Positions 1 through 64,000 of a stretch of DNA of 64,000 nucleotides are shown here, piece after piece. The stretch is from the NCBI GenBank assembly GCA_964106645.2, contig OZ067052.1; one strand, 5' to 3'. The position numbers and the translations under genes are program-made. Position 1 is the first letter of the stretch, and the number at the start of each line of letters is the position of its first letter. Under the pieces are notes generated by a model. The model saw only the letters and a list, made by a program, of their open reading frames with translations, had not been told where the DNA came from and made no database searches. Source of the stretch: Podarcis pityusensis (Eukaryota).

Positions 1-649
1 AGGGCCATCAAGCTAACATCACACAGTCTGCAGCTCAGAATACACAGCTTGGCATTTAGGCTGTCATATTGCATTTGTTTCAAGGACATTAAGGGATGTA
101 GGAGACAGTACTGTGTCTGGGGGGGAGAGAGACATGAATTAGCCTTTGATGTTTTCTCTTAAATGCTTCTCTTGGTACTACACCAGGTGTGGCAGGCACT
201 TTTAAATACCCAACCCCCTTTTCCAAAATAAGCCAAGACTTGGGAGTTGCCAAAAAAATGGAATAGAGGTGGGGGAGAAGCTGCGAGAAGCCACAGACTG
301 GCTGGCACTCTGCCTGCCATTGGCTGGGAGAGAGGAGAGTTTGAACACATGGAGACTGGTATGTGGACGATAGTCAAGGTGGATTGAGCTGACCTCTCTC
401 GGCTGGGCTGTGATTGCTCTCCCTTTCCTATCTGAAAGCTGCATATGTGCTCCCTGCACTGAGGACTGGCACTGCCAGGAGCCAGGTGCCTGAACATGCT
501 TCCAGAGCCAAACTGAGAGCATGAACAGAGATTAAAGTCATTTTTATAATAAAAAGGGGGAGAAAGGAAGAGGCCACCTGGCAGCGTTGATCAGGGGAGG
601 AGGGGGAGAGGAGAAGTTTGCAAGCTGCCTTTGAATGACTGATGAAAGG

Positions 650-899
650 CAAGCCTTGACACATTTGTGGAGGAGAGGGCTATCGATGGCTACTAGCCAG
701 TATGGCTATGCTCTGCCTCCACACATAGAGGCAGAAATGCTTCTGAATACCAGTTGCTGGAAACCACAGGGGAGAGATTGCTCTTGTGCTTCAAACCTCC
801 TTGCTGGTTCCCATGGGCAACTGTTTAGCCACTGTGAGAACAGGATGCTGGACTAGGATGGGTCATTGCCCTGGTTCAGCAGGCTCTTCTAATGTTCTT
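650..899 (+). mobile_element. CR1 LINE 3' end fragment
   Basis: Same sequence as the CR1 3' UTR at 13974-14411 in the opposite orientation (...ggatgctggactag...caggctcttctaatgttctt). Confidence 0.75.
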
Positions 900-1509
900 G
901 GGACTTCTGGCTGCCTAGACCTCATACCTTTCCCTGTCTGTCCTCTACATGTTCTACTGGTGCACACTTGCACTCTTGCACATTGCAGAATCTTGATACA
1001 ACAGAGCGTACAGTCACATTCAGATTGGCTTTGTCTGTTTCTTACAATCTCTTATCAGTGCACATTTCTATGTTGGGAGGGCAGGGGCTAGGGAGACACC
1101 AAGGAACTAGAGGCTGTGCCAGATCATACATGCTCCAAGTTCAAAATTAGTTGTTGAGATTATCCTAGTTGTACTGGAATTCAGGGTGTGTGGAAGACAA
1201 TGCAGAGTGGGAACAGGGGGGACTCTGTTCATCCCCAAAGTTCTGACATCTTCCTACTCCTTGTTTCGAAACAAAGATACTGTGGGCTAAGCTGAGTAAG
1301 TGTAACATGCATTATTTGTGGCTGCTAGGCTGTAAGAGTCCTCTGACTTACCTTAAACATGCATGCTTTATTAGTTGTTCTTCAGGCAAGTAATTGGTAT
1401 AGTACATTATCCAAAGTGCTAAAGAGAGATGTCAGCCAGTTGCAGAGTCTTCTGTTGTACCCCCCTCTATGCTTGGGTTGCATGACAATTCTGGCCCACT
1501 TCCTCCCAA

Positions 1510-2187
1510 TGTCCTAAACCACGGGGTACCTGGCAGTAAGTCCTGTTGGAGTTCCCATGGCAGATGCTAGTGTGCAATCCAACCAATCCAAAGTCAGGAC
1601 AGGTTCTCACCTCTGCAACCAATCCAAGGGTCAGGGCACCTAGAGGTCAGTCCCACACACACAGAGTCCTGAAGAACATCCAAGCCATACTCCAACCAAC
1701 ATGGGAAGCTGGAACAGACACAGCACCTCAGCTCTGCTTCTCTCTTATAGTTTGCATGCTGTTTTCAACATCTGAGCTTGATGAGGCATGTGACCCTCAC
1801 CTGTTCTGAGCCTACTGCAGCTGAAAAATCACACACCTCCTCCCAGAGCTGCTGAGCCCTACATGGGCACCTAGTGAGCTGAGCTTTGGGCCCTTGCCTG
1901 CCTCGGCCTCCCAGAGCACCCCTCTTGCTTTTCCCTACGCCTCAGAGTCTGCCATGTTCATTGAGACAGGGGCCCCTCTGGCTCTGGTGATGGGTCCTGC
2001 GGCTCCAGTTCCTGTGCACTGACCCCCATCCCGCTCACCATCCTAAATCACCCCATGAGTATTTCCTACACCAACCTCTCCTTCCCTACCCCCAGCTTGC
2101 CCTGGTGTGTCCCAGTCCCAGGTACACCCTTTGCTGGGATCCTCTTCTTCCTCTTCCTCCTCCCTGTCGTCCTGCCAGTTCATTACA
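1510..2187 (-). mobile_element. Probable solo LTR (Gypsy/ERV-type)
   Basis: TGT...ACA termini. Flanks cccaa (1505-1509) and ctcaa (2188-2192) match 4/5 as a TSD. The purine-rich start on the minus strand resembles the LTR at 54364. Confidence 0.5.
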
Positions 2188-4509
2188 CTCAACTTGTCCC
2201 TCTCTCCTTCCTCTAATTTGATCTGGATGATCTGACCCTTCAGTCTTCTCTTTTGCTTGCAGGTGTTTTGAGTTTATTTTATTTTGCTCATGGCATCTCC
2301 CCCTTCCATTTGGCAGCACCTGTCTGAAATGTTATATTTTGCTCCTTCAGCTGTGGGGCTGTGTAATTGATGGCCTTGCCACAGTCTCGGAGCCTAGCAT
2401 TAAAACCTCCCTTGCTGCGGTTCCAGCACAGAGTTCATTACTTCTTGAAAAGCTTCATGCCTGTTTGTGCTCAAATTATGGCTATTCGGGAGAAAGGAGA
2501 CTATTGTCAGATGCAGAGAGAAGGGGAAGGCAAAGGCTTGAACTGAACTGGTCTAGAGATCACTGGAATTCTGCATAGTTCTCTTGGAAACAAATACTTC
2601 ACTGTAAAGGAGCCTTTCTGTTTTGCTCTCTTGAATTCTGCTCTGCATAACTTGGGTTCATCACTTGCCCAGGGGCAGAGATGGTTCTGCTAATTGCTTG
2701 CAGTTTGGTGGATTGCTGGGGAAGTTTTCTCCTGACACCCTGGTGGTAATGGGGTAATATTTGCACTCTGATCTCTGGAAAGTAAAAGTAATGGATAGGA
2801 GGGAAGGGCCAGCCTTAATGTTAGACGGGGCTGTCCCCACCATTGCACAGAGTGAAGCAGCAACCTTAGGCAACAGATGCTGGAGGTGGGGAGTAGGAGT
2901 ATGTCACTGGAAGACAGAGCTGTGTCTACAGACTTGCCCTGTGTTCTCAAATTAGTCTGCTGCCTTCAGGTATAGTTGAGGATGCTGTCCCATTGCCAAC
3001 GCTGAAGTACAATTCAACTGCCTGTCTAGTTGGCTTCTGAGCATGATATTTGGGGTTCTGTGTGCAAGCACCAGATAGGCCTTTACCACAGGAAGCAAAA
3101 TGTCTTGGGCATGCCCTGTTAGCTAACTATATGCTAGAGCTACTGCAGAAAACCTCTGGTAAAGTAAAATTGCAGCAAATGCAGAGACTTGTCCATGAAA
3201 TCAAAACATCTGAATAATTTCACAAGTCGCCAAAATAGGTGTAAGAGTTGTGCAATCAACACACACAAAAATCAATTGAAAGCTTTTCTGTGGACAGATA
3301 CTTTGAAAGTTGTTTTTCTTTCTTTCTTTCTTTGCAAAAATGGGTGTAATAAATTCTTCATTTATAGGAAACAATATCTTCAGATTCATTCTGCACACAA
3401 TTTTTTTAAAAAAAATTGTTTTGTGATTAAGTAATTGGGGAAATATTCAGTGCAGCTACTCAGTCTACTATGGGTTTTTTTAAAAAATTAGCTTTGGAGG
3501 TGTGTGGTGGTGGGGAATCCATCCCCAGTCCCATTCTGGATCTTCTGGGAGAGCAACAGAGGAGGGATTAAAGTAAGATCGCTGGATCAGCTGTGAGATA
3601 ATCTGTGCAGAGGAGAGGAGAGTGCTGTGGCAAACATCTCACTGCAAAACCTTCCCTACTCCAAGATTATGGAAGGCATGTGACATGACATTGCTCGGTT
3701 ATGCTGATATCTATCTATATATATATATAGATATATATATATATGCATGCACACAAGCTATTAATAGTGCTGAATTTCTAAAACAAGTGGTGCCAGCCTT
3801 AATTCTTCCTTCAGCCATCCTCTCTGCAAGGTCCTACTTGTGATGCCTGCTATGGACTCAGTGGCAATGGGTTGGTTCTCTGTATGTGCCCAGAGGCACT
3901 CTTTTAACCCACATGCCAAAGAACACCACTCCAAAACCAGGATGCAAGACCAAAGACTGATCTATAGCTAAGATCACTTGAGCCTCTCCTTCAAGGGTGT
4001 GGGAAAACTGAGGAGCGTGAGGGGACTCAGTTCCTTTCAGTTGTTGATTCTGTTTTTATGGCATATTTTAGTCATCCATTCACTTATTTATAAGAGCATT
4101 TATATGCCACAAGCTCATTCAAAATAATAATAAGATCAGGGTGGTGTACAATGAAATCAGTAAACCATCATAACATTATAAAGTCATGAAATGCAGAAGA
4201 AATGACCAATGCTAAATCATATTAATTCTCTTTAAAAAAAAAACTCTTGATGAAACAAAAAAAAATGCTTTCAGCATCAGGGGATCACTATGTTTGTGAT
4301 TTCCTTCTCTAATCCAAAGATAAATTGGGCTGGAGATCTCTCTAGTTCACAGGCCACTGATGGATTTGGTCAGGATCGAAATGTAATTGCACCCCAGAGT
4401 GGGTGATTTTTGCTTACTTATTTATCACTGCCTTTTAAGGCCAAAGCACTTGAGTTCTGTCCTTTTGTTTTTTTCCGCCAGGCTCCTTCCACCCCTCCTG
4501 CTCCCATAG

Positions 4510-4880
4510 CTTTTCAGCATTTAAGACGCAGCAACAGCAAAGTGATTACCAGGCTTTGAGATGCTGTGACACTTCCCTGCCAAAAAGTAATTGATTTATT
4601 AAAGATATTACAATACGTGCACGGCTTGACATAAGATGTTCCTTTGAACTTGCTCACTATAAAATCTCAAGGGAGTCTCTTTAGTTTCAGCACCACGGAC
4701 AGCAGAGCCTCCTTATCCCGACCTCCCTTCCCCATCACCCGGCTTTCAATCCAATTTCATTTTCAATACTGCAAGTAAATATCTCAGCAAGATGACTATA
4801 GTCCAGTGACCGCAGTGCAATCCAATTTAATAACATTTAAAAATTCAAAGTGATCGTTAGCTGGATGGAAATGTATAATT
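4510..4880. promoter_or_regulatory. Candidate conserved non-coding regulatory block containing the RE1
   Basis: Repeat-free with retained CpGs. Contains TGATTTAT (Pbx-Hox type, 4592-4599), TACGTGC (4614-4620) and CCTTTGAA (TCF/LEF type, 4641-4648) next to the RE1. Confidence 0.5.
4686..4706 (+). promoter_or_regulatory. RE1/NRSE (REST-binding neuron-restrictive silencer element)
   Basis: TTCAGCACCACGGACAGCAGA. The first 18 nt are identical to the canonical RE1 TTCAGCACCACGGACAGCGCC, with correct 2-nt spacing between half sites. It lies in unique DNA within a neuronal gene. Confidence 0.88.
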
Positions 4881-5429
4881 TCACACCCAAGTCTGCCTTG
4901 GGGGGGAAGGAGGGGGGAAAGAGAACAGAGAAAGGGAGGAGGAAAAGAAAGGATGGATAAAGAGAACAGAGACAAATGAACTAGATAAAAAAAATTGGAA
5001 AAGTAACTTAATTAAAAGTACAGGAACTAAGTTAAAACAATAATGATTTATACACCCCATAGTTTCTTTCTTTCTTTCTTTTTTAAAGGGGGAAATAAAA
5101 CAGAAAGAAACCCACTGTAAACAATCTTCATAATGATCAGGAGGATCAATAGTAAGAAGGAGGCCAGCATGAATTTTTCCCCAAACAACTAGCAGGAAAC
5201 AAAGAGGAGATGTCACAGCTGATAGAAAGTAACATTCCCAAACCAAGGGTGATATGTGGGAGAAGGGTAAAGATTTAAGAACATGAGTACATTCTTTCAA
5301 TGAATATTTACCTGCAATTGCATTGGCTATTCCCCTGCCTAAGTAATGTTTTAATTGGGGTGTGCTAACAATAAATGATGTGGAAGCATCAAACTGTAAC
5401 TGTAAAACAGCAACCAATCCATTTCACAA

Positions 5430-5662
5430 GGCTATCAGCAGCTACTAGCTGTGATGGCTAGGTTCTCCCTCCTAGGTTCTCCTTACTGTCAGAGACAGTA
5501 AGCACCTGAATGCAACTTGCTGGGAATCACAAATGGGGAGAGCACTGATATTCTTAGATCCTGCTTGCAGGCTTCCCATAGGCATCTGACTGGCCACTGA
5601 CAGTATGCTGGGCTAGCTAGATGATCCTTTGGCTCTCCAGCAGGGCTCTCTTTATGCTCTTA
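5430..5662 (+). mobile_element. CR1 LINE 3' end fragment
   Basis: Degenerate copy of the CR1 3' UTR family, ending in ctctttatgctcttat. Confidence 0.65.
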
Positions 5663-6447
5663 TACTTCTGCAGGAGTGAGACAGACGTGCCATGTCTGAG
5701 CACTTTTTCTTCTCTCCCTTCCCCTTCAGTCAGCAGCACATTGTGTCTGGTGCACCACAAAGCACCTGGCCATAGGACAATAGAGAGAAGAGTCCTCCTT
5801 GCCTCCAATAGAAAGATCCTGTGATTCCCAAGGTCCCTAGAACACCACTGTGTATCTTTGATGTAAGGGTAACATATTCACTGAAGGGCTGTTAGTAGAT
5901 GGAGGAAGCAATGGCTGGGGCACAGCTTGCATTGTACAATACATAGCCAATTGAAGTAGAGTCACGTTCCAGTAACTCATAACGGCTGTGTCCTGCATTG
6001 TTTTTGCTCTGCTAGAACACTGAAGTGACCTCCCTGGGGCACAAGCCTGGGCAGTGTGTATGGAGGTCCTTCTCAGCCTCCCTGATATGGTCCAAAGAAA
6101 AGAAGAGCAATAAATTTGGCACAAGATGGGTTTCTGGAGTTGCCAGAAGGCGGCATACAGACGCCATTCAAGTGCCTTAGGGACTCCACTCTGGATTTGC
6201 GTAGGGCTTACTCCTTAGCCTTTTCATCTCCCAAAGATGTCCCACAAGGCAGCGGGTATGAATAAAGTAAAAACATATGAAAACATACACCCACGTTCTG
6301 CAGATAAATACAATGAAAGCAAATGAATAAATATCGCTAAACTGGGATTGTAGGCTGGTTTGTTTTGAGCTACAGCAGATATCCATAGAAATCCAGAATC
6401 TGATGGATGATCAGTATGCCATAAACTCAGACAATAAGCCTCTAGGC

Positions 6448-7020
6448 CAGGGTTAGGGAACCTCAAGCCCAAAGATCAAATGCGGTCATTCTGGCCTCTT
6501 TGTCTGGCGCTTGGGACTCTCTCCTGGGCAATACCACCTTCCCAGCCACACAGCCTCTTTCCATAGACCACACTCCTAATGGATCCTGTTTTCCACCCTC
6601 TTTGAGTGTTTTGCCTGAAATGTGTTCTGGTAATGCTTTTTGGCTTTCTGGATACAGGACAAGAGGGTGTGTAGAATTATGCATAGAAACTAGCCTACTG
6701 TACAGAGATGCATTCATTGCTCTGCCCACATTTGCCTCTGGTCCCACCCACTAGGCTGCACCAGAAGGAAAATGCATTGATATTGATTTTTATATATTAG
6801 TAACTTTGTAATAATGTCACATTTTTATATGTAACTGTGAATTTTGCTAATATTTTGTTTAAGTTGTCTGTTGCTGCTTCAGGTTTTTGCACACTGCTTA
6901 GAGATATTTTTACTATATTAAGCAATATAGAAATTAAATAATCAATCAACTGGCAGGATGCTTGAAGAAGACTTCCCAGTAGGGAAGGCAGACCTTGAGT
7001 TAAAAGTTTCCGTACTCATG
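6448..7020. mobile_element. Degenerate hAT (Charlie/Buster-like) non-autonomous element with an AT-rich internal insertion
   Basis: Ends cagggttagggaacct and aaaagtttccgtactcatg. Flanks ctctaggc and ttataggt match 5/8 with a central TA. AT-rich block at about 6765-6950. Confidence 0.4.
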
Positions 7021-7509
7021 TTATAGGTTAAAAGACAAGAGTTACAACAATGCTCATTATCATAAGGCAATGCCTGACACCCAGAAGGTCTCTGGTTCAT
7101 GACCTGGTCTCAGTGTGAAATGATAGAAATGAAACAAGGTTTAAATCTGAGTGGAGTTGTCTTGTTTGAAGAACAAGAAAAAGATGAATAGATCTGTGCC
7201 CTGGCCTTCATTGCAATGCTCTTTATTTGATTTGGTTAGCAGAAGGGGGGAGGTCATCTATGGATGAGTGACCTATTCAGTATTTTTTTTTAAAGTTGCA
7301 TTGTTCACACAAGATCATCCCATTTTATCCTCACAACTTCCCTGTGAGATAGATTGGATTGAGGTGAGAATGCCTGGTCCAAGGTCACCCAGTAAGCTTC
7401 AGTTTTACTGCAGGTTTCAGTCCTAGTCTCCCTCACATCAAGTTGAGTGGGGAGAAAGTAGCACAACTCCTCTGGAATACTGTGTCTGGTTCTTGTCACT
7501 ACAATTTAA

Positions 7510-7735
7510 GATGGGCATTGACAACCTGGGAAGTGTCCAGTGAAGGATATATTGGATAGTGAGTTATCTGGAAACAGCCCTATGAGGAATAGTCCCAAGA
7601 TCTGAGTATGCTTAGCACGAAGAAGAGAAAAGTTTAAAGGGAGATAGGATAGTAACTTCAAATATCTATAGGGCTATCCTATAGACAATGGAGCAAATGT
7701 TCTCTCTCTTCCTCCAGAGGGGTGGACTAGACTCA
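7510..7735 (+). mobile_element. CR1 ORF2 C-terminal fragment (degenerate)
   Basis: ccctatgaggaa...gagtatgcttagc...aagagaa...gggagataggatag...ttcaaatatct corresponds to the CR1 motif YEERL.ELG.FSL.KRRLRGD.I..FKYL. Confidence 0.7.
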
Positions 7736-9317
7736 GTTAGTGGAAATTTCTGTGCATTGAGCCCCATCACAAGATAGTAACCCCAATAAGATCAGGAATG
7801 TAAACTGTAGCATTTTCCTATCAGACACAGACATCTGTTGACACACATTTTTCATTGATAAGCCTATATGAGCATAAACGGAGATCTTGCTTTTCTGACA
7901 ACCATCTCCAGACAGCATCTTGTCATTTCTAATTTTGCTTTGGAAATTGAACAAATGTTGTCACATTAGGATATATCTGACACCAGACCCATGTGCCTTT
8001 TATGCAAACAGTGCACAAGAGGCATTTAGCAACACCTCTCTGGCTCATTTTCCCCCACTCTTGTCTGTGATGCTGAACAAAGAACTTGCCATCCCAGACC
8101 ATGCTAAATTTGTCCAAGAGAAGGGTGTGTGGCTCAATTTGCTTTGCATACAAATGGTCCCAGGGTCCATCCCTGGCACCTTGCTGTAGGACTGGGTATG
8201 TCCCCTACCTGAAGTTGCTTCCAGGCAATCTGTTTATTTAGCATTCATCCTGATTAGTTTCCAGGGAGTTTAGACATTAGCTGCTTACTGAGCATTTATT
8301 TCAATGTGCTTGTAGGGAGGTTACACAGTGCTGCTGTAAGCCAGTGTTATTCTACACTTCCCAGTGCATTTTCCCATCTGTTTCTTTATTGCAAAAAAAT
8401 AAAATAAAAATGATACTTTGGAAAAGCAGATTTGCTGCTCATAGCCTCCAAAATCAAATCTAATTGTACAATCTGAATTTGCCAGTATGTGATTGAATTG
8501 CCCTTGAAAATAGTGGTGGTCCAGAAGCATCCTGAAACTCCAGAGAGCTGCTGCCAGTCAGTGTAAACAATGCTAAACAAGGTGCACCAATGCTGTGGCT
8601 CAGTGCAAGGCAGCTTCCTATGTATCTACACTGACCTCTATTTGTTCCTTCTTTTTCTCTGTTTAAATCCCATGACCGCAGATGCTGTTATGACACATCT
8701 TATGCTCCCTTGTAAAAGGTTGTTGCTGCATATTTTAAGAACAGTGACAGAAAAAGACTCTAATAGCCTCAAATTAATCCATTCATTCTCTGTCAATTGA
8801 AGGACTCATTATGTTGCCGCAGACTTCTGGTTTTCCTCCACTAAGTCTGACTAGGGGGTAATGAACCATTCAGCCACCACTATGTAGCATTGCCCTCCTG
8901 CAGGATGCAAGAGAGAGTGAGTAGGGGGAAAGATGCTAACAGTAGAAAGGGAAGGAGGAACCTTCATTAAGAAGCATTCAATGATGCATCTCCTTGACCA
9001 TCCACGATGACCCCATGTTCTTCAGCTTTGCTGTGAATACAACATCCACAGCTATGCAGGCAGCCCGGAAGCATCTGTTATTGTGTTTCTTTAGCACCTT
9101 TTGTTATCAGAGATAACAGTGCATGAAGGGAGCCATGTGTGGAGCTGGCTGCGGATGGAAGAAACCCATACCTGTTATTCCCTTGGGCATCTGGTTGGAC
9201 CAGATGGACCTTTGGTCTGATCCAGCAGGTTCATCTTATCTTGTTAAATCTGCACATTTTCACAAGTCCTAGCCTCTCTCACAAGGAGTTTCTGCTGTTA
9301 GCTGCTAGAATGATGAT

Positions 9318-9588
9318 TAGGGCTGGCTGATATCTGATTTACAACTTCGTGATATATCACCAGCTAAACATCACGATATACCGATATATCACAATGTCTG
9401 AAATAAGGATGGAGCTATGTAGAGGCATTGGCTGGCTCCATGGCTTTTCCCACATTGTGATTTTTGCATAGTGTGTGTGTGAACACGCACACACACACAT
9501 CATGATTCACACTATATGATGAAACTGACATCACGATATGAACTTTGAACCGGATTTGGACGATATATTGATACATTATCCTGCCCTA
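9318..9588. mobile_element. hAT (Ac-type) MITE
   Basis: TIRs tagggctgg and cctgcccta. Perfect 8-bp TSD atgatgat at 9310-9317 and 9589-9596. Internal cgatat/atatc subterminal motifs. Confidence 0.85.
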
Positions 9589-9661
9589 ATGATGATATCC
9601 AGCAACTTGAAAACTTCCTCTTACTCTCCCGGAGAAACTGATATGATCATGTACAGTATGG

Positions 9662-9976
9662 CATGGGTAGGCAAACTAAGGCCCGGGGGCTGGATCAGGC
9701 CTTCTAAATCTGGCCCGTGGACGGTCCAGGAATCAGCGTGTTTTTACATGAGTGGAATGTGTGAAAATGAGTAGAAATGCATCTCTGGGTTATTTGTAGG
9801 GCCTGCCTGGTGTTTTTACATGTGTAGAATGTGTGCTTTTATTTAAAATGCATCTCTGGGTTATTTGTGGGGCATAGGAATTCATTCATTTTTCTCTCTC
9901 CAAAATATAGTCCCCCCCCCCACAAGGTCTGAGGGACAGTGGACCGGCCCCCTGCTGAAAAAGTTTGCTGACCCTG
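9662..9976. mobile_element. hAT (Charlie/Buster-like) MITE
   Basis: Termini catgggtaggcaaact and agtttgctgaccctg are shared with 44776-45214 in inverted orientation. Flanks cagtatgg and atctatgg match 5/8. Internal ~65-bp imperfect tandem duplication. Confidence 0.75.
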
Positions 9977-11039
9977 ATCTATGGTATATACCTTTCTCAC
10001 CATGAGGTTCACAAAGGAGTGGGCAGACCCTCTAACTTTGAAGCAACTTGGTTTCCTTTTATCTCCTTTATCATTTCATTCAACCTGCAATATGAAACAG
10101 TGCAGTCAGGCAAGAGTTGTGTGATGTGCTTTTGCCAATCGTGTAGCAGCGCTGCTCTGAAAAAGGGATGGTCAAATGTTCCCCTGTTCTTCCTTCTCGC
10201 AAAAAGATTGCAAACTGTTTGCTGAAATGCCAGGAAATCACCAAAATCCCTCTGGACTTGCTTGTGCCTCAGGCAACACAAGACATCAGGGAAGGGGGGG
10301 ATGATTGTGGGGAGCAAGTGGTAGGAGTGGGGGAACAGAGAGTTATTGTCAAATTCCCAGCTTGCCCTTTCCGATCTGAAGTTCACTTGTAATATCTTCG
10401 TTGACTCCGGTTGCTAATACATTTTGTTCTCTAGAGTGCCCGACGCCCCACTTCCTCTTCAGCCCTTAATTAGTTTCTGGATGATGACATCTCCGTAGAG
10501 AATCAGGCAGCCTTGTCCCTCCAATCTCGGGGGGAGATAAAGGAATCTAATAAAGACATTCAGCATTTCTAGGTGACGGGTTTGACAAGCTTTGTATTAA
10601 CAAGAAGTCATGTTCAAATTTCCTCTCTTTTGCTCTCACCCTTCCTGACTCGTTCCCACACAGTGACATTTCACAAGGGGATTAACAGAACCACTGTCAG
10701 CTCTGAGGACTTGTAGGATGAAACAGGCACAGCCAAGAAGTGCCACGCCCTTACGCTAACCCCAGCAGGCGTGGGAGAGAGCTGCTTTGGGTAGGACTCC
10801 AAACGGCTGTCAACAGCACTTGAAGTTTGCTTGCAAAAAGCGCAACAAAAACTGTTGGAGGGATGGTGGTTGGGGATGAGACAAAACTTATCCCTGTATT
10901 TCCATGAGTGTTGCAAAGCTCCTCCCATCTTCAGCAATTTCAGCACTTGGTGCAAACATGTTGTCTTGATGACATTCCAATCACCACTGTTTTCTTTCTT
11001 CTTTGCCCTCTGCCTTGTTTGCTATTTAATGACCACCCA

Positions 11040-11745
11040 CATAAGAACCTAAAAAGAGGCCTGCTGGATGAGGCCAGAGGACCATCTAGCCCAGCATCCC
11101 AGTCTCATAGTGGGAGATGGCTATGTGAAACCATCAAGCAGGACCTGAGAGTAACAGCCGTCTCCCCCATTTGTGATTCCCAGCAACCAGCACTCAGAGA
11201 TGTATTGCCTCTAACAGTGAACATGAAGATGCAGAACAGATATCATGAATAGCAGCTACTTATAGTGACAGGGTGAGCTCCTGTTGCTTGGTCTCAGCTC
11301 CTGCCAACCTAGCAGTTTGAAAGCACACCCAAAAGTGCAAGTAGATAAATAGGTACCACTCCGGCGGGAAGGTAAATGGCGTTTCCATGTGCTGCTCTGG
11401 TTTCGGTGTTCTATTGCACGAGAAGTGGCTTAGTCATGCTGGCCACATGACCCGGAAAAACTGTCTGCAGACAAATGCCGGCTCCCTCGGCCTGTAAAGC
11501 AAGATGAGCACCGCAACCCCAGAGTCAGCTGCGACTGGACTTAACTGTCAGGGGTCCTTTACCTTTATAGCTTTGTCCTTCATGGAAATGTCTAGTTCAC
11601 GTTTAAAGCCATCCAAAGCCATCATTGAATCTTGTGGGAGCAAATTCCATAGTTCAACTATGCACTGTGTGAAGGACTTTACTTTGTCTCTCCTGGGTCT
11701 GCCAGCATTTGACTTCATTGGATGGTCCCAAGCTTGGGTATTATG
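11040..11745 (-). mobile_element. CR1 LINE 3' fragment interrupted by a Sauria SINE
   Basis: Begins cataagaacctaa...ctgctggatgaggccag. CR1 homology resumes at 11565 after the SINE. Confidence 0.75.
11266..11564 (+). mobile_element. 5'-truncated Sauria SINE (Squam1/POM-type)
   Basis: Contains gtgcaagtagataaataggtacc and gctggccacatgacccgga, with an (ACCTTT)n-type tail. 6-bp TSD ttatag at 11260-11265 and 11565-11570. Confidence 0.88.
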
Positions 11746-12859
11746 GATTTATTTGCAGAACTCCTGAACAACCTTTCCTTCCAAGGAATCTCTGCAAAGA
11801 ATGAACAGTTAAACAACAACACAAGTCACAAAAACATATTCCATTATAAGCATAAATATTTCCACAATACTGTTTTAGAAAATCTAAATCAAAGAGAAAT
11901 AAATTAAAGTGGGTTGTTGTTGTTGTTGTTTTACATTTATTTTAAAGCTTTGGTTATTCTAAGGCTGGAATTGTATATGATGATGCAAATGGGAATATCC
12001 ACATTGGTGAAAGTGAGATCAGAGTCAGCTCCCAGCTTGGAGCTTTGTTAATGCATTGCCTAGAGTGCTGAGCTGGTTACACTCTGATGTAACAGCACTT
12101 TTTACAAATACTGTCCTAATGCATGATTAAAAATTTCCCCTTCTCACGGAGTAATGAATTATGGTGATGCTTTATCATATAACATGCTGTCGAGATGCAT
12201 GTAAATAATGTTGTGTCCTCCAGCACAGAGAGGAAAGCTCTGTTGCCGCAACAAGAGAGGCTATTTGTTTTTTTGGGGGAAATCATTTAGAAGCATCTCT
12301 GCAACATATGACACATCTCATTAGGCCTCATTTTGAGGAGAGCAATTTCTATTAGTTATTTATTAATTGCCTATTAAGTCTGTGTCATATGTCCCCTTCA
12401 TTTCCAGGATTCTCAAGTCATTTCTGCAGATGGGCTCTGAATTCCACATATAGGGCTCAGATCTCACAGATGCTTTTCGTCAAGCAGGATGGGGGTTGCA
12501 AAGATACTGTTAGGATATTAATCTTGCTACCCTCTGTCCCACCCCCCACCCCCCAGTGGAATAGGATAATATTTTAAGCCATAACTGAACCTAGAGAAGC
12601 TCAAAATCTAGTGCAGTGTTGTTCAGTTAAATTGTAGGATGGGCTGGAATACACCCTGCCCTAACACCTGGTGGGCGGGGGAATATAATTTATCCCATGC
12701 AGCTGCTGTGCATGGAGACTGCACCCATCCCAGGCTTCCTGTTTCCTTATAATCATTGCAGTGCATGCAAAACCAATGAAAAATGAAGAGGAATAGTCTT
12801 CTTTTCCCTTATTTTGACAAGGGCTAAACACATCAGCCTGCTTTTGGTCTTAGTCACAT

Positions 12860-12958
12860 TCACATGTTTGATGTATTACAGTATTTTAATATTTTTTGGG
12901 AAGCCGCCCAGAGTGGCTGGGGAAGCCCAGACAGATGGGCAGGGTATAAATAATAAAA

Positions 12959-13002
<44 letters not shown>
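12860..13002 (+). mobile_element. L2-type LINE 3' end with (TTA)n tail
   Basis: ggaagccgcccagagtggctgggg...agatgggcagggtataaataataaa followed by (TTA)n at 12959-13002. It is the reverse complement of the ends of the copies at 13550 and 49195. Confidence 0.65.
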
Positions 13003-13003
<1 letters not shown>

Positions 13004-13360
13004 CATGCTTTTAATTTTTGCATTAATTTGTAAGCATCATCTAATCTAACCACCCACCAAACCCCCTCCTTTATATGCATATTGGTATATTTTAAATATG
13101 TTTTTTCACAAAAGGAGCATTTCCAAATGGATTTGGGTGCTTTTTTTTATTTTTAGATGAGGACTGCATTGGAGGATTTGGGAAGTACAAAATCTGGTGG
13201 CTAATGCAGTCCCAATTAGCACATGAGTCTGGAAGGTGCAGAGCAGGTTGACTCATGTTGGAATTCAAATTCACAAAGATCCAATTCCTCAAGCATCCTG
13301 TTATCGACCCCATCTCACCTGCTCTTGAAGTCATAATTGATCTGTTTGAAAGCAGGTTAA

Positions 13361-13497
13361 CAGACCCTCCAAGTGTCCCTATTTTCCAGGGACATCCCTG
13401 ATTTAGAGAAGCTGTCCCAGTTTCTGATTTGATCCCAGAATGTCCCATTTTTCCTTAGGATGTCCCTATTTTCATCAGAGAAATGTTGGAGGGTATG
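13361..13497. mobile_element. Short MITE with tgtccc subterminal repeats
   Basis: TIRs cagaccctccaa and ttggagggtatg (11/12). Flanked by ggttaa at 13355-13360 and 13498-13503. Confidence 0.75.
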
Positions 13498-13549
13498 GGT
13501 TAAGGCTGCAATCCTGTGCCCAATTATCTTGACATAGGCTTTGCTGTAA

Positions 13550-13796
13550 TTCTTCTTCTTCTTCTTCTTCTTCTTCTTCTTCTTCTTCTTCTTCTTCTTC
13601 TTCTTCTTCCCTGCCCATCTGGCTGGCTTACAACATATCTAAAAACATAATAAAAGCATCAGTCCTTAAAAAACTTCCCTAATCAGGGTTACTTTCAGAT
13701 GTCTTCTAAAAATCAGATAGTTGTTTATTTCCTTGATATCTGTAGGGAGGGCGTTCCACAGGGTGGGTACCACTACCTGAAAAGGCCCTCTGCCTG
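13550..13796 (-). mobile_element. L2-type LINE 3' fragment with (GAA)n tail
   Basis: The minus strand encodes GPFQVVVPTLWNALPTDIKEI...FRRHLK, an L2 ORF2 C-terminus. (TTC)n at 13550-13609. Confidence 0.75.
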
Positions 13797-13973
13797 AAAA
13801 GACACATATAGAATTGCCTCTAAAAGGAGGTTCGCTAGATTTCTGTGGTTTGTATTTATTCAAAAACAGCTCAAATTTCTACACTGAATGTTGCTTCTTA
13901 AGCCTAGCTATGACCATTGTTGCTAGTCTTCTTGACAGCTTTTACTGGAAAGGAGGGGCACAAATGCTTGTCT

Positions 13974-14411
13974 CATAAGAACATGAGAAGAGCTTGCTGG
14001 ATCAGGCCAATGACCTATCTAGTCCAGCATCCTGTTCTCCCAGGGGCCAACCAGATGCCTGTGGGAAACCTGCAAGCAGGACCCAAGCACAAGAGCCCTT
14101 CCCATGGTTTCCAGCAACTTGGATTTGGAAGCATCCCTGCCTCCAACTGTTGAGGCAGTGCATAGTCATCCTTGCAAATAGCCACCAATAGCCCTCTCCA
14201 CCATGAATTTGTCTAATCCTCTTTTAAAGTCATCTAGGTTGGTGGCCATCACTGCCTCGCATTGAAGCAAGTTCCATAGCTTAACTATGCACTGCAGGAA
14301 GGACTTCCTTTCATCTGTCCTGAATCTTCCAACATCCAGCTTCACTGAATGTCCACAAGTTCTGCTGTTATGGGAGATGAAGAAGAACAGTTCTCTGTCC
14401 ACTTTTCCCAA
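13974..14411 (-). mobile_element. CR1 LINE 3' fragment (ORF2 end plus 3' UTR)
   Basis: ORF 14166-14411 (RTCGHSVKL..GRFRTDERK...VKLWNLL...DFKRGLDKFM) is the CR1 ORF2 C-terminus, followed by an 8-bp (ttcttatg)-type tail. Confidence 0.9.
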
Positions 14412-14456
14412 CTCACTTTTACTTAGAGTAGGCCAATGGAAATGAATGGATATAAG

Positions 14457-14837
14457 TGTTGGGATGCGTCCAGGGAGACAGGGGCAATTGGCAGGCCCCC
14501 AGATGGCTCCAGCTGGCAGCCTGTTCTCAGAACAGCATCAAAACTGCGACTCAAGCCTCAAAGACCTTTAGAGACTAAGCAGGCAAGCCAGCAGAGATAA
14601 GAACTCTTTGCAACAGCAGTAGCGGACAGAGGCATATGTAAGCATATTTACAAGCGTTTATTCAGCATCAGGACAAAGGAAAACATGTCTGCTTCCCTTC
14701 GTGTCCAAGCAAACAGCATAGGCAAAAGCTATATACAACAGAAGTTCCCAGCAGACTGTGCTGGAAGTAAACAGACATGTGACACACAACTACTCCACAC
14801 GCCTGTTCTAAAGGTGGAACGGAGCTATATCCTAACA
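14457..14837 (-). mobile_element. Solo LTR (381 bp)
   Basis: TG...CA termini with TIR tgttgggat/atcctaaca (8/9). Perfect 5-bp TSD ataag at 14452-14456 and 14838-14842. Minus-strand AATAAA near 14657. Inserted into a hairpin MITE spanning about 14420-14900. Confidence 0.85.
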
Positions 14838-15480
14838 ATAAGTTTGCCATGTCTATGGATTTCAGTGGGTCTACTCTGAGCATGACTGACATTGGACAAA
14901 ATCCACCATTTTAATATAAATAAAGAAATCTAATGTGTCATGTATCTGTGACAATGGTGGGGCATCTCTAGCCCATATATCTAATTAATAGTGCTGTGTA
15001 TGGCTGCCTTGAGGTTGCCTTCCTCTCTATCCTCCTGTCTGAGTCCCCATCTCCTGACAACCCCAGAATGCTCTAGGTAGCTCAACCTAACCTGGGGTGA
15101 CCCAGGAATCTGAATTGACCCAATTCAATTTGGGATTCAGCCTTTGGCCAAATCCAGTACACAACGCTTCTAAAAAGACCAGTTAGGTCTCTTAGGTTGC
15201 TTGCAAACATATTGTGGGCAGCTTCCCAAACCATTATTGGTGAGCCATACTCAACCTTCCCACAACCTGACACCATATATGAGGTCAGAGTCAGGAAAGT
15301 TCAAGCCACCACTACTGCAAAGGAAGAATCAGAACTGCACTTTGTGTTCCTAATTCTTCCTTTTAGAACCATGTTGCCTTCAAATAGGATAGTGACCCTC
15401 TGCAGTTCAAGCCACAGGTGCAAAGGAAGATGCAGCTTAAATTCACTCTGGGGCTGCAAAGGGTTAAGAGTACACTTAGA

Positions 15481-16078
15481 AAAGGAGGGTACGTTCCATC
15501 ATATGTGGTGGGAATGGAAGGTTATTAAAAGCTTCTGGGAAATGAGCTATAATGAGCTGAAGAAAATGTTTAAAACAACTTTTGTTAAAAAACCAGAAGC
15601 TTTCTTATTAGGATTGAAGGGAGCTGAACTACCTAAAGAACAGAAGAAAATATTTATGTATGCCACAACAGCCTCCCGAATACTGCTAGCCCAAAGATGG
15701 AAGGAAGAAAAGACACCAACGAAAGAAGAATGGCAGATCAAGCTATCCAGAAATGGCAAAATTAATAACTATGATAACGAGAAATTTAAAAAGAGTGGGA
15801 ATCATTTATTGTTTATGTGCAAATTACTGTAAACAAGGCTTTTAAATAATGATTGCAACTATAGAAAATTAGATAAAATAAAGGGAAATAATAATGGAAA
15901 AAGTTTAAGAATGGATATGCAGAAGAAATGTGTTAATATAAGGAACCAGAAGGGGGTATGGAGGGAAGTCCAGAGATTTAAAGAATCTCAAAGGGAAGGT
16001 TTGTGAAAAGGTAGTTGTTTTTATTTGTAAAAATGTAACTGTGAAAAAGTAATAAAAAATTATTTACCAAAAAAGAAG
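15481..16078 (+). mobile_element. 5'-truncated L1-clade LINE
   Basis: Encodes EGTFHHMWWEW...FWE...PEAFLLG...ASRILLAQRWK, the L1 ORF2 C-terminal region. AATAAA at 16051 and an A-rich end. Perfect 15-bp TSD aagagtacacttaga at 15466-15480 and 16079-16093, at a TT|AAGA target. Confidence 0.9.
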
Positions 16079-17133
16079 AAGAGTACACTTAGAGCATGCT
16101 CCTGATCCTTCCTTCGTAGCTGTAGATTGAAATTGCAATTAGGCGATTTCACGTGACACCAGGTGGTTGACAGGTGAGCGGCTCCACTCACCCATCAAAG
16201 TGGCCCTCTGCCATATGAAGTTTCTTACATGGCTCTTCTGGGCACAGTGCTATGCATGGATGCTTGAGGGATTCACTTCTTTTGAATTCCAATAAAAATG
16301 ACCTATCTGCATCTCCTGAACTAATGTGCATATCAGAACATAATTAACTCTCACATTTCTCTAGATTGTGCAGTGAAGTTTCCATCTAAAAAAAAAAAAA
16401 AAGTGTTTTTAAAAGTGTGTTCTTGCATAAAGTGCCTTTAGGAATGCATATTGTGAGAGAAAGCATGTTAAGGAAGGCATGTATTGAGTTGTATCTGTTT
16501 TTGAAACCAGACCACGAGATAATCTTTTGAAACAAGTGCCAGGAGCATTCCTTTATTTCTGATACACATAACAGGAGAGGCACATCTGTGCCACGGGTGC
16601 TCTGAACGTGGTACAAAGTGCAAAATATTTATACAGTAGTTAGCGCATAACAAGCACGTGAGTCACTTCCTTAAAGATACTGAAAAATTGTGAAAGTTGC
16701 AAGAATATATCAGCACGTTATTGCTTTTTAAAAAGGTTTGCTTTTTTAAAAAATCAGCTTATTTAGCAGCTTGCTTTGCAGTATGTGGCAGCCTGCAGTT
16801 AAATTTTGCACAACTTCATTCCAGTGGTAAGAGAAGAATACGAACCAAGCAAATGTCACCCTCACCCATCCTTTGTTATATACACACTTTAACAATTGAC
16901 CAAAACAAAGTTCATTTTGCATGTTTTGTTTAAAATGAGGATTAATGCAGAAATGGCATGGAATGGGCTCATGACTGAAAATGTGCAAAAGTGATGCGGA
17001 CCAGAAATAAACTGATCCACCCATCCCTTGAGCTGATCTGTGAATTGGATGGCAAGCAGAATTACTTTGCCTTCCCCAGTGTATTGCAGTGATGAAAAAA
17101 GAGAGCATGAAATAAGAACATTTGCTTGTACGA

Positions 17134-17165
<32 letters not shown>

Positions 17166-18775
17166 TGATAATTTTATCAAAACTTCTTTTGCTTCCCTTG
17201 GATTTCCAGGTTCATTACGCCTTAAGAGAGACCTCTAAATTTGTCTTGAAATATTGCTTAAGCAAAACTTAGAGGCAGCTTACTGGAAAATCCTACTCAG
17301 AAGTAAACGCCGTTGACTACAACAGGGCTTGCACTCCACACTTCCCTGGGAAATTTCACTAGTCCTGTAAAACAAAACAAAAAACAAACAAAAACAAAAC
17401 CCAAAATTGTCTGAACATTTTCAACAAGTGGGGATTCATCTTTGATGATAGCTCTGGTGCACAATGACACAGGCAACACCCTCAGTGGCCATTAGTTCTC
17501 ATGATTGCTGTGTTGAACCTCTTGGTTTGTAAGCATTGCTTGCCACTGAAGACCAGTCTCTGTAGATTCAGAAGGGCCTGTTGAATTTACACCCTGCTTA
17601 GGGGCACCCCAGAGATACCTGACTGGCTACTCTCAATATTGGTAAGTCAACAGCTGGAAAAATATAAACAAAGCTTTTAAAACAGTAGAACTTGTGTTTT
17701 GGGTTTCTTTTTTTAAAAAAAAATCCTATGCATTTAATCCTTAACTACAAAGTTTTAGCCCCTTTTCTTCTTTACTTTCTTTCTTCATTGGTTGGAGGCA
17801 ATGGAGCGTCCGACCTTCATTTGAAAAACAAACAAACAAAAACCTTCTACCCGGCCAACAAATTACAAAAACTACATCCTGGTGACTGTTTTCGAGCGGG
17901 AAGCCAGGAAGCTGCCGAGCATGGCTCCAACATCAGACACAAAGCATTAATGCACTCCTCTCTCTTTCTCTTTGGGGACTTTATATTTGTTGTTTGCCTT
18001 AATCTGACACAGAACTCGGCTAGGCAGAAATATGCATGTTCTGTGCTGCTTTTGTGTAGGAAACATCCCAGTGGTATTCTCCAATGACAGTCTAGCAAGG
18101 CAGTGTCTGAGTAGCAGTTTAATAGACTCTTGCTGCAAGATATTGTGGCGTTCTTTCATAAAGGTTGTTTGTTACCATCAGCATAGCGTTTGGACTAGGC
18201 GTGCTGAGTTATTGACTCACAGCCACTACCTTCGTGCCACTGCCACGCAATTTCTTTTGCTGCAACCTCCACCCCTTATTTTATCCATCTTGACAAAGTA
18301 GCACGGAGGCTTAATTGGGCCTCCATAAGGGATGGCGCTGCTAACACCAGTGATTTCCTGCCCCCTATCAAAAATAACCACCCCCTACATCTTCATTGTT
18401 TGGGGTAAGGGTCCTGTACTGGTACCAGGGGTGCAAATGTTATCTCTGGGTTTGTAGGGGATACAGCTGAATAACCCAGCAACCAGATGGGAAAGTTGTC
18501 ATGCAGGTAAGCCGGATGAGGATGCAGTGCTCAACAACAGTCCAGGTTTAGATATGGATGGATCCAGGACCAATATGTGACTGGTCCCAGTTCTGCACAA
18601 GTCTGGTGGAAATCGCCCCACCCCCCAATCTTGGTTCTGTGCAAATATTTTAGGAGGAATACATACAAAACCTGATAAAAAAATCCACATTTTTGAAAAG
18701 CTTTTTTTAAATGAAACATACAAGGTGGTCTGAGGGATACCCTTCTGTCTTCTATTGTTTACATTTTTAAAGTAC

Positions 18776-19004
18776 TTATTGATTTGATTTATTGCATTTA
18801 TATTGCTCCTTTTTCTCCAAGGAGCTCAGGGTGTCATGCATGGCTTCACCCCTCTTCCTTTAATCCCCAGAACAACCCTGTAAGGTGGGTTAGGTTAAGA
18901 GGCAGCGACTGGCCCTTGGTCACCCAGTGAGCTTCATGGCTGAGTAGGGATTTGAACCCTGGTCTCCCAGGTCCTAGTCCAATGCCCTTATACCACAATG
19001 GTTC
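18776..19004 (-). mobile_element. tRNA-derived CORE/MIR-like squamate SINE (Squam3-like)
   Basis: tccaaggagctca...caaccctgt.aggt.ggttagg...ggtcacccagtgagcttcatggc...ggatttgaaccctggtctcccaggtcctagtcc. Related copies at about 7315-7445 (-) and 22080-22227 (-, internally deleted). Confidence 0.8.
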
Positions 19005-19557
19005 TCAAAACACAACTCTGGTGGGACTCAACCCCAAATGAACCTTTGCATAACTCCACCCATCATTAGTCTACAAGTCCAGTGCATTGTCCAATGACTA
19101 GGTAGAACATGGGACTTCTGGTACCATTGCATGAATCAAAAACAAAGAGAAGAAAGTCCCCTTGGGAGTGACAGATCTTGAAGACATGCTGTACCTCTCA
19201 GTAAGAATTGTACATTAAACATGTGGGAGGTTGTTACATACTGTATCTTTTGCCTATTTTTTTTAAACATACAGTTTCCCCTAATAATGTCATCACACCA
19301 TCAAGAGCTATCACTCACATTGAGACTTGCTTTGTGTTCAGCATGAATGGCACCAGGAACTGGGTGTGCCAGATCAGGTATCTTCAATTTTTTCAGATCC
19401 GTTTTTTTTTTTTTTTTTTTTACCCAAACATGCATTTTGGGACTGAATTCTTAATCTTTTGCCATCCATTTTGGGTTGTGACCGACCTTCGATCAGGTCC
19501 CAATCCACTAGTGAGTCCAGACCCATCAGTTAAAGACCTGTGCTTTAAGGAAAGTTT

Positions 19558-19710
19558 CATAGCTCAGCCACAAAGTATGCATGCAGAAGGTCTCAGGTTC
19601 TATCTGTGGCATATCCACCTCCCCCCCCCCCTCCCGGATCAGATATCAGCTGATGGGAAAAATTACCCTTCCCTGTCTTGAGATCTCATAGAGCAGCTAC
19701 ACTAGGTAGT
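19558..19710 (+). mobile_element. Degenerate tRNA-derived SINE (second family)
   Basis: Head tagctcag...gcatgcagaaggtctcaggttc with A/B-box remnants. Related pieces at about 8125-8230 and 8530-8625 (+), 46675-46795 (-), 53520-53620 (+), 57280-57360 (-) and 59405-59540 (-). Confidence 0.55.
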
Positions 19711-19732
19711 CTCGTGGGGGCATCTGTAGCTA

Positions 19733-19958
19733 CAGTGGTACCTTGGGTTAAGAACTTAATTCGTTCTGGAGATCCATTCTTAACCTGAAACTGTTCTTAA
19801 CCTGAGATACCACTTTAGCTAATGGGGCCTCCCGCTGCCGCCGCATCACCACCGTGCAATTTCTGTTCTCATCCTGAAGCAAAGTTCTTAACCCAAGGTA
19901 CTATTTCTGAGTTAGTGGAGTCTGTAACCTGAAGCGTCTGTAACCTGAGGTACCACTA
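19733..19958. mobile_element. Tc1/mariner (pogo/Tigger-like) MITE, copy 1
   Basis: TIRs cagtggtaccttgggtta and taacctgaggtaccacta, TA TSD on both sides. Collinear with 25329-25543. Followed by A27 at 19965-19991. Confidence 0.9.
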
Positions 19959-19960
19959 TA

Positions 19961-19991
<31 letters not shown>

Positions 19992-20939
19992 CAGCAAGAG
20001 ATGACAGGCCCTCAAACCACCTCATGTGAGATCTACAAGGTCACTTGGGGGTTACTCTGCAATATTTACTAGGAGAAGAGAATAGATTTTAACCACTAAA
20101 GTCTGAAATATCATGATGAAGCCTGTGCCCTGAGTTGCCTATTTGTGGTCAACATAAGCAGCAGTTAGCATCATTTACTTACTTACAGTGTGATCCTAAC
20201 CATGTCTGATGTCAGCCACGTCTAACCAGATGTCAGCCCTTATAGGGTTGAATCCAACTGCACTATTCTTAGAACAGACCTACTGTATGGAATTCATTGG
20301 ACCTCAGCTAGTCGTGTCCATTACTTTCAATGGGTCTACTGTGCATAGGGTTAACACTGGATGCAGCTCAGAGAATTCAGTAGGGCTTCCTCACAGTTAA
20401 GTGGAGTTATAGGGTTGCAGACTTACTTATCTAGTAAACTTATCTATGTTAGTCTGACAACGTCTGGTGAGGGGTGTGGGGCACCAGGTTGGGGAATCCT
20501 GAGTTAGGCTGATCTGTTGACTGATGTTCTGGGGACTTCACATAAAGGAGCACATCTGCTCTCAACAGCGCAAACACTTCTTTGAAATAAGATCATCTTT
20601 GCGGCAAAGCAAATGAGATCTGTGAAAGCACCGACCCAGCTCTGGGGAAATCTGTGCTTGTGTCACTGGAGCGGCCAGCAATGGTGCTGCCATGTTTAAT
20701 CACCTCCAAGCAAGAGTAATATGGCAAGAACAGGGACCGCAAGGCAAGCGGGAGCTCCAAGCAGGGAGACTAGGACTTATATATTTATTTGCCTCCAACA
20801 CCATCCAGGAGGGGCTTCCACCTGCATTTTCCTATATGGCTTTAGAAACCTTTCATTCACCACCTGCTTGCCTTCCAAACCTCTCTTTTTATTTTATTTT
20901 ATTTTGCCCAGATACGCTGACATCTTAATAAAATATTTT

Positions 20940-21560
20940 GATATAGCTGAGCTGAGATTGCCATTGAATGTTAAATAATACCGGGTTTATATTTATTATC
21001 ACTTATTTATTAAGTCTTTGTTCCCCAGCGTAGAGGGGGAAATCTTCCCATTATACCTGTTATGTCGCAGGAAAAGGCACTTTAAATAATTCATTTGATT
21101 AATTATTCAAACATTTAATTAGCATATAATAACTGTCGTGTTAAATCCGAGCTTTGCGGGCTTGAATTAAAAGGGTAACTAACGGCAGGCTTTGCCTCTG
21201 TCATTCCAGCTTCCTTCCCATGCTGGCTGGGGCTGTCATCGCTGCTTCTCCGCACCTGATACTGATTGATGCAAACCTTTTCAAGTTTTGCATTTCAGAG
21301 ATAGGTGCAAATGGGAGCCCATTGATGGCCAGTTCATAATAATTAATTGATTATCACAGCTGACATTTCCAAAGAACCTTTTCAAGCAAAGATCGGGGAA
21401 GGGAAGAGAGATTGGTGTTAAGCACTTCTGTCATGGAACCTCACACAGAGGCCAGAACTCTGTCCCTCCCTGAAAACGAGGCCACACGAGTTACACAATT
21501 TCATAATATTTGTCGATTAAAAATGTTTTCTGTAATTTGAGTACCTGATTCTGAAGTTCC
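20940..21560. promoter_or_regulatory. Candidate intronic enhancer / conserved non-coding element
   Basis: Repeat-free with retained CpGs. Dense homeodomain sites (TGATTAATTA 21096-21105, TAATTAG, TAATAATTAATTG), TGATTGAT at 21263-21270, and CAGCTG at 21357-21362 overlapping TGACA. Confidence 0.45.
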
Positions 21561-21976
21561 CAATCAGGTACAGCTAATGAAACTGAATTTTTCAGCAGGG
21601 TTTGGCATTCCATCACAGCCATCCATCCACACAGCTTACTGGCAGGGAGAAGTGTGAGCCAGCAGTGAAGTCAGTGCAGTGCAAACATACTGTCCAGAAT
21701 TGCTGGATTGGCTCTGCCAGTGCATTTACACCCACACTGACCTTGCTGCCCCTCCCTTGCCTGTTCCTCATATGCTAGAGGGATGGTGGTGATGGAAGGT
21801 GAAAGCAAGTTGTCGCCCCCCACACCCACCCCTGCCAACTGCTATTGGTTTTGAGAGCATGAATGGATTTTTTTTTGGAGAAGGGTGAAGCAGATTACAC
21901 TGCATCTGGGCCCATATCTTCAAAGTTTCATTTGGCTCTAAGGATCATGGAGTGTTGTTTTTATTATTATTTTTAT

Positions 21977-22012
<36 letters not shown>
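21977..22012. repeat. (TAC)n microsatellite
   Basis: 12 perfect TAC units. Confidence 0.95.
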
Positions 22013-22739
22013 AAATAATAATAATACAAATACCTGTATGATAAACTTATCATTTCCCTCAGATTCAAATTATGACAATTATTTATTGTATTTCCCCCTT
22101 TATACTCCACCTTTTTTCTCCAAGGAGCTCAAGGTGGCGTACATGGTTTTCTTGCTTCTTATTTAATCCTTACAACATCCCTGTGAGGTAGGTAGCCCAG
22201 TGCTCTAACCATTACACCTCACTGGCTGACATCTCATTGTAACATCGAGCAGGAGCTCAATGGAAACAGATCCAGCCATAAACAGTCAAGAGGACAGCAG
22301 CTGTCTGTCCATTCATCTGCTCATCAGTCCACCTGGGTCAGATCCGTCCCATGGCTGGATCCACCCAGATGGTTTGGAATAAGATATGCAGACATTAGAA
22401 TGACATCACTTGGTTGTCACATGAACCAACCTTGGCAGACTTTGCTTGAGGCACCATTTCAGTTCAGATTTCTCTCACTTCTTTGCCTAGTCAATCTAAT
22501 GACATCTTTATGGTTTGATGACACCTGTTCCTTTATACTATACTCAGACAACGGCTTTATCGTTTACTTGTCTTCTTCAATGACTTACTTTGGCTAACAT
22601 GCCATTGGGACAACTCCATGCCTGGATGAAAATTCAGCCCCATTCCCTGCCTCACCCAATGCCAAAGGCCTGTTCCATTAGCTTGTGTTCAATCCTCTGT
22701 TGTCCTCTAGTGTACAGTTAGAATATTAGCTCTTGATTC

Positions 22740-22990
22740 AGAAGCCAGGAAAACGAACTCCCAGCAGCCCTTCCGGACGCGGTGTAATTCATTACCTACC
22801 TTGATTTCCACTTAAAATGTACTTTAACTACACTTCCAGCTACAAACCCTAAATCACCCCCGTGTTCACAAAAAGTCCATCATTTTTTATTTTATCGCGC
22901 AGCGTTGGCATGACATAATCCCTTCCTGAGCGTCTCGAAGTGCTTTACGGATCAATAAATTACTTACCTACGCACGTCAGAGGCAATGTA
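22740..22990. promoter_or_regulatory. Candidate CpG-retaining regulatory element
   Basis: About a dozen CpGs in 250 bp of non-repeat DNA. Contains a TAATTCATTA palindrome, ATCAATAA (Onecut-like) and CACGTCA. Confidence 0.4.
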
Positions 22991-23300
22991 TGCAAGGCCA
23001 CTGCAGTTCCTCTGCACTCAGACGGCTCACTTGGAAAGGCTGGAGTCTGCGCCAGACACCGTGGAGGGAATCCTAGAGGAGGAGGAATCTAAGAAAAGAG
23101 GGGTGGACCTTAGAGCAGGACCAGCAAAGGGATTTTTTGCTCTATCATGCAGAGGCTTCCAAAGCTATGGGTGCCCTGATCATATCAGCTCAAAGCCCCC
23201 ATTCATCTTCTGCAAAATAACTGTGAAAGCGAATACACAGTGTTTTGACACACCAGTCACCTGGTATGATGACAGTTGCAGCCATTCTTGGACCAGGACA

Positions 23301-23489
23301 ACCAATGTGGTGTAGTGGTCAGAATATTGGGCTAGGACCAGGGTTTGACTCCCCACTCAGATATGATGCTCCTTGGACCAGTCCCTGCCTCTCAGCCTAT
23401 CCTACTTCACAGGGTTCTTATGGGGGTTAAATGAGGAGGTGGAGAACCCCTGGAGAAAAAGGTGGGATATAGATGCATAAATAAATAAA
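23301..23489 (+). mobile_element. Squam3-like SINE
   Basis: A-box head tgtggtgtagtggtcaga, core cacagggtt, and (TAAA)n tail. Confidence 0.75.
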
Positions 23490-23514
23490 GCAATAAAACA
23501 ATAAACCATCTTAG

Positions 23515-23975
23515 TTAAGCACTGGTGATTTCAGAACTGGAGTACTGCAATACAATCTAAAGTGGGGTTTCCCTTGCATTTGTTCCGGAAAATGCAGTTA
23601 GTGCAGAATGCTGCAGCACGATTCCTCAAAGGAGTGACTCTCTGTCAGAACCCCCTTCTCCCGCTCAGAAATCTGTACTGGTTGCTGATTTGCTACTCAG
23701 CCAATTCCAAGGTGTTGCTATTATTATATAAAGTCCTCAGCAACTTGAGACCAGTTTGCTTGATGGATCACCTTAGCCCATTTGTGCCCACTTGACCACT
23801 TTGGTCTGCGCAACTGGCACTCTTACAAGTGCCATATAACATTTGCTTCACAGTTGCAGGGAATCGATCCTTTTAGTGTGCTGATTAATATTGGGAGGTG
23901 CCTTTGTTGGACCATTTTCAATACTTTTTTAAAAACCTGTTGTTTCTTTAGGAAGGCCTTCCCAAATGTATAAAT
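23515..23975 (+). mobile_element. L2 LINE ORF2 3' fragment
   Basis: LEYCN...GFPL..FRKMQLVQNAAARFL...LYWL...KVL..L is the typical L2 post-RT region, with stop codons. Confidence 0.85.
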
Positions 23976-24004
23976 TGTGGTTTAGAACCTGTTGGTTCTA
24001 TTTA

Positions 24005-24399
24005 CTGTACTTTTCCATGTACTGTATAATACTATGTTTTTTTCCCTTTAAAAATCATGTTAAAAAGTGGGGGTGGTCTTATACATGGGTATTGCACAGG
24101 GTGGATGTTTGATCGGTTGCTGCCGAGGCTGTCAGCGGCTATTGTGCATGTTATTGGTTGCTGTGTCAATGGGTGGTGTTGATTGGCTGACGCTCCAGCA
24201 GTTGAACGGGCGATTGGCAGCTTCTGCTGGCAATGGGACAGACAGGAGGTGGATTTTGCAGGTGAGCAAACCCCCCCCCCCCAATAATAGCTCAACAACC
24301 CTGGGCAATCCAAGCTCAACAACTCTGTGCCATCTCCCCCCATTTTCTGAAATTTGAGTCCCCCAAAATAGGGGGCGTCTTATTGATGGAAAAGTACTA
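24005..24399. mobile_element. Tc1/mariner-type MITE
   Basis: TIRs ctgtacttttccat and atggaaaagtacta, TA on both flanks, and internal ggggg(t/c)gtcttat motifs. Confidence 0.7.
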
Positions 24400-24614
24400 T
24401 ATATTTTGACATGTTTGTGATATCTACTGGTTTTTAGATTTTATCACTATTTCCTTATGAATATTTCATATTATTATATGCCAATCACTTTTTTAAAAGT
24501 AAGTGGTATGTAAATCTTGTTAGATAAAATTAAATATGAAATAGCACCACCCTGTGATTACATAGAGTTTCTTTCTACATATGAAATTGGGCATGGAAGT
24601 CTGAGATAACAAGG

Positions 24615-24960
24615 GATCATTGAATCCTATAGTTCTAAGGGGCTTCAAATGTCATCCAGACCACTGCTGCGGCATCCCTGATAGGTAGCCATCCAGGCTC
24701 TGCTTAAAAACCTCCAGTGACAGAGAGCCCACCACTTTCCAGTGCAGTCTGTTCCACTGACAGCCACCTTGTGCCATCAGGAAGTTATTTATAATGTGTT
24801 GTCTAAGTTCTTTCTTCCCTTGTTAGTTGAACCCGTTGCTTAGGGTCTTACTGCCTGGAGCCACGAAAAGCAAATTTGCTCCATCACTTTTGTAACTCCT
24901 CTTCAAATATGTGAAGATGCCTATCGGACCACCTCTTAATCATCTGTCCTCCAGACTAAA
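24615..24960 (-). mobile_element. CR1 LINE 3' fragment (older subfamily)
   Basis: catccctgataggtagccatcc...ctctgcttaaaaacctccagtga...ctgttccactg...aggaagtt...ttcaaatat...ctccagactaaa. Confidence 0.75.
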
Positions 24961-25328
24961 TGGGAACAGGAGGGCAGTTCTTTCCAGGCACTTTTTCCAT
25001 AGTGCTTGAGACTCCAGTGTCCAGACAAAAGCAGTACAGTTTTGGCACTCTCTGAGAACAGAGTGTCTTTTCCTTTTGGGTTCTTATGCTGAGTTCCCCT
25101 TTTATTGAATGTCTTTGCTGGTTTCCCATTCTTTGTTTCTGCCCAGTGCTCTTTTGATTAATTAGTTATTTGGCCAATAGTTTTGCATACTATGTTTCAA
25201 TTGCTGTTTCGGATTGTTGCTTGGCAACCTTGCTTGGCTACGACATTTTCCGTGTATGTGCAACAACGGGTGCACAAATATCATACAGAGAGTTTGTGTC
25301 TTAATTAATACACATATAAACTAAAGTA

Positions 25329-25543
25329 CAGTGGTACCTCAGGTTCAGAATTTAATTCGTTCTGGAGGTCTATTCTTAACCTGAAACTGTTTTTAACCTG
25401 AGGTACCACTTTAGCTAATGGGGCCTCCCGCCGCCGCCACACAATTTCTGTTCTCATCCTGAAGCAAAGTTCTTAACCTGAGGTACTATTTCTGGGTTAG
25501 CGGAGTCTGTAACCTGAAGTGTCTGTAACATGAGGTACCACTG
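25329..25543. mobile_element. Tc1/mariner (pogo/Tigger-like) MITE, copy 2
   Basis: TIRs cagtggtacctcaggtt and aacatgaggtaccactg. TA TSD at 25327-25328 and 25544-25545. Confidence 0.9.
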
Positions 25544-25639
25544 TAGGATGCTTTTCTTAAGAAGCGTGGGTCTGATCGCATTCTGTTCCAAATCAGTTTC
25601 ACTGAAATGCAATTTAGGCCACCAAAGGAGAGGAGGAGA

Positions 25640-25920
25640 ACAGAACAGAAGAAGGCTGCTGCATCAGGACAATGACCCCTCTAGTCCAGCATCCTGTTCT
25701 CAGAGTGGTCAACCAGATAGTCCAATGGGAAATCTGCAGGCAGGGCCCAAGCACAAGAGCCCACTCCCCTCCTGTGGTTTCCAGCAACTGGTATTCAGAA
25801 GCCACGCTGCCTCCAACTGAGGAGGCAGAGCAAAGCCATCACAGCTAGTAGCCATTCATCCTTCCATGAATTTGTCTCATCCTCTTTTAAAGCTATCTAG
25901 AGGCCATCACTGACTCCTGT
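25640..25920 (-). mobile_element. CR1 LINE 3' UTR fragment
   Basis: Aligns by eye to 13980-14260. Further family copies at about 31436-31640 (-), 51612-51735 (-), 55155-55410 (-) and 63220-63440 (+). Confidence 0.8.
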
Positions 25921-26015
25921 TGCCAATGTCTATAGACATTGGTTTTGTCTGGAAGAGACTGGAAGTCCCCTTGTGGATGTGGATGGTCCAACTACATCAT
26001 AAAGTCACTGGCACC

Positions 26016-26117
26016 TAGGGATGGAGGGATGGTACAACTTTGGTATCTGCTAGTTTCTCAATTATCCAATCTTTAATTGAATTTGTCAAAATTCTGCATC
26101 AATTTGCAATGGTCTTT

Positions 26118-26148
<31 letters not shown>

Positions 26149-26428
26149 AATTCTCATGAAAACCCATCAGCATTTTACTGCATATTTTCTGCAATATGCA
26201 TATTTTTAATGTGCTTTTGCCTAATATACCCAAATTTGCAAACAAATTGACCCAATATAATGCATTTTTAATATTACTTTCACTAATGTGCTCATGCAAC
26301 TGGACACTACTGGAGATTTGAACCACAACATTCAGAGAAATGCAAATTTTGAAGGATAGCTGTGTTTTGGTTCTCGTATTGTTTTAGAAAGTGTAGATTT
26401 AGTAGGTTCACACTAAAACCCATCCTTA
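26016..26428. mobile_element. Old AT-rich non-autonomous DNA transposon (TAGGGATG termini)
   Basis: Ends tagggatgg and ccatcctta, flanks ctggcacc and ctgaaaac (5/8). Related degenerate copies at about 33746-34160, 56530-56915, 59880-60215 and 63460-63533. Confidence 0.55.
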
Positions 26429-26773
26429 CTGAAAACATAACAGCTTCATAATTTTTTTGAGCCTGGGCATGGCCAGAAAATTGCATACAACCTTTAGAGA
26501 AAGTTGAAATAACAAATAATAACAATATCTGTTACATGTTTTGGAAAGAATTATGGGTGAAAACCTGAGCCAAAAAAAAGTTATTGCACCTCAGCTGAAA
26601 TTTTGTGAAGCCTCCAGGGTGCAGTTAAATTGTTTTGAGAGCCAGATCAGGTTCACAGATTGGTGGTGATCATCCTTAACCTAGTTGTACAGAGATCCGC
26701 AAAGAATGGTCTATTTGTAAGAGCTTTCAGAAACTGAGACTTGACTTTCATATCTTCTTGTTTGTCATTGCAG

Positions 26774-26899
26774 TACCTCCCAAAATTGTTGAGATCTCTT
26801 CGGACATCTCCATCAATGAAGGTGGCAATGTCAGTCTCACCTGCATAGCTATGGGCAGGCCGGACCCTACAATCACTTGGAGACATATCTCACCCAAAG
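26774..26899 (+). CDS. NTM: Internal coding exon of neurotrimin (IgLON family), N-terminal half of Ig domain 2
   Basis: Polypyrimidine tract plus tgcAG acceptor ending at 26773, candidate branch point CTTGAC at 26740-26745, and donor AAG|GTAAGA at 26900. The exon is 126 bp, phase 1-1, and translates (V)[41 protein letters not shown]. This closely matches recalled NTM/CEPU-1 Ig2 ([38 protein letters not shown]) and fits better than OPCML, LSAMP or NEGR1. No other NTM exon was recognised in the window. Confidence 0.95.
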
Positions 26900-29800
26900 G
26901 TAAGATACTCTAAGAAGATGTATCTCCCTGTTATAGATGATGGGACTTCCCCTTGTCAGACATGTCATACTTTGGTGGGGATCTTAGATCTGGCACTGCA
27001 CGTGGTGCTCTGCATTTGATGCTGATATGATGATGATGATGATGATGATGACGACTGAGAACAAACTGCAAACAGTCACTCTGACCTGGAAATGCCTACT
27101 GTCCACATGGATGAAGGTTGCCTAGGGCACACACTGTGCAAAGGCTTTATGTGTCTGATTCAAATACGTGGAAGGAACAGCATCCATTTTCTTATGGTAT
27201 ATCATGCGGTTGAATGCTGCTCCACGAAAAAGGGATTTCTGCCTATGAAAAGTTAAAATGTTGGGGATTTTAGCCTAGCCTTCTCTCTGATCCACCCACT
27301 TTCCAGACACAAGGGGTTTGCTTGTTTGTTTGTTTTAACTTGAGGAATATTGATGCATGCATTCACTCAACTTCCAGTCTGAGGTGGTACAGTGTGAGAA
27401 TGGCTGTGTCATCTCCTATTGCTGCTTGTTTGAATCAGTTCTGAGTCCAGGAAGGAGGAATTAAAAACACTCTTACACAAGTCATTCTAGCTCTCATGTT
27501 GCTCTGCCTGGTTACAGGGATGTATTGTATAGCTCCACCCCGGCATCTCTATGTGCAGTGTAAACATCAGTAGTGAAGGAGTGGGGGCAGCGCAGCCCAT
27601 TTCACCGCTTGATGCAAAACAGGAAGTGCCGCCATGTCCTACCACTGCCACCATCCCTGCTGCTGCTGCCACCTCATCCTCCACTGCCTGCTCTGTGGCT
27701 GCGTGCTCCACCAGAGAAGCCACACCACCATTGGTGCTCATTTTGGGTAAGATCATACTGATTTGGGAGGAGATCTTGAATCTCACTTGACTTCAGGCAA
27801 GATCTCACCCATAATGGACACAATCTTGCCTCTTCTCCTCTATTAGCAGAGGTTGTGGGGCAGGAGGGCACCCTCAAGGGTGCTGCCTCAAAGGCTTCTG
27901 CTGTCTGAGGCCGTGGCTGTTTAGTAATTTAATTTACTGAAATTGTAAGTGCTTATATGCACTTACAGGTAAAAGTGAAAATCCCTTATAGGAGCTGCAA
28001 GGCATGGCCTAATTGAGATACAGAAGGCTGAGTGCTGAGCTCTGGAAAGAGAGGAAAATACAATTGTTTGGGAGTTAGAAGAAAAGCCTGTAAACCTATG
28101 TTTGGATGAGCATGTGACTGTAGATAATTGTGTTTTAATTCATCTATAACTGTAAGTTTCTGCAAGTAAAGCTTTTGAATGTTAAAGTCTGGACACTGGT
28201 TTAACTTCCAAAAAGGCTGTCAGTCATATATATGATTTAAGCTTCTTAGTTGTGTTTTCTCTATTCTTAATTCAGCAGTGGCATCACCCTAACTAATGGC
28301 TGGGCCAGTTCTGTGACATGCAGTGGGACATGCAAATATATCAATGTAACATGGAACTATGTGTGGTCATGGTTCTGGGTTGTATTGATGCTGAGGGTTC
28401 CCTTGCTGTAGATGTGTCTATGCAGACACCTGGCAGGGCTGCTTGGCTTGCCCCAACTCCCATGTACACAAACAAGGGAGGGATAAAGACCAAAGAAAGC
28501 TGTGTTGGGTCAAAGTCTGAGCAACATAACCCACAAGCATAGATTTCAACACAATTGCCACCAATCTTTGCCTAAACTCCAATTTCAGCGTGAATCTGGA
28601 GGCTCTTGCTTAGAGGAGGCATCATCATGGATTCCAGATGGAGCCAAATACTGCAGCTTGGCCATTTAGGATAAATGGAGCCCTGCACCCCACCCAACTT
28701 TAATCACCCCCACCTGCCTGCATTCCTACGTACAAGTCCTGGATGTGCTGCTGCCTGCCAACTTCCTCTTCCTCAATCTTGTTGTTATGAAATTCAGCAG
28801 GATGGGAACAGATTTAGAATTAGCTGGCTGTGCCTGCCGTTGCCTCTGATGCCACCTGCTGCCAGGTTCCCTGTCTTCCACCCTACCAATTCCAGCAGGC
28901 ACCAGCCACCACCGAAGCCCAAAGAGTTTTGATTAGACTGTTGCAATTTTACAGGATGCTTACTACCCATCTTATTGTTGTGTCAACCCATCTAACTCCA
29001 ATCAGGCCCTCTGCCTGTTTCCTGTTACCTCTGCCACCCTCATCAACAGTTCAAGGCCCCGTCTGCCACCCACGGGGTTTCGCTCCAGCTGGCCTGTGAT
29101 GCTGTCAGGTGTTGCTTCTGCTGCTGCTCACTTTTCTGCAAGGATGTTTTATTTCTCTGCTGTCAACCAGCCAGTTCCTTTTTCCCCCAAGGGAGCTTTA
29201 CCTGAGTTTGAACCAGATGTCTCCATTTTACTTAGGATTTAGCTGCTATGGAAACAGCCGAAGCATCAAGGGGAGAGGAGCAAGCTAATCAGAAATTACC
29301 TGCAGGGTTAGGTAATTTACTGGAGCAGCTTTCGCCAGATTTCATGTCCAGATTACATGCTCTGCATTAGCAGCCTGGTCACCCTCAAAGATCGGTCGAC
29401 ACAGGTTTCTCTTTTCCCACTCAGCCTGCTGGATCCAGAGGTGGCATCCGGGAGAATGGCAAAATGTTTCCTTCCTTTGCAATGCATTTGCCGAGCAATT
29501 CAATGTAATTGTCATCAGAGTCCTGCAAAACCTACGTTCCCCAGGAGACAAACTGCCTCCTCCAGCAAATTCCATCTGAACCAGTAGAGACGGAACTGCA
29601 GGACCCAAATAAATTGCCCACCATCCCATCATCACCATAGTGGCCAATCCCATATTCAGGCACCACTTAGTTCCTGGGATGTGAACTGCTGTATGCAGAA
29701 AGATTATTTTAAAGGTTGGCTTCCCAGAGATGTGCCCAACTGCAACCCTGCCCACCACACACCTGCCTTCTCACATGCAGGCCGTTGCAGGAACAGTAAG

Positions 29801-32799
29801 GACCTTTGATTTTTCACTGTGCGATTCCAAACCATGGCTTTGCATTTCATGCATGCTATTTTCTATGAGGGCAAACTGCACTCCCTTTGGCAAGAGGGAT
29901 CTGTTCCCTGCCCCCAGCAGTTTGCTAAGTGGGGAAGAGGAGAGAAAGAGAAAGAGAAAGTGAGAGATAGGCGGCAAGCATCAACGTTTGCTCTAGCCCC
30001 ACCTAACAATGAGTTCAGACCCGCTTACTGTGGTCATGCAGCCTCTGACAGACTACCCTACAATGGAATTCAGCTCTTGAAAAAAGTTACCAACACTTGG
30101 GCAAAACGTAGCGCAATTGATTTCTGAATCCTTGTTGACCGTGTACTATCTGCATGTGTTTCAGACCTCATCTGCCCTGAAAAGGATGAGGCACAATGTA
30201 AACAAAATGATAATCTTATTTAAAGACATCTGATTAGGGTTAAAGCTTAATGGTTATTCCAACTAGCCGCAATACTATGTTTCAGGCAGAAACCCTTTAT
30301 AGAAAGAATTAAGAACGTTACTTAGAACTTCGACTTTAAGCTTGTTTCTAATTAAACTGATTGGTCGTAGGGTTTCTCCTCACTTCCACTTCTCCCACAC
30401 TTCCTAGGCACAGGTCCAAGTAGCTTTGTCCTTGCCTAGCCAGTTTTCCTGGGAAGACCTGCTCTTTCGCAATAAATCAGAGCAAATATCAGTCTAGAGG
30501 AAACCCAATTTATATTTGTTCCAATATAAAGTGGTAAAGATTGGGTTACCTTGGGGGAGAGCAGTGGGGCAAGGTTGAGCCCCTAGAATGGCTGTTTCTC
30601 CTCGGGGGCATGTGGCCAGTGGACTAGGGGGACTAGGCTAGTTCCCTAAATGTTCCCGATAAATTAGATTACTAAAGTATTGAAGCCTGGTGCCTCCTTC
30701 CCAAAGCCCAGGAAGCTTCTGCCCAGTTTAGGGAGGCAGGCACAATGCTCTGACAGGGTCCAAGAGCCCTCCCACCACCTTCCCAAAGCCCACACTGCTT
30801 AGGAAAGGAGGCAGGGGATCTCCAGCATCCTGTCAGAGGCCTGGGTGGAATCTACACACATTTTAAAAAATGCTGTGAAAATGCTTTTTTAAAAAAACGT
30901 TTTGAAAAATACATTGAATTTTGCATAGCTCACTTTCGTCATCTAGTGTCACGTTTGTATATTGCACTTCACAACACATTTGAAACGTTTTACTTGCAGC
31001 TGTATAGCTGAGTCTCTGGCAGCTCCTTCCCAAAGTCCAGAATGCTTCTGCCCAGCTTAAGAGGAAGGTGTGATACTCACGCATGCAGCATCCCCCATCA
31101 CTCTTGCGAGCTGGCGCCTCTGGCCCTAACTGTTCCCTTATGGAAAAAATTCACCACACGCCACTGTTCCTCCTACTAAACCATTAAAACACTTCCAGCC
31201 CCCTTTTAGGCTCTCTTCCTTCTCCCCAGAGAAATATCTGAGATGCTCTGCCTAGCAAACCCATAAACACCCAGCTAATCCCTAGCCAATTCTCCATACT
31301 TAGCTTCTAATGGAGAAAACGTTTAGGTGCCTTTATCTTTTCTGTTTATGAGATGAAAAGCAGATCAGGGGAGGGCTATTGGGAGTGCCAAAACATACAG
31401 GAGGGGGAGAAAAATATATACCCACCCCCACAACATTGCCATGCTTCTCTCATTTCTCCACTGGAACTGATAGGTCCGTGGTTTGTTGGATTGTTCTGAT
31501 CTTTTTAAAAAGCCACTTAAGCTAATGGCCATGGCAGCATTCTGTTGCAATCACATTTCTAGGTTAATTTCACATTATACAAAGAAGTGCATCCTTTGTC
31601 TGTCCTGTGCCTGCTGTTGATCGTTTTCATTGAAGGGCTCCCAACCTCTCATATTTCAAGAAGGGAAGAGAGTGGGAGAAGAAACCACCAAACCCATAAC
31701 AAATGCTTATGAAGAAGCATAGGCATGGGTGGATTCCTTGGGTTCTGTCTGTCTCCCTGTCCTTTGTATGCTCCTCTTGCGGCAGGAGTTATTTTCTGTC
31801 CAGCTCCTGGCACACAGTTGATAGTCCCCAAATGTAAAGTTGCAGCCACAGGATTAGTTTTCAGTGCAGTTGTGACTCAGTCAAGAAGCAAGTTTTTGAC
31901 TCATTGATACTGCAGACCCAAATGCTCCAGCTGACAGAATGTGTGTCCCCAGAGCTGGCAGATGCTGTGGCATTAAATGCTACGAAGCATGGAGGGTACC
32001 GGGATGGGCTGTGCTAGCACCTGGTGGGGACAGGTTCAGCCCAGCAGCTGAGAGCCCGGCATGTATTTTTGGAGTCCTGTGTAGGGCTGAGATGATTCTA
32101 ATGGCAGGTAAGAGACCCATCAGCTGTAGTGCCAGCTGAGTGGGCAGAAGGAGAGTGGCATGCCGAAGGCCAGGAATTAGAACAGTGTGTGGGAAGCAGT
32201 CACACAATTTCTCTGCACAGTGTACTGACCCTCTCTCCTCTCTTCTTGCACACACATGCACAGGTTGTGCCAGTCCCAGTGAGCAACACTTGCTCAGAGC
32301 AGTTTCAAAGCTGCTATATAATTAATTGGTTTCAGCCACAGACCTTTCAAGTCTACTAATGACAAAGGAGGTCTGAAGAGTTTGCCACACTGTAAAGGAG
32401 GGGTATACAGAGTTGCTAGCCTGAACTCTGTTTCTCCAGCTTCCGTGGTTTCCAAGCCAAACCAACCTCGAACTGGATGTTTGTGTGGCTGGAACACTCC
32501 AGAGCATCTGAGCCTGAGGCAAAATTTGGGAGCTCCAGTCTGCTGCTGTGTCCATGTTGTTGACTTATCCTTTGGATTTGCCGCTTTAGGCCTCCTTAAT
32601 GCAAACTGTGTAAACATGGTTTGCCTTGTGAAATAGGACAGTGGGAGGCATAAATATTACAAGGGAGGAAGGAAGCAAAGAAGAAAGGAAGGAAGGACTT
32701 TGGCAAAATAGGGGCTTATGCATGGAATGCATTAGGATGCCTGCTTTATTTGAGTTGCATGATTTGTGATGTGCAAAGCATGGCCTATCCAAACCTTAC

Positions 32800-33130
32800 A
32801 TCCATCACTTGAGGTCCTTCTCTGTGAGCCCCTCCAAGGGAAGACAGGAGGGTGACAGCATGAGAGAAGGCCCTTTTTGGCTGAGGTCCCTGGCTGTGGA
32901 AAGTTCTCCCCAGCGAGGCCTGCCTGGAGCTGACCCTAACCTTTTTTTTAAGCGCTAGATTAAGACCTCCCTCTTTCCCCAGGCATTGGTTGTGTTGTGA
33001 TGGATTATTGTGACTGTATGTTGCTTGTGTTGTTGTGATGTGATTCTTGAGGTTGATGTTCTGCTAGCATATTGATTCTTGCTATGTTTTTATCTTTTAC
33101 CTTTATTCTGATTGTAAATAGCCTGGAAAC
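32800..33130 (+). mobile_element. L2-type LINE 3' fragment
   Basis: gagagaaggccctttttggctgaggtccctggctgtggaaagttctcccc (RAF....P.LW..LP-like) followed by a T-rich 3' UTR. Confidence 0.55.
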
Positions 33131-34480
33131 TATTCTAGTCTATTCTTATTTTTTTTAAAAGAATGATTCTTCCTCCTCCTTCTATTAATACTACTACTAC
33201 TAATACCACTACTAATGTCCCGTAAAGATGTTGTTTTTGCCCTGGCTCCTCTGTTTTAGCAGCTAAGTTGCTCAAGTACATTCTGAGCTGTTTGTGGAAT
33301 ACTTCTTCACCACCTCCTTATTACCAGACTACCAGCCCTTATGCATGGGTGTGAGTGTTCAGGAAGTGTGAGAGAGTCATAGAGGGAGGGGACCTCACCA
33401 ACTGTTGATAAAGTGCTACGACTTAAGCCTGCTTGGGGTCCACCAGGTGTGCATGTTATCAGTCACTGGACTATCTTAAGGAAAGTTTTTACCTTTTTTT
33501 TTTTTTTTTGGCATATTTCATCCTCTCTGACCCTGCAATATCGACTGTAGTTACAGGAATAAGGTCACTAGAGTCTGGTTAAGGAAATCCAGATACAAGC
33601 AATCGCTTGTTTCCATGGTTACTGCTTTCCCTTTCATTGGAATCTTCTGTGTTGTCAAGGTGATGGTGTTGTTGGCAAGTGTATGTCCATTGACCTTGTG
33701 TAGGCCTCTTGGTTAAAATGTCCCCGTGAGCTGTTTGCAGCGACATAGGGAAGAGGAAGAAATCTGGTTCAGAATTTTAATGCATGCCTACCTAAATCTG
33801 CACATTTTGCAACAATATGTGAACTGAAATGAAGATATCCTTCAAATTCCAGATTTCTCTGAATGTGGTACTTGCATTTATCGTTTTTGTACCTAATGCT
33901 TGCAAAGAGAAAAAGATGCATATAAATGCATGCATTTATGATAAGAAAGAACATTTAAAATTCATCATATTGGGAGTCATTCTCTGCAAAAATGTGTACA
34001 TTAGACTAAATCACATCCAGAATCCTGTGTATTAAGAGAAATTTGCACTAAAATGCTGGCAAATTTTCATGAGAAACTTTTTGTTTTTTTAATGCAAACT
34101 GTTGCAGAAATGTGGAGAACTGGACTTGAGGCTGGAAAAATGAGAAAACAAAAGAAGCCAAAATTGACAAAATTCTCTTATCTTTCTGAGAATCAAGCAG
34201 TTGTCTGGGTGTGTTACTTTGAGGAAGCAAAAGGCTGCCCTGAATAAATAGTAGCCACCTGTTCCTTAACAGAGCCATACCCCAAAATATCTAACAATGC
34301 AATTGTGCACCCTCACTCCTGTACGCACTAAAAGCCACCATCTTTAGGTCTAGAATTCCCTTCCTACTTAGCCTCATCTCAGAACCAGAATTGCCTCTAC
34401 AAACATAATTATAGGTGGAAGGGATCACGGTGCTAAGATTTCCCAAGCTGTTTGTGTGAGGTGCCACATAAGAAGAGCTA

Positions 34481-34714
34481 CTGTCTTTTTCGCTCTATAA
34501 GATGCACCAGACCATAAGACGCATCTAGTTCTTGGAGGAGGAAAACAAGAAAAAAAATATTCTGAATCTCAGAAGCCAGAACAGCAAGAGGGATCCCTCT
34601 TGCTGTTCTGGCTTCTGGGATAGCTGTGCAGCCTGCATTCGCTCCATAAGACGCACACACATTTCCCCTTACTTTTTAGGAGGGAAAAGTGAGTCATAGA
34701 GCAAAAAAATATGG
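34481..34714. mobile_element. Tc1/mariner-type MITE
   Basis: TIRs ctgtctttttcgctctata and tagagcaaaaaaatatgg, TA flanks, repeated cataagacgca motifs, and an internal hairpin cagaagccagaacagcaagag/ctcttgctgttctggcttctg. Confidence 0.8.
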
Positions 34715-35029
34715 TATTTCTGGATCGGACCAAATGTCTGCCCATTACTGCACATGCATAAATATATTAGTGGTAGGTAGAAATGGAGACTCAGAATACC
34801 TCCCCTCTTCCCAACCCTGGTTCCATTAGATAAACAGAGTCCAGTTTGTTGGAGTCTTTAAAGTGCAGTTTTTGGAACAGGCTGGTTTTGCAGGAAACTC
34901 CATTTCTAAATGTGGAAAATCTTGACAGTCAGCAGTTTTCCTGCTCCCTGTCACATGAAGTACATCCAGTGATTCTGTTCTGCATGACGAGCTCCGTTGA
35001 GACAGTCATGGAAATAGACAGCAAAAGAT

Positions 35030-35345
35030 TGGAGGGAATTGTCTGCAGATGGATCCGATTATTGATGGGCAGGATAATACAGAGAGGTTTTCATTTCATT
35101 TTTGGTTAAAGCAATAGAGAGGTACTGAATGTGAGGAGCCGCAATATACTGGAAGGGGGAAAAAGAGGAAAGCTGCATAATTGCCTAATCTGAAGAAGAA
35201 CATTCCCGGAGTATTAATAACTTACAGTTTTATTACTCTTGTCAGGTCTGTGCCCATTTTATATATGCCACATTTAAATAGAGCAGAATTTGCTTTTGGG
35301 GGGAATTTCAAAATCTAGGTGTCAGACATTAGCCGTGAAAAAAAT
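35030..35345. promoter_or_regulatory. Candidate non-coding regulatory block
   Basis: Repeat-free. Contains a CAGATG E-box, TATTGAT and several TAAT cores. Motif-level evidence only. Confidence 0.3.
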
Positions 35346-35479
35346 GGGGTTTCAGTGCTCATTCTGGTTTAGAAGTTTCTCTCTCACACAAAAATATATG
35401 CAAGAGTAAATAATTCACACAAACATATGAGACCTGTGAGATCACCTTAGCCCATATATATTCATTTGACTGCTTTAAT

Positions 35480-35875
35480 CTCAGGAACTGGCATTGTTTC
35501 AGGTGCCACATTCTGCCCATTCTGCCTTTGTAAGGAATCAACCTTTTAGTGCGGCGGCACCCAAACTTTGGAACTCCCTGCCTATTGAAATTAGGCGGGC
35601 ACCTTTGTATGTTTTTAATTGGTGCCTGCTAAAAGCATTTTTGTTTATGCAAGCCTATCCAGACACGCAAAATGTTGGCATGTGTTTTATTCTGCTTTTT
35701 TAAATCAATGATTTTATTCATTTTTGTAGGTTTCCAATTGTGTTTTTTTTAAACTGGTTTATTTATTTATTTTCAGAGATAATGCCATTGCTTTAATCTG
35801 TAAACCGCTTTGAGGTTTGCATGTTTGTTTTGCAGTCAAGCGGTATATACATTTTACAGAATAGAAAAATAAATG
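35480..35875 (+). mobile_element. L2 LINE 3' fragment
   Basis: ORF 35494-35703 (PFSAAAPKLWNSLPIEIRRAP...LKAFLF) followed by the L2 3' end tgtaaaccgctttgag...aagcggtatat...aataaa. Confidence 0.85.
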
Positions 35876-36448
35876 TGGCTGTTAACTTTATTAGTATACC
35901 TCTCCTATCTTTGCTACATGTTGCGAGGAAAAAAATGCTAGGGCCATGAAGCTCCTCCCTCCTCTTCTCACACGGAATTCCACTGCTCCCACCCAGCCCA
36001 CCACATCTGAGCAAGAACCTTCAAATTTCAATTTAGGTGAAACTTTGGGGCTGCTATACATTTGCTATCCCTCCCACATTCATTCTTCATTGTGTGTGTC
36101 TGTTTTCAATTTCATCCCACCTAGCTTCTGTGGTGCCCTTTTAATCTAGGTGACATGGTGTTCCTGTCTCTTTGAGGAGATCACCATAAATGTTGTCTCA
36201 TTCCCCATTCTGTGGTGCGTGTGGCCCATATGCCAAGATGTTCCATTGCATTCTGGGTGGGAAGGATGGGCCTTGGCCCCATGGAAGCCAGCCAATGACA
36301 GAGAGACTTGGCTCCATTGCTCAGCAGATGAGAACTTCACCTTCCTTTGAAGAGCCAATCCACCATCTTGGAATCCAGCTAAATTAACTGAAGCATTTCA
36401 ACGGGCTCTAATCCTGTCGGCAGCTGAACTGTCTCCTTGTTTACTGTT

Positions 36449-36604
36449 NNNNNNNNNNNNNNNNNNNNNNNNNNNNNNNNNNNNNNNNNNNNNNNNNNNN
36501 NNNNNNNNNNNNNNNNNNNNNNNNNNNNNNNNNNNNNNNNNNNNNNNNNNNNNNNNNNNNNNNNNNNNNNNNNNNNNNNNNNNNNNNNNNNNNNNNNNNN
36601 NNNN
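36449..36604. other. Assembly gap
   Basis: 156 consecutive N. Confidence 1.
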
Positions 36605-39600
36605 GCATTGTTTAATGAGGTAAACTATATTATAGCCCGCATTAATTTGACTGCAGTGCACTCCACTAAATCATGCTTTAACCTGTAAATCTGCCATGGT
36701 TTCTGATGTGCACTTAATCAGGGAGGGCAAGCAAGAACTCTTTGTGGTGTTGGTGGGGGAATGGAAAGGTCATTCCGACCCTAGGTCTTCTGTCTCCATG
36801 GCAGCAGCCATGGCGAGAGGCTCACAGGCAATGTCAAGGGGGTTCTTTGCACCGAGCGCCACACTCCTTGTGACCCAGGAGCGTTCCTTCTCAAGAACTT
36901 TGAGTTTGTTGCATTGCAATTGAACAGAAAGTGAGTTTAGGGAAAAAATACATTAGAAGGAATGAGGCAGGGGATAAAGGGAGCAAGATGCAAAGTGAAA
37001 TCTTGTATCAAACCTGTTTAAAATACTCCTTTTTTAAAAAAAAATAAAATGCTTTTTATTGCAAAGGAAAACATCCCATGCTATTTTTCATTATCGTTAC
37101 ATATAACAATACAAATGTTTGAAAGATGCAGAAACGAACAACGGCTTGCTGTTTGATGTCCCAACTTAACAAAGAAAATGATGCAGAGCAGGTAAATGGT
37201 TGTTGCTGAGAGATAACAATGCTTCGAATAATAAGATCGTGATTCCACAGACGGACAATGGAGGGGTCAATAATAATTCCTGGACTGCAATCAGATCCAC
37301 ATAAAATCAAACTTTGCAAGTCATAAGTTTGTCTTCTGACATAAGTCACAAATGGTTACCATGTAGCTGCATAGACCGTCGGTTTGGCTTTACCCCTGGA
37401 AACTCATAAAGAATTAGTGAGTTTTCCAGATATTGCAATAAATAAGACCTTTTTAAACCAGGTATCAAAGGGGAAAGCCAAGATAGCCCTCCATTCCTGG
37501 GCAGTGTTTAGTCAAGCAGTGACAAGCAAATAAATTATAATGGGTTTACACATATTTTTATAGGCGAGAAAAAGAATAACACATGGGGAATATATATATA
37601 ACAACTGAAACTCGGTTGGACTGACACAGAGCCAGTTTATCATTATAATGAGTGATGGAGTCCAACCATCTCTCAAGGGCCATATGTCCCCCATCCTGTC
37701 ATAACAGGACTTAAGTTATTTTTGCCCTCAAGTTTGTCTATAAAAATGAAATACCATATTTTCTTCATCTTGCTGACCCTTCTTCTGGTGTGTCGTTTCT
37801 AGACTTGTACACAATATCTTGAAGTTCTTCTCCAAAAAGTACTTCACGGGGCTAAGTTAGTTCTAGGTGCAAAACTACAAGGTGTGATTGCATTAATTTC
37901 AGCAAAGAGTTGCTTCCTAAATCTGTTGAAGACATTACATTGCCACCATATGTGAAAGTATATTCCCATGCCTCTACAACTTTTCCAGTGTTTCAGAGCA
38001 ACATTATTGTAAATGCTGTTCTTGAAAGCATCGCTGGGGGGGGGGGAATGCACCTCTAATTTCAGTGGCATTAACTCTCGCTTTTGGATCCCAAGAGATT
38101 CAGTAATGTAGCGTTAACAGCTGAGAATGACCATCTTTGGGATGAAGCAAGGGTGATTGTTCTAATAATAGGGCTGTATATTTTGACTCAATTGTAGGGT
38201 GCCCCAGTGCAGCCACTAAGTCAGAGTTACAACCTCCAAGAGCTGTCTCCTCTTTTGTGCACCTGTTCCTTCCAATACCAAATATGTTTGTGCATATGCA
38301 TGCCCATTATCTGTGCCCAGAAACTACCAACTGCAAGTAGAAGGGAAAGATGTGGGAGCAATGATGTTGTAAGACAACACGGCTCAGCAGACTGGCTGGA
38401 GAAGCTCAATGGACCTGATTCCAATGTGTCTGTGGACCATTTACTGGGTGGGGAGCACAGGGAGGACTTATAAGGACAAGTTTATGAGCACAATCCTTTC
38501 TGAGTTTTCTGACTGGTGTTTTAAAAACTCAGCAGTTAGACAGAGTATTTAAATAGCTACGATGCCTAGATAATTCAGGCCACACAGCCTTTGAAGCAAG
38601 GGCTGTCTCTTTCATTTCCACGGTATGCCTTTGGGTGCAACAAGGAATTACTGTGACTTGGATTGCCTTGAGCTGTCGTGTTTTGGGGATAATTGCACGC
38701 CCCTACAAAGAGCCACAATTGAAGGAGGCATGTGCCTGGTGCCTTGAGCAAAAAGGAATGAAAAATTCCAACTCCCAAGCTTCTACCTATCTGCTCTGCT
38801 CAGGGACCCTTTGCTTGGAAACTGTGCTTGAGATGTTAATTTAGTCTCCAAAGTGGAATCTGCTGGAGTTTGCTGGGCTATGTTTTCTGGCATGAAGAAA
38901 GTTGTGTGTGTGCATGTGTGTTCATGAGTGTGTTTTGAGATGAGAGGGAGGGAGGAATGGGAGTAGCCTGGTCTTTCCATATTGTCATATTCTTTTTTAG
39001 CAATAAAGATGGCTGCAGGACAATAACCTTATTCCTTCTACAAAGACAGAAACCGCTGTACCTCTGACTGGCTTGCCCGCCTCTGAGGCAGCAAAGGAAG
39101 AGCCAGGGACAGAGTATCTGAGATTCAGGAGATCTCCACACAAATTAAAACCTTTTATCGGGCTCTAATAGATGTGCAAACTAATTATATTTTGGCCAAA
39201 CTTTGCCGGCGACTCCCCTGAGGTATTATTATAAAATTCCGAGCTGGAGAAGCGAAGCGCGTCCTCATTCTGTCAATGCTAGGATGCTTCAGCTGCAGAA
39301 AACTGTGCTCTGGCTCATTTTTGCATTCTGTGATGTGTGTATGTTTGTGTGTGAGTGAGTGCGCATTTCATAAGCTGTGGTGGTTGCATTTTGAAAGGCA
39401 TAGCTAACTTAAAAGGGACTGGAGTTTAATTGTAGTTGCATTTAATGGCTTGTCATTGGCTTGCTGTATGGATCATTTCAATCCAGCAATTTGCTGTGGT
39501 CTTAAGAACCTTAGATCGGGGGGTGGGATTCCCCCCACCCGGAGGATGCATTCTCTGAAGGGCAATCTGTATGGGGCTGCAGGCTGGTGGGTGGTGTTGC

Positions 39601-39710
39601 AGCCTGCTGTGAGTGGGGGCAGAAATAAAAATAGGAAGGATCATCTGCCTTTCCCTTCCTCTCTCTTTCTCTTTCTCTTTCTCTTTCTAACTCTGCTACC
39701 CCTCAGATCT

Positions 39711-39854
39711 GGGATAGCTAACTCAGTAGCAAATGAGACTCTTAATCTCAGGGTCACAGGTTTGAACCCCACATTGGGCAATAGATTCCTGCATTGTATG
39801 TGATTGGACTAGATGACCCTTGGGGTACCTTCCAATTCTACAGCTCTGTGACTC
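39711..39854 (+). mobile_element. tRNA-Lys(CTT)-derived SINE with CR1-like tail (Squam2-like)
   Basis: The head ...gagactcttaatctcagggtc...ggtttgaaccccacattgggc resembles tRNA-Lys. The tail ttggactagatgaccctt...ccttccaattctac is a CR1 3' end. Confidence 0.75.
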
Positions 39855-40281
39855 CTGTCTGTCCCTGACATCCCCTTATCTCTCTCTCACCCTCCTCTAT
39901 CTCCTTGACACCCCTTTCTCGCTCTCTCTCTCATTCGCTCTCTCTCATCCTTTCAGGGACAGCTCTATGTATTGCCAAAGGGGCGGTGGTACTTTAGAAT
40001 TCAGGTAGGCAGTCTATAACACCAAATCTGAAATTTAGCAGATTTTATTAAAGAACATAGGCCAATAATGCCATTCTCCTTTGTGTTGCCCGGAAAACTC
40101 CATCCATATGGCAACAGGTACAGAATCATGGCAACCAAGATGCAACCCTCACGCCAGCATTGGGTCAGCCTAATTACCTTATATGTTTTTTGTTATGTTG
40201 ATATAACTAACTAAGGCATTAACCACCTCTTTTGGTATTTGGGGTTCCCACCAGTGTAAAAGGCTACTTCATACTCTAGGG

Positions 40282-40419
40282 CAGCGGTTCTCAACCTGTG
40301 GGTCCCCAGATGTTGTTGGACTACAACTCCCATCATCCCTGAGCTCTGGCCTTGCTAGCCAGGGCTGATGGGAGTTGTAGTTCAACAACATCTGGGGACC
40401 CACAGGTTGAGAAAGGCTG
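40282..40419. mobile_element. 138-bp palindromic hAT MITE, copy 1
   Basis: About 60-bp near-perfect inverted arms. Perfect 8-bp TSD ctctaggg at 40274-40281 and 40420-40427. Confidence 0.92.
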
Positions 40420-40733
40420 CTCTAGGGGGTTACATCAGCAGCATCTTTGTTTGGACGACATGCTAGTTTCTCACCAAAGTGAAAGACTTCCTTTCTTCCT
40501 TTCCTCCCCTCCCCCACTTTTAATTTGTATACTATCTTTCTATATATACTATACAGAAGGCAATTTACAAGCAGGAAAATATATATACACACATTATAGA
40601 AATTTGATCCAATACAAAGACTCATAGAAACATAACTATAAAATAAACAATAAGGCAATATTCAATAACCCATTAGAATACAATAAAAAAATCCTTCCAG
40701 TAGCACCTTTAAGACCAACTAAGTTAGTTCTTG

Positions 40734-40771
40734 GTATGAGCTTTCGTGTGCAAGCACACTTCTTCAGATAC
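40734..40771 (-). ncRNA. Minimal type I hammerhead ribozyme (PLE pseudo-LTR, left arm)
   Basis: Exact reverse complement of 41713-41750. Confidence 0.75.
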
Positions 40772-40951
40772 ACTGAAACAGAAGTTGCCAGATCCTTCTA
40801 TATAGTGAGAAGGTGGGGAGGGGTATTACTCAGAAGGGTGGTGGGGATGGGAGATTGGCAGATAGCTGGGATGAGCCTGCTGACGACTCTTAACGACTGT
40901 AATGGGTCTTACAGGAAAAGGCAAGGGGTGAGAAGGTGAGAAATGGCTTAG

Positions 40952-41452
40952 TCATGTATAATGGGATAAGAATCCAATGTCTTTGTTCAAACCAGGTTTC
41001 TCCATGGTTTTAAGTTTGGTAATGAGTTGTAATTCAGCAGCTTCTCTTTCCAGTCTATTTCTGAAATTCCTTTGTAGTAAAACAGCTACTTTGAGATCTT
41101 GTATAGAATGTCCTGGGAGATTAAAGTGTTCTCCTACTGGTTTCTCTGTCTTGTGATTCTTGATGTCAGATTTGTGTCCGTTTATTCTTTGGCGTAAGGT
41201 TTGGCCTGTTTGTCCAATATAGAGAGCTGAAGGACACTGTTGGCATTTGATGCCATACACAATGTTAGATGATGAGCAATTGAATAGTCCCGAGATGGTA
41301 TGTGTGATGTTGTTGGGGCCAGTAATGGTGTTGTCCGGGTGTATGTGGCAGCAAAGTTGGCATCTGGGTTTATTGCAGGCTCTGGTGCCAGTGTCCGTGT
41401 TAAGTCTGGTTGTAGTATTATTGTGGGTTAGGAGTTGTTTAAGATTGGGTGG
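40952..41452 (-). pseudogene. 5'-truncated PLE ORF: Cys-rich linker plus GIY-YIG endonuclease (RT absent)
   Basis: Stop-free frame PPNLKQLL...CNKPRCQLCCHIH...FNCSSSNIVYGIKCQQCPSALYIGQTGQTLRQRINGHK...VGEHF...REAAELQLI...GLN. The GIY-YIG motif, Arg, Glu, Asn and the PLE-type CxxC/His residues are present. Confidence 0.9.
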
Positions 41453-41679
41453 TGTAACTCATTACCAAACTTAAAACCATGGAGAAACCTGGTTTGAACA
41501 AAGACATTGGATTCTTATCCCATTATACATGACTAAGCCATTTATCACCTTCTCACCCCTTGCCTTTTCCTGTAAGACCCATTACAGTCGTTAAGAGTCG
41601 TCAACAGGCTCATCCCAGCTATCTGCCAATCTCCCATCCCCACCACCCTTCTGAGTAATACCCCTCCCCACCTTCTCAC

Positions 41680-41712
41680 TATATAGAAGGATCTGGCAAC
41701 TTCTGTTTCAGT
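41680..41712 (+). promoter_or_regulatory. Candidate TATA plus initiator core promoter in the PLE pseudo-LTR (mirror copy 40772-40804 on the minus strand)
   Basis: TATATAG starts at 41680. The A of TCAGT is at 41710, 30 nt downstream, which is the canonical TATA-Inr spacing. Confidence 0.45.
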
Positions 41713-41750
41713 GTATCTGAAGAAGTGTGCTTGCACACGAAAGCTCATAC
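41713..41750 (+). ncRNA. Minimal type I hammerhead ribozyme (PLE pseudo-LTR, right arm)
   Basis: GTAT-CTGAAGA-A-GTGTG(CTTG)CACAC-GAAA-GCTC-ATAC. CUGANGA and GAAA cores, 4-bp stem I, 5-bp stem II and a palindromic AGCU stem III. Predicted cleavage after C41746. Confidence 0.75.
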
Positions 41751-42391
41751 CAAGAACTAACTTAGTTGGTCTTAAAGGTGCTACTGGAAGGATTTTTTTA
41801 TTTTGATTATGGCAGACCAACACGGCTACCTATCTGCCATTAGAATACAGTAACACACAATAAAATTAAATGCCAACAAATAATAATAATTAGACAGAAA
41901 TTCAGTACCAGCCATTACAATAAACAATTGTAAGGCTAAGTAATACTTGGCAGAAAGTTAACATGGATAGCCTTTAAGACTGGCCTGTACTTCCTAGAGC
42001 AGGTGTCAGCTGAAGCCTTCTCTTAAAGATAAAGATTCCCACACAGAGCCATCTCAGCCTAAGTAAGTGTGAGGAACTACCAGCTTATGGAATAAACAGA
42101 GTCAGCCACATATAGGCTCTCAGGTCCACAGGATTTCTTGGGCACATGAGGAGCAATTGCTGGATACTACCCCATTCTGCTCAAGGCAACCGCTCTTGGG
42201 AAGTAGCCGTGATGTACCGAATCGCTTGCTTCTTATATATATATATTTATATCCCTCCCTTCCCCCCTGAAGGAGACCATGGTGGCAAACACATTCATGA
42301 TGTTTTCTAATGCGTTTGAAAACACTTAACACATTTTGGAAACAGTTACAGTTTCCAGTTCAATGAAAAACTTTTTAAAAGCAGCTGCAGT

Positions 42392-42607
42392 TTGTTTCAC
42401 CTGTATCCCACCTTTCCTTCAAGTAGCTCAAGCTGATGTGCATGGTTCTCTCCTCCCCATTTTATCCTCAGGACAACCCTGTGAGGCAGGTTAGGCTGAG
42501 AGGCAGTGACTGGTCCGAGGTTGCGCTTCATGGCCGAGTTGGGGATTTGAACTCCGGTCTCCCAGGTCCTATTCTGACACTCTAACCACTACCCCACTTT
42601 GGCTCTC
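42392..42607 (-). mobile_element. Squam3-like SINE
   Basis: Full collinear match to 18776-19004, ending actctaaccactaccccactttggctc. Confidence 0.8.
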
Positions 42608-42889
42608 AGGCTATTTGCCCATCTGCCCTACCATTGTCTACTATGATTGACTCCATCTCTCTAAGGTTTCAGGCCCAAAGAGGCCTCCCCTCATCATCTG
42701 CCACTAGATCTTTCCAACTTTTTGGCTTTCTTTTCCTCTTTTACAACTGAGGTACACTAGGGCTGTCATCCCACATCCCATAGCAGAGAGCATTGTACAT
42801 TAATGCTCCCTGCTATATGTATTCATAGCACACTGGATAGAGGCAATTTGGTATTAGGGTTTTCCATTAAGTGGTCCAGTAGACAGATA

Positions 42890-43111
42890 ATGATTGATTG
42901 CATTTATATTTCACCTATTTCTCCAGGGAGCTCAAGGTGGTGTACATGGTTGTCTCCCTCATTTAATCCCTACAACAACCCTGTGAGGTAGTTTAGGCTG
43001 AGAGGCAGTGATTGAGCCACAGTCACCCAGTGACTTTTATGAACAAGTAGGGATTTGAATCCTGGTTTCCCAGGTCCTAGTCTAACACTCTAACTACTAC
43101 ACCATGCTAGC
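42890..43111 (-). mobile_element. Squam3-like SINE
   Basis: Full collinear match to the same family. Confidence 0.8.
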
Positions 43112-43704
43112 TGGTGGTATACAGCCAAAGAGCACCCGAACTATGCCCACCTTTCTGGTGGCAATGCAGATCATCCTCTAGTGAGGGCTGGGGGAGCCTG
43201 TTCCTTCAAGGTGTTGTTAAGATCCAGTGCTCATCAGCTGTGGCCACTGGCCAGGCTGGCTAACATAGATGAGAGCTGGAATCCAACAGCAGCAGCAAGG
43301 CAACAGTTTTCAATATTGTGAGTTATCCTCAGTGGGAGTTGTAGTTTGGCATAGGGAGCCACCTCTGACATATATACATATATGTACCAGACATGGTGTC
43401 AGTGACTTTTTCCACTGCTGGCCTGATACCATATTCTCCTTTGGAACACCCCCCCCCCCAGCAATAGGGCTCATACATTTATGCCAGAGTAGTGCTTGAA
43501 ATATCTATTTGATAAACTAATAAGAGGAAATACTGGTAAAAGGTTGGGTGAAAATTCAATTATGTACTAATTTTGAAAGACGGGGTAGATAGAGGATGGG
43601 ATCAGCTGTGCAAATACATCCATATATCAAATGCATTCAGAATTTCTGTTTCGGCCCTTTCTTTATTCCTTGAATGGGTGGACTTCACAGATAGAAACAT
43701 AATT

Positions 43705-43705
<1 letters not shown>

Positions 43706-43746
<41 letters not shown>
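43706..43746. repeat. (AG)n microsatellite
   Basis: About 20 perfect units. Other microsatellites: (CA)n 17134-17162, (GAT)n 27027-27050, (TATC/TACC)n 44646-44720 and (TATAT)n 47228-47260. Confidence 0.95.
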
Positions 43747-43749
<3 letters not shown>

Positions 43750-44775
43750 ACTCAATGGTGCTAGAATGAAATCCTATTTAATTCAGGGTTAAACATTCAA
43801 GGACAAAATGCCATTTATGTCAGTGGTAACCAGAGGTGCTGCCCTCCACATATTGTGGGGCCCCAACTCCCACCTGCCTCGGTCAACATGGCCAATGGTC
43901 AGGGATGGTGAGTTGTGAGGGCACTATGTTGGATACCCCTGATTTGTGCAGTTGATTTTCCTCCTAAATACATTTATTTTAGCAGGAAGGCTAAAGAGAA
44001 TATTCAACAGGGATGCTGGGAAGGGGGGCAGACAGCTATATCCAATTATTAAATTGCCGGTCTGAGCCCAAGATCTATATCCAATTATTGGTCTTTTGAT
44101 TAAGCATTCAGTTCTAATTTTACAGTTTTCTCCTTTCCATCTCTATCTGTCTCTACTTGTTTGTGGGTCGGGAAAAGCATATACATTTTAAAAAATAATA
44201 AATAGTTTTGTTGCATACCTAGGCTCAAGCTCGCAGGTGTGAGAGTTCTGAGTTCCTAGAGAGAAGCATCGGTGAGCAAGCGTACCCCTTACCAGAGGGC
44301 CTTGCGTTTCATTTTCCTCCTTGCCATCTGGCATCCCGTCTCATGGGTGCCCGCGATTGGCTTCCCAGATACTGGCATCCTTTCCAATTGTCACTAATTA
44401 CATTGCAGGTCGGTAAATCATTGCGGGCGAGGGAGTGACAGAAGAAATGGGAAGGACCCCTGCCATGCTGTGGAGGGACAGCCTGGTGCTTGGAACAATT
44501 TGTCAACTCCTCGGGCTGCAGGCTGTTTTGAGCTCGCTGACTGTCACACTGTCACTGTTTGGCGCACCAACCCTGGGTGCAGGCATGCAAAGCAGATGTG
44601 GCAAATTCACAGCACTAGCCACTAAGGCAACGGGGGGCTATCGATATCTATCTATCATCTATCATCTACCTACCTACCTATCAGCTATCTATCAATATTG
44701 ATATCGATATATATCTATATCAAGAGGTCCTAGGCAAATTCTAGGTTGCTGCCTGTTCATGATCACACTGTACAT

Positions 44776-45214
44776 CAGGGGTCAGCAAACTTTGTCAGCA
44801 AGGGGCCAGTCCACTGTCCCTCAGACTTTGTGGGGGGCCAGAAAAAAATGGTGCAAGACAACACAAGCCCCCGTGGCTGCTTACCTGTGTCTTGCGAGTG
44901 GCAGGGGTTGGTGGCGGCGGTGGCAGGACGATGAGTGGTGTGCAAAAGGGTTCTGGAGAGGGGCTGCGTAAAATAGTAGCCGCTCAAGCACTGCTGCTGC
45001 TGGCACCAACAAAGCCCAGCCCCCTTCCTCCTCTAGGCAGGGCAGGGAGAAGGCAGGAGGAGGGAGGGAGGAGGCGCTGGCGCCGCCGTGTGAGGGAGAG
45101 GGAGGGAGAAGGAAAGAACACACGTGCTGGTGATTCATGCGGAGATTCCCGGACCATCCGTGGGCCAGATCCAGAAGGCAATTGGGCCTGCAGGCCTTAG
45201 TTTGCCTACCCATA
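44776..45214. mobile_element. hAT (Charlie/Buster-like) MITE with GC-rich core
   Basis: TIRs caggggtcagcaaact and agtttgcctacccata. Perfect 8-bp TSD ctgtacat at 44768-44775 and 45215-45222. Confidence 0.9.
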
Positions 45215-48200
45215 CTGTACATTATTAGGATCTGGCTGTTAGCCACTTCCTGTGGTATATGACAGATTTTTGAATATATTAAGTTATTGATTTTAGAGAA
45301 AGTTTCTAGTCCTGTTGCGGAGGGGGCGCAACAATATTGAAAACCATATCTTCTATTGCCTCTGTGACCAGAAAATAGGGAAGTTTTCAGGATAAGATTT
45401 CTAAAGGTCAAAGGAGACAAATCACCCCTTTTCTCTGCTTTCCTTTTTCCCTAGCTTCCAACACAAAAACATTAGTTTTATTATATGGAGAGCTGCCATG
45501 TTCCTCTCCAATCTACACTATTGTTTTCTATTCAGACTTAATTAGACAGCTTAATTTTCTAATTCCCGGGCTAAGGAATTTCAGACATATAATCTGTAAC
45601 CTGTAATATTATTATCATTATCATTTATTACCCACCCTAACTTCAAGGTCCCTGGGCAGGTTACAAGACAATATTTTAACCATTTTAAAACAACTTACAA
45701 TCACAAAAATAAGGTGAGTCCTATAAATAAAAAAAAAGTTTTCTGGTTTTGCTTGTTCCCTCCTCTCCCTCGCTCCCCTACCCTTCCCTTTTCATGCAAA
45801 TCTTCCCAGGGAACTCTGGGAACTGTAGCTCTGGGTGGGGAACAGGGGTCTCCTGATGAGTCTCAGCACCTTTAATGGACTTCAGCCCCCAGAATTCTTT
45901 GGGAGAAGCCATGGGTATTAAAAGTGGTTATTCATGGTGTTTTAAAAGAATGGTGTGAATGTGGGCTTTGACTGAAATCACACCCTGCAACTGTCCCGAT
46001 AAAACTGGGACACTGTGTGAGCTCACTGCACCCTGAAACACACAAGAGGACAGCCCTGAAAGATTTTGATTTTGCACAAGAGCACAGCGCCTGGAAACAC
46101 AAGTTTGGGAGCCATGCTCTCTCATGGGTCATGTGACTTGTGCAGGAGTGAAGCCCCAGAAGACAGGCATCCCGTTTTTCCACTACAACATGATGGAGGG
46201 GATGTGATATGCTAGCATGTCAAACTAAATTTTATTTGCATCAGTGGCGTGACAACAATGAATGCCAATGAACAACATCCCTACTCCCCCATGTTGTCCC
46301 CCCCAAAAAACCCAGCAAGTAATAACTGCATGGTGGTATACAACACCAAATTTCTTCACCATGATTTTCTGGGTTAAGCGGTTTGCAAACAGATTATTTC
46401 TGGAACCAATTAATGCAGAAATGAATGCTAAACTTCCAACAGATTCTTGCTAGCTTTCCAGAAGTAGCTATTAATTTGTGTAAAATCTCAATCAGAATGC
46501 AAAAATTAACAGTTAGAGAAACATCAGGGAAAGGGAATAAATTGCTGTGTGATTGCAGCCCAAGTTAATGAAAGGTAGAACCAACTAATTCTAGTTTTGT
46601 CCTTATCCCACCTCCCTGTTGAATTCTAGAAAGGCAAAACTAAGGCTAAGCAGAAGGAAGCTGGGAGTCAGGGCCACTGGCAGGGGTCTCTTCAGAATTT
46701 CAGGCAGGGGTCTCTTCCAATCTTAGCTGAAGATTTTGGGTGTTGAACCTGAGACCTTCTCCATGCAGACCAGATGCTCTCTAACTGAGCTGCAAGGGCC
46801 TCCTGGCTTTCCTCCAAAACACTCCAGAAATAGTGGCAATGAATCCTATTACCTCGTTGTGCAATTCAGCAGGCAAACCACCTCTCCAATTCACTGTTGC
46901 TTCTGCCAAACAGAGTTTAACTCTAACAAAGCAAATAAATGTGATTGAGTAGCTCAAACAATGAAATGGTGTTTGCATAATGTGTGTACTTGCAACAGGT
47001 TATTCAGAAATTGACTTTCCATTTGGTGTTTGACCTGCAGGTGAAATAAATATTCTGGTTTGAACTAAGGGAGCCTGTTTTGTCTGCATTGTAGTCCTTA
47101 GTGCATCCAATCAAGATCCTTCCAGTGTTTCTGCCGCTTAAAGTTTGGCAATCTGTGCCAGAGGAGTCCCCATTAGGCAGTGACCAATTATTCTGAGATC
47201 ACCTATCCCCCACTAATAATTATTATAATATTATATTATATTATATTATATTATATTATTATACGCTTTGTAGCCAAGACTGTTAAACATCAAACAAACT
47301 TGCTTGTCAAAAAAAGAGAAGACAATAGGGTTTTTGGGAGAAGGTTCTGTCTTGCGCCTTCTCTCCCCATGCTCAGCTTGCCCAAGCCATAACACCCTTA
47401 AGCTTTTTCGTTGCACAGATTGTTGGCTAATGGGGCGGAGCCAGCTAAGGATGCCTTCCATTAATGGAGCAGAATATAAACAGAATAAAGCCTTCATTTC
47501 TCGGGCTGCAGTTTCATTATTAATATACTTTCCAGTTCACAGGTTGTTCATTTGCTTCCATGTTTTCTCAGCTGGTGTAATCTTGCAGCGCTGAGTGAGA
47601 ACAGTCATAAAATTTCCATTTCCAGTTGAGTGTGCATCCAATTCACCATGAAATGTTCTCGCTGCCGTGAATATTAAGTGTGCTGGGAGAGGTTTCTGCA
47701 GGATTAACCTGGGAGGAATCCCAGCTACGTTGGAAATCTGGGTGGGGTGCAGAGTGCCTTGGTGGGAAGAGTGGGTGGCAGGAGTGAGGAGCTGATAAAG
47801 CCATAAAGGGAAGCACAATAGAAAGGCCTGCAATGCACCCAGGTGGAAAGTGAGGCATGGTGGGAAGGAGAGGAAGAAAGTAGGTTTGGCAGAGTAAAAA
47901 AGAGTAAAAAGTAAAAGAGTAAAGGAAGTTCAGTGGCCGAGTAAAAGCATGCATGGCATAGAAAAAGGGGACAGAGAGACATTTTCCTGCTCTCTCACAA
48001 CTTTGCAACTCACAGAGACCCAATGAAGCTGAAGGTTCGAAGATTCCAACTCTAAATCTACAATTCTGGGATTCTATGAAATTGTCCCAAAATTAACATG
48101 AATCAGGAAGCAGGGAGGGAAACTATGTCATGTGATGCATCTACTTGATAAAGGGCTCACTAGACCAATGAACAGCTCCTAGGTTCTATAGATTCCATTG

Positions 48201-48899
48201 GATGCACCACGAGACTTGTCAAACATTTTGGATAAGGTTAATTTAGAGCAAATTGCAATCTGCTTCTGGGTTTTTAGGGATGGAATTGTTGTTTTTTTGC
48301 ATCTGGCAGGGAAAGATCTCTTGGAAAGGGAAGACTATTTCTTTACTACTTTCCTGTATTAAGATTTGTGGAAGCCAACCAGAACAGTTGGTGGGGCAAG
48401 GCCCAAGCCCTGTCTCTTGAGCTCTGCTACTCTGCCCATTAATTTCTAACACTAGGCACATTGGCCTAACTTTTTGCCATCCTTAAAAAAAATTAAAAAT
48501 CCAGCCAGATGCTGCAGCATGCTGTGGCATTTGAAAACCAGCTGGAGGAGACAAGGGGAAGGCTCTGAGCTCTCCAGGCCACAGCAGGCTGTGTGAAGCT
48601 TCATAAGCTAAACAGGGTTAATCTTGGTCAAGTGCTTGGCCACAGAGCCCTGGCTTGTATAATTAGATTGGCTTGTCAGAGTTTCAGAAGTTATTGATTC
48701 TCAGGTTTGTTATCTTCAGTCAACAGTCCTTTTTCCCCCACCAGCAGGGAATCAGAACAGGGAGGTTTCCCATGATGGTCCATTTCATAAACACAACACA
48801 TAATATCTTTCCTGGTCCACATCTGTAGTGGAATTGTTTTTAAGGTGTTTTATCCTATGCCTTTTGCCACCCTGGGCTCCTTTTAGAGAAAAGTGGGAC

Positions 48900-49107
48900 A
48901 TTGATTTAATTGCATTCATATCCCATCTTTTTCTCTGAGGAGCCCTTCCTCATTTTAATCACCACAACAACTCTGTGAGGTAGGTTAGACTGAGAGGCAG
49001 TGACTGGCCTTAGGTCACCCATTGAGCTTCATGGCCAAATGAGGATTTGAACCCTGGTCTCCCAGGTCCTACCTAGTCCAACATTCTAACCACTACACCA
49101 CATTGCT
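48900..49107 (-). mobile_element. Squam3-like SINE
   Basis: Collinear with the other family copies. Confidence 0.75.
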
Positions 49108-49194
49108 TGCTATGAACAGATGTGTACAATTCTCCTGATAAATGTTGCTAGTCTTTAAAGGACACTGTTATGTTTTTTTCATCATTATCATCAT

Positions 49195-49415
49195 CATTTT
49201 TTATTTATACACCGCCCTTCTGGATAGGTTTCCCCAGCTGTTCTGGGCAGCTTCCAGCAAAATATGAAAATACAATAATTCATCAAATATTAAAAGATTC
49301 CCTAAACAGGGCTGTCTTCAGATGTCTTCTGAAAGTCAGATAGTTGTTCATTTCTTTGACATCTGGTGGGAGGGCATTCCACAGGGCGGGTGCCACTACC
49401 GTGAAGGCCCTCTGT
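49195..49415 (-). mobile_element. L2-type LINE 3' fragment
   Basis: Same family as 13550-13796 (ttcagatgtcttct...cagatagttgtt...gggagggc.ttccacaggg...aaggccctctg). Confidence 0.75.
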
Positions 49416-52400
49416 CATTGTAGACATTCTTCTGGTATTTTGAAAGAACAGGGAAAAACAACCACCACCTAATTCTATCTTTTACTTTATGCCAAGGATA
49501 GCCAATGTGTTGTGGTCCTCAGGTACTGTACTGTGAACCACAACTATTCTTCCTGGCCTTTGGCTATACTTGTAGGGGTCAATGAAAGTTGGCATCCAAA
49601 ACATCTGGGGGGAATATAGTTGAAGAAAGTGTAATCAACAACAGCAACCAAGTTTATTATATAGTCAGAATGTAGGTTCTTTCGTATCTTGCAATGCAAA
49701 CAAATTTAGAGTTTCCCCCAAATACTGCTTTAGATTGTGCAATTGCATGAGATAAATTAATGATGCTGGGAAATGCAAGGTTTGCTCCTGCTGTACAGAT
49801 ACATAGGAATTCATTTGCTGTCCATCCCGTCTGCAGACATGGTGATTTTCAACAGTTCTTTAGCTGCTCAGTAGCAATGCACTGAGCATTAAGTCCTGTC
49901 TTCGCTTAAAATCCTTCAGATGTTTTACTAAAGGAGCAGCCTCCCCCCACAAACATACTTTCAATGTTGCTTTGAGCCAAATTTCAGTGCCAAATCTAGG
50001 TGTCAGGCAGGATATGCTGAAGCATCACAGCAACAGATGCCTGCCTCAGATTTTATTGGAAAAAAATCAAGAAAGGAGGGAGAGGACTAAAGATAGGCAC
50101 ATGTCAAATTTGCTTGGCAATAGACCAAGCCATTTCCAAGCCAGTCACCAGGATGAAAAGCCCCAGTAGCTCATGGGAAATGCAATTTCCCACAAACCTA
50201 CTGTCCTTAGGAAAATTACATTTCACAATGGAAATGGGGCCTTTTGTCCTGGTGTCCTGCAATGCTGCAGGCACCAAAGATGGGGAGTCAGGAAGGAAAG
50301 AGGGCATAGGATTAGGAGATCAGGAGATCAGGAGATCAGGAACTGAGTGAAAAGAAGAGGATTGATAAGACCATAATTTGTAAGGATGCCCAGTTATGCG
50401 TTGCCAAAAAATGAGGATTTGCATCACACACAAAGAGCTCAACAGTTTGCATGAAATTTGCATGTGATTATTGATGCATATATATGTCATGCAACACATC
50501 TCACCATAGTGGGGAAGACAGCAGGTGACTTGTGTCCCTGCTTTGTCTGTTGGACAGATGCTGCTGTTGATGGGCAAATTTCAGGGCTGATGTTCACCCT
50601 TCTTTTGGTTTGTTATTGTTAAACCAGACCTGGGCTGGACAGCTGCCACATAGAGGACACCTTCGAGCAGGGAGCTGACCTCTGACAGCCCTTTCCAATA
50701 GAAGTCTGTCAAAATAGGACTCCTGGCTCCCCTATGATTTTTTTCCAGCTTTGGGAAGCACATTGTGGGGTTTCTAATGCTCATCTCCATCCACAAATAT
50801 ATATAGTATGGCCCAGATACAGAGAGCTTTGCCAGCATCTGTAATGATTATCTCACTTCCAGGTCTGCTGATTCCATAGCTAAGGTGCTCAGTTTAGATC
50901 TTGTCGGTGCTTAACCCAAATCTGCCTCCCCAAAATTTAAACCCATTGCCTTTTTTTTGGCCATATAAAGTTCCCATTTTAGTTTTTTGGGATCATTAAA
51001 AAGATCCCTCTGTGTCCATTTGGTTTCCTGCGAGGCATGTTTTACAGCTGTGCTTTCAGTATCCTTTTCTTTCAAAAACTTGCAGCCCCATTAACCTCCT
51101 TTTTCATTTATCTTGTCTCTCCACGGGGAAGACTTTCAAGGTGTTTTAACTGCCCCCCCTTGGCTTACAATGCAGGGTCACATTCAGGTCACTGTCTGCT
51201 TGTGTTGATTTCAGAAACCTGCCTCTCTCTGCATAGCTTTCTGTTCTTTGTATGATCACTGATCTCAACATAACATCTCAGGCATTTTTTGGGTTGACTG
51301 GTGGTGGTGGGTGGGCTTTTCTTATAGTCAGAATCTGAAAATCTTACCGGGTGTTGTGAAAGTATCCCTCCCCCGCCCAATCAGCCTTCCTTAACTTGGT
51401 GCCTTCCAGAGGTTTTGAACTATAATTCCCATGCAGCCCACAGAACATGGCCAATAGTCAGAGATGGGTTTAGTCTGAAACATTTGCAGGGCACCAGTTT
51501 GGGGAAGCCTATTCTAAGTCAAGAATGGTTAGTATCCCTGAAAGACCTGCAGTGTGTGCCCAGCTCAATGGAGTCAGGCATCAACAAATACTTACTACTC
51601 TGATACCGTGAAGAACATAAGAGCATAATAAGAGCCTTGCTGGTTCAGACCAATGGCCCATCTAGTCCAGCATCCTGCTCTCACAGTGGTAAACCAGATG
51701 CCCATGGGAAACCCTCAAGTGTCCTTACACAGGCCATGTGCTTTCTGAAAGTTATAAGGGAAATCTGACAGGCCTCCTCTTTGCTTGCATCCAAGAAACA
51801 TGTAATATAGCACAATGTTGTTGTGAATTGTTTCATGTAGTTGTATTGTTGTCTACTGCCTTGGGTTCCCCTTGTGGAGGAAGGGCTTCCCTTGAGATGA
51901 TTGATAGATAGATGGATAGATAGATGGATGGATATGCCTGGATTGTGGTTAGACTTACATAGACCTTCTGAAGGATGAGGCAGCATGTTAAACCATGTGG
52001 CACCTTGGCCATTTCCAACCATACCATCCTGTGAAACAGTGGGAAATCATTAGGTGCAATAAAATTTGGTGGAGGTCAATGCAAGACAGATAGTTGAGAG
52101 TGGGCAATCCAGTAGATCTGGGGGCAGGTGGCTGTTGGAAGGGGTCATGGAGAATAACCTCACTGGATCAGGCCAACAGCCCATCTACCACAGCTAGTGA
52201 TCTTGTGTACCCACATACACCTTATTCCAGCATCACCTTTATGTTTGTTTCTGCTCTTACCAGAATATAAGGATTTGTTTGCCATGATATGATGGATGTC
52301 CTTGCACCTTCCAACTTGAGTATAGTAATGCACTTCATGGACCTTCCCTTCAAAGGGGTAGCATCTTTAAATATTTGCAAGCTATCACTCCTGTCCCCAT

Positions 52401-53102
52401 TGGACTGTGTTGGTGAGGTTTTCCACCCTTAGATATCCCACCTAAAGTTTTGTGGTCCTGGGAACTTTGGAGTCCCACCTCCTTCTGTGCTGATGATTCC
52501 TTTTGCCTCCATAAGGACTGCCACTAGAAGAATTGAGTTCTCTTTTAGTATATATGATTATCTCTGAATAGCTGTCTCTGTTAGCATGTCCTGAGCTTCT
52601 GTTTTATGTTCAACAAAGAAGCTTTGCAAGGGAGGTCTTAATCCTAAAGTATTTATAGAAGTGTTGAGGTTACTTGAGCGTCCTGGCATGATTCCAGCCC
52701 TGCATAGATTCGCCTCCCCTTCTCTCCAACTTCCTGTGTGGTATTGCTCTAAAATAGTGGAGGTTGGTTGGCTTTGAAATGCAAAGGCTTTGTTCTGCGT
52801 GTGGCTAATTTGTATGTCATCTTGGGACTTCCCCTGTGATGAAAAAAGCATTAGAGGATGAAAGTAGCCAATTGCAAAACTTGAAGGAGCTCTTTGGGGT
52901 CCACTAGGAAGCTGCAGTAGGTCGGAGAGGCGGGGGAAGCAGTTCAATGCTTGTGGTGAGAGGTTGTGGCAAGGCAAATCTAGATGTTTGGGGAAGGGGG
53001 TGAAAGCTAAAAGTCCAAGGTCCCTACTGACTTACTAGCTTAGTGCATATGCACCCCTGGTGTGTCCCCTGTTGATGGCCCTATGAGTGGGATGTGCCAA
53101 TT

Positions 53103-53431
53103 CAGTGGTTCCCAACCCTCTTGGGGCCATCATCTCTTTGGTTCCATAAACTCATCCCCTGTGCCCCTTCCCTACTCTATAGAAAGCATTATTCAGGATA
53201 GCAGTTTGCACTAGCTACTAAGGAAGATAATAACACAATAAAATTCAAAATAGTAGCAGTTAATGGCACATTTATTCAAAACCCGGTTAAAACTATTTAG
53301 TTCAATTATTTCAACAAAATAGATGAACTTGATCCATTGATACCATCACACACACACCCTGCTTCCCCCTTGCGCCTAGATAATCCTACCCACCCCAGGG
53401 CATGGTTCACTGTCTACTTTAGGAACCACTG
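53103..53431. mobile_element. hAT-type MITE
   Basis: TIRs cagtggttccca and taggaaccactg (11/12). TSD degraded. Confidence 0.55.
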
Positions 53432-54363
53432 TGTATGTTGTTGCTGTTGTCAGACAAGTGGAAGTCAGAAACCCTTGTAGATCAACTGCAGATGTGCTGG
53501 TATGTTACAGTAGTAAGCCATAGGAAAAGCCTTCATGTGACCCTGGAGGACCACCACTCATCAAAGCAGACAGCACTGAGCAAGATGGACAAATGGTCCA
53601 ATTCTGTGGAAGGGAGTTTCTACTCTCTCCTCTCCCACCCTTTCCATGCCAGCATGAGCTCAGGGCAACATTGCTTTGGAGGAGAGCTATAACACAAGCT
53701 CTTCCAAAGAGCTTGGCACTTCTAGCATGATCGGGGCAAGAAAGAAGGGAGGACATTCTGTGGCAGTTTTCATAGCATGACCTAAGAGGGGGGCGGCTTA
53801 GTGGCAGAGCTATTATGTGCCCTTCCTGCCAGAAAAATAAATCCCCCAAATTCTCTGAACAAGAGAAAAAAGGTGAAGCAAGAAAAACAAATTTGCATGC
53901 TTAAAAAGCAGTCATTTTTACTGCTTGGACACTGTAGATTAGAATCTGCAGGTAGAAGAGCAGGTGAAAAATAGCAGGTGAACATTTGACCACTGTGAAT
54001 GCTTTTTACCCTTTGGTTCATCGCCCTGCTTAGGTCCTGAACCAAAGCCCCTCGAGGACAATGTGAGTCTTTCTATTGACTTCAGTGGGCTTAGGATCAG
54101 GACCTTAATGCATAGCTGCTCTTGCACAACTTCTGCCTGTCCCTCTCACATGATAAAGCCCAAGTTGTCTTGTGCCATTCTCAAGGCCTGTGAGCTGGGT
54201 CAAGACCACTTTAAGGCCTTGTGAATTTGCCCCATCATAAGCTAGGGTATTTGCCTAGATTTTGAAGGCTGGGGAGAGGGGGTCCACCTGGTTCCTTCTT
54301 CTTGGATACAAACATACAAGGAGGGTGGGAATCACTTTTAAAATTGAGGAATTAGAGCTAGAC

Positions 54364-54958
54364 TGTCAAGGAGCTGTCAGGCCATCCTTACAGGTCATTC
54401 ACAGGGCAGGAAAGAACTTCAGGAGTGAAAAACAATTAGCTTTTATTCACAGAAAGTAACAACACAGCAGATTTACTCTATCTTGACTCATTCAGCTTGG
54501 GGCGTTGCTGAAACTGACCACAGGCCCTGCCCTTCCCCTTTAGCCTCTCACTCTGGATCCCTTCCTAGCAGATGGAGACTGTGACAAAGGGGTGGGCTCC
54601 TCCTCTAAACCTGTTTGGCCCAGGACTCTCCTCCACTTGGGTGTCAGAAGGGAGGAGAGCCAGCAGGAATGGGAATGTTCAGTTGCTCAGAAGCAGGGGC
54701 AATCTCTGACCTCTCTGTGTCTGAGTCTGCACTGACACTGTGACTCTAGCCCTGTTCTGGAAGGGCCTTCTTCTTCTGACCCCCCTTGATGTCTCAAGAC
54801 TCCTGCTTCAAGTACCTCCCAGTGCACCCCTTCCCCAGACAGCTCTCCAGGTGTCTCACCACCACAATCTGGGATCTAAGTCGTCTTCTGTGTCATCCCT
54901 TGGGGGCTGTAGGGCAGGCGGTACCCACCAGTTTTCCTCATCCAGCCAGTCCCTGACA
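54364..54958 (-). mobile_element. Solo LTR (595 bp)
   Basis: TGTCA...TGACA termini. Perfect 5-bp TSD tagac at 54359-54363 and 54959-54963. Minus-strand AATAAA near 54442. Confidence 0.88.
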
Positions 54959-56320
54959 TAGACCCATTCTAAAGTTTTTTTGCTAGCACCTAGGCTAAGA
55001 AGGCTTTCTTTTGACTGCACATGTGCAGATAACATTTTACAAAATTATAACTAGCCTCTGTCTTAACATAACTACCAAGTAAGCTGGTCATCTATATCTT
55101 GAATATGTCAATAAAATTCTGAATACATTCAGACATCTTGTGGAACAAGGGAGTGGTACCAATGGTTCTTGTAGTCCAGCATCCTGTTTTCAAAGGGGCC
55201 AGACAGAGGAGTGTAGAAAGCCCGAAAGCAAAATTTGAGCACAAGAACACTCTCTCCTCCTGAACTTTCCAGCAAGTGGTATTCAGAAGCATTGCTGTCT
55301 ACAACTGTGGAGGCAGAGCAAAGCAACCGTGGCTGGTGGCCAGAGGTAGCCCTCTTCTCTGTGAATTTCCCCAAGCCTCTTTTAAAGCCATATAGGTTAG
55401 TGGCCATCACAAAACACACGAAGCAGGAGGCTCCTGAGCTAAGGAATGCCAGGCCCACTGGACAGGTCCCTCCCCTGTCTAGACGAGAGATATTTTATCC
55501 TGCTTCTCTGGGGCGTCAGGCAAAAGGAGGCCATCCCTGGAAGAAAGGCCATTTGAAATAACTGCAGTGTATTAAAAAGGTTGTGGAGGAGCGGGAGGGG
55601 GAGAGAAGGGAAGGGACCCAGGGGCTACTGCATTGCCATGGCTTTAAATTACAGAGTAGGAGGATGAAAATAAGAGAGAGGAACGGGGAGAGAGAGTGGG
55701 AGAGAGCAAGAGGAAGAAGAATTGCCGTTGTTTTTCCAAGCAGATGGGAAAGTTCAGGGGATCAGAAAAAGACTATTATTATCTCGACTCAATGGTGACA
55801 AGACTTGAAAAGAATGGGATCTCTCCCCCCCCTTCACCCCCTCTACCTATGTGTGGGACATTGGCGGAATCCATTTCCGTGAGCATCAGCAGGGAAAGAG
55901 TCAGGCGAGAGAAATATCTTCAAAGCTAGCAAGCGGGGGAATTATCTCCACAGCTGGGCAGCAGCCTCTCATTTTACTGTCCTCTGTCTCTTTTTCTTAT
56001 CCGGATGCCCTCGGGGTTTTTGTCTTCTGCAAAAGTGGAGGCAAGGGAGGGAATACACCTGAGTCTTTTGTTCTAGATTCAGATGGTCTGTGAGTTATGG
56101 CTGCTGCTGGGGCCATCCTGCTTGGTGCTCAGTAACCCTGAGCATCACCAGGGAATGCAGAAAGCTGGGCAGGCTCTGATGCTGGCAGGATGCAGCCCTC
56201 GGCTGTGCAAAGTGAGGTGGGGCTGAGAACAGGGAATAAAAATTAGCATGTATAGGGGGTGAGTTAGGTCCTTGGTGTCCGGCTGACACCAGCAGCAGCC
56301 CAGTCACCCCTATACACAAA

Positions 56321-56519
56321 GAGCCAGTGGTGGTATAGTGGCTGGATGGACTAGGACCTGTGAGAGATTAGGTTCCAATATCCCCCCCCTTCATCTAGTC
56401 CTTGCAACAACCCTGTGAGGTAGGTTAGACTCAGAGGCAGTGACTGGTCAAGTGGGGATTTGAACCCTGGTCCCCCAGGTCCTGGTCCAACACTGTAACC
56501 CCTATACAACCACTGGCTC
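56321..56519. mobile_element. Two Squam3-like SINE pieces in inverted orientation
   Basis: A plus-strand head (56321 to about 56385) abuts a minus-strand copy (about 56390-56519). The ends gagccagtggt and accactggctc are perfect reverse complements. Confidence 0.7.
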
Positions 56520-57400
56520 ACCATCCATGCTTAGAGGCAGGAGAGACATTGGTTCAGTCTGCATAACACAAACCTGCCTAATTTGTTCTTCCCCAAACGA
56601 TACATGACCTAAAACAAAGCTATCCTTTGAAAAATGCACATCTCCAGATTTTGTAATGCGGGTCTCTAAATCAAAATAAAAAAATGAAAAATGTGTGCAT
56701 AAATACATTTATATTTGGGCAAACCACTTAGCAAAAAGGGTGTGTGTGTTGGGGAAGTTTACCAAAATGCTTTCATTTTTGTATGTTAGGACTTTACGAT
56801 TTTTCTAAAAGAAAAAAAAAGAAAGCACTGAAGAAATGTGACAAACTGAACTTAATGTTAGGGGAAATGAGAAACTCAGAGAAATGGAGAGTGACAGTTT
56901 TGTCCACCACTCCCCCCATCATCCTGCCCCATGCTGTGGATGTAGGTCAGCTGTGCACTGCCATTCTACCCCTCCGCCACCTGCCCTTCTTCTGTCCCTC
57001 CAATTGCCAAGCTTTCCTCCATATGTGCAGCACAACCACCTCAATGTTTTGCCCAGAAATGGAGATATCAGCACTGTGAAACCTAAGAGGCACAGCAAAA
57101 GCTGCTGGGCTGGAAAATAGCGTGTCTGGAGGGGTGAAAGAAAATAAAGATGAACATGATGGAGAGATGGCATAGATCATCGCTGCCAGCCCAGCCTGAA
57201 TTCAGATCATTCGTCGAGTGCTGTGTAAATGCAGCAAAGTAGACTGAAAGGGGAATGTAGGAATCTGCCAGATGCTGAGTCAATGGTCCTTGTAGCTCAG
57301 TGTTGTTTGCACTGACCAGCAGTGTCTCTCCAGGGTTTCAGACAGGGAGCCTTTCCAAGTCATAACACACACAGTTGCTTTTTGTAAGCAGAATGGTAGT

Positions 57401-57769
57401 GGGATTCAGATGGTGCTGTGGTCTGAACCACTGAGCCTAGGGCTTGCCGATTGGAAGGTCAGCGGTTTGAATGCCCACGATGGGGTGAGCTCCCGTTTTT
57501 TGTTCCAGATCATGCCCACCTAGCAGTTCGAAAGCACATCAAAGTGCAAGTAGATAAATAGGTACCGCTCTGGCGGGAAGGTAAACGACGTTTCTGGGTG
57601 CTGCTTTGGTTTCAGCAGAAGCGGCTTAGTCATGCTGGCCACATGACCCAGAAAAACTGTCTGTGGACAAATGTTGGCTCCCTCAGCCAGTAAAGCAAGA
57701 TGAGCACCACAACCCCAGAGTTGTCCGTGACTGGACTTAAAGGTCAGGGGTCCTTTACCTTTACCTTTT
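57401..57769 (+). mobile_element. Full-length Sauria SINE
   Basis: Head ggga...tggtgctgtggtc, diagnostic body, and (ACCTTT)n tail. 13-bp TSD taagcagaatggt at 57385-57397 and 57770-57782. Confidence 0.92.
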
Positions 57770-58086
57770 TAAGCAGAATGGTCAATGGCCAGGGATCTTA
57801 GAAGTTGGACTCCCAACAGCAACTGGAGGGAGCCAAGTTCTAGAAACCAAACCAGGGTGTTGGGGGAAAAAGCAAATTGGCCCCTCCCTGCTGTGGACAA
57901 ATGACACTTCAGTAGCAACAGGGCACTAGGGAGGCCCCACTCCTCACTGTACAGGCTGCTTAAAGGATCTTAAAATAAACCACAAATTGCTGCAGAAATG
58001 TGGAAAACAGAATTTAAGCTTCAAAAGAAGGAGGGGGGGGATGATCAGATTCAGCCATACCTAGCTGAATCCATGTTTGGGTCTTT

Positions 58087-58396
58087 GGCCACAATCGCGC
58101 CATATATTTAAAGCTCTACAACTTTAAACAATCATGGCTTCCCTCCAAGAATCCTGGGAGCTGCTGTTTGTTAAGGGTGCTGAGAGCTGTTAGGAGATCA
58201 GTATACCCCTTGCAGAACTACAATTCCCAGAGTTCCCTGTGAAGAGGGACTTTAACAATAACCACTCAGAGAACTTTAGCTCCACAAGGGATCTCCTAAC
58301 CCTCATCACCCTTAACAAACTACACTTCCCAAGATTCTTTGTGGGAAGACAATTTAAAGTGACATAGTCCTTTAAACGTATGGTGTGAAGGTGGCC
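58087..58396. mobile_element. Palindromic PIF/Harbinger-like MITE
   Basis: Ends ggccac...ccata and tatggtgtgaaggtggcc, with long internal inverted arms (gtttgttaagggtg/cacccttaacaaac). Partial copy at about 45805-45966. Confidence 0.65.
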
Positions 58397-59132
58397 TTGC
58401 ACCTCTACACTGCTGTCCCAAATTCTCTCAGTCTTCTGGTAGTGTTAACTTTCCAATGACTCCAGAAGAATCACTGAAAAATACACCAGGAGGGCTTTAA
58501 GAATCATCCTCTGGTCTGGCAGCGACCTAGAGAGTCTCTCTCTCCCCAGCCCCCATTTGCCAGTGCCTGCCCTATCCCTTTCCCTCTGAGACACAGCAGG
58601 TCACTCCACCAGCACACTTTATCAGGGCTTTCCCCCCTGTCTTTTTATTTTAACATTTGTTCCTTGTCTTATGAAAAATTGGAAATTTATCTACCATCAG
58701 TCCCCCGCTCGCCTCCCAGCCGGCTGCCCCCCTTCCCCCCTTCCCTCACTTCTTCTCATTTATTTCTGACAGCCGTCATGTAGCAAATTCCTAATTTGAC
58801 GAGCCAGATATATCCTGCAGGCAAAAAGAAAAAGGGAGAAGAAAGAATGGTAGGGGAGAGCAAAACGAAAAAAGAAGCAGGGATGTGCTTCTACCATTTA
58901 TCTCCTGCTTCTGTATAACCCAACACCCTGGAGGTGGGTAGGAAAGAATAAAAACACCTGCATTCCGCTGTTGTTAAGGAACAACCCCTTGCATTGTCCA
59001 TCCTGCCATTGTTTCTAGGAGGCATGGAAATTTCATGCAATGAGAGTTTGGGGCTTCTTAATGGGAGGACAGGGAAGCCAAGCATAGAGCATGGGGAATG
59101 TTTTTCAGCCCACATGCTGCATTCCCTTAGAG

Positions 59133-59270
59133 CACTGTTTCTCAACCTGTGAGTCCCCAGATGTTGTTGGACTACAACTCCCATCATCCCTGACCACTGG
59201 TCATGCTGGCTAGGAATGATGGGAATTGTAGTCCAACAACATCTGGGGACGCACAGGTTGAAAAACACTG
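59133..59270. mobile_element. 138-bp palindromic hAT MITE, copy 2
   Basis: Same length and sequence family as 40282-40419. Perfect 8-bp TSD ccttagag at 59125-59132 and 59271-59278. Confidence 0.92.
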
Positions 59271-61059
59271 CCTTAGAGGCAGACCTCCCCAGGGTTTGAA
59301 CCTAGGACCTCTTGCATGCAGACCTTTTGCTCCACCACTGGGCTACAATTCTTCCCCAAATCCTTCCCCATTAAGAGCACACAAGTTCTCCATCCCTGGA
59401 AAGTTTGTGGAACTCTACACCGATTGGCAGCATATCTCCAAGGTTTCAGACAATGGCTTTTTCCAGACCTCCCTGGAGATGGCATTGGGGATTGAACCTG
59501 GGAACATCTGCATGCAAAGCAGAGGTTCTACCACTGAGATGTGCCTCTTGGAAAATGCTCTCGATTTTGCAGCTCTCATTGGTGCCCCTCTCCCTCTCTC
59601 CTTAATGCATGCATGTAATACCGTATGCTTCTATCTCTGGTCTGCTTCCTCCTTCTCCCACCCTCCTTCCAGGCACGTGGATGCTGCTTGGCAAACCACT
59701 AGCTGAGTTGGGCTGCTAAATAAAGCTGACAAGCTCTCTACTCGAGCACTAAGTAGGTCTGAAAGACACCGTGTGCCACTCACTCAGCTCCTAGCTATGA
59801 ATTGAAACCTTATTTCCCAGTCTCTGCATTCCCCCAACATAGTCCAGGGCTTTCATAGAATCATAGAATTGGAGGGTAGGTTGTAGTGTTTCTACATGAG
59901 TATACATTTTTTTGAAAAAAAGTTTACATGGTGATTACATTACTGCATTTTATCATGAATTTCTCAACTTTGTATGCAATTTTTGCATGTTCTTTTCACC
60001 AATACTGTATATGCATTTATATGCTCACATTACCCTTGTATTTGGATTTATGTGCAAACTACTTGCTTGGAGAACTGCATTGCAAAATTCAGAGAAGTGT
60101 GAATATCAAATAATGGCTGTGTTTTGGTTCACGTGTTGTTTTGGAAAGGGCAAGTTAAGTAGGCTTGCTTTTACATGCAAACTGAATTGCATTTCTCCCT
60201 CATTCTTGCACACACCTAGAAAAGTCACCATTTTTAACTGTGAAAGAACCATAGAGTTGGAAGGCACCTAGATGATACTGAAAATCTGCTGCTACAGCAT
60301 CCCTGATAGGTTGGAAGATAGGTTTGGCTGTTTAATGGAACAGTGCTTCTTCCCTTCCAGATAAAGCTTTTCTATTTACAGCTCAAGTCCTGAGTTCCAG
60401 CAACTGATGGCCCTCAGCGAGCTTCAGCTGGAGAGAACATTCTCCAGGTTCTCCCTTTGCCTTTGCCCTCAGCCTCACCCTGATGCTTGCCTCATTGTGC
60501 CTATTTCAGGCAGAGCACAATGAGGCTCTTGCTCTCTTCTGGCAAATCAAAGAGTAGGGATTTTATTTTGGTGGGTATGTGTGGTTCGCAACATGCCTAG
60601 CAATGAAAGATCAAGAGCTTTCAGACTGATTGTATTACCCAAAAGCACAGCTGAGCCTCTGCCTTAAAAGATAATGGATGTACTTCCAAGTGTCTTTTCT
60701 TCCCCACCCGCCCCAGCCACATATGCACATGGAGGCTTTTTGCTTTGCTTTTTGGGGGGTTGGCAAAAGGAAGTTGGAGAAGGAGACTGGGAAATGGACA
60801 GGGAAAGAAGCCCACATGGCAAAAGGGTGTACCTTAGGACCAGAGGCTCATTCAAACATGACTCTCCCTCTCTCTCTGCATTTGAGTAATTTTCCACTGG
60901 AGCATCTGTCACTCTCAAACATCTTCACATTGCAGCAAGGCATTTAAGTGGTGCCCAGCAAACCCCATCTGTCGCTGACACCTCCCCTCCACACACACAC
61001 ATTTCCCCACCATCCTGATAGTGTTCCCGCATCCAGGGCTCAGCAGAGAAGAGTCCCTG

Positions 61060-61510
61060 GCAAAAGCCTGCGAGCCAAACAACAGGACAAATTAAATCAA
61101 AGCATTGCTCCGGCGCCTGGAGCGGGGGAAATGCACATCAGCTTTGACTTATTGCATGGCACAGGCTTACAAGAGAGGAGCAGCGGCTTTTGTCACTGCG
61201 AGGGGGCCATGAAAAATGAATTAGGGCTGCTGCTGCGAGAGGGCAGGGAAGGGAATCTTTCATTCCAGCAATGCTGTCCTCTCTCACCTTGCGAGTGGGG
61301 TGGGGAACTGAGCAAGTACAAGAACTCCTCGTTGGGAGAGAAGACTCTAATCGCCGCGATGCTCCTGCATCCCTGCAGCGCGGGGCAAGAGAAGGAAGTG
61401 TTTAAGCATGCTTGGAGAGGCATGCAAGGAGAGCTCCGAGCAGGGAACTAGACCGAGGAGAGGCTTTTGGAAGTAAATTAAGCGGAGCAACCAATGAAAG
61501 AGAAGCAATT
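61060..61510. promoter_or_regulatory. Candidate CpG-retaining regulatory block
   Basis: Non-repeat and CpG-enriched relative to the window. Contains ATCAAAG (TCF-type), a CTCF-like CTGCGAGGGGGCCA at 61196-61209, and homeodomain cores. Confidence 0.3.
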
Positions 61511-61829
61511 TGCAAGGGGGGGTTGTTTGTGAGTGTGTGTTTGCCAGATGCTGAGCCATACTTACCCAAATCTGTAAGGGAGTAGAGCTTTTGGTGTTAG
61601 ATTTAAACTGGATGCAAGCAGAGGAGAGGCACAATGGAAGTGTGTGTGTGAGGGATACACCCATGTGCTAGAAGCACGCAGATTGCACATTTCGCTCCAG
61701 GGGAAGAATGTGCACTACCTCTCTCTTGAATTGCTCAGAAGCCTTTGCCTTTCCACTGACTGCCATTGCGTGCTCAGGACTCTTACCTGAAAGAAACAGA
61801 AAACTATTTTTATAATGCACAACTGCAAC

Positions 61830-62255
61830 CTTATTATTATTTATTCAATTTATATATCTAAAGATCCCAGGGCAGTATACAACATTAAGAACATAATTTA
61901 TTCAGCATAATAAAAAATATAATACACAGCATAATAATAAAATTAGCATAATAACAGCCCCCCCTTAACAGGCCATATATTACTTTTGGTTGAAGGGCTT
62001 GGGTAAAGCACCTGGCACCTAAATTATGTAATGATGGCACAAGGTGAGCTTCTTTAGAGAGAGCATTCCACAGACAGAGAGCCACCACAGAAAATGCCCA
62101 TTCTTGTGTTGTAACCCCCTGAAACTCTCAGGGATGGAGGGACATAGAGATGGGTCTCAGATGACAAGTGCAGGGTCCGGGTTCATTTGTAAGGGGAGAA
62201 GCAGTCCTTAAGGTATTGAGGTCCTGAGCTGTGTAACACTTTATAGGTCAACATC
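61830..62255 (-). mobile_element. L2 LINE 3' fragment
   Basis: The minus strand reads ...AFSVVALCLWNALSKEAHLVPSL, and upstream YKVL.SSGPQYLKD. Confidence 0.75.
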
Positions 62256-62343
62256 TTGTCACACATAGTATACATCTGGATCAGCCGTGATGGGATTAAT
62301 TGCCCACCATATTTTCCAGTCAAAAGCAGGGGATAAGCAATAT

Positions 62344-62711
62344 AAGGTAAAGGTAAAGGTACCCCTGCCCGTACGGGCCAGTCGTGACCGACTCTGGGGT
62401 TGCATACTCATCTCGCTTAAGAGGCCGGGAGCCAGCGCTGTCCGAAGACACTTCCGGGTCATGTGGCCAGCGTGACGAAGCTGCTCTGGCGAGCCAGCAC
62501 CAGCGCAGCGCATGGAAACGTCGTTTACCTTCCCGCTATAAAGCGGTACCTATTTATCTACTTGCACTTAGGGGTGCTTTCGAACTGCTAGGTGGGCAGG
62601 AGCTGGGACCGAACGACGGGAGCTCACCCCGCCGCAGGGATTTGAACCGCCGACCATACGATCGGCAAGTCCTAGGCACTGAGGTTTTACCCACAGCGCC
62701 ACCCGCGTCCC
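62344..62711 (-). mobile_element. Full-length young Sauria SINE (POM-type)
   Basis: The minus strand starts GGGACGCGGGTGGCGCTGTGGGTAAAACC with a GGTTCAAATCC B box and ends in (ACCTTT)n. CpGs are largely intact. Confidence 0.95.
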
Positions 62712-63612
62712 TTTTAATTTTAAGTATCCTTGCTACTATGGAACACGCTGGGGTAATAATTATACATTATTTACATAATGGCTGCAAGTGGCTGGCGTAA
62801 AGGGAGGCTGCTGGGTTTGCTTTTTTAGTTGGTTTAGTTTTTGGTGAGACGTGCTGGCTTGGCCGTCCCTGGAGATGGGCATCCTCTGGGCTGCTTCACA
62901 GGAGTGTGTCCATCCCTTGATGACAGTGTGGCTCAGTGGACCATCTTCCCACTTCAGAGCACTTAGATGTCCCTTTGAACCTGATGCTTGCTCAGTGTAG
63001 TCAGTTGACACATTCAGCTGCCGGTCATCAAGTGACGGCAAATACCTGTGCGCACCAGGCTTGTGGAGTGTCAAATCGCCGGGACAAATCTGACCTTGCA
63101 ACTTCGAATGGTCACCACATGCAGTGGCCTTTAGCAATAAGATCACATGCAGCCAAGGTACAGAAAGGCAGGTTCCCCCTTAATTTCGACCACTTGAAGC
63201 AATATAATGTGGGATAATTAAGCTATGGAATTATGCCTTCAGGAAGCAGTGATGGCCACCAACCTACAGCAGATGGCTTTAAAAGAGGATTAGACAAATC
63301 ATGGAGGAGAAGACGATTGGTGTATACTAGCCATAATGGATGAGCTCTGCCTCCATAGTTGGAGGAAGTAACACTTGTGAAGGGGAGGGATGCTGGACTA
63401 GATGGGCCATTGGCCTGATCCAACAGGCTTAGCTTTTTAACATAAATAAATAGCAAAGTGATGTGGAAATGTAGAGAATTGAAGTTAACGCTGGAAAAAC
63501 AAGAAGCCAAAATGAGCACGTTCTCCTATCCCTAGCCATGAATACCCTACACCTGACTACTGTGTGAACAGCGTACATGGATCTCAGGATCTAGCTGTTC
63601 CTTGTGTAGAAT

Positions 63613-63633
63613 GTGGGTTTCCTTGGTGCTGAA
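63613..63633 (-). promoter_or_regulatory. Degenerate RE1-like site
   Basis: The minus strand reads TTCAGCACCAAGGAAACCCAC. The left half is perfect with correct spacing, and the right half is GGAAAC instead of GGACAG. Confidence 0.35.
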
Positions 63634-64000
63634 TTTCCATTTAAATTGTGTAGCATAGAGCAGGCTCAGCCCTGGTTTAACCTTGATCATAAAGGCAAAA
63701 TCCATCCAGGGAACATCCCCAAGAGGTCGGTCTCAAAGCGCAAGCGAACCCTTTGCAAAGTCAGTGCCTGTCTCGTCCGATAAAAGTTCATGTCCTTCCA
63801 GGCTTCACCGGCTAACAAACCCGGGGAGTTATATGGGAGATTAAGCAGCTGCTGTCATTCTCTGCCTGAGCCCAATGAAGATTGTGTGGTGCCATTGAAC
63901 TCTGTATTGTGACTTCCATAGGGAACATTATCTCTTCCTGGTACTGGCTGCAGAATATCGGTAGGGCCAGAAATTGACTTGCTGCCATGCCTCCCTCCCA

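Follow-up and report, generated by a model that had tools for sequence, protein, structure and literature searches.

Amniote genomes carry the intronic hammerhead ribozymes HH9 and HH10, which are single-copy, deeply conserved, and active as monomers. The hammerhead described here resembles them in lying in sense orientation in a vertebrate intron but differs in being minimal, high-copy, and part of an insertion that is missing from other haplotypes. Minimal type I hammerheads of Penelope-like elements (PLEs) were described by Cervera and de la Pena (2014; PMC4209133). These motifs lie in pseudo-LTRs, with reptile examples, and occur as opposite-strand pairs ~100–700 bp apart and as many dispersed solo copies; they have a 4-bp helix I, an additional nucleotide that separates position 9 from 10.1, a G10.1–C11.1 pair, a palindrome at 15.2–16.2, and no loop 3, and the authors report no activity for monomers and low activity for dimers. 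A related system is PAc, the Poseidon element of Anolis carolinensis (Frangieh et al.; PMC11167929), a reptile PLE with RT and GIY-YIG domains and a pseudo-LTR hammerhead; in that study, no cleavage occurred without the element protein, uncut RNA was the main template, and no RNA-seq ends were found at the cut site. Insertions of endonuclease-positive PLEs (PMC3846280; PMC8557442; PMC2377424) typically include a head-to-head inverted, 5′-truncated copy, a target duplication, and a one-sided tail of 30–40 nt.

We analyzed a 64,000-nt stretch of contig OZ067052.1 of Podarcis pityusensis (GCA_964106645.2), hereafter the window. A sequence-only reading of this DNA had proposed twin minimal hammerheads, one of which was suggested to cut neurotrimin pre-mRNA. 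Both motifs are real: identical 38-nt minimal type I hammerheads with intact cores lie at 41713–41750 (+) and, as the exact mirror, at 40734–40771 (−), and a generic type I descriptor finds just these two sites in the window. The second copy is simply that of the inverted arm of the same insertion. Our modeling and comparisons indicate that the two are very probably the pseudo-LTR ribozyme motifs of a single young, outward-facing Penelope-like insertion, whose sense copy would be an inert passenger, predicted to pair with its earlier-made mirror.

The motif consists of a 4-bp stem I (GUAU/AUAC), the core CUGAAGA, one extra A (41724) before stem II, a 5-bp stem II (GUGUG/CACAC) closing on a CUUG loop, GAA, and a palindromic AGCU (41742–41745) as the helix III remnant, with C17 at 41746. 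It thus has the defining features of PLE hammerheads, namely a CUGANGA core and GAA with a U-H cut site, a helix I of 4–5 bp, G10.1–C11.1, an extra base after A9, a palindromic helix III remnant, and a location in a PLE pseudo-LTR. Like the motifs of PMC4209133, it also lacks loop 3 and occurs in opposite-strand pairs and many dispersed solo copies, and its copies are very uniform, as in the case of the element that is invading Drosophila virilis; here, helix II has 5 bp, compared to 7–8 bp in Schistosoma, and the present pair is 941 bp apart compared to about 100–700 bp. The proposal that this is a PLE pseudo-LTR hammerhead is borne out by the element context and family, and its description as a weak monomer built for dimers agrees with the published relatives (PMC4209133). 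A scan with hammerhead covariance models had been named as a check; Rfam matched no hammerhead family, either among the 10 matches at E up to 10 in 36000–47000 or at the gathering score across the window. The 38-mer had a folding z-score of −0.31, i.e., it was not more stable than shuffled sequences, and none of five short stretches that were folded gave a significant z-score. Such stability is expected, since the motif is without helix III, and the hammerhead assignment rests on core letters, family conservation, and context rather than folding stability. Because the 38-mer has 3,892 exact copies in the genome (1,977 + 1,915), compared to 0 + 0 for a reversed control, it is not a chance occurrence. 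The motif is real, of an already published kind, and at an ordinary locus.

Table 1. Features of the insertion and its host intron, in window coordinates.
Feature	Position	Strand	Basis
Exon coding for the first half of neurotrimin Ig domain 2; borders the host intron upstream	26774..26899	+	protein match, splice signals
13-bp target-site duplication, left side; its final A also belongs to the element end	40670..40682	+	sequence; empty-site contigs
Left arm: 5′-truncated copy, ORF end and pseudo-LTR, no tail	40682..41452	−	alignments
Minimal type I hammerhead, antisense to neurotrimin	40734..40771	−	descriptor
Remnant of the ORF with Cys linker and GIY-YIG endonuclease, uninterrupted up to the stop codon	40952..41452	−	Pfam PF01541
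Right arm: pseudo-LTR copy with tail	41456..41836	+	complementarity, alignments
TATA-like box of pseudo-LTR, putative function	41680..41687	+	sequence
Inr-like word, putative 5′ end of element transcript	41708..41713	+	5′ edges of short copies
Minimal type I hammerhead in neurotrimin sense orientation; cleavage predicted after C41746	41713..41750	+	sequence, descriptor, family conservation
34-nt tail; holds start codon (41809–41811) of the element's 910-aa ORF	41803..41836	+	alignments
Right target-site duplication, 13 bp	41837..41849	+	sequence; empty-site contigs

Both hammerheads are part of a single Penelope-like retrotransposon stub of 1.15 kb, in whose inverted pseudo-LTR arms they lie (Table 1). 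The complementary stretches (41456–41802 versus 40682–41028) form 347-bp arms that are 427 bp apart and 99% complementary, with two differences in 347 bp. The left arm continues into a GIY-YIG remnant on the − strand (E 2.4e-5, 25.0 bits against a Pfam cut-off of 22.6) and is 96.7% identical over 768 bp to the full-length copy L081 and about 99% identical to other copies; the junction bases 41453–41455 are of uncertain origin. A 13-bp target duplication flanks the whole insertion, the 34-nt tail is present on the right arm only, and the two element 3′ ends, each of which represents a different one of the two 3′ ends seen in the family, adjoin the target duplication. This arrangement is already published and textbook for endonuclease-positive PLEs (PMC3846280; PMC8557442; PMC2377424), including the one-sided tail, which has the same 34-nt length in D. 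virilis, and the 20 bp from the TATA-like box to the Inr-like word, which is the spacing in Adineta Pen2a (PMC3846280). Unlike in those insertions, both arms are truncated here, so no full ORF is present at the locus. To generate this structure, the element enzyme would nick both target strands 13 bp apart, element RNA would be copied at each of these nicks from start sites that differ by 34 nt, and the resulting pair of 5′-truncated copies would be joined. Priming from nicks on both strands fits the observation that both 3′ ends abut the target duplication, one per family 3′ end; cleavage and extension on both strands, and two start sites, have been reported in vitro for the anole element (PMC11167929).

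We compared the site with contigs of four runs (X1–X4), whose species match rests on flank identity. A 752-nt contig of X1 (record 1) joins 40399–40669 to 41837–42300 with 0 differences over 735 flank bases, and record 24 of X4 joins 40669 to 41837 with 0 and 5 flank differences and two gaps; X2 and X3 each contain a contig that starts at 41837 after other sequence and is not listed as a bridge. Since contigs from two of the four runs bridge the empty site, one of them without a flank difference, the insertion is recent and probably polymorphic within the species, which makes it a likely presence/absence marker. A host-domesticated ribozyme would be fixed and conserved at the orthologous site, whereas this site is empty in two of four runs.

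Longer copies of the element encode RT and GIY-YIG domains (in copy L032, RVT_1 E 1.2e-12 and GIY-YIG E 1.6e-4). A complete unit spans 3,010 bp and, in L081, holds a 910-aa ORF whose start codon is the equivalent of 41809; full-length elements carry two sense hammerheads 3,010 nt apart, the first of which lies in the 5′ leader. A single ORF with RT and, at its C terminus, a GIY-YIG domain, pseudo-LTRs in direct or inverted orientation, a 30–40 nt tail, and a target duplication identify the family as an endonuclease-positive PLE. The GIY-YIG domain is preceded by a C-x4-C-x2-C linker, and PMC8557442 assigns CX2-5CxxC linkers between RT and endonuclease to Neptune and Nematis; by this linker definition, the sequence points to a Neptune (or Nematis) type element and distinguishes it from PAc. 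Two full-length copies, L083 (1808–4661) and L081, have open 910-aa frames, and the family is therefore probably still active. L083 has a stem II mismatch in both pseudo-LTRs. No intron in the element leader was found in the joint tables of the contig runs. Among the first 100 copies listed, a minus-then-plus pair of motifs was present in 23 of 72 clusters; with thousands of identical copies, head-to-head pairs included, any gene struck by such a stub gains a sense copy.

Among 100 listed of 2,744 copies, chosen by their flanks alone and counted by eye, the core was intact in 99: the motif was identical in 71, 26 made up a sister subfamily whose sole differences are in loop II and at position 17, two altered the last stem II pair, and one was without G12. 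The CUUG loop itself is variable, being CAUG in 26 of the 100 listed copies. Of nine further copies selected for having the core pattern, six are older and agree with the motif at 36 of 38 positions but with only 145–167 of the 200 upstream bases, and three are more distant and agree with it at 35 of 38, with upstream sequence that aligns poorly. In a set of 13 sequences from several families, few of them independent and all picked by the core pattern, stem II was 95% paired, with two of its five pairs changed on both sides, and stem I was 71% paired, giving modest support for covariation among families. These comparisons modestly favor a structure selected in the element lineage; they have no bearing on the host.

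The 5′ ends of short copies suggest that transcription of the element begins at the ribozyme and that the uncut RNA serves for reverse transcription. Copies without the base at 41690 number 2,113; by eye, 86 of the 100 listed start at 41710–41717, four at 41709, and 10 at 41691–41708, with peaks of 25 each at 41711 and 41713. Genome-wide, the break falls exactly before 41713, where stem I begins, in 667 copies, compared to six in which it falls before 41705, which is 8 nt upstream. The base preceding 41713 was G in 59 of 100 listed copies, A in 19, and C in 22 (expected G share 0.31, p 4e-9, with rows not all independent). For LINE-1 and SVA, an untemplated G has been interpreted as the copy of a cap (PMC4859970); microhomology contributes in the present element, because some of the G bases belong to the target duplication (L126, L134). 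The 41711 start class is mostly preceded by T. The TATA-like box lies ~30 nt before the start, with the Inr-like word 20 bp after the box. The 3′ ends of 30 copies starting at 41713 correspond to the two tail ends, with 14 at 41799–41809 and 13 at 41831–41843. Contigs joining 40771 to 41713 were present in all four runs, and contigs joining 40773 to 41711 in three of four. Depth rose ~4- to 12-fold between neighboring bins at 41706 in four contig runs presumed to be RNA and labelled as other organisms, but also 3- to 11-fold in DNA runs, so the step is no sign of expression. A splice acceptor at 41711/41712 was considered as a source of the 5′ pile-up and is not favored, as the copies share no upstream exon beyond two letters.

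We regard transcription of the element from the first bases of hammerhead stem I as likely; the pile-up of copy ends predicts the start site within 3 nt, and uncut RNA as template. The real job of the motif would then be in the element's own RNA, where it would make up the initial 38 nt of the 5′ leader and lie 59 nt ahead of the start codon; cutting would occur only in a dimer or with the element protein, and uncut RNA would be the usual template. The resemblance to PAc, with two 3′ ends one tail-length apart and, as proposed here, uncut RNA as the main template, does not extend to the layout: here the ORF begins within the tail, 59 nt past the motif, which places the cut site in the 5′ leader, whereas the PAc ORF starts at stem II (PMC11167929). 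The layout in D. virilis is different again, with a start site 46 bp ahead of an intron that ends at helix I (PMC4209133; PMC2377424). We found no paper in the literature searched that maps a PLE start site to the first base of the hammerhead, and the words "transcription start" do not occur in the available text of PMC11167929. A fuller reading, which we offer tentatively, combines a start at stem I with a cap-proximal ribozyme leader and cleavage that strips a 34-nt capped piece from the element mRNA; solo minimal hammerheads would then be complete copies of a 90- or 125-nt leader rather than random truncations. It is possible, though doubtful, that cleavage acts as a self-limiting step or stage switch, with the capped uncut RNA being translated and copied.

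In a further alternative, the hammerhead-shaped sequence would be kept as a promoter or protein-binding element and would never cleave, even in the element's own RNA. Starts within 41740–41753 were found in 144 copies that pass the filter, and 17 of 95 usable listed rows start at the cut site, 41747, the highest single position, with 16 at 41752 (five indel rows of 100 were dropped; rows were read by eye, with 30 confirmed by script, and the 17 represent ~12 independent loci). We rejected these starts as evidence of cleavage; 41747 and 41752 are both A/T runs after C, and microhomology explains the 41747 starts as well as cleavage does. Some cleavage of element RNA may nevertheless occur, given the 17 starts. 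The absence of a clear cut-site excess among genomic copies is what a never-cleaving motif would leave, as are its overlap with the proposed start site and its unremarkable folding z-score; moreover, the anole element can do without cleavage in vitro (PMC11167929), and PLE clades without a hammerhead thrive (PMC8557442). However, in the core-selected set the core letters and G10.1–C11.1 are invariant and stem II shows two-sided changes (two of five pairs, 95% of cells paired), the subfamily changes hit tolerated positions, and relatives cleave as dimers or with protein (PMC4209133; PMC11167929), which together make a motif that never cleaves fairly unlikely. The young, uniform family, with its intact full-length copies, is well suited to testing the role of PLE hammerheads.

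The claim that the + copy is in sense orientation in a neurotrimin intron was confirmed by an exon on the + strand. This 126-nt exon is flanked by an AG acceptor and a GT donor and has Neurotrimin as its best match (E 6e-21, 75.2 bits; NEGR1 62.9, OPCML 61.4); in window-equivalent coordinates, the exon before it is at about −18,000 and the one after it at about +95,518. The insertion is 13.8 kb past the donor of a 68.6-kb intron. Intronic hammerheads of PLE origin are common, judging from Xenopus retrozymes, of which ~42–44% of copies overlap introns, with mild depletion (preprint 10.64898/2026.07.22.740005). The same neurotrimin intron contains a second, older head-to-head stub of this element group (L037, ~85,213–85,425 window-equivalent), in which the − hammerhead copy is complete and the + copy is truncated and without G12; further stubs of the group are near +133,200 and −52,500.

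The proposed relevance of the motif to neurotrimin RNA is not supported, as the motif is predicted to be buried in a 347-bp duplex and the insertion is absent from other sequenced haplotypes and has thousands of identical counterparts. The antisense arm is transcribed ~1 kb before the sense motif in the host pre-mRNA. In + strand folding, the motif paired with its mirror with a predicted probability of 0.98 for RNA ending at 41750 and 0.9995 for the whole insertion, and forcing stems I and II cost 59 and 69 kcal/mol, respectively; at all five simulated 3′ ends between 41500 and 41750, 19–20 of the last 20 bases were paired with the left arm. These values are for equilibrium folding of the RNA by itself; proteins or ADAR editing could still open the duplex. 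By this prediction, the motif would be unable to fold as a hammerhead in the host transcript, and copies on opposite strands cannot form a cis-dimer. On these models, neurotrimin pre-mRNA is therefore unlikely to be cut: cleavage would require a partner, and the sequence exactly complementary to the motif appears in the transcript 1 kb ahead of it. The specific proposal that the sense copy cuts the intron RNA after C41746, in a trans-dimer or helped by protein, and so lowers or alters expression, is highly improbable in our judgment. Its orientation, intact core, and thousands of identical potential partners would allow it, the bare 38-mer needs just 1.5 kcal/mol to form stems I and II, and protein-assisted cleavage is known for the anole element (PMC11167929). 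Nevertheless, besides sequestration by the mirror arm, the right arm by itself disfavors the hammerhead fold by 4.7 kcal/mol, the two-molecule minimum is a stem II swap (−25.7 kcal/mol) rather than the active dimer (−11.1 kcal/mol for the one nested form evaluated), activity is low even for dimers (PMC4209133), and some haplotypes have no insertion to cut.

The insertion could instead affect the host transcript independently of ribozyme cleavage, through the 347-bp dsRNA hairpin (by ADAR editing, dsRNA sensing, or splicing delay) or through the promoter of the right arm. The near-complete complementarity of the arms, with a predicted hairpin energy near −800 kcal/mol, and TATA-like and Inr-like words that point downstream are consistent with such effects, and a 3′ pseudo-LTR can drive downstream transcription (PMC2377424); however, the nearest exon is far away in a long intron and such stubs are common, and we consider this quite unlikely. 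If the motif were a host regulator, a neural adhesion gene would be tuned by a mobile ribozyme. The evidence argues against this, and the motif is likely an inert passenger.

Directly left of the insertion, 40276–40425 is a fold-back repeat with 66-bp arms, sub-threshold Rfam microRNA matches, and very high depth in all four runs; it is probably a miniature inverted-repeat element. An Rfam match to mir-1677 at 54031–54106 (91.8 bits, above the gathering score of 84) may be a repeat-derived hairpin. The window also contains a near-perfect palindrome with 28-bp arms and no spacer (34566–34621) and three copies of a SINE-like repeat with 60–85% identity (42460–42596, 42962–43104, and 48954–49096).

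Elsewhere in the genome, a different repeat (L067, L070; 1501–1533), representing 10 of 100 matches listed, has a hammerhead-like core with no palindrome and a shifted stem I, which may be due to chance; it gave no match to the PLE protein, and the frame that follows it is presumably, by motif, an RTE-type endonuclease. At L120–L124 (G000:C2:30803579-30803848), at least seven units of 35–36 nt start at or beside the predicted cut site and could reflect the repeated copying of either a cleaved 3′ product or a short stretch. L084 (641–860; G000:C1:6051937-6052122) has three head-to-tail 74-nt units, each with a full hammerhead; in this retrozyme-like tandem a cis-dimer could form, making it a better test substrate than the neurotrimin copy.
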